This document shows, in pieces, positions 1-64,000 of a DNA stretch of 64,000 nucleotides. The notes beneath the pieces were generated by a model. That model was not told the DNA's origin. It ran no database searches and saw only the letters and a program-made list of their open reading frames with translations. The position numbers were made by a program, and so were the translations under genes. Positions within the stretch are counted from its first letter, which is position 1; every line of letters starts with the position of its first letter. Origin of the DNA: Eledone cirrhosa (Eukaryota); the NCBI GenBank assembly GCA_964016885.1, contig OZ024757.1:23064001-23128000 (forward strand), written 5' to 3'.

Positions 1-13837: not shown

Positions 13838-14022
13838 TGTTTCTACTTTAGGCACAAGGCCAGCAATTACCCAGTGCATTACTGGTACTTTATTTTATCG
13901 ACCCCGTAAGGATGAAAGGCAAAGTCAACCTCGGCGGGATTTGAACTCAGATCGTAAAGGGACGTAACTATGCTTGAAAGCATGGCGTCCGACCCTCTAC
14001 CGATACTGCCAAATCACCGCCG
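13838..14022 (-). mobile_element. tRNA-derived SINE family B
   Basis: Minus strand ggcggtgatttggcagtatcggtagagg..gagttcaaatccc..gcctttcatccttacggggtcgataaaataaagtaccag; flanked by repeated gttgagatattagatact (TSD). Confidence 0.9.
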
Positions 14023-15789
14023 TTGAGATATTAGATACTAAAACAAAAACATTCCTCCCATCACCAAACCAATGATATCCGTTTGTGGAAGTAACCTTCA
14101 AATATTTAATAGACGTATGTGTTGAGTCAGTTTTTGAGTTGTTTTATCTTGATTTAAGAGTGTGCAGAGCTAATAGTAGATTTCACTGGTTGGCACTGGA
14201 TAGTCTTCTGTGGTGTCCCCATGTGATATGTCACTCAATGAATTGATGACACACAATATATGCTCATTCAAACTAAGCACGTAGCCTCTCTCAGTTCTAA
14301 GACCGACCTGTGCAGCGAAAAGCCACATCCTACACAAGGTGCCTCCTATATGGCTATCATAGGATGGACAAGCAGAACAGGTCTGTTCTAGAGAAGAAAG
14401 CTTTGATAAAAATCCTGCTTGTCTCATAGTAAACAGTAACACATGTGATGATCATCAGTTTAATTAGATGACCTCGGTGTCATGAATGTCATTGGCTTTG
14501 CAGATGATTAACTATTAATTCAACAATGGGTTGGAACAATTTCTCCAGTTAACAGAGAAATCTATGAGTATGCAGGTGTGGTGAGTCACATATATTCTAG
14601 CCATTAGAAAAAGCAAAATGAATGCTTCAGCTTCAAAGATGGATGATTCAAGAAGAAAATCTTGATTTACTAATCAGCAGCAAAGTTGAAACGTTTCTTT
14701 GGTTTATAAACTCTTTGAGATAATTATTAATACTGGCTGCTAGTTTATTCTTCATCTTCTCTTTAACTTCTATATTTCCATTGATTTTTACACCAATTTT
14801 TATGATTTTGTCTTTGATAAAATTATATGTAGCATTATTTTGATTGAAGGTTAGAAAATACAATGGGGAATAAAGAAAGGGAATTTTTATTTCACATGGT
14901 AGTTTATTAAATTGCATATCTGCGTTGTTTAGTCAGAAGTTATGAATATGAAATCTTTACAAGAAAATGATGAAACCACAATAACATTCATAATTTTCAT
15001 GTCTCAGATTGAAATTAACAATGGACCGTTGAAACACAAGTGATTTGTGATTTCTTTCATGTAAATGTGATGAAAGATAATAATAAAACACACAAAATTA
15101 AACAGACAGTTTGAATGCGAAAAATGAAAGCTATTTGAAAATTCTTTTGCGATTTAAGAAGGCAGAAAATAATTGAAGGAAAACTAATCACTTGAGATAA
15201 ATTAATTATATTGACACATTAAACAATAATGACATTTTCTTTCGTGTTTTCTCACAAAATTAATGAAAAACATTGTCTTCGCTAAAACCTGTAAATTTAC
15301 ATCTTGACAAAAAGTCTCTCATCTTCTTAAATTTTAGATGACATAAGCTGCTTTGATGAAAGAGAATTATCTTATCTGAACAACTGAATATATGTATGTT
15401 TTGGTGCAACAATAAAATGTACCCAGTTCATCTTGTTAGATGGTCGTTTTGGTGCTAAAATAAAAACCACCCAATCCACTCTATTGGATAGTCATTTTGG
15501 TGACACAATGAAAAGTACATAGTCCACACTGTAAACATGGTTGGCATCAGAAAGGATATCCAACTGTAGAAACCAAATCAAAATAAAGATCCTTATGAAC
15601 AAAGCGTGGTAACCTGATTTGACTTGTCTCATAATGTGACAATCCATCTAACCAATGCAAGCATGGCAAATGGATGTTAAATGATGATGATGATGATACG
15701 TGTCCACCTATAATAGCTGATAGTGTCATAGAGGCACCATAGGGACACATAGCGTTTGTTAGGCATTAAATACCTGGCAGATCAATTCT

Positions 15790-16360
15790 AAACATTTTGT
15801 TACCATATTTCTAATGAAAAGCACTGTCTATGATTTTAAAATCATTTTAGAATAATCAAGAATTTTGAGGTATTTAGTAATATAATCATCATTAAGTTGG
15901 ACTTTAGAACATAACTTAACTCCCTCTCTCTTATGATGGAAGGTTTTTAACTAAAAAATAAAATCTTGAACCCTTTCATTATCATATTTCTAATTTAAAA
16001 AATAACCTATAATTTTCAAATCATTTTGAAAATAATCAAGAATTTAGATGAAATCGGTAATATAACTAACTTTATCATAATTAAGTTCAGTTTGGGACAT
16101 AACTTAACCAAGGTTTTTATGTGAAATTATGATGGAAGGATTTTAGCTAAAAATAAACACATTAACTCTTTCATTACCATATTTCTAATGAAATTCACTG
16201 CCTATGGTTTCCAAATAATTTTGAAAGAAACAAAACAAAAACAAATCGAGACTAGTGGAAGGATTTAATAACGTAACTAACTCTCCCATTAATACGCTGG
16301 TATTTGGAACATAACTTAACAAAGGTTTTTTACATAAAATTATGATGGAAGGTTTAAGGT
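15790..16360 (+). repeat. three tandem ~190-bp fragments of a piggyBac-like MITE end
   Basis: Recurrent ta(c/t)catatttctaat..gaacataacttaac..ttatgatggaagg; ccctt/ttaa-type end. Confidence 0.6.
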
Positions 16361-16372
16361 AAATATCAAAGC

Positions 16373-16648
16373 ATGGATGAACTGAGGGAGAAACTGGGTA
16401 TAAGAAGAATCACAAGTAGTGTACAGGAGAGAAGACTGCAACGGTATGGACATGTGATGTGCATGGATGATTATTTCTGGGTGAAGAAGTGCCAAATAAT
16501 CCCAGTGGAGGGAGACCACAGTGGAGGAAAACGAAGAAAGATCTGGATGGAAGTGATGAGAGCTGATCTCAGATCTCATCACTTCCAGATAGAGAGATGC
16601 TGTTTGAGAAGGACCTGTCCAACCCATGCAAATGTGGAACAGATGTAA
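16373..16648 (+). mobile_element. RTE LINE ORF C-terminal fragment
   Basis: ELREKLGIRRITSSVQERRLQRYGHVMCMD..VKKC..VEG...GKRRKIW. Confidence 0.85.
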
Positions 16649-16650
16649 AA

Positions 16651-17358
16651 TAATTGTTTCTACTTTTGGCAACAAGGCTAGCATTATCCCAGTGCATTAC
16701 TGGTACTTTATTTTATCGAATCCTGTAAGGATGAAAGGCAAAGTTAACCTCGGTGGTATTTGAACTCAGACTGTAAAGGGGCGTAACCCTATGCCTCAAA
16801 GCATGGCGTCCGACCCTCTACCAATACTGCCAATCCACCGCCCTTGCCAATCCAAATAATGGTTTCTTATATAGGCACAAGGCCAGTAATTTGAGGGGAA
16901 GGGAAAGTCGATTAAATCGACCCCAGTGCGTGACTGGTACTTTATTTTATCGACCCCCCATAAGGATGAAAGGCAAAGTTAACCTCGGTGGTATTTGAAC
17001 TCAGACTGTAAAGGGCCGTAACTCTATGCCCTCAAAGCATGGCGTCCGACCCTCTACCAATACTGCCAATCCACCGCCAATCCAAATAATTGTTTCTACT
17101 TTTGGCACAAGGCCATCAAATACCCAGTACATTACTGGTACTTTATTTTATCGACCCCCGTAATCCAAATAATTGTTTCTACTTTAGGCACAAGGCCAGC
17201 AACTACCCAGTGCCTCACTGGTACTTTATTTTATCGACCCCGTAAGGATGAAAGGCAAAGTCAACCTCGGCGGGATTTGAACTCAGATCGTAAAGGGACG
17301 TAACTATGCTAGAAAGCATGGCGTCCGACCCTCTACCGATACTACCAATCCACCGCCT
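16651..17358 (-). mobile_element. cluster of four head-to-tail SINE B copies
   Basis: Copies at ~16651, 16857, 17086 (partial), 17170, each separated by aatccaaataat. Confidence 0.9.
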
Positions 17359-17584
17359 TAATCCAAATAATGATAAGGAAACAACCCAGTATTGTCCAAA
17401 CGGAGATGGTTCCAGATGGTTTCGTATCTAAAGGGTTAACATTTTCTAGCAAATCTGGGGTCATCTGCCACAGATTGAAAATTACATTAAAAACTCTAAA
17501 ACAACATTAAAAACTGTTAAATTACAAAAAATAACTACAAAACAATTCTAGTTTTATTATCTTTTATCATATTTCTGTCAATGG

Positions 17585-17819
17585 CAATTACAGCTGATTG
17601 TTAACCTCATACTCTCTCTCTCTCTCCCTCTCTCTCTTTATCTCTCATACTCTCTCTCAGACTATCTCTCTCGCAGACTATCTCTCTCTCTCTTTATCTC
17701 TCATACTCTCTCTCAGACTATCTCTCTCGCAGACTATCTCTCTCTCTCTTTATCTCTCATACTCTCTCTCTTTATCTCTCTCTCTCTCTCTCTCTTTATC
17801 TCTCATACTCTCTCTCATA

Positions 17820-17855
<36 letters not shown>

Positions 17856-18499
17856 ATCTCTCATACTCTCTCTCTCTCTTTATCTCTCATACTCTCTCTC
17901 AGACTATCTCTCTCTCTCTCTTTATCTCTCATACTCTCTCTCAGACTATCTCTCTCTCAGACTATCTCTCTCTCTCTTTATCTCTCATACTCTCTCTCAG
18001 ACTATCTCTCTCTCTCTCTCTTTATCTCTCTCATTACAGCTGATTGTTAACCTCTCTCTCTCTCTTTATCTCTCTCATTACAGCTGATTGTTAACCTCTC
18101 TCTCCCTCTTTATCTCTCTCATTACAGCTGATTGTTAACCTCTCTCTCTCTCTCTCTTTATCTCTCTCATTACAGCTGACTCTCTCTGTCTATCTTTATC
18201 TCGCCCATTACATCAGATTGTTAACCTCTCTCTTTCTGTCTCTCTCTCTCTCTCTCTTACACTTTCTCTCTCCCATAACACCTGATTGTTAACCTCATAC
18301 TCTATCTCTCTCTCTCTCTTTCTCTGTCTGTCTTTCATAATCTCTCTTACTGTCTCTCTTTATCCCTCTCTTTCTCTCTCTCTCTCATACTCTCTCTCTC
18401 TGTCTACTCCTCTCTCACCCTCACTCTCCTCTGTTTCTCAGTTTTGTCTCTCTTTCAACCCCCCCCCCTTCTCTGTCTCTCTATCTGTCTATGTTTCCA

Positions 18500-18533
<34 letters not shown>

Positions 18534-18536
18534 TGC

Positions 18537-18602
<66 letters not shown>

Positions 18603-18631
18603 CTGTCCCTCTCTCACACACACACACACTG

Positions 18632-18663
<32 letters not shown>

Positions 18664-19000
18664 TCTGTCCCTCTCTCTCACATACACACACACTCTCTGT
18701 CTCTCTCTCTCTCACACACATACAAATTTGCTCTCATAATAACCCCATCTCCCTCTCTCTCTCACACCTTTCTATCTATAACTAACACACAAATACACAC
18801 ACACACACACTCTCTCTCACACACACACACACTCTCTCTCTTTCTCACACAAGCATACTTCCTCTCTCTCACACACAGCAGACACACACGTTTGCTCTCT
18901 CTATAACTAATCCCTCTCTCTCTCTCCTGTTCTATCTATAACCAACACATAGACACGCTCTCTCTCTCTTCCTTGCTCTCTCTCTATATATATAACCAAT
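17585..19000. repeat. (TC)n/(CA)n compound repeat with attacagctgattgttaacctc units
   Basis: Direct reading. Confidence 0.9.
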
Positions 19001-19009
19001 AACTACTTC

Positions 19010-19560
19010 CACCACCATCACCATATCTCTCTCTCTCTCTTTCTCTCTCACCTTTGCTCTTTTTCTCCCTTCCTATAGCCAACATTTACCACCACTAACC
19101 CCACTACCACCATCACCATATCTCTCTCTCTTTCTCTCTCACCTTTGCTCTTTTTCTCCCTTCCTATAGCCAACATTTACCACCACCATCACCATATCTC
19201 TCTCTCTTTCTCTCTCACCTTTGCTCTTTTTCTCCCTTCCTATAGCCAACATTTACCACCACTAGCCCCACCACCACCACCACCACCATATCTCTCTCTC
19301 TCTTTCTCTCTCACCTTTGCTCTTTTTCTCCCTTCCTATAGCCAACATTTACCACCACTAGCCCCACTACCACCATCACCATATCTCTCTCTCTCTCACC
19401 TTTGCTCTTTTTCTCCCTTCCTATAGCCAACATTTACCACCACTAGCCCCACCACCACCACCACATCTCTCTCTCTCTATCTCTCTCTCTCACCTTTGCT
19501 CTTTTTCTCCCTTCCTATAGCCAACATTTACCACCACTAGCCCCACCACCACCTTTGCCC
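19010..19560. repeat. ~65-80-bp minisatellite
   Basis: Unit core ctcacctttgctctttttctcccttcctatagccaacatttaccacca, ~7 copies. Confidence 0.9.
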
Positions 19561-19930
19561 TCTCTTTCACCTGTTGCTACATCTGTTACTAGGTTACAAT
19601 AGCCACAGAGATAATACTCACTTTGCTTCTTCAAGAAACCCTGTCAGCCATTGTAAAGAATCTGTATATATTTTAATCAGGTCTCCACTTGATTCTCTTG
19701 ATAATAACTCCTACACCAATTAGGGAGACATTATTTTACCGAGGTTAACTTTGCCTTTCATCCTTAAAATAAAGAACCAGTAATGCACTGGGTATTGCTG
19801 GCCTTGTGCCAAATGTAGAAACAATTATTTTATGCTCATTCTTCCAGATTTAATGAAAACACTACACATACACACATGCATACTTATATTACAGCTGTCT
19901 ATGAAACATATCTATCTATCTTTATATATA

Positions 19931-20588
19931 CAGGGTGCGGACGATATTTGTTCGCAGGATTACTGTCTAGGAAAAAATAACACAGTAGTTTTATTTTTTA
20001 AGATTTATTTATCAAACTTGGGTCAGTTTGTCTTCATGACTTGTTCTTTCGATCTCATTCGATAAACCCGCCATTGGCTTTGATGACAGCCTCAAGGTGG
20101 TGGCCTCGGAACCGGCTACAGGCCTTCGTCACTGTCCCCCAACTTAGGCCCCTAAAGGCACTTGAGATCCTGGCCTTCAGATCGTCTTTCGTATTGCAGC
20201 TAGATCTGTTGGTGTCTCGGTCCACTGTACGTGCCACAAAGAAGTCGAGGGGGTTGCAGTCAGGCGAGCTGGGAGGCCAAATGTCAGGTGAAGTGTGGTC
20301 GACGAAGTTCTCTGACAGCCAGGCTTGGGTCTTTCGGCTGGTATGGCAGGGTGCTGAGTCTTGCTGCCAAACGTACGGCCTACCTGCAGCTACCTGGTTG
20401 ATCCAGGGCTTTACTACCTCGCTCAGAACGCGGATGTAGCCATCGGTGTTCAGCTTGAGGCCCTCAGGGAAGAAGTGAGGTGGCATGATGTCACCTTGAC
20501 TGCTGACGACACCTAAGACCAATGTTGTTGTTGGAAACTTTGTCTGCATGACTCTGGGCACGTCTTTGGATGAAACAGCAAGCCACCT
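19931..20588 (-). mobile_element. 5'-truncated maT (DD37D) Tc1/mariner transposon with right TIR
   Basis: TIR ta|cagggtgcggacgat; transposase frame open from 20588 to stop at 20055. Confidence 0.9.
20055..20588 (-). pseudogene. DD37D transposase catalytic C-terminal half
   Basis: QQDSAPCH..WPPSSPDCNPLD with 37 residues between the 2nd and 3rd D; ends AVIKANGGFIE*. Confidence 0.9.
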
Positions 20589-20739
20589 ATATATTATTAT
20601 ATATATATATTATTAGGGTAAATATTGATGCAATTCAATTCAAGCACTCAACGTTCTTTTTCCACATAGGAGTGACGGAGTAAATATCGAATAAGGAAAA
20701 GCGAAGTAGTTTCAGATGTTCAAGTCCTTTAATAATAAT

Positions 20740-20918
20740 TGTTTCTACTTTTGGCACAAGGCCAGCAATTATTCCAGTGTATTACTGGTACTTTATTTTA
20801 TCGACCCCGTAAGGATGAAAGGCAAAGTTAACCTCGGCGGGATTTGAACTCAGTCCGTAAAGGGACGTAACTGTGCTGCAAAGCATGGCGTCCGACCCTC
20901 TACCGATACTGCCAATTC
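20740..20918 (-). mobile_element. SINE B inserted in the left palindrome arm
   Basis: Flanked by duplicated aataat; absent from the right arm. Confidence 0.9.
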
Positions 20919-20924
20919 AATAAT

Positions 20925-20998
20925 GCTGTGATATATATTTCTATGACGACACTGGCCACACTGTTCTGTGTGCGAGTGTCGTGTCATCATCAGACAGC
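20925..20998 (-). ncRNA. type I hammerhead ribozyme (inverted copy)
   Basis: Reverse complement of 21179-21252 with intact core. Confidence 0.8.
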
Positions 20999-21178
20999 TT
21001 GTTACATAATAAGGTTGCTTCCGAGGCAATCCAAACTGAATCGACATGGAAACGGATGAAGTTCGTGCTTTGGGGTTTTTCACAAGGGAACGGATGAAAA
21101 ACCCAAAAGCATGAACTTCATCCGTTCCCATGTCGATTCAATTTGGATTGCCTCGGAAACAACCTTATTATGTAACAA

Positions 21179-21252
21179 GCTGTCTGATGATGACACAACA
21201 CTCGCACACAGAACAGTGTGGCCAGTGTCGTCATTGAAATATATATCACAGC
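21179..21252 (+). ncRNA. type I hammerhead ribozyme
   Basis: gctgt-CTGATGA-long stem II (tgac..cacac/gtgtg..gtca)-GAAA-t[atat]a-TC-acagc; stem I gctgt/acagc. Confidence 0.85.
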
Positions 21253-21422
21253 ATTATTATTAAAGGACTTGAACATCTGAAACTACTTCGCTATATATAT
21301 ATATATATATAAAGAATTAGTATATCTACCAACATATATATACAGATGCATACCTATGCTAGCAAATATATAGGTTTTGTCTTAGTAACTTTGTCGTTCA
21401 ATGCAAGGGGGTGCAGAACAAT

Positions 21423-21585
21423 TATATGAAAGACGTAAAATAAGAAGATTATAAAAATTAACTTACTAAAATTTCACTCCAACTAATTAGTTTCTGAAAG
21501 GGAATAAACATAGTTTCAGAAACTAATTAGTTGGAGTGAAATTTTAGTAAGTAAGTTAATTTTTATAATTTTCTTATTTTACGTC

Positions 21586-21594
<9 letters not shown>
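21423..21594. repeat. fold-back palindrome with 3' half of a hammerhead
   Basis: Arms 21423-21499 / 21514-21594; GAAA-c[taatta]g-TT; same tail also at ~5970-6012. Confidence 0.8.
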
Positions 21595-21630
<36 letters not shown>

Positions 21631-21828
21631 GAAATATCCATGGTTGATTGTGGGGTGATTGCTTTTGACAATATATTCCTTGTTTGATATTTTGTAACTA
21701 ACCTTACATAGATCGATAACGAAATATGCGTTCGATGTATTATTATCACCTAAAAACGATCGTGAAGCAGTGAAGTATATTCCTAATGACTTGAATTTTT
21801 ATTTCATTGTTTTAACTTATATATATAT

Positions 21829-22276
21829 AGGAGGAGGTTATAGTTCACTTGAAGCATTGTGTAATGAGGTATAAACGTTTGAATATGTATAATAAAGCCA
21901 AAACAATGCAGGTATGGACATAGAAAAAGAATGCAATTGCAAAAGATATTGTTGACAATTCGTCTTTTACCTTAGATTTATATTAAACGTCCTTAATTTT
22001 TGAGATAATATCTCTTCTTCAGAGGGAAATATAGGTCTCAAACCAGCGTTCTAAATATCTTGTCAAGCCATGCTGCCAGGAAATAGTATAGAGTATCTGT
22101 TCTATCTCTAATGTCAAAGAGATATGAAGAAGAGATATTATCTCGAAAATTAAGGACGTTTAAAATAAATCTAAGGTAAAAGACGAATTGTCAACAATAT
22201 CTTTTGAAATTGCATTCTTTTTCTATGTCCATACCTGCATTGTTTTGGCTTTATTATACATATTCAAACGTTTATA
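21829..22276. mobile_element. TA-flanked fold-back element with degenerate hammerhead core
   Basis: Arms 21870-22021 / 22125-22276; (c)tgaaga-a-gagat-att-atctc-gaaa at inner ends. Confidence 0.75.
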
Positions 22277-22799
22277 TATATATATGAAAATAGAATGAGA
22301 AGCTTTCACCATATATTGACAACAGAAAAAAGTGTAATATTAGCAAATATGAACACACCCCATAACATATACATGTTATAACTTTTTTTTGTTTTGGGGG
22401 TTATTATGCCCTAATATTACACTATTATTCAATTATGACTTACGGGGTCGATAAACTAAAGTACCAGTCACGAACTGGGGTCGATTTAATCGACTTACCC
22501 CTCCTCCAAAATTGCTGGCCTTGTGCCTATATAAGAAATCATTATTCAATTATGACTTTCTTCCTTCTGAGTTTAAATCCAGCCAAGGTGAACTTTGCTT
22601 TTCCTCCATTTGAGGTTCATATACCAGTTCATGTACCAGTTAAATGCTGGGGTTAATATAATTGACAGTTGTCTTCCCTTCAAATTGCTGGCCTTGTGCC
22701 AAAAGTAGAAACAATATATGGTAAAATATTTTCAAAGATTTCAATTGCTGCTGTATTCAAATTCACACGTGCTTACTCATATATATTGAGTGAGAGAGA

Positions 22800-22804
22800 G
22801 ATAA

Positions 22805-22858
<54 letters not shown>

Positions 22859-23058
22859 GTATATAAATATATATATATGTATATATATATATGTATATAA
22901 ATATATATATATATCATCATCATCATCATTTTACATCCGCTTTTCCTTGCTTGTATATATATATAAATATATATAAACATATATACATAAACATAAATTC
23001 ACATATATATATATATATATATATATGAATATATATATATTTATATATATACATATAA

Positions 23059-23095
<37 letters not shown>

Positions 23096-23218
23096 AATAT
23101 ATATATAACTACATATATGAATATATTTAAATACATATATAAATATAATAATATATATATAAATATATATATATATGTAAATATATACATACATACATAC
23201 ATATATTTATATATACAT

Positions 23219-23249
<31 letters not shown>

Positions 23250-23280
23250 TATATATACATATACATATATATATCTTTTT
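22800..23280. repeat. (TA)n microsatellite
   Basis: Direct reading. Confidence 0.95.
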
Positions 23281-23702
23281 CTATAGTATCACTATGGGTG
23301 CATCAGAATTTTATTGCTGTAAGACAATGTATATGCACTGAAAAGGAAAATCCTGCTCGCCTTTTATATATACTTAGATTTCTTGATACATTCCTCTAAA
23401 TGTGTGTATGCATGTGTATGCACATTACCTGCATTTGTATGCACACTGCATACATATTTACAAATATATTCATGCATGTAAATTTCTCTCTCTGTTCTTC
23501 CCCATTAAAGGTTATAGAGAAACCAGACTAATGTTTCTCAGTATGTGCGTTGAGTTCTTTTCACTGTTTGCACTTGTGAACCTGCATAAATAATTATAAG
23601 TACATTTAACCTGGGAAATAGTATTATATGTAAGTAAAGGAATAACTTCTGCACTAATTAATGTAGGTTGTGTATGTGATATATATATATATATATATAT
23701 AT

Positions 23703-23967
23703 TCATTTCATTTCATTTCATTTTACGTCCGCTTTTCCCTGCTTGCAAGGGTGGGACGGGAACTGATTCTGGCTTGATTTCTACAGCTGGATGCCCTTCC
23801 TAACACCAACCTCATTTACAGTGAGTGCTGGGTGCTTTGTTGCCGTGGCACCTCCACGACCACTTTGCAGTGGAATGATATGGACCCCAGTCCCTATCAT
23901 ATCATTTCTACAGCTGAGTAAACTGGAGCAATGTGAAATAAAGTGTCTTGCTCAAGGAAACAACACA
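23703..23967 (-). mobile_element. SINE A, 5' truncated
   Basis: Reverse complement of the 3928 copy tail and middle. Confidence 0.9.
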
Positions 23968-24214
23968 GATACAACTATATATAAAGGTCAACAATTTAGG
24001 GGAAGGGGAAAGTTGATTATATTTATCCCCAGTACTTTACGTTGCTCCAGTATAGTCAGTTGAAAATGAATACCAGAAATAGCTGTAGGTTTAACTCTGT
24101 TATGGACTGGTGTCCTGTCCAGGGGTAAGTCTTGTACTTTCAGTCGCTTCACACTACAGAAACCAAGATAAGCATTGGCCTGCTGAGCCTCCTGGTTTAT
24201 GACAGACTTTAGAC

Positions 24215-24590
24215 CAGGGGTGTGCAACATATTCCATTGACGGGCCACTTTTGAACATTGGAACAACTATTAGAGTCAGTCACTGTTGATAATATGTAAT
24301 CTAATGAAAACCAGTGAATTGAGTCATAAATACATTGCGAATACATTTTTAAACAATAAAGACAAATAAAATATAATTTGGTTTTATTAATGTGAGACTT
24401 GGTATTTAGTATATGTCAACTAACAGAAAATTATATTACGGTTACAAAAAAAAATCCTAAATGATGACTGTTTTCAATTTTTACCTGGTACGTTTGTACA
24501 AGGTAAAAATTGAAAACAGTCATCGCGGGCCACTCTGACTGGTCTGGCAGGCTGGATTGAAGCTCACGGACTGCCTGTTATACACCCCTG
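24215..24590. mobile_element. hAT-type MITE
   Basis: TIR caggggtgtgcaac / gttatacacccctg; 8-bp TSD ctttagac/ccttagac. Confidence 0.85.
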
Positions 24591-25315
24591 CCTTAGACTT
24601 ATTTTATCAATCCTAGAAGGGCACAAATCAAAGTGGACTTCAGCAGGATCTGAACTCAGAACATAAAGAGCTATCAGTAAATTCTAATGAAGCATTTTGT
24701 CCGACACTTTAACAATTCTACCATTCCAATGATATTAATTGTTTGAACAACTCTCTTATATCATGTAATAATTCATATTGGCAATATAGTACAGGCTTTA
24801 CATCATGTTTTCATCTGAAGGCGAACAGACTCGCAATTGGTTCTAACACCTTAATAATAATTTGCCACTTACACCTTTCTGGAAACTACTAACAGAAAGT
24901 ATTGTGATAGTTGTGTGAGCAGTTGATGAAATTTACCACAAATGACATAGATTTATGTTAAAGCTTTAGGGATGGCTTTAAAATGGAAGATTTATGCTAA
25001 ACGTGCAACTATTGAAGAGAGATTTCTGTTGTTGCTGCTGTTGTTGTTGTTGTTATGATACCCATACACATATACTTGCCTATGTGTATGCACACACACA
25101 CACACACACACACTAACATACACACACTAACACACAGGCATTCAGATATAAATGGATATATGAAACACATACACATATACTGGGCTATGCGTATGCACAC
25201 ACAAACACACACACACTAACACACACACACACACACACATTAACACACATGATTTCAGACATACATGTATAAATGGATATATGAATTGCACACACACAAA
25301 CATATACACATATAC

Positions 25316-25638
25316 GGCTTAGTGGTTAGAGCATTGGGCTTGCAATCGAAAGGTTGTGAGTTCAATTCTCAGACCAGGTGATGTTGTTTCCTTGAGCAAG
25401 ACACTTTATTTCACATTGCTCCAGTTTACTCAGCTGTAGAAATGAGATATGACTGGGGTCCTTATCATTCCACTGCAAAGTGGTCGTGGAGGTGCCACGC
25501 AAAAAAAATCACCCAGCACTCACTGTAAATGAGGTTGGTGTTAGGAAGGGCATCCTGCTGTAGAAATCAAGCCAGAATCAGTTCCCGTCCCACCCTTGCA
25601 AGCAGGGAAAAGTGGACGTAAAATGATGATGATGATGA
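25316..25638 (+). mobile_element. SINE A
   Basis: Near identical to the 3928 copy. Confidence 0.9.
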
Positions 25639-25639
25639 T

Positions 25640-40695: not shown

Positions 40696-41211
40696 TCTAT
40701 ATATATAAAACTGTAGTTGTCTGTCTGTCTATCGATTTTTGGCACACATCTCCTCTTAGAATCTCTCACGGAATTGCACCGAAATTGCTATACTTGTACA
40801 TTGAGCCCTAGCGAAGACATCGGAAAAAAAAAATTTCAATTTGACCCACCCTATGTGACGAAATCGAATATAATGTATCGATTTTTGAGCGTAAGTTATC
40901 AGTTATTTCCCTTTGTTCTGTTTACATTGAGCGTCTTACGTAAAAAATTACGCTGGCTTTCTCAGTCTTTGTTAATAAATAACCAGTGCAGTTTCTATCC
41001 CCAGCATCCTCTTTTGTTATAACATTCGGGTTATCGTTATGTTTTCTTAACTTCATAAGGCATATTGTTGGTTGAGGGAATATTAATCAAAAACACCACA
41101 TGCAAGTCTGCACAGTAGACACTACAGTTTTTAAGCCAAAAAAGAAACTTAACATTGTAACTTTAACACAGCTACTGAGCGACCCCGAGCAACGCCGGGC
41201 TTTACTGCTAG
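40696..41211 (+). mobile_element. non-autonomous Helitron
   Basis: a|TCtatatatataaaa 5' end; subterminal hairpin cccg-agcaacgc-cggg; CTAG|t 3' end; no TSD. Confidence 0.85.
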
Positions 41212-41272
41212 TACATTATAAAGAAAGAAGAAACATTAGACATAAATAAATAAATACCTATTTTTTCTTCAA

Positions 41273-41366
41273 ATTCTCGACTGAACAGTTTCGTGGCTAC
41301 TTTGCAAAAATCCTATATCATTGAGATGTAGTATTCTTGTTAGGTTTGCCAACTTATCAAGAGAAT
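41273..41366 (-). ncRNA. U3-A8 variant hammerhead (inverted copy)
   Basis: Reverse complement counterpart of 41528-41621. Confidence 0.65.
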
Positions 41367-41527
41367 ACCTCATTTAAAGTTTCAAAACAGGTTTGCATCG
41401 CGTGAAAGAATCCCCGGGAAGGGATTTAGGTCCGTTTCTTGACCGCTGTATCACGTGATAGGCCCCCCTCCGCCTCCTCGGGATTCTTTCGCGCGATGCA
41501 GACCTGTTTTGAAACTTTAAATGAGGT

Positions 41528-41621
41528 ATTCTCTTGATAAGTTGGCAAACCTCGCAAGAATTCTACATCTCTATGATATAGGATTTTTGCAAAGTAGCCA
41601 CGAAACTGTTCAGTCGAGAAT
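41528..41621 (+). ncRNA. type I hammerhead ribozyme, U3-A8 core variant
   Basis: attctc-TTGATAA-long stem II-GAAA-c[tgttca]g-TC-gagaat. Confidence 0.7.
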
Positions 41622-41680
41622 TTGAAGAAAAAATAGGTATTTATTTATTTATGTCTAATGTTTCTTCTTTCTTTATAATG

Positions 41681-41745
<65 letters not shown>

Positions 41746-41989
41746 TTGTTTTGTTGTTTGCTGCTTGTTTGTGTCTTTAAGGAGGGGGTTGTTTATTTAT
41801 TTGTTTTTTTTTTTTTTGTTTTTTTTTTTACTAATTTTTAATATAATCTGTCTTTCTGTTGCTTGTCTAATTTACATTGATCTCCAAACTCTGATACGTT
41901 GAAGTCCTTTAGGTAAAGAAAATATTTGAAATGAATAAATAGCACTTAAATGATGTAATAACCTCTGTAAGAAGAAACTCTGTCAAATG

Positions 41990-42210
41990 TAGATTGGCAG
42001 TAGAATTGTTAGAGCATCAAACACCATGCTTTACAGCATAGAGTTATGTCACTTTACGTTCTGAGTTAAAAATCCCGCCGAGGTTAGCTTTGCCCTCCAT
42101 CCTTACAGGATCGATAAAATATAGTACCAGTAATGCACTAGGGTCGATTTATTCGACTTTCCCCTCTCCCCAAATTTGTAGACATTGTGCCTAAATCAGA
42201 AACCATTGTT
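41990..42210 (+). mobile_element. degenerate SINE B
   Basis: gattggcagtagaattgttagagc..cccgccgaggttagctttgcc..gtaccagtaatgcac. Confidence 0.8.
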
Positions 42211-42463
42211 ATAAATACAATTAAATATATTATTACAAAACCCTCATGCTTCCCGAAATTCGCCAAAACTATACCTGATGTCCCCCTTCCATACACATGC
42301 ACACATGTGTATATCATGACTGATGCACTGTTAATTTTCCTGACGTTTGTACATTACCCTATGTACTATACATACACTTTTGATGAGTTGTAGTGCACCT
42401 GAGCACTGTACACAATATTTTCATTATTATTATAACAATAGAGATATAGAATAATGATATTAA

Positions 42464-43186
42464 CCCTTTAGCATTCACATTACTCTATATATACTATTGT
42501 ATTTTTATGGTAAAGGCTTTACCTCACATAATATCTCACATAACATTCACATTACTCTATATATACTATTATATTTTCATGGTAAAGGCTTTACCTCACA
42601 TAATATCTCACATAATATTCACATTACTCTATATATACTATTATATTTTCATGGTAAAGGCTTTACCTCACATAATATCTCACATAACATTCACATTACT
42701 CTATATATACTATTATATTTTTATGGTAAAGGCTTTACCGCACATAATTATCTCACATAACATTCACATTACTCTATATATACTATTATATTTTCATGGT
42801 AAAGGCTTTACCTCACATAATATCTCACATAACATTCACATTACTCTATATATACTATTATATTTTCATGGTAAAGGCTTTACCTCACATAATATCTCAC
42901 ATAACATTCACATTACTCTATATATACTATTATATTTTTATGGTAAAGGCTTTACCGCACATAATTATCTCACATAACATTCACATTACTCTATATATAC
43001 TATTATATTTTCATGGTATATTTTCATATTATATTTTCACATAAATATCTCACATAATATCGAATCTATGAGATTTTGAAAGTATATATTTTGACAACAA
43101 TACCTTAACATCAATTTGAGCAACCAGTTACAGCCAGTTTCAACAGAAAGAGGTAGAGAATTCTGGCCGGTTTGAACATTAAAGGG
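42464..43186 (+). mobile_element. piggyBac-like MITE with internal 72-bp minisatellite
   Basis: ttaa|ccctttagcattc ... gaacattaaaggg|ttaa; ~7 internal units. Confidence 0.85.
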
Positions 43187-43455
43187 TTAACTCAGTGTAC
43201 CAATAGGAATATTTTGATATATGTATGGTTGTAACTGCCAAGGGAGTTGCAGGGAATCAGTGTTGACATAGCTGTTTTTTGGGGGGCATATCTTAAACCT
43301 TTGGGAGCCCATCTCCTCTCCAGATTTCTTCCAGAGAAGCATAGAGAGTGATAGAGGAGAATTGAGAAAGAGATATAGAGAAAGAAGGGACTCAGTACTT
43401 GACTGGTACACTTTTAATTGACCTCGAATGGATGAAAGGCCAATTTGCTGTCTAT

Positions 43456-43850
43456 GGTGGCTTAGTGGTTCGAGCATTGGGCTTGCAATCGAAAGGTTGT
43501 GAGTTCGATTCTCGGACCAGGTGATGTGTTGTATCCTTGAGCAAGACACTTTATTTCACATTGCTCCAGTTTACTCAGCTGTAGAAATGAGTTGCGATCC
43601 TGTCAAATGGGTGGCAGTAGTTCCAGCTGCACGCATCGAAAGACTGGTGCAGTGGTTCTGAGAACAATGCGGCTTTGTAGATGATCAATGCAAATTGACA
43701 ATGGAAAGGCGCTCCCACTCGAGTTAGAAGAGAACTATTGACCTTCAGGAGAAGCAGCAACCCCTGATTGTATTCAACAACCAAAACAAATATGGAGTAC
43801 ACCAAATCCAATGCTCCAAGGGGTGGCCCTGTTTCTTCTTATTTGTGAGA
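43456..43850 (+). mobile_element. SINE A head/CORE with a third type of tail
   Basis: Matches SINE A up to gtagaaatgag, then unrelated sequence; 3' boundary uncertain. Confidence 0.65.
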
Positions 43851-44379
43851 GTAAACTCGGCCAGATTAGATTAGATAAGCCTATTTTTAACCTAATAGGA
43901 CCCTAGCAAGAAGGAACTAAGTATTGGAGGACAACTGGGACCAAGAGACCCCCAACAAAAACCTGCTTATTTCCTACAACATCTGTTACTGTAAATCTCC
44001 TCTTTAGTGAGAGACTGGAAGTAAGAAAGAGATATTAGAGGAAGGATTGACACCAGTACTTTACTGGTACCTTTTTGATTGCCCTCAAATTGATTAAATG
44101 CAAAGTTGACCTCAGTGGGATTTGGACACAGAGATCAGAAAACTGGAATGAATGCCACAAATCACTCTATGAGACATTATAACAACACCGCCTATGCAAA
44201 TTTTTATAAATGTTTATATTTGCATATACATTGAATCATTTAATTCTTCGGGATATCTTAATTCTTCATGATATCCCAAACAATATCTGATATTAAATAG
44301 AACGAGATGATCTCAAGAAATCTTTTACATCAGAACAAATCTGTCCATGAATTTGAATAAGATTCAGTGAGTGGGAGAG

Positions 44380-45519
44380 TATGTTTGTGTCTGTGAGTAC
44401 ATGTATGTATACATGGCTATATATATGTGTGTATGTTTGTATGTGTGTGTGTATATATATATAAGTGTGTGTATATATGTATGTGTGTGTGTGTGTGTGT
44501 GTGAGTATGTATATTTGTCTGTGTGAGTATATTTGTGTGTATGCATGCATGTATGTATGTATGCATGTATGTATGTATATATGCATGGATGTGTGTGTGT
44601 ATGTATGCATGGATGTGTGAGTATGTATATATGTATGTGTGAATGTATGTGTGTATGTATGCATGTATATATATATATGTATGTGCGTGTGTGTGTGTAA
44701 ATGTCTGTGTGTATGTATGTCAGTATTTACATTTGTGTGTGTATGTATGTCAGTATTTATATTTGTATGTGTATGTATGTGTATGTGTGAATGTATGTGT
44801 GTGAATGTATGTGTGTGTATGTATGCATGTATATATATATGTATGTGCGTGTGTGTGTGTGTGTAAATGTCTGTGTGTATGTATGTCAGTATTTACATTT
44901 GTGTGTGTATGTATGTCAGTATTTATATTTGTATGTGTATGTATGTGTATGTGTGAATGTATGTGTGTGTATTTATGCATGTATATATGTATGTATGTGC
45001 GTGTGTGTGTAAATGTCTGTGTGTATGTATGTCAGTATTTACATGTGTGTGTATGTATGTCAGTATTTATATTTGTATGTGTATGTATGTGTATGTGTGA
45101 ATGTATGTGTGTGTATGTATGCATGTATATATATATGTATGTGCGTGTGTGTGTAAATGTGTGTGTATGTATGTCAGTATTTATATTTGTATGTGTATGT
45201 ATGTGTGAATGTATGTGTGTGTATGTATGCCTGTATATATATATGTATGTGCGTGTGTGTGTGTGTAAATGTCTGTGTGTATGTATGTCAGTATTTACAT
45301 CTGTGTGTGTATGTATATCAGTATTTATATTTGTATGTGTATGTATGTGTATGTGTGAATGTATGTGTGTGTATGTATGCATGTATATATGTATGTGTGT
45401 GCATGTGTGTGTAAATGTCTGTGTGTATGTATGTCAGTATTTACATTTGTGTGTGTATGTCAGTATTTATATTTGTATGTGTATGTATGTGTGAATGTAT
45501 GTGTGTGTATGTATGCATG

Positions 45520-45564
<45 letters not shown>

Positions 45565-45860
45565 GCCTCTGTGTATGTATGCATGTATATATGTATGTGT
45601 GTGTGTGTAAATGTGTGTGTGTATGTATGCATGTATATATGTATGTGTGTGTGTATAAATGTATGTGTGTGTATGTATGCATGTATATATGTATGTGTGT
45701 GTGTGTAAATCTGTGTGTATGTATGCATGTATATATGTATGTGTGTGTGTGTGTGTAAATGTCTGTGTGTGTATGTATGCATGTATATATGTATGTGTGT
45801 GTGTGTGTGTAAATGTCTGTGTGTGTATGTATGTGATTATTTATAGATGTGTATATGTAC
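44380..45860. repeat. (GT/GTAT) compound satellite with ~140-bp periodicity
   Basis: Recurrent gtcagtatttacatttg / gtcagtatttatatttg landmarks. Confidence 0.9.
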
Positions 45861-45888
45861 ATATGTTTGTTTATTCAAACTTCATTAC

Positions 45889-46905
45889 AAAGAATCCGTT
45901 CCAGTGTTATGTCTACAAAATCAGGAAAATCTACAAATCAGGTGGTAGATTGAAGGGACATCTCAACATACACAATAAATAAACCTAAAGAACGAAATGA
46001 GACATCTTTGTATTATGTGTGGACAGGTCTTTCACAGGTTTTCAGGACTCAAAAGCCTTTTGAGATCTCATGCCAGGAAAGGACAGACATGAGGTGCAAG
46101 AAGAGGTCAAGCTTTCTATGGGGCAGATGCCCTTCATGTATCATCATCATCATCATTTTACGTCCTCTTTTCCCTGCTTGCAAGGGTGGGACGGGAACTG
46201 ATGCTGGCTTGATTTCTACAGTTGGATGCCCTTCCTAACACCAACCTTATTTACAGTGAGTGCTGGGTGCTTTTTTGCCGTGGCACCTCCACGACCACTT
46301 TACAGTGTGGGCTGGGTGCTTTTTTGCCGTGGCACCTACACGACCACTTTGCAGTGGAATGATAGGGACCCCAGTCCCTATCATCTCATTTCTACAGCTG
46401 AGTAAACTGGAGCAATGTGAAATAAAGTGTCTTGCTCAAGGAAACAACACATCACCCGGTCTGAGAATTGAACTCTCAACCTTTCAAGGCCAATGCTCTA
46501 ACTACTAAGCCATGTGCCTCCATGTATATGTGTATGTATATGTTTGTGTATGTATATGTTTATGTATATATGTGTTTGTGCATGTATATTTGTGTGTATG
46601 TATGTATGTGTGTAAATGTATATATGTGTTTGTGCATGTATGTTTGTGTGTATGTACGTATGTGTGTATGTATGTACGTGTGTAAATGTATATCTATGTA
46701 TGAATGCCTGTGTGTACGTATGTGTATAGATGTATGTATGTGTAGAACTTGTTCTAGACTAAAATAACACATGGTGGTGCATAAAGATTGTGTCCCACGG
46801 GGAGACCTCACCGGTGCTGTAGAAAGCACAACTCTCTTCTGTCACCTGCGTCATAAACCATTCAGATCTACAGCTGGCCTACAGAGTCATCTATAAAGTT
46901 ATGGA
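45889..46905 (+). pseudogene. decayed C2H2 zinc-finger remnants split by a SINE and microsatellite
   Basis: KNPFQCYV..YKSGGRLKGHLNIH; HLCIMCGQVFHRFSGLKSLLRSH (46003); FCHLRHKPFRSTAGLQSHL*. Confidence 0.5.
46140..46520 (-). mobile_element. SINE A with internal ~50-bp duplication
   Basis: Reverse complement of the 3928 copy; gctgggtgcttttttgccgtggcacc..cgaccacttt occurs twice. Confidence 0.9.
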
Positions 46906-47593
46906 CTTGGATGGGATGACAATGAAGAATCAATAAGAGACAGCAATCATCTGTTAAGATGCTGCAATCCTCATGTGTGTGTAAATATATGTTGCAATCC
47001 TCATGTGCCTGTGAATGTATGGATGCATTCATGTAGGACTCTCATAAATGTTTAGTTTATTTTTGACTGGCCACCTTCCAACAGTAACATTATAAAGTAA
47101 AGGAAATGTTCATTGTCCCTTGTGCAATTGTTCATCCTTTGAATCATAAATATATTTTACAGATTGTTTAAGGTTCCAGATTCTGTGACCTTTTTGTAAT
47201 TTATAAATTAAGGAGCTGCTTTCTTTCTCTACAAATCCAAGTTTAGTCATATTTTGGTCCAGGCAATATTTAGACCTTGGAGGGCCTGGAGCACTTTGGG
47301 TTTGGGGAACCCAGGACTGTTCTTAGAAGATGTTCTGTTTGACCAGAGTGTTCAAAGTATTCATCCCCTCGGCCCTTAAATGCCACAGACCACTAATATG
47401 AATTTTTTTTAAAAGATAAATATATTTGTAAAATAATTATCAGAGAACTTCCATTTTATTAAACAATACTGAAGAGTACGTGCATCATATTGTCGATATA
47501 TGATACATATGTGCAACATTCTTTCATGATGTTAGTTCTTTACTGAGGAGAAACATTTTTTAGGGATGTTATAAAATATATTTTAACCAAATA

Positions 47594-47806
47594 TTAACTT
47601 TGCCTTTCATCCTTACGGGGTCGATAAAATAAAGTACCAGTAATGTACTGGGTAATTGCTGGCCTTGTGCCAAATGTAGAAACAATTATTTGTGTTTTAT
47701 TATTAATAAAACATAAAAATTGCAAATAATGTCCAAATTTTTCTGTGGACCACAAAATTTTCTCTTGGACCACCAGTGGTCCATGGACCACCGGTTGGCG
47801 ACCACT
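47594..47806 (+). mobile_element. SINE B 3' fragment next to a hAT-like terminus
   Basis: SINE B tail 47594-47690; ggaccaccagtggtccatggaccaccggttggcgaccactg end. Confidence 0.6.
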
Positions 47807-48059
47807 GCTGTAAAGTGTTCATACTTGTGTCATGAAAAAAATACACCCAGATGACTCAAGAAAGAGGTAGTGCTGGTGTCATGATAAAATGTTCCCACTA
47901 CACATATTGTAAAATATTTGACATTAGGAAGGGCATCCTGTCATAGAAAACATAGAAACAAAAACAAAAATAGATTTGTATAAGCAAAACACAATCATCT
48001 GGTCTGTATTTCATAAGATGACAAACTACCTGACCCATGCAAACATGAAAAATATATGT

Positions 48060-48350
48060 TGAATGATGATGATGATGATGCTGCTGATGATGGTGGTGGT
48101 GATGGTGGTGGTGAGGAGGAGGAGGAGGTTGGTGATAGTGGTGGTGGTGGTGGTGGTGAGGAGGAGGTTGGTGATGATGATGGTGGTGGTGGTGGTGGTG
48201 ATTGTGGTGAGGAGGAGGAGGTTGGTGATGATGAAGATGATGATGATGATGATGAAAATGACAATGACAATGATGATGATGATGAAATTGATGATGATGA
48301 AGTTGATGATGATGATGATGAAGTTGATGATGATGATGATGGTGCTGATA
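48060..48350. repeat. (GAT/GGT)n repeat extending a SINE tail
   Basis: Direct reading. Confidence 0.9.
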
Positions 48351-48550
48351 TATGTGTGTAAGTGTATGAATGCAAGCCTATAAGTATTAGTGCTACAATA
48401 GCCTAAACCCTTTTTTTTTTTACTACAGTTCTTGTCATATAATCTAATTAGAATGATAAATGTATTGATCCTTTGATCTTTTGAGGTCAGTAGGGGGCCA
48501 TCTGGAGAAAAGATTGAAAACCTTATCAAAGAAATCAGGCCTACATTTCT

Positions 48551-49021
48551 CTCTCTATCTATGTCTGAGTATTTTGCTCCCTTGCTCTCTCTCTCTCACA
48601 CACTCCCTCTGTATCTCTCTGTGATATAATTACACAAACAGGTAACTTTTCTTGGAAGTTTCCAAAATTGAGTATTTTCTGCAGTTGCTACCATTACAAA
48701 TCAAGCTGACACCATCACAATATACAGACAGTGAAGTACAGGCAATATTTTATACTGTTGATATGGAGGCACATTGCTTAGTGGTCTCTCTATCTATCTC
48801 TGAGTATTTTGCTCCCTTGCTCTCTCTCTCTCTCACACACTCCCTCTGTATCTCTCTGTGATATAATTACACAAACAGGTAACTTTTCTTGGAAGTTTCC
48901 AAAATTGAGTATTTTCTGCAGTTGCTACCATTACAATCAAGCTGACACCATCACAATATACAGACAGTGAAGTACAGGCAATATTTTATACTGTTGATAT
49001 GGAGGCACATGGCTTAGTGGT
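48551..49021. repeat. tandem duplication of ~235 bp
   Basis: Two near-identical units, each ending in the first ~18 nt of a SINE A. Confidence 0.9.
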
Positions 49022-49300
49022 TAGAGCATTGGCCTTGCAATCGAAAGGTTGTGAGTTCAATTCTCAGACCGGGTCATGTGTTGTTTCCTTGAGCAAGACA
49101 CTTTATTTCACATTGCTCCAGTTTACTCAGCTGTAGAAATGAGCTGATAGGGACTGGGGTCCCTATCATTCCACTGCAAAGTGGTCGTGGAGGTGCCACG
49201 GCAAAAAAGCACCCAGCACTCACTGTAAATGAGGATGTTAGGAAAGGCATCCAGCTGTAGAAATGAGATGATAGGGACTGGGGTCCCTATCATTCCACTG
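49003..49300 (+). mobile_element. SINE A, rearranged 3' end
   Basis: Matches the 3928 copy to ~49265. Confidence 0.9.
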
Positions 49301-49319
49301 TAACCCTATCATTCCAACT

Positions 49320-50045
49320 ACTTTTCTATATGTACTGGGAACATTTTATTGTGACACTGGATTTACCATTTTACAAGGTAGACTGGGAGCTTTTCATTAT
49401 GGCACCAGCCCTACCACCTTACAGAGTAAACTGGATACATTTGTTGTGGCACCAGCACTACCACATTACAGGGTTAACTGGAAGCTTTTCATCGTGACAC
49501 CAGCACTACCACTTTACTTGGTAGACTGGGAGCTTTTTATTAAGGGATCAGCACGACCACATTACTGGGAGGGGGTGATTGGGTGTTTTTATTGTGGCAC
49601 CAGCATGACAACCTTACTGGATGGACTGGGAGCGTTTTATTGTGGGATCAGCACAACCACATTACTGGGAGGGGGTGATTGGGTGTTTTTATTGTGGCAC
49701 CAGCATGACAACCTTACTGGGTGGACTGCGAGCATTTTATTTTGGGATCAGCACTACCACATTACTGGGGGGGGGGGGTAGAATGGGTGTTTTTATTGTG
49801 GCACAGCATGACCACCTTACTGGGTGGGCTGGGAGATTTTCATTGTGGAATCAGCACTACCTCATTACTGGTGGGGTGGAGGTTTTTATTGTGGCACAAC
49901 ATGACCACCTTACTGGGTGGACTGCGAGCATTTTATTTTGGGATCAGCACTACCATATTACTGGGGGGGGGGTTTATTGTGGCACATGACCACCTTACTG
50001 GGTGGGCTGGGAGATTTTCATTGTGGGAGCAGCACTACCTCATTA
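49320..50045. repeat. degenerate ~48-bp minisatellite related to 8300-8760
   Basis: Recurrent gactggg..ttttattgtggcaccagcactaccac. Confidence 0.8.
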
Positions 50046-51177
50046 CAGCACAAAGGTACTCAATGCCATCGGTCTTGCTGGAGAGGTAAAACATCTCAGG
50101 AAAATACCATTCTTTCCTACCCAAGGGTAATAAAGTAAACCTTCTAATGTTCTAAATACCATTGTTAGTAATCCCCACCCACCCACCTACCCCTCAAAAA
50201 AGAAAAACATTATTTTTCATAAGGTGGTTTTAGAAGAATATCTTCAAAGCAAAGGTCCGTTAAAATATTCACATTCACAGCTATCAATAAAATAAATATA
50301 AATCTTTATCTCAGCATCAAACACTTTAGATGTTAATTTTTGCTTTCATATTTACATTTTAATATCTTATTTTCATTATTACTATTAATATTGTTGTTAT
50401 TAGTATTTTTGTTGTTGTTGTTAAGTCTACTATTATTAATTATTATTATTATTATTATTACTATTGTTGTTGTTGTTGTTATTATTATTACTGTTGTTGT
50501 TATTATTAATATAAATTGTTAGTTTTCTTGTTTAGTAGTCAATATTCCTGATGTTATTGTTGCAAATATTACCAGGAATCTTCATACTAACGTTATTATT
50601 ATTATTTTCGTTATTGTTGTTGTTGTTGTTGTTGTTGTAACTATCAACAAAACAGTCATAATCTCCCCCCCTCCTCTACCCCCCACACCTCACCTTTTAA
50701 ATCTTCCTCTAGATATTTTTCACTGAGCAATAACAACGCCTCATTGAATACGTTACTGCTGATCTTTTAAAATTTTACAAGTTAAAAGAAAGTTAGCTAT
50801 TGTCTTTTAAAAGAATTGTTTCAGTTTTTTTAAACTGATTTGAAATGTCAGACAACAATAACAACATCAACAACAACAGTAACTACAACAACAACAACAG
50901 TAACTGTAACAACAACAACAAACAGAATTATTAACTTCTGATTTTACTTTTTACATTTTACTTTGTTATAAACATCAATAAAATTTTATTATATTTCCTG
51001 GTCAGGAATAAAAACAGTACTTGTTCTTTTTATGATATTTGTAAATATATATATATATATATATGTATGTATGTGTGAGTGTGAGTGTATGTACACACAC
51101 ATACATATATATAGACACACACACACATATATATAGACACACACATATACATGTATATATACACACACACATACATA

Positions 51178-51213
<36 letters not shown>

Positions 51214-51220
51214 CACACAC

Positions 51221-51259
<39 letters not shown>

Positions 51260-51907
51260 TTTATATATGTATGTATGTATATATAAATATACACACACAC
51301 GTATGTATATATATATATATATATCATGTCAAAGAAAATGCTTTGCAGTATTTTGTTTCAGCTCTCTGCTCTCTCATTTCAAATCCTGCCAAGTTTAACT
51401 TCGATTTTCATCCTTTCAAAGTTGATGAAAAATGTACCAGTCTCATATTGGGGTCGATAGAATGACAGACTGACAGACAAATGATTTGTGGTATTCATTT
51501 CAGCTCTCTGCTCCCTCAGTTTAAATCCCACTGAGGGCAACTTTGGGTTGATTCTTCCTCTATATCTCTTTCTCAATTCCTCTCTATCCCTCTATCCTTC
51601 TCTAAAAGAAATCTGCTGTGTTCAAATCTGGAGACAGAATGGTTTCTGCCAGGAATTATGGATCCATACCATACGTAACCCACTTCAGCCCATGTCTCCT
51701 TTGTTTATTCTATTTCACAGGTTTGAACCACTTTAGAGCTTGCTACTTCTTTATAAAGCTAGTATACCTCTCTATCTCTCTATCTTGGAATGGCATCTCT
51801 GATGCATGTTGGGACTATGTAGGAGCTTGTGATAATAAAGGGGGTGTAATAGCCTCAAAAAGTTATCTATCTGTCTATCTGTCTATCTGTTTATCTATCT
51901 ATCTCTC

Positions 51908-52665
51908 CGGCCAACAACTGATTCTTTTTTTCAAATACCACTTTGGAAGAAGAATCAGGATGGAGAGAGAGGTGCTGTACCCCAGTCGTTTTTATGAAAG
52001 GTGGGTGAAAGTGGCGAGAATGGCCCGAGTGAATGGGCCTTCTCTCTACATCAGCCTGTAGGTGGAAAGGAGGAAGGAACGAGGGAGCACCCTCTCTCTG
52101 TGCTCCTGAGGAGAAGGGGTTGCACACTTTTTTCGGGGGTGTGTGCGACCCTCCAAACGCCCCTCCTTGTTGAGGACTTTATTGTTAATTTTATATTTGT
52201 TATTTGTTTTCTTTACTCGCCTTTTTGTGTAAACTCCCCCCTTGTATTTGTCCCCTTCTTTTGCGCCCTAGTGGCAATAAATAGAAATCTATCTCTCATG
52301 GATCTACCTCTCTATCTATCAGGATGGAGAGAGAGGTGCTGTACCCCAGCAAGTTTTATGAAAGGTGGGTGAAAGTTGCGAGAATGGCCCGAGTGAATGG
52401 GCCTTCTCTCTATATCAGCCTGAGGGTTGAGGAAAAAGAGGAAGAGAGGAAAGGGGTACTCACTCTTTGTACTCCTGGAGATGAGGGTTGCACATTTTTT
52501 CGGGGGTATGTGTTACCCATATGAAATGTCTCCCCCTATTGGGGAAAATCAATTAATTTTTAAATTGCATTTGTGATAGTATTTTACACGGTTTTATTGT
52601 ATGTAAACTTCCCCCTTTGTATTTATCCCCTTCTTTTGTGCCCCTATGGCTAATAAAGAAGCATA
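51908..52665 (+). mobile_element. two tandem 3' ends of a Tx1/L1-like non-LTR element in (CTAT)n
   Basis: FFKYHFGRRIRMEREVLYPSRFYERWVKVARM, 3' UTR ending aataaa, both copies bounded by tatc repeats. Confidence 0.65.
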
Positions 52666-53070
52666 TCTATCTATCATGGCTCTCACTCTCTATCTATCTC
52701 TCATATCTACCTGTCTTTCACTCTCCCTCTCTTGTATCTACCTGCCTCTCTCTGTCTCCCTATCTCTCATATCTACATACCTCTAATATCTACATATAAA
52801 CTGTTCCAATATAGATTGATTGAGTGTCAAATGTTACTGGATATTTCAGTGTAAGGTCATAACGTAAGGTGTGACAATCCTCAGTGTGTGCCTTCAGATA
52901 ATTTAGCATCTCTTCCCGTATCAGTTGTTTGTTTTAGTCAGAACAGACAGACGTGACTTTTATCAATTCTAGATTATTTGAAATTACAGTAAATATTAGT
53001 TTCCAAAGTCATGCTGACTTGTGAAAGGAGCAACACTTTAATCTGAATTTCATAACTACAGCCTCACAGT

Positions 53071-53410
53071 GCTGGCTGCATTCTCCGCCATGCTGCCCTC
53101 AACGAGGTCATAAAGCATGGCTTGGACGCTGCAGGCTTCCCTTCCCAGCTCAAGCCGGTGGGGCTAAACTGAAGGGACGGCAAAAGGCCAGATGGCATGA
53201 CCATCTTCGCGTTCCGCAGTGGCAAACCCCTCGTCTGGGATGCTACTTGCACCGACACTTTCTGTAGCCGCAACCTGGTGCAGTCTGCGACTAACCCAAG
53301 TTCTGCTGCACGTTGGGCTGAGGAGGCCAAGCTCCTCAAATACCGGTCACTCTCCGACAGGTTTGCAGTTGTACCCCTGGCAGTGGAGACTTCTGGTGTC
53401 CTCAGCCCCA
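53071..53410 (+). pseudogene. restriction-like endonuclease fragment of a CRE-type non-LTR retrotransposon
   Basis: RHAALNEVI..DGKRPDGMT..GKPLVWDATCTDT..AEEAKLLKY..PLAVETSG; one stop codon. Confidence 0.85.
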
Positions 53411-53585
53411 GGCCTACCTCTGATAGGTCCTCAATATCAGAGGTTGTGGGTACCAGCTTGATGTTCAGTTGGGCAAATTTTCCAGTGAGATAACATCAAA
53501 ATGACAGATATTAAATTCATAATAACAACAATAATAATAATTATAATGATTTCTTCACAATAACAATATCATAGTCAATAATAAT

Positions 53586-53780
53586 AATAATTGTTTCTAC
53601 TTTAGGCACAAGGCCAGCAATTACCGAGTGTATTACTGGTACTTTATTTTATCGACCCTGTAAGAATGAAAGGCAAAGTTAGCCTTGGCGGGATTTGAAC
53701 TCAGACCATAAAGGGCCATAAATAACTCTATGCGTCAAAGCATGGCGTCCGACCCTCTACTGATACTGCCAATACACCGT
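53586..53780 (-). mobile_element. SINE B
   Basis: Matches family; flanked by gtcaataataataat. Confidence 0.9.
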
Positions 53781-53781
53781 C

Positions 53782-53819
<38 letters not shown>

Positions 53820-54017
53820 TTTAAGACTTTGAATGAAATATTAATTTTATGAAATAGTTGTTAATTAAGTTGGTTTCAGAGTAAAAACAATTTCTGGTTA
53901 ATTGGTATAAATATTTAGTCTGTCTGACACTCAAGAAGACATCATCACAACCATCAAGAGAAAATAATTTTACAGACATATATTTCAAGAATTATACAAA
54001 GCTATATAGACACACAT

Positions 54018-54095
<78 letters not shown>

Positions 54096-54242
54096 GTGTT
54101 AAACAATATTCAATGATTATGTCAAAGAATGAGTTTTACAGTAGATTGGAAGCACTCAACTGTAAAATAATTTTCTGGAGTTATTACTACCTTGATTAAA
54201 TCTTAACCATTTAACATCTCAGGGTATGTCATGTATCATTAT

Positions 54243-54295
54243 ATTTTGTCTGATGAGGTCGTACTGTTGTACATCTGAAATATGTATAATAAAAT
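54243..54295 (+). ncRNA. type I hammerhead ribozyme in TA-flanked island (54091-54330)
   Basis: attttgt-CTGATGA-ggtcgtac[tgtt]gtacatct-GAAA-t[atgt]a-TA-ataaaat. Confidence 0.8.
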
Positions 54296-54329
54296 GTAAT
54301 TGATCAAAAGAACATCTATTTTATTAGTA

Positions 54330-54340
54330 CTTATATTTTA

Positions 54341-54371
<31 letters not shown>

Positions 54372-54658
54372 TATATAGAGAGAGAGATACATAGGTACAT
54401 ATCTATACATACACACACAAACACAATATATATATCTATAGATAGATACATATATACATACATCTATATATATATACATATAGACATTTATATATATAGA
54501 TAGATAGATAAATATATATATACATACATATATATATATATAAACACACACATACATATATATGTGCAAGTGTGTGTATATATATACATATCAATGGATA
54601 TATATATATATTTATGTTTGTCTGTGTATGTATATATATATATGTATATTTGTGTTTG

Positions 54659-54720
<62 letters not shown>

Positions 54721-54935
54721 TATATACCCTAAGTATTGAGTACTTTGGTGCGTTATGGTCCACCTGGTTCCTTACCACATTTCTATCGTTATATATATAT
54801 ATATATATATTTGTGTTTGTCTGTATATATATATATTTGTGTTTGTCTGTGTATGTATGTATATATATATATATATATTTGTGTTTGTCTGTGTATGTAT
54901 GTGTATATATATATATATATATATATTTGTGTTTG

Positions 54936-54990
<55 letters not shown>

Positions 54991-55020
54991 GTTAGACTGT
55001 GTATGTATGTATATATTTAT
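54330..55020. repeat. (TA)n microsatellite containing a 65-bp head fragment
   Basis: 54725-54790 matches 62185-62250. Confidence 0.9.
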
Positions 55021-55224
55021 TTGCCTTCAGTCACAGAAATTCTTCTGGTATATTTATATATTTATCATTTTGGTTTTTGACTATATTTTATTTTATTTAA
55101 AAAAATATTTAATATTGTTTTTATTTTTAAACATGTTATCATACTAATTTATTTGAGAGCTTTCTGCAATAATTTAATTCTCACGCAAAGAATTATTAAT
55201 GGAAAATATAAATTATTTAAAATA

Positions 55225-55265
<41 letters not shown>

Positions 55266-55714
55266 TGATGATGGTTTCATTTATTGGTCACGAGGGCCGA
55301 CATGTAGGGGACAATACAAAGACAGGGACAGTGGGGGTTTACAATAAGATTGAGTGAAAATGCACAATAACAAAACCAATATATATATAACAAAATAAAA
55401 AAATAAATAATATTGATGATGATGATAATATTTAGTGTTTGTACAGTTTTATTTAGTTTTTGTTTGTTTCTTGAAAACTTTTTTAAAAAATCAAGTAATA
55501 AAATTCCAATAATGGTTATTTATTTCACATTTTTATTGTAAATTTAAATGAGAGTATCATGGTTATAGAGTATGAAGGGGAGGGGGGGGAGAAGGGGAGA
55601 GAAAGTGGGTGGAGAGTGAGAAGAGAAGGAAGGGGTAAACATGTTAGTGAAGGGAAATTAAATTAGCATATTGATAGACAGATTGATTACTTTACTTTCT
55701 GATAAACACTAATG

Positions 55715-55738
55715 TTTATATATATATATATATGTATG

Positions 55739-55769
<31 letters not shown>

Positions 55770-56086
55770 ATATATATGTATATGTGTATATATATATATA
55801 AAGATATATGTATATTTATACATATATATATGTGTGTGTGTAGATATATATATGCGTAGATATATATATATATATACAGATTCATATATATACATACACA
55901 TATATATATACATATACACACATATATATACATATACATATATACATATACATATATATACATATACCTATATACATATATACATATACATACACCTATA
56001 TACATATATACATACATATACATACATATATACATATAAATATACATATATATACATATAAATATACATATATATACATATATACA

Positions 56087-56117
<31 letters not shown>

Positions 56118-56145
56118 ACATATATATACATATAAATATACATAC

Positions 56146-56176
<31 letters not shown>

Positions 56177-56990
56177 CATATATACATATATATACATATA
56201 AATATACATATATATATACATATATATATATACATATATATACATATATATATATATATACATATATATATACATATGTATATATATATATAAAAAGAAA
56301 ATTTTCGCTCTACATGGCTGATCAGTGACTGTGTATTTTTGAAAATAGCATATATTTTCACTAGCTCTGACAGTTTGGCAGGTGAACAGTGAGCTGTACT
56401 GATGAAGGGTGATACCCAGAAACATTAGTGTCTGCAGTTCTGTTCGCATGCCAACACAGGAGCAATGAAGTGTTCATTCCACTGACATGGCTATACAATT
56501 GAGGCTTGTTTGCATAATTGCAAACGAATCAAATGTTATAATTAATATTAAAAAAACTCAGATTACATTTATATATATGTATATGTGCATATATGTATGT
56601 ATATATATATATGTATATAAATATGTATATGTATATATATATATGTATATATATATGAAGATATAAGTATATATATACATATTTATACATATATATATGT
56701 GTGTGTGTAGATATATATATGCATAGAAATACATATTTATACATATATATACATATACATACACATATATATATATATACATATACCTATATACATATAT
56801 ATATACATAAACATACATATACATATATATATATGTATACATATATATATATATATATATACATATACACATACATATACATACATATACGTATATATAT
56901 ATATAATATATACATATACATATATATACACACACATATATATAATTAGGTATGTGTGTGTACATAGTTACACACATGTGTGTGTGTATG
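55715..56990. repeat. (TA/TACA)n field interrupted by island 56293-56570
   Basis: Direct reading. Confidence 0.9.
56392..56439 (+). ncRNA. compact type I hammerhead ribozyme
   Basis: agctgta-CTGATGA-a-gggt[gat]accc-a-GAAA-c[attagt]g-TC-tgcagtt; GUC cleavage triplet. Confidence 0.85.
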
Positions 56991-57251
56991 CATTAATGAA
57001 TTAATTTTGAGTGATTTGAAAGTTGATACATAAATTAACATGAAATGTCAAAAAAATACTAATGGAAGAAGAAGATCTGCTCTTTTCTAATTAAATTTAA
57101 TGAGTGCAATGTGTAATTAACTCTTAACATCTTAGAAATATATAGCAGAAAATATTTATAAATCAGTTAATTCAAATGTTTATAGTACCTTTACTAGTGG
57201 ACAAATTGTTGTGAAACTTTGCAATGCTAGAGTAAAGACATCAGTCTTTAA

Positions 57252-58000
57252 CCATTTACCATTTACATTACTATATATATACTATTATTTCACTGTAAAG
57301 GCTTTACATAACATTTACATTACTCGATATATACTATTATATTTTCACAGTAAAGGCTTTACCTCACATAATATTTCACATAACATTCACATTACTCTAT
57401 ATATACTATTATATTTTCATGGTAAAGGCTTTACCTCACATAATATCTCACATAACATTCACATTACTCTATATATACTATTATATTTTCATGATAAAGG
57501 CTTTACCTCACATAAGTATCTCACATAACATTTACATTACTCTATAAATACTATTATATTTTCACAGTAAAGCTTTACCTCACATAATTATCTCACATAA
57601 CATTTACATTACTCTATATATACTATTATATTTTCACAGTAAAGGCTTTACCTCACATAATATCTCACATAACATTTACATTACTCTATATATACTATTA
57701 TATTTTCATGGTAAAGGCTTTACCTCACATAAGTATCTCACATAACATTTACATTACTCTATATATACTATTATATTTTTATGGTAAAGGCTTTACCTCA
57801 CATAATATCTCACATAACATTTACATTACTCTATATATACTATTGTATTTTCACAGTAAAGGCTTTACCTCACATAATATCGAACTTATGAGATTTTGAT
57901 ATTATTTATTTTGAGAACAATACCTTAACATCAATGTTATGGCTGGTTTGAACAGAAACAGGTGAGAGAATTCAGGCCAGATGTTTTGAATGCTAAAAAG
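57252..58000 (+). mobile_element. second piggyBac-like MITE with the same 72-bp minisatellite
   Basis: ttaa|ccatttaccatt ... gaatgctaaaaag|ttaa. Confidence 0.8.
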
Positions 58001-58112
58001 TTAATTAAAACTTTTGTTTTTTACATATACAGATATTAGCCATCTCATTCAGGAAGAACACATTTCTATGGTAAACTAATTTGTATGATATTCTAATTTG
58101 TATGATATTCTA

Positions 58113-58310
58113 ATTCTTAATGAGATATTCTATAATAAACTGGAGCAATGTGAAATGAAGTGTTTTGCTCAAGAACACAACAGACAACCCAGACCAGAAA
58201 TCAAACCCATGACATTATGATCTTAGAACCAACACCCTTACCACTACACCACACACTTCCCCTAAGTATACTGGAGCAATGTGAAATGAAGTGTTTTGCT
58301 CAAGAACACA
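58113..58310 (-). mobile_element. degenerate SINE-head units (inverted counterpart of 59890-60095)
   Basis: Reverse complement match including flank ttcttaatgag..tattctataataaa. Confidence 0.8.
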
Positions 58311-58783
58311 ATTCTTGAAAGAACAATTCTTCAAGATCAATTCTTCAAGAACAAAATTCTTGAAAGCAAATCAAACTAAATTGAATCAATTTAAAAGCAA
58401 AAAAAAAAAATTAATATTGTTATGAGAGGAAAGTCTGGTAATCCTACCATACTCCATAGAGTAGTTGTGATGACCAGAATCTCATTAGTTATTCCAAAAA
58501 AGGTCTAAAGTTCGTCTCAAGCCTGGAGGCTCATTAGGCTGGTACTTATTCTGGTTTACGTGGTGTGTACAAGACTTCTCCCCACAGACAGAACACCTAT
58601 TCATCACAGGGTTAAACCCTCAGTTATAGCTGGTACTCATTTTCACCCAACATGCACCATCCATACATACCATTTGTCCAGAGCAGTGCAGTCATCTCTC
58701 TTGCACACTTCATCTGATTCCCTTATTATTCCAAGTTTCTCTCTCAGTTATCCATGCTTTCTTGTTCATGCAAATTAATTTAA

Positions 58784-58975
58784 GGGCGGTGGATTGTCAG
58801 TATCAGTAGAGGGTCAGATGCGATGCTTTGCAGCAAAGAGTTATGTCCCTTTGCGGTCTGAGTTCAAATCCCGCCGAGGTTAACTTTGCCTTTCATCCTT
58901 ACGGGGTCAACAAAATAAAGTACCAGTAATTTACTGGGATAATTGCTGGCCTTGTGCCAAAAGTAGAAACAATTT
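58784..58975 (+). mobile_element. SINE B
   Basis: Matches family. Confidence 0.9.
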
Positions 58976-59313
58976 ATTGTATAAATATGATGAAGAATTG
59001 TATAATATCCAGACCTGAACATGTATGTATTATATAAATATGAGGTATTATATAATATCCAGCCCTGAACATGTATATATTATATAAATATGAGGTATTG
59101 TTTAATGTATGATTCACAAACTATAACTGAAAATGCATATATTGTATAAATATTAAGATATATTGTACAGTTTATTATTCAGAAACTAGACCTGAACATG
59201 TATATTTCATATAAATATTAAGATATATTGTATAGTATATTATTCAGAAACTATACCTGAACATATATATATCATATAAATATTATGAGGTATTGTATAT
59301 TATGCAAAAACTT

Positions 59314-59349
<36 letters not shown>

Positions 59350-59555
59350 CATAAATATGATGATATATTGTACAACATTATCGCTTCATGATTGAATTTG
59401 GCGAGAAGCTCAAGTAGGAACCAGGGATCCCTCGTAATAATTGTGAGCATATTTATTAAATTGGTGAAGAAATCATTTCTATATTGATTATATTACTTTC
59501 ACTATAGAAACGGCATAAATCCTGATATTTCTCAACTCCCTGAATAACTAATATT

Positions 59556-60075
59556 GGAAGTGTGTGGCGTAGTGGTAAGGGTGTTGGTTTTACGCTCATA
59601 ATGTGATGGGTTTGATTCCTAGACTGGGGTCTGTGTTGTGTTCTTGAACAAAACACTTCATTTCCCATTGGTCCAGTATATTTAGTGGAAGTGAGTGGTG
59701 TAGTGGTAAGGGTGTTGGTTTTACGCTCATAATGTAATGGGTTTGATTCCTAGACTGGGTTGCGTGTTGTGTTCTTGAGCAAAACACTTCATTTCACATT
59801 GCTCCAGTATATTTAGTGGAAGTGTGTGGCCTAGTGGTCAGGGTGTTGGTTTTACGCTCATAATGTGATGGGTTTGATTCCTAGACTGGGTTGCGTGTTG
59901 TGTTCTTGAGCAAAACACTTCATTTTACATTGGTCCAGTATATTTAGTGGAAGTGTGTGGCCTAGTGGTAAGAGTGTTGGTTCTAAGATCATAATGTCAT
60001 GGGTTTCATTTCTGGTCTGGGTTGTGTGTTGTGTTCTTGAGCAAAACACTTCATTTCACATTGCTCCAGTTTATT
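59556..60075 (+). repeat. four tandem 131-bp SINE head+CORE units
   Basis: ggaagtgtgtggcctagtggtaagg..gttcttgagcaaaacacttcatttcacattgctccagt repeated. Confidence 0.9.
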
Positions 60076-60089
60076 ATAGAATACCTCAT

Positions 60090-60285
60090 TAAGAAATAGT
60101 GTGCAAGAGAGAAGACTGCACTGGTATGGACATGTCATGTGTTGGGTAAATAAATACCAAGAAATCCCAGTGGAAGGAAACTTCAGCAAGGAGATGATGA
60201 AGGACCAGAATGAGTGGCAAGATGCTGTGCTGAAAAGAACTCGTCCAACTCATGCATGGAACACAGAAGAGGCATGCTGATGATG
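60090..60285 (+). mobile_element. RTE LINE 3' fragment
   Basis: RNSVQERRLHWYGHVM..IPVEG. Confidence 0.7.
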
Positions 60286-60314
60286 TTAATTGTATGGTTT
60301 CTGAGTAACAAATA

Positions 60315-60502
60315 TTGGATTGGCAGTATCGGTAGAGGGTCGGACGCCATGCTTTGACGCATAGAGTTACGACCCTTGCCATTCTGAGTTCAAATCCCGC
60401 CGAGGTTAACTTTGCCTTTCATCCTTACAGGGTCGATAAAATAAAGTACCAGTAATGCACTGGGTAATTGCTGGCCTTGTGCCAAAAGTAGAAACAATTA
60501 TT
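60315..60502 (+). mobile_element. SINE B
   Basis: Matches family. Confidence 0.9.
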
Positions 60503-60987
60503 TAGAGGTTGAATGAGAGATAGTTATTCATCATCATCATCATCATTTTACAGCCACTTTCCATGCTGGTATAGGTTGCAGTGACCTCATCTCGTTCACT
60601 CCCACCATATTTGATATACATTCTATGGCTGCATGCCCTTCCAAATGATGACTGCTTTACAGGGTGTACTGGGTGTGTTTTATTGTAACACCACCCCTAC
60701 AACATTACAGAGTGTACTAGGTGTATTTTATCACAGCTAGAGACATGGTCATTTTCATGGAAAGACTTAAGCATTCTCTATATACCATATTGTCTCTATT
60801 TGCCAACCACTTTACAGTGTATTGAGTACATTACCATGACCACCCCAACAATAGAGAGGTTGTGTGCGTGTATCATCATCACTTTATATCTGTTTTTCCA
60901 TGAAAGGGTCTCAAATTTCATATAGCTTAGGCCTTCAGCAGGTGAAGTCCGCCCTGTTTGCCTCATGAGTTAAGATTTGAAGAAAAA

Positions 60988-61265
60988 CAATTCTCAGACC
61001 GGGTGATGTGTTGTTTCCTTGAGCAAGACACTTTATTTCACATTGCTCCAGTTTACTCAGCTGTAGAAATGAGATGATAGGGGCTGGGGTCCCTATCATT
61101 CCACTGCAAAGTGGTCGTGGAGGTGCCACGGCAAAAAGCACCCAGCACTCACTGTAAATGAGGTTGGTGTTAGGAAGGGCATCCAGCTGTAGACATCAAG
61201 CCAGAATCAGTTCCCGTCCCACCCTTGCAAGCAGGGAGAAAGCAGACGTAAGATGATGATGATGA
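60988..61265 (+). mobile_element. SINE A, 5' truncated
   Basis: Matches the 3928 copy from caattctcagacc. Confidence 0.9.
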
Positions 61266-61298
61266 TATATGTGATGATGTCTGTCTCTGTGTATAGCA

Positions 61299-61346
<48 letters not shown>

Positions 61347-61350
<4 letters not shown>

Positions 61351-61665
61351 TCATTATCATCATTTTATGTCCACTTTTCCCTGCTTGCAAGGGGGAACTG
61401 ATTCTGGCTTGATTTCTACAGCTGGATGCCCTTCCTAACACCAACCTCATTTACAGTGAGTGCTGGGTGCTTTTTTTCCATGGCACCTCCACGACCACTT
61501 TGCAGTGGAATGATATGGACCCCAGTCCCTATCATCTCATTTTCTACAGCTGAGTAAACTGGAGCAATGTGAAATAAAGTGTCTTGCTCAAGGAAACAAC
61601 ACATCACCTGGTCTGAGAATTGAACTCACAACCTTTCGATTGCAAGGCCAATGCTCTAACCACTA
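61347..61665 (-). mobile_element. SINE A
   Basis: Reverse complement of the 3928 copy; short inverted head piece at 61666-61690. Confidence 0.9.
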
Positions 61666-61752
61666 AGAGCATTAGTCTTGCAATCGAAAGTATATATATA
61701 TATATATTCCATGATATTAAATAAATGGAAACTATATTTATAAAACCATATT

Positions 61753-61817
61753 TATTTTATTATATATATTTCGAGGGCAACCAAGACAACATTGGTACGC
61801 TTTCTTCAGATAAAATA
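61753..61817 (-). ncRNA. type I hammerhead ribozyme in ~280-bp TA-flanked element (61710-61985)
   Basis: tattttat-CTGAAGA-..taccaa[tgttgtc]ttggt..-GAAA-t[atat]a-TA-ataaaata. Confidence 0.8.
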
Positions 61818-61984
61818 CAAAGTTTGTTTTATAAATAGAGATGTACCCATGAAAATTATACCTTATCGGTTGGAAATTCACTGGATAGTCTGGAATATTT
61901 ACTCCAGTTACCTGTTGAGTGTTCTAAATCAGTTATAAACATTTATGTTTGTTGGACTTCCAACAAATTAAATACAACTTCTGC

Positions 61985-62030
<46 letters not shown>

Positions 62031-62035
<5 letters not shown>

Positions 62036-62250
62036 AACGAGTAGGACCCCAACGGCTGAGCTCAAGCCATTTCGACGGCTAATTCTGGATGGCTAATTCT
62101 TGACTAAATTTTAGTCCAGAATTAGCTGTCGAAACGACTTGAGTTCAGCCGTCGGGGTCCTACTCGTTCCTATTGCCCACTCTACTACCCTAAGTATTGA
62201 GTACTTTGGTGCATTATGGTCCATCTGGTTCCTTACCACATTTCCTTCAT
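62031..62250 (-). mobile_element. TA-flanked head + fold-back palindrome
   Basis: Palindrome 62031-62173; head 62250-62174 with aagtactcaa..gagt. Confidence 0.75.
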
Positions 62251-62446
62251 TATATATATATATATATATATATATATGCAAAAGTTTTATATAAAATTGT
62301 TGGGTTACAACAAGTAAATATTTTATAACTGATATAAAGCACTCGACAAGTTTTGGAGTAGAAAACCTACCAAACCAGCTTCTTATATAAAGGTTGGTCA
62401 ATATTTATGGTACGTCAAAATTATTTATAAAACTGTTTATATATTG

Positions 62447-62512
62447 TATTTTATCTGAAGAAGGCATGCCATATTTTTAATATGGTATCCCCGAAATATG
62501 TATAATGAAATA
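62447..62512 (+). ncRNA. type I hammerhead ribozyme in ~280-bp element (62278-62555)
   Basis: tattttat-CTGAAGA-aggcatgccatat..atatggtatcccc-GAAA-t[atgt]a-TA-atgaaata. Confidence 0.75.
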
Positions 62513-62579
62513 AATATGGTTTTATAAATATAGTTTCCATTTCTTTAATATCGTATATATAAATATATATATACGATAT

Positions 62580-62796
62580 AGGCGTGTGGCTGAGTGGTTA
62601 GAGAATTGGATTCGCAATCGTAAGGTTGTGAGTTCGATTCCTGGACCAGGCGATGTGTTATGTCCTTGAGCAAGACACTTTATTTCACGTTGCTCCTTCT
62701 ACCTGGAGTTGCGACCGATAGATAGTATTAGCAATTGGAAAGACCAACGGAAACATTGTTCCCTCGGTCCGATTTGACGAAAGTCGATCGTTCCTT
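62580..62796 (+). mobile_element. SINE A with alternative tail and 12-bp TSD
   Basis: A/B boxes; TSD tatatacgatat at 62568-62579 and 62797-62808. Confidence 0.9.
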
Positions 62797-62842
62797 TATA
62801 TACGATATTAATAAATGGAAACTATATTTATAAAACCATATT

Positions 62843-62907
62843 CATTTCATTATACCTATTTCAGGGATACCACATTAAATTATGGTATGCCTTCATCAGA
62901 TAAAATA
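62843..62907 (-). ncRNA. type I hammerhead ribozyme
   Basis: tattttat-CTGATGA-aggcatacca..tggtatccct-GAAA-t[aggt]a-TA-atgaaatg. Confidence 0.8.
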
Positions 62908-63344
62908 CAATATATAACAGTTTTACAGACACCCTCACATATATAAACACAGTCAGTGCAGAAATTATAACAATCACCGACTAGATAGCTTTCAAAAATT
63001 ACCTGAGTTATGTGTTGTCTAAGAGATAGAGTTTGAACCTCGAAACCCAGCATCTATTAATCTATTATATATAACTTCCCAGTTAATGCATCCCAAACAA
63101 TTATTTTGTCAATGCATGAAGACTGAAAGATTATAGTGCCATGGGAAAATTTCAAATCAAAAACAGGAAGCTGAAGATTTAATACATCACTGTGTATATT
63201 ATTCACAGCAGCAGTTATGAAATAATTGAGGTGTTTGCAATTTATATAATGCCTTTAGGATTGTGGTTGATATATTGATGTGTCTGTCCTACCCTTACCC
63301 TTGCTAGCAGAGGGGGGAAAAAAATGATGGACCTTAAAGTGATG

Positions 63345-64000
63345 ACAATGATGGTGGTGGTGGTGGCGGTGGTGGTGATGGTATGATGGTGGTGGTGGCA
63401 GTGGTGAGGATGGTATGGTGGTGGTGGTGGGGAGGATGGTATGGTGGAGTTGGTGATGGTGATGATGGTGGTGGTGATGATGGTGATGATGATGGTATGA
63501 TGGTGAGGATGGTATGATGGTGGTGGTGATGGTGATGGTGGTGGTGGTGGTGATGGTGATGATGATGGTATGATGGTGAGGATGCTGATGGTGATGGTGA
63601 TGATGATGGTATGATGGTGAGGATGGTATGATGGTGGTGGTGATGGTGATGATGGTATGATGGTGGTAGTGGTGAGGATGGTATGATGGTGGTAGTGGTG
63701 AGGATGGTATGATGGTGATGGTGATGATGATGGTGTGGTGGTGGTGGTGATGAAGATGGTATGATGGTGGTGGTGGTGATGAAGATGGTATGATGGTGGT
63801 GATGATGGTGATGGTATGATTGTGGTGGTGGTGAAGATGATAGTAGTGGTGATGATGATGATAGTAGTGGTGATGATGATGATAGTAGTGGTGGTGAAGA
63901 TGGTATGATAGTGGTGGTGATGATGATGATGTTAGTAGTGGTGGTGAAGATGGTATGATGGTGGTGGTGATGATGATGATAGTAGTGGTGGTGGTGGTAG
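63345..64000. repeat. (GAT/GGT)n repeat
   Basis: Direct reading. Confidence 0.95.

Follow-up and report, generated by a model that had tools for sequence, protein, structure and literature searches.

How did a fold-back that carries a hammerhead ribozyme motif in each arm come to lie between two TA-rich tracts at positions 20617-21292 of the window, that is, the whole stretch of 64,000 nt analysed here? We suggest that it is very probably a dead insertion of the 3' end, consisting of the pseudo-LTR region and a type I hammerhead, of an element that either belongs to a Penelope-like family or depends on the enzyme of one as its non-autonomous partner. The assignment is a structural one and makes no claim to membership of a named clade.

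The element opens with an 83-bp head (20617-20699), continues with an inverted arm into which a tRNA-type SINE has inserted, and closes with a forward copy that stops at (TA)n. This agrees with the original prediction of a head, an inverted arm and a forward arm with a hammerhead in each, as seen from the pairing of the arms and from the presence of the motif on both strands. The left target side is a TA-rich tract (20588-20616) and the right one is a (TA)10 (21292-21311). The outer part of the inverted arm (20700-20739, minus strand) pairs with 21253-21292 over 40 nt at 100% identity, and overlaps the SINE tail or target duplication by approximately 6 nt. The inner, 5'-truncated part (20919-21082, minus strand) pairs with 21095-21258 over 164 nt at 96%. 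The arms differ at 7 of 204 nt, all in the inner part, and five of the seven differences are transitions. At 0.0036 per site per million years, a rate given in PMC13282606, this divergence corresponds to roughly 5 million years, a rough figure since the rate may not be that of the host and gene conversion is possible.

The forward copy (21080-21292, plus strand, 213 nt) is also 5'-truncated and runs straight into the (TA)n. At the inversion junction (21080-21082) a 3-nt microhomology, TCA, is common to both copies. We rejected 21080-21094, which includes the apparent 12-bp loop of the hairpin, as a neutral loop; it is the native start of the forward copy, because loose ends in three of four sequencing runs (X4, X22 with 68 reads, and X5) extend upstream of 21080 with one common sequence. 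This upstream family sequence was not found within the window.

The head has no second copy within the window. The inverted arm meets it exactly at the 3' end of the family, with no TA remnant in between. The two ends of the element are alike at just 8 of 44 positions, so there are no inverted repeats at both termini, and with the head outside the left arm the arms are not terminal; the element was thus rightly set apart from MITEs of the TIR type. The head is best read as a one-sided 3' tail of the inverted copy, which would place it on the minus strand. This reading uses its presence on one side only and its being carried by the family; its length of 83 nt does not favour it.

In each arm, a stem I of 5 bp is followed by CUGAUGA, a 45-nt stem II region, GAAA, the palindromic UAUAUA, UC and stem I again. 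The motif of the inverted arm spans 20925-20998 (minus strand), with a predicted cut after 20930, and that of the forward copy spans 21179-21252 (plus strand), with a predicted cut after 21247, 45 nt from the 3' end. A motif scan placed them at 20993(-) and 21184(+), as expected if both strands encode the ribozyme, and found 8 motifs in the window versus a mean of 0.01 (maximum 1) per shuffle in 200 shuffles. A scan demanding three pairs at the base of stem II misses both ribozymes of the element. The distance from the predicted cut to the 3' end is 45, 45, 50 and 49 nt in four insertions. Rfam gave no hammerhead in the element, either at the gathering threshold or at E<=10, and the microRNA families that it matched below threshold over the hairpin were discarded as hairpin noise.

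In the present copy, the fold of lowest energy sequesters G8-A9 and lies 6-7 kcal/mol below the ribozyme fold. Both arms have an A at 21193, opposite another A. The family majority in run X22 has T at 21193 (216 of 286 reads) and G at 21197 (269 of 281), and these letters restore in-register stem II pairs. Among 40 of the 66 rows of family variants, the ribozyme core has no variants, and variants are found at N7 (87/304) and in loop III (76/453). Stem II variants at the facing positions 21195 (77/280) and 21231 (161/419) are not phased. Judged by these letters, the family looks like a type I hammerhead under selection and the present copy like a weaker variant of it. When the whole element is folded, the ribozyme bases find nearly all their partners outside the ribozyme (72 of 74 and 73 of 74), on either strand in the opposite arm. 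Cleavage in read-through RNA of the element would be unlikely under this folding model: on either strand the antisense arm is made before the sense arm and would then pair with it, which would leave the ribozymes as passengers.

The forward copy was compared with four public sequencing runs, matching 1117 contigs in X1, 31 in X4, one in X5 and 829 raw reads in X22. The family is a high-copy one in these runs. X5 comes from another organism, and its single low-depth contig is too little for dating the family. In X1, the summed depth is approximately 14,000 at 21103-21113 versus approximately 224,000 at 21246-21256, two intervals at a similar distance from either end of the matching stretch; summed contig depth is not a copy number. 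Depth drops toward the 5' side in X1, X4 and X22, a slope that fits 5' truncation.

Six joints were listed, three of them skips and three strand switches. The strand-switch joints, all in X1, are 21116/21222, 21121/21226 and 21170/21223, and they cluster at 21222-21226 in stem II of the ribozyme. In one X4 contig the head is joined directly to 21091, with 27 of 28 letters as in the window. The head is thus a part of the family, and copies differ in their inner junction, as had been anticipated. It should be noted that each alternative junction comes from one contig, and that assembly graphs can mis-join palindromes. Two minority alleles are found in both arms, namely the A at 21193 and the lack of an AT that 228 of 323 reads show after 21160, which a single event or a single subfamily would produce.

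In X1, 28 contigs diverge upstream of 21121 into a different common sequence; they may represent a major subfamily whose 5' part is different. An open frame that crosses the left arm was dropped as coding sequence, since its counterpart in the right arm contains a stop and a 2-nt insertion, found in most reads, throws it out of register. Pattern scans for relatives gave no matches in viral contigs and none in a metagenome collection; a further scan gave one match, L001, which was rejected as a chance likeness over 28 nt.

The SINE (20734-20919, minus strand) sits in an (ATT)3 run just after stem I of the hammerhead in the left arm, and this run is intact in the right arm, in line with a SINE that inserted into the left arm only. 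It has many relatives in the window. Its minus strand has an A-box-like motif (20914-20903), a B-box-like motif (20849-20841) and an (ATT) tail; for the boxes we used what we take to be the usual patterns. ARAGORN found no tRNA in the SINE. By its sequence, the SINE looks like one of an octopod host. SINEs have probably inserted more than once, and independently, into the ATT run that follows the ribozyme, because SINE ends found at or near it in other copies, in X4 (21253 and 21271) and X22 (21255, 24 reads), have letters unlike this SINE. Copies of the left-arm SINE are clustered, in tandem or nested in one another, at 37840-38662 and 16649-17352, and an inverted pair of SINE-like copies surrounds a long (TA)n at 60988-61622.

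To the left of the element lies the 3' half of a DD37D Tc1/mariner transposon (19930-20587, minus strand), with 37 residues between the second and third catalytic aspartates, a spacing that we take to denote the maT family. The fragment matches the Sleeping Beauty transposase (E=3e-8) and Pfam DDE_3 (E=0.0018, below the Pfam cut-off). The original prediction had the element abut the truncation point of this transposon. The frame does stop, at 20587, but 29 nt of TA-rich DNA lie between that point and the element. By BLAST, the fragment matches neither the element nor any other part of the window, and the 5' half of the transposon was not found in the window. Two further frames may encode LINE C-terminal fragments, by resemblance, one of the restriction-like-endonuclease type (53173-53493, plus strand) and one of the RTE type (16358-16648, plus strand); neither frame gave a Pfam match.

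An origin by Penelope-like insertion would account for the layout as follows. In brief, we infer that an endonuclease nicked both strands of a TA tract. The forward copy would stem from reverse transcription primed by the first nick at site 1, which lies 45 nt downstream of the hammerhead cut; the second nick would have primed it at site 2, approximately 83 nt further 3' on the RNA, and so produced the tail and the arm in inverted orientation. Site 1 would correspond to the end of the arm and site 2 to the outer end of the head. Both cDNAs would have stopped early and been joined at the 3-nt microhomology, and the (ATT)3 run in the inverted arm would have received the SINE at a later time. Copies lacking the arm would be those in which the second cDNA stopped at site 1.

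Several structural features of Penelope-like elements are found here, namely 5' truncation with a retained 3' end, an adjoining inverted 5'-truncated copy with a variable junction, a type I hammerhead motif, and an AT-rich or microsatellite target, with TA tracts on both sides. The element was proposed to be an insertion product of this kind, and its layout does fit the Penelope-like insertions described in PMC8557442 and PMC4209133. No reverse transcriptase or GIY-YIG open reading frame was recognised in the list of frames of the window, 4 of 172 of which were scanned against Pfam. This tells against the Penelope-like origin, and so do two further observations. The tail is 83 nt long versus the published 30-40 nt, and three insertions in the window consist of a head and a forward body without an inverted arm, two of them near-equal in length. 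These arm-less insertions weaken the case because they also fit a short element with the head as its true 5' end.

The layout recurs within the window. Of the local inverted repeats, 11 in all, nine have one end at (TA)n and none has both ends there, with a background of 3.3% per side; eight of the nine end within 1 nt of (TA)n as listed, and the element counts once its outer 40 nt are included. The figure is inflated, since BLAST alignments of inverted repeats can run on into TA tracts, and the repeat at 61633-61690, counted among the nine, is a SINE-head palindrome. The fold-back at 39106-39594 has a head of approximately 85 nt, a hammerhead in each arm and (TA)n at its forward end, and is unrelated in sequence to the element. 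More fold-backs with one end at (TA)n are found at 4367-4503, 21423-21594, 21870-22276, 39647-39741, 41209-41685 and 62031-62173.

The heads of five hammerhead-bearing insertions have in common the motif AAGCACTCNAC followed by GGAGT, located at 20642-20682 (plus strand) in the element. AAGCACTCNAC has four exact matches in the window versus 0.06 per shuffle, all in heads of hammerhead insertions, and a fifth, variant copy is found in 61700-61990. Three of the five insertions with the head motif have no inverted arm. Hammerhead insertions without an adjoining inverted arm are located at 54090-54340, 61700-61990(-), 62272-62561 and 62797-62925(-), and the first three of these are organized as head, body, hammerhead and (TA)n.

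Some further observations concern these loci. The head motif is carried by 54090-54340, 61700-61990(-) and 62272-62561, and the insertions at 61700-61990(-), 62272-62561 and 62797-62925(-) are of one family. The fold-back at 21870-22276 has a hammerhead-like core with one mutation per arm. A lone short piece at 5961-6013 is the TA-adjacent arm end of 21423-21594, and another, at 54725-54799, is the outer end of the head of 62031-62260. At 56391-56440 there is a lone type I hammerhead-like motif of another design, with an 8-bp stem I and a short stem II.

The alternative that survives best, although we hold it to be unlikely, is that the family is a short (approximately 250-300 nt) non-autonomous hammerhead element or a retrozyme monomer. 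The head would then be the true forward 5' part, and the fold-back would have arisen when an inverted copy of the 3' end joined behind it. The insertions at 54090-54340, 61700-61990(-) and 62272-62561, which have no inverted arm, suit this explanation, and the middles of the last two are 63 and 62 nt long; yet these middles show no significant colinearity, as 188 of 1000 shuffles reach their score. The X4 record with the head joined to 21091 would give a unit of approximately 287 nt, and retrozyme monomers that carry type I hammerheads are reported at 150-450 bp (PMC7229834; 10.64898/2026.07.22.740005). However, what normally lies upstream of 21080 is a sequence other than the head (68 X22 reads with a median loose length of 86 nt, and also X4 and X5), and arm and head meet exactly at the 3' end of the family with no TA remnant. 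No head-to-tail copy of the unit, in direct orientation, is found within the window, and no go-back joint was listed in the four runs for the part of the unit compared. The piece at 54725-54799, in an analogous family, keeps the outer end of the head and fits a priming site.

Considerably less likely still is a single insertion that was later made palindromic at the locus by a template switch during replication or repair. The microhomology at the junction and the minority alleles common to both arms would suit such an event, but the inverted arm ends exactly at the 3' end of the element, where it gives way to family sequence and not to the flanking (TA)n, and the one-sided layout is seen again in unrelated families of the window and, in the runs, at other junctions. 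A MITE or a fold-back DNA transposon bounded by long terminal inverted repeats, its ribozyme-like motif acquired by capture or chance, draws on the long inverted arms, the TA flanks and the mariner-type transposase nearby, yet is hardly credible given the ends that do not match, the neighbouring transposon fragment that resembles nothing in the element, the ribozyme motif far above chance, and copies that are not uniform in structure, and in its fixed form it was rejected on the other inner junctions, the depth that falls toward the 5' side and the occurrence of the same head at another junction. Identical junctions together with true terminal inverted repeats, the combination that would have told against the original prediction, are thus not what the copies and the ends of the element present.

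As a single locus, the element is of little importance. For annotation, it matters that such fold-backs resemble MITEs or microRNA precursors, as the microRNA-family matches over the hairpin, all sub-threshold, illustrate. For mechanism, many junctions from one genome could test the two-primer model by computation alone. We speculate, as a tentative extension that we would not expect to hold in full, that TA-targeted short hammerhead elements form a very large class in this genome, with a long (approximately 80 nt) conserved tail motif, graded from arm-less copies of head and forward body to 200-bp fold-backs. Such a class would be an in vivo record of two reverse transcriptases at work on the same RNA from different start sites, the second usually stopping at site 1 or at stem II of the ribozyme. 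If this is true, the insertions are also a major and so far unannotated source of long hairpin RNAs in a group of animals in which A-to-I editing is heavy.

The known systems closest to the element compare with it as follows. In Penelope-like insertions, an inverted 5'-truncated copy adjoins the first one, a tail of 30-40 bp extends one end, and the targets are microsatellites; the origin of the inverted copies and tails is stated to be an open question (PMC8557442). In AT-rich DNA, a Penelope protein cuts both strands and extends them; it begins at two internal sites of the RNA, one on each side of the tail, and does not depend on ribozyme cleavage (PMC11167929). In Schistosoma, hammerheads on opposite strands lie 100-700 bp apart, and the hammerheads of Penelope-like elements have low activity in vitro (PMC4209133). 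Penelope-like families are annotated in Octopus vulgaris (PMC13282606), and type I hammerheads are reported in giant squid (PMC6962438). Among the papers listed in searches of the open literature, none dealt with cephalopod hammerhead fold-backs; the family may already be within the repeat library (Zenodo) or the supplement of PMC13282606.

Non-LTR retrozymes of metazoans (PMC7229834; Li et al. 2026, preprint 10.64898/2026.07.22.740005) are, like the element, non-coding and low in GC with a type I hammerhead, and the axolotl HHR_Amex2 shares a 2-bp helix III with a tetraloop and a U-U at the base of helix II. They are defined, however, by head-to-tail tandem units and circular RNA (PMC7229834 and PMC8969392), whereas the copies of the element are inverted, with no tandem unit within the window. 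The dispersed type I hammerheads of the pseudo-LTRs of Penelope-like elements (PMC4209133) share with the element a short helix I (5 bp), a long helix II, a small palindromic helix III and two motifs on opposite strands, which are approximately 190 bp apart in the element. The element differs from them in its helix III of 2 bp with a 4-nt loop, which is canonical-like and not minimal, and in having U-U or U-A in place of the G10.1-C11.1 pair. The endonuclease-bearing Penelope-like insertions (Penelope/Poseidon, Neptune, Nematis and Hydra; PMC8557442 and PMC11167929) combine a 5'-truncated copy with an adjoining inverted 5'-truncated copy, an extension at one end, an AT-rich or microsatellite target without a clear duplication and a hammerhead near the 3' end. 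All of this is found in the element, which differs in the length of its extension and in having no open reading frame or tandem pseudo-LTR in this copy. The element is a further case of this published pattern, one that recurs many times in the window.

Follow-up and report, generated by a model that had tools for sequence, protein, structure and literature searches.

Three hammerhead elements among TA tracts

The window analysed here, a 64-kb stretch of Eledone cirrhosa DNA, is AT-rich animal DNA, dense in microsatellites, tRNA-headed SINEs and transposon fragments. Three hammerhead elements lie within it at 61710-62925. Copy 1 (61710-61984, minus strand) measures 275 bp and is flanked by TA tracts on both sides, copy 2 (62278-62556, plus strand) measures 279 bp, and copy 3 (62797-62925, minus strand) is a 5'-truncated copy of 129 bp. 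As the original prediction had it, copies 1 and 2 are diverged relatives of about 280 bp with a common start, GCARAAGTT, and a common tail. End-to-end alignment matches 208 of 287 columns (72%; blastn gives 73%, E 4e-35), copy 1 starts with GCAGAAGTT and copy 2 with GCAAAAGTT, and 35 of the last 38 nt agree. The predicted arrangement of two copies tail to tail was likewise confirmed, with copy 3 (62925-62797) facing copy 2 and matching its last 132 nt at 121 positions, versus 100 of 127 for copy 1. The layout of the elements stood and their exact ends were revised, since copy 1 begins at 61984, not 61985, and copy 2 ends at 62556. Besides these three, a fourth copy and the relatives at 39 kb, both described below, no further family members were found in the window.

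Two TA tracts, a hairpin and a 65-bp repeat separate copies 1 and 2. A (TA)24 tract (61985-62033) lies at the head of copy 1 and a (TA)13 tract (62251-62277) at the head of copy 2. The 143-bp hairpin at 62031-62173 has 59-bp arms that are 92% complementary and TA at both ends; it is present as a single copy within the window and is, by inference, MITE-like. Neither the hairpin nor the repeat of about 65 bp close to copy 2 (62186-62251, plus strand) is related to the hammerhead copies. The repeat recurs at 54725-54792 beside a TA tract, near copy 4, with 94% identity over 86 bp including the TA, and is possibly the end of another TA-targeting element.

The surroundings hold further rearranged repeats. 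A small SINE-head fold-back (61633-61690) adjoins the tail of copy 1, and at 60988-61622 a SINE-like element is inverted around a (TA)24 tract (61300-61348), forming a near-perfect palindrome of about 630 bp with arms 94-99% complementary. Elsewhere, a 184-codon frame at 20055-20609 (minus strand) gives a weak DDE_3 match (E 0.002) and is a Tc1/mariner-like transposase fragment. A second abundant interspersed repeat family of about 190 bp occurs at 20740-20919 and in more than 10 further places, its full-length copies being 86-94% identical. Long minisatellite arrays at 34338-35444 and 25578-29670 give rise to spurious open frames.

Anatomy of the hammerheads

That the three copies carry related hammerheads was borne out. 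Each contains a type I hammerhead with CUGANGA, GAAA and UH in order, AUA as the cleavage triplet, and an open stem I of at least nine pairs. Stem II has 9-11 pairs in its first 13 positions, within a region of 30-31 nt, and stem III has 2 pairs. The hammerhead of copy 1 spans 61748-61825 on the minus strand (core 61809-61803, stem II region 30 nt, predicted cut after 61761). That of copy 2, with its extended stem I, spans 62422-62530 on the plus strand (core 62455-62461, stem II region 31 nt, predicted cut after 62504), and that of copy 3 lies within 62797-62925 on the minus strand (core 62899-62893, predicted cut after 62851). The 3' ends of the copies are in register, 48-52 nt past the cut site. 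The hammerhead segments have 25-28% GC, and the units, of 250-280 bp, are non-coding.

The loop region of stem III is a perfect palindrome in copy 1 (UAUAUA) and a G.U palindrome in copy 2 (UAUGUA) and also in copy 4, whereas in copy 3 (UAGGUA) the palindrome is broken. Self-duplex energies of loop III are -3.2, -2.2 and +0.2 kcal/mol for copies 1, 2 and 3, respectively. Judged by its form, stem III is that of the dimer-type hammerheads known from Penelope-like retroelements (PLEs) and reviewed in PMC6765202. Given its short palindromic stem III, the ribozyme would have cleaved as a dimer within the transcript of the parent element. The copies now in the genome are probably inert, because no two stand in same-strand tandem and copy 3 has lost its palindrome. 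Compared with 200 shuffles, fold z-scores were -1.6 for copy 1, -3.8 for copy 2 and -4.2 for copy 3; copies 2 and 3 beat all 200, and the best predicted fold of copy 3 buries the core. The Rfam hammerhead models gave no match at gathering score over the window, nor at E up to 10 over 61000-63300. The Rfam hits by E-value consisted of hairpins and TA runs.

Stem II was predicted to covary, differing in all three copies while staying paired. All three do differ. Counted from the core, copy 1 has A-U at position 2 and G-C at position 5, and copies 2 and 3 have the reverse, G-C at position 2 and A-U at position 5. These 2 pairs are the true two-sided changes, and they set apart only copy 1 from copies 2 and 3; copies 2 and 3 differ from each other by one-sided transitions and loop changes. 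In the register favoured by the two-sided changes, position 1 (10.1-11.1) is A.C in copies 1 and 2 and A-U in copy 3. If the first A is instead taken as the known unpaired base, the closing pair becomes G-C in copy 2 and G.U in copy 3, and fails in copy 1. At position 4 all four copies have an unpaired C. In the four sequences the structure had a larger share of paired cells (89%) than any register obtained by sliding (36-59%), but in a covariation test on the four sequences 137, 323, 138, 480 and 146 of 500 shuffles reached the observed value on five measures, and significance was not attained. The covariation is thus suggestive and amounts to one lineage split. The differences between copy 1 and copies 2 and 3 would be a record of selection that acted in the parental lineages, rather than a sign of function at this locus.

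Hammerhead insertions elsewhere in the window

We searched the window with a hammerhead descriptor written after inspection of copies 1-3, using 100 block-wise dinucleotide shuffles of the window as a control. Nine canonical-core motifs were found, compared with a mean of 0.12 (maximum 2) per shuffled window and none in the reversed window. Two more motifs have a U3/A8 core, and the shuffle control applies to the canonical core only. The 11 motifs belong to eight insertions, namely the four family copies (1-4), three pairs at 21, 39 and 41 kb, and a lone motif at 56399. Copies 1-3 are therefore not a special cluster in the window. No same-strand head-to-tail tandem (pseudo-LTR) occurs among the 11 motifs.

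Copy 4 (54091-54342, plus strand, core at 54250) is a more diverged member of the family, with the same layout, TA tracts on both sides and a blastn E-value of 4e-4 to copy 2. The single motif is a compact type I hammerhead of another family (56385-56446, plus strand, core at 56399, GUC site at 56432), located in an island of about 280 bp between TA tracts.

The three pairs are inverted head to head, with all hammerheads pointing outward and arms that are gapless. At 20608-21293 the hammerheads lie at 20993 (minus) and 21184 (plus), the arms are 95.4% identical, and a one-sided extension of about 90 bp carries the RARCACTC motif treated below. The left arm of this pair is split by another SINE; the interrupting copy belongs to the 190-bp family and has a 6-bp duplication. 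At 39107-39590 (hammerheads 39292, minus, and 39495, plus) the arms are 97.1% identical and the one-sided extension, again with the RARCACTC motif, measures about 80 bp. The pair at 41213-41683 has the U3/A8 core (41360, minus, and 41534, plus), arms 97.0% identical, a 61-nt stem II region and a longer stem III. Its tail side is hidden by another insertion, and its left end adjoins a hairpin and a CTAGT sequence that resemble a Helitron 3' end. The fillers at the arm junctions look templated or repetitive, being a short copied piece at 21 kb and a degenerate GATAT-type repeat at 39 kb. A covariance model built from copies 1-4 retrieved the 39-kb pair, which had no part in building it (E 3e-6 and 1.5e-5), and gave weak scores for the 21-kb pair (E 0.11 and 0.66).

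The insertions are associated with TA tracts. All but one of the 16 insertion ends have a (TA)3 or longer tract within 12 nt, compared with 17% of the window, a figure inflated by the ends having been set by eye partly from the tracts. The tie to TA tracts is supported, and TA targeting is published for several PLE clades (PMC8557442, excerpts). When insertions were dealt among 51 TA tracts, the probability of three falling within about 1 kb was 0.22 for all eight insertions and 0.02 for the four family members; under uniform placement it was 0.036 and 0.003, respectively. This test is post hoc, and therefore a special hotspot is not demonstrated. Repeated targeting of the same TA tracts, as originally suggested from the clustering, was not borne out beyond a general TA preference (P 0.02-0.22, within this window).

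A SINE at the end of copy 3

A tRNA-headed SINE of 217 bp (62580-62796, plus strand), which matches 17 other places in the window at E<1e-8, separates copies 2 and 3. The SINE and the exact 12-bp target site duplication (TSD) predicted for it were confirmed; the insertion site is the junction of copy 3 with TA, not the inside of a TA tract. The left copy of the TSD lies at 62568-62579 and the right copy, at 62797-62808, is formed by the terminal bases of copy 3. Since the TSD consists of copy 3's terminal bases and TA, the SINE inserted after copy 3. The left TSD copy, a short TA spacer and the end of copy 2 form a 32-bp palindrome (62548-62579). The SINE differs at 10 of 143 non-CpG positions from a consensus of mixed subfamilies within the window, a crude measure that does not date copy 3. 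Its middle part presumably resembles the CORE-type SINEs of octopus.

A shared motif near the outer ends

RARCACTC-n-GGAGT occurs five times in 64 kb, each time within a hammerhead insertion, where 0.055 occurrences were expected, but the pattern was itself drawn from the copies. In copy 1 it lies at 61901-61924 (minus strand), 60 nt from the outer end, and in copy 2 at 62337-62359 (plus strand), 59 nt from the outer end; in copy 4 the distance to the end is likewise 59 nt. In these three copies the motif falls within the first 85 nt or so, upstream of the hammerhead and on the same strand. At 21 and 39 kb the one-sided extension contains it, on the strand opposite to the adjoining arm's hammerhead and downstream of that hammerhead, 34 and 52 nt, respectively, from the outer end. 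The hairpin that it can form is weak (-2 to -8 kcal/mol).

For about 40 nt after the motif, the similarity between copies 1 and 2 is at chance (P 0.62), and weak similarity returns just before stem I (P 0.05). A search of the 5' parts of copies 1, 2 and 4 for an inverted copy of their own 3' end found none (P 0.52-0.89), so that these copies are not simple overlapping inverted arms.

A protein-coding reading of the motif was also considered. The strand opposite the motif reads a common TP..VEC pattern in open frames of 26-49 codons, and at 21 kb a frame starting from an ATG in the hammerhead core is open for 56 codons when the SINE is left out (shuffle P 0.02). The equivalent frame at 39 kb has two stops, and the motif's other strand reads DxKHST equally well. 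A profile of the five motif-bearing frames had one match among 1.84 billion proteins (241 aa, four short stretches, the best of 18 positions), unlike a PLE open reading frame. The profile search, Pfam and a motif search of the supplement to PMC8557442, as far as that supplement was available, gave no support, and the coding reading is weak.

Origin of the copies

Several explanations compete for parts of these data. An origin of the motifs by chance, in DNA rich in AT and palindromes, is hardly credible: the lack of an Rfam match and the modest fold z-score of copy 1 would suit it, but the excess of motifs over shuffled and reversed windows does not, nor does a core that is conserved while stem II varies with its pairing kept. 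A functional unit, with opposite-strand hammerheads trimming transcripts of both senses or with a long hairpin as a source of double-stranded RNA, is very improbable. The cores are intact in all three copies and pairing of copies 2 and 3 could extend over about 125 bp, but opposite-strand copies cannot form a tandem dimer in one RNA, the long hairpin would sequester the ribozyme of copy 2, copy 3 has a mutated loop III and a predicted fold that hides its core, and the region is a nest of unrelated insertions. An origin of all three copies in one local inverted duplication, which the original prediction had named as its alternative, was rejected, as was the idea that a single PLE inversion produced copies 1 and 2 as its arms, because copies 1 and 2 are only 72-73% alike, compared with 95-97% for single-event arms. 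For copies 2 and 3, in contrast, a duplication is still in play. Copy 3 could be a local fold-back of the 3' half of copy 2 around the TA spacer, leaving copies 1 and 2 as the only insertions. Once the SINE is removed, copies 2 and 3 make up an almost perfect palindrome of 269 bp with that spacer at its centre, and copy 3 is nearest to copy 2. The tail-to-tail orientation differs from the published PLE inversion (PMC8557442, excerpts), which also speaks against the PLE reading proposed below, and the neighbouring TA-centred inverted duplication at 60988-61622 keeps the fold-back alive. However, an independent copy with a fixed 3' end would yield an identical palindrome, and a review describes PLEs as inserting into or next to copies already present (PMC6765202). 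Copy 3 is 92% identical to copy 2 with 3 gaps, a divergence above that of the three gapless single-event pairs, and at 4 aligned sites it differs from both copies 1 and 2, matching copy 4 at 3 of them, although 2 of these 3 sites are mutable (N7 and a CpG). Because copy 3 is less like copy 2 than single-event arms are like each other, and because 3 of its 4 states match copy 4, we mildly favour an independent insertion of copy 3 beside copy 2, which these comparisons make fairly probable, over the fold-back, which is distinctly less so.

A related question is what the common 5' ends of copies 1, 2 and 4 represent. The motif is otherwise confined to the one-sided tails of two inverted pairs, which suggests that the first 85 nt or so of these copies are flipped PLE tails, and we lean towards this reading. 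A flipped tail would explain why both ends are common to diverged copies, and both outer ends of copies 1, 2 and 4 would then be fixed priming sites. It agrees with the lack of detectable similarity between copies 1 and 2 after the motif, where a variable junction would fall. Against it, each of the three copies would need a short tail arm, none overlaps its own 3' end, published tails measure 30-40 bp, and a fixed non-autonomous unit accounts for the same ends. Copies 1, 2 and 4 would in that case be full-length monomers of a unit of about 250-280 bp, SINE-like or a solo non-LTR retrozyme, mobilised whole by a PLE protein, and their common start would be its true boundary. Both ends are in register in three diverged copies, size and low GC suit the monomers of non-LTR retrozymes (PMC7229834, excerpts), and solo monomers are reported to be common in some families (bioRxiv 10.64898/2026.07.22.740005, excerpts). 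But the window has no head-to-tail tandem, the motif at 21 and 39 kb stands antisense to and downstream of the adjoining hammerhead arm, and the similarity of copies 1 and 2 falls to chance just past the motif; we regard the fixed unit as rather unlikely. It is more doubtful still that the flipped tail is both true and undescribed. Such a product would be a tail of about 85-100 nt made from the downstream reverse transcriptase (RT) start and inverted against a hammerhead arm from the upstream start, the arms not overlapping, that is, twin priming on a single RNA. Alternatively, fixation of this product may have given rise to a two-faced non-autonomous element, in which one strand bears the ribozyme and the opposite strand the RT-start hairpin. 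A tail-only inverted arm was not found in the PLE literature searched, much of it in excerpts, a scope that stops short of the older structural papers; the available description of the Anolis element Poseidon, PAc (Frangieh et al. 2024, PMC11167929), has none.

Discussion

We propose, with a probability of roughly 0.8, that copies 1-3 are short, non-coding, decaying 3' ends of a TA-targeting PLE family. PLE membership is assigned from the RNA motif and the insertion geometry only. Copies 1-3 show a hammerhead with a short palindromic stem III near a fixed 3' end. PLE copies are 5'-truncated, often with an inverted arm and a one-sided tail at one end (PMC8557442; PMC8969392, both in part). An inverted 5'-truncated arm is present in all three sister pairs, and copies 1-3 have no overlapping inverted arm; the one-sided tail is present at 21 and 39 kb, and we infer it for copies 1, 2 and 4. 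No RT or GIY-YIG domain was found by Pfam in 10 frames (8 of the 88 long frames, chosen as non-repetitive, and 2 short ones), which is expected because the copies are truncated to 130-280 bp. The original prediction of hammerhead-bearing mobile elements at TA tracts holds, without significant covariation or same-tract targeting beyond a general TA preference, and the PLE context, which it did not name, explains most of the observations.

The likeness to published elements is close. In PLE hammerheads (Cervera and de la Pena 2014, PMC4209133, excerpts) the type I topology, the long helix II and the small palindromic helix III (15.2-16.2 and loop 3) are the same. Most occur singly, in truncated elements; hammerheads paired on opposite strands at distances of 100-700 bp were reported, and the U3/A8 core, seen here at 41 kb, is described. 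In contrast, stem I is longer here, having at least nine pairs, which copies 1 and 2 extend by another 12 bp; the pair that closes stem II beside the core is A.C or A-U rather than the G-C called highly conserved, and stem II has the conserved unpaired C at position 4; and no flanked open reading frame was found. EN+ PLEs of the Hydra and Neptune type (Craig et al. 2021, PMC8557442, excerpts) likewise have a sense-strand hammerhead near the 3' end, (TA)n targets, an inverted 5'-truncated arm and a one-sided tail; cephalopod families of Hydra and Naiad that target TA are among those in the supplement. The extensions seen here, of about 80-90 bp, exceed the published tails. Hydra hammerheads (File S2 of that paper) have stems III of 3-4 bp, unlike copies 1-4, and the motifs at 41 and 56 kb look more Hydra-like. 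In the same excerpts, Naiads are described as having no canonical hammerheads, and Hydra clade proteins have the motifs RWK and DKT and no CCHH. Metazoan non-LTR retrozymes (PMC7229834; bioRxiv 10.64898/2026.07.22.740005, both in part) share a length of 150-450 bp, GC below 50%, the absence of coding sequence, a type I hammerhead and a relation to PLEs, but they are defined by head-to-tail tandems that give circular RNA, whereas no same-strand tandem occurs here.

A literature search on hammerheads in cephalopods gave no paper on the family of copies 1-4, judged by titles and abstracts, and the family may already be recorded in Repbase/Dfam or in the supplements of the 2014 paper and the bioRxiv preprint. 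The main text of a recent octopus repeat annotation (PMC13282606) contains neither 'hammerhead' nor 'ribozyme', and the hammerhead table of PMC8557442, as available, lists sequences different from copies 1-4. Copies 1-4 are apparently an uncatalogued family of a well-known kind.

In PAc, AT-rich DNA is nicked on both strands, and a stem-loop downstream of the hammerhead contains two RT start sites, the tail being the interval between them (PMC11167929, excerpts). By analogy, a PLE protein would have nicked AT-rich DNA here, with RT starting at two fixed internal sites downstream of the hammerhead. Published PLE hammerheads cleave as dimers or with help from protein. In PAc the open reading frame begins at the hammerhead, and protein-assisted cleavage is not needed for insertion in vitro. 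Copies 1, 2 and 3 would be three separate insertions of one PLE lineage, and the SINE would have followed, at the end of copy 3.

Thousands of PLE hammerheads per animal genome are already published, and copies 1-3 as found mean little by themselves. They add a family, missed by Rfam, from a hammerhead-dense genome (11 motifs in 64 kb). If the flipped-tail product is true, the RARCACTC-n-GGAGT hairpin would be a conserved RT-initiation signal common to several diverged PLE families. A true flipped tail would bear on how two RT start sites make tails and inverted ends in PLEs, and would name a candidate RT-start hairpin that could be tested in the existing in vitro system.
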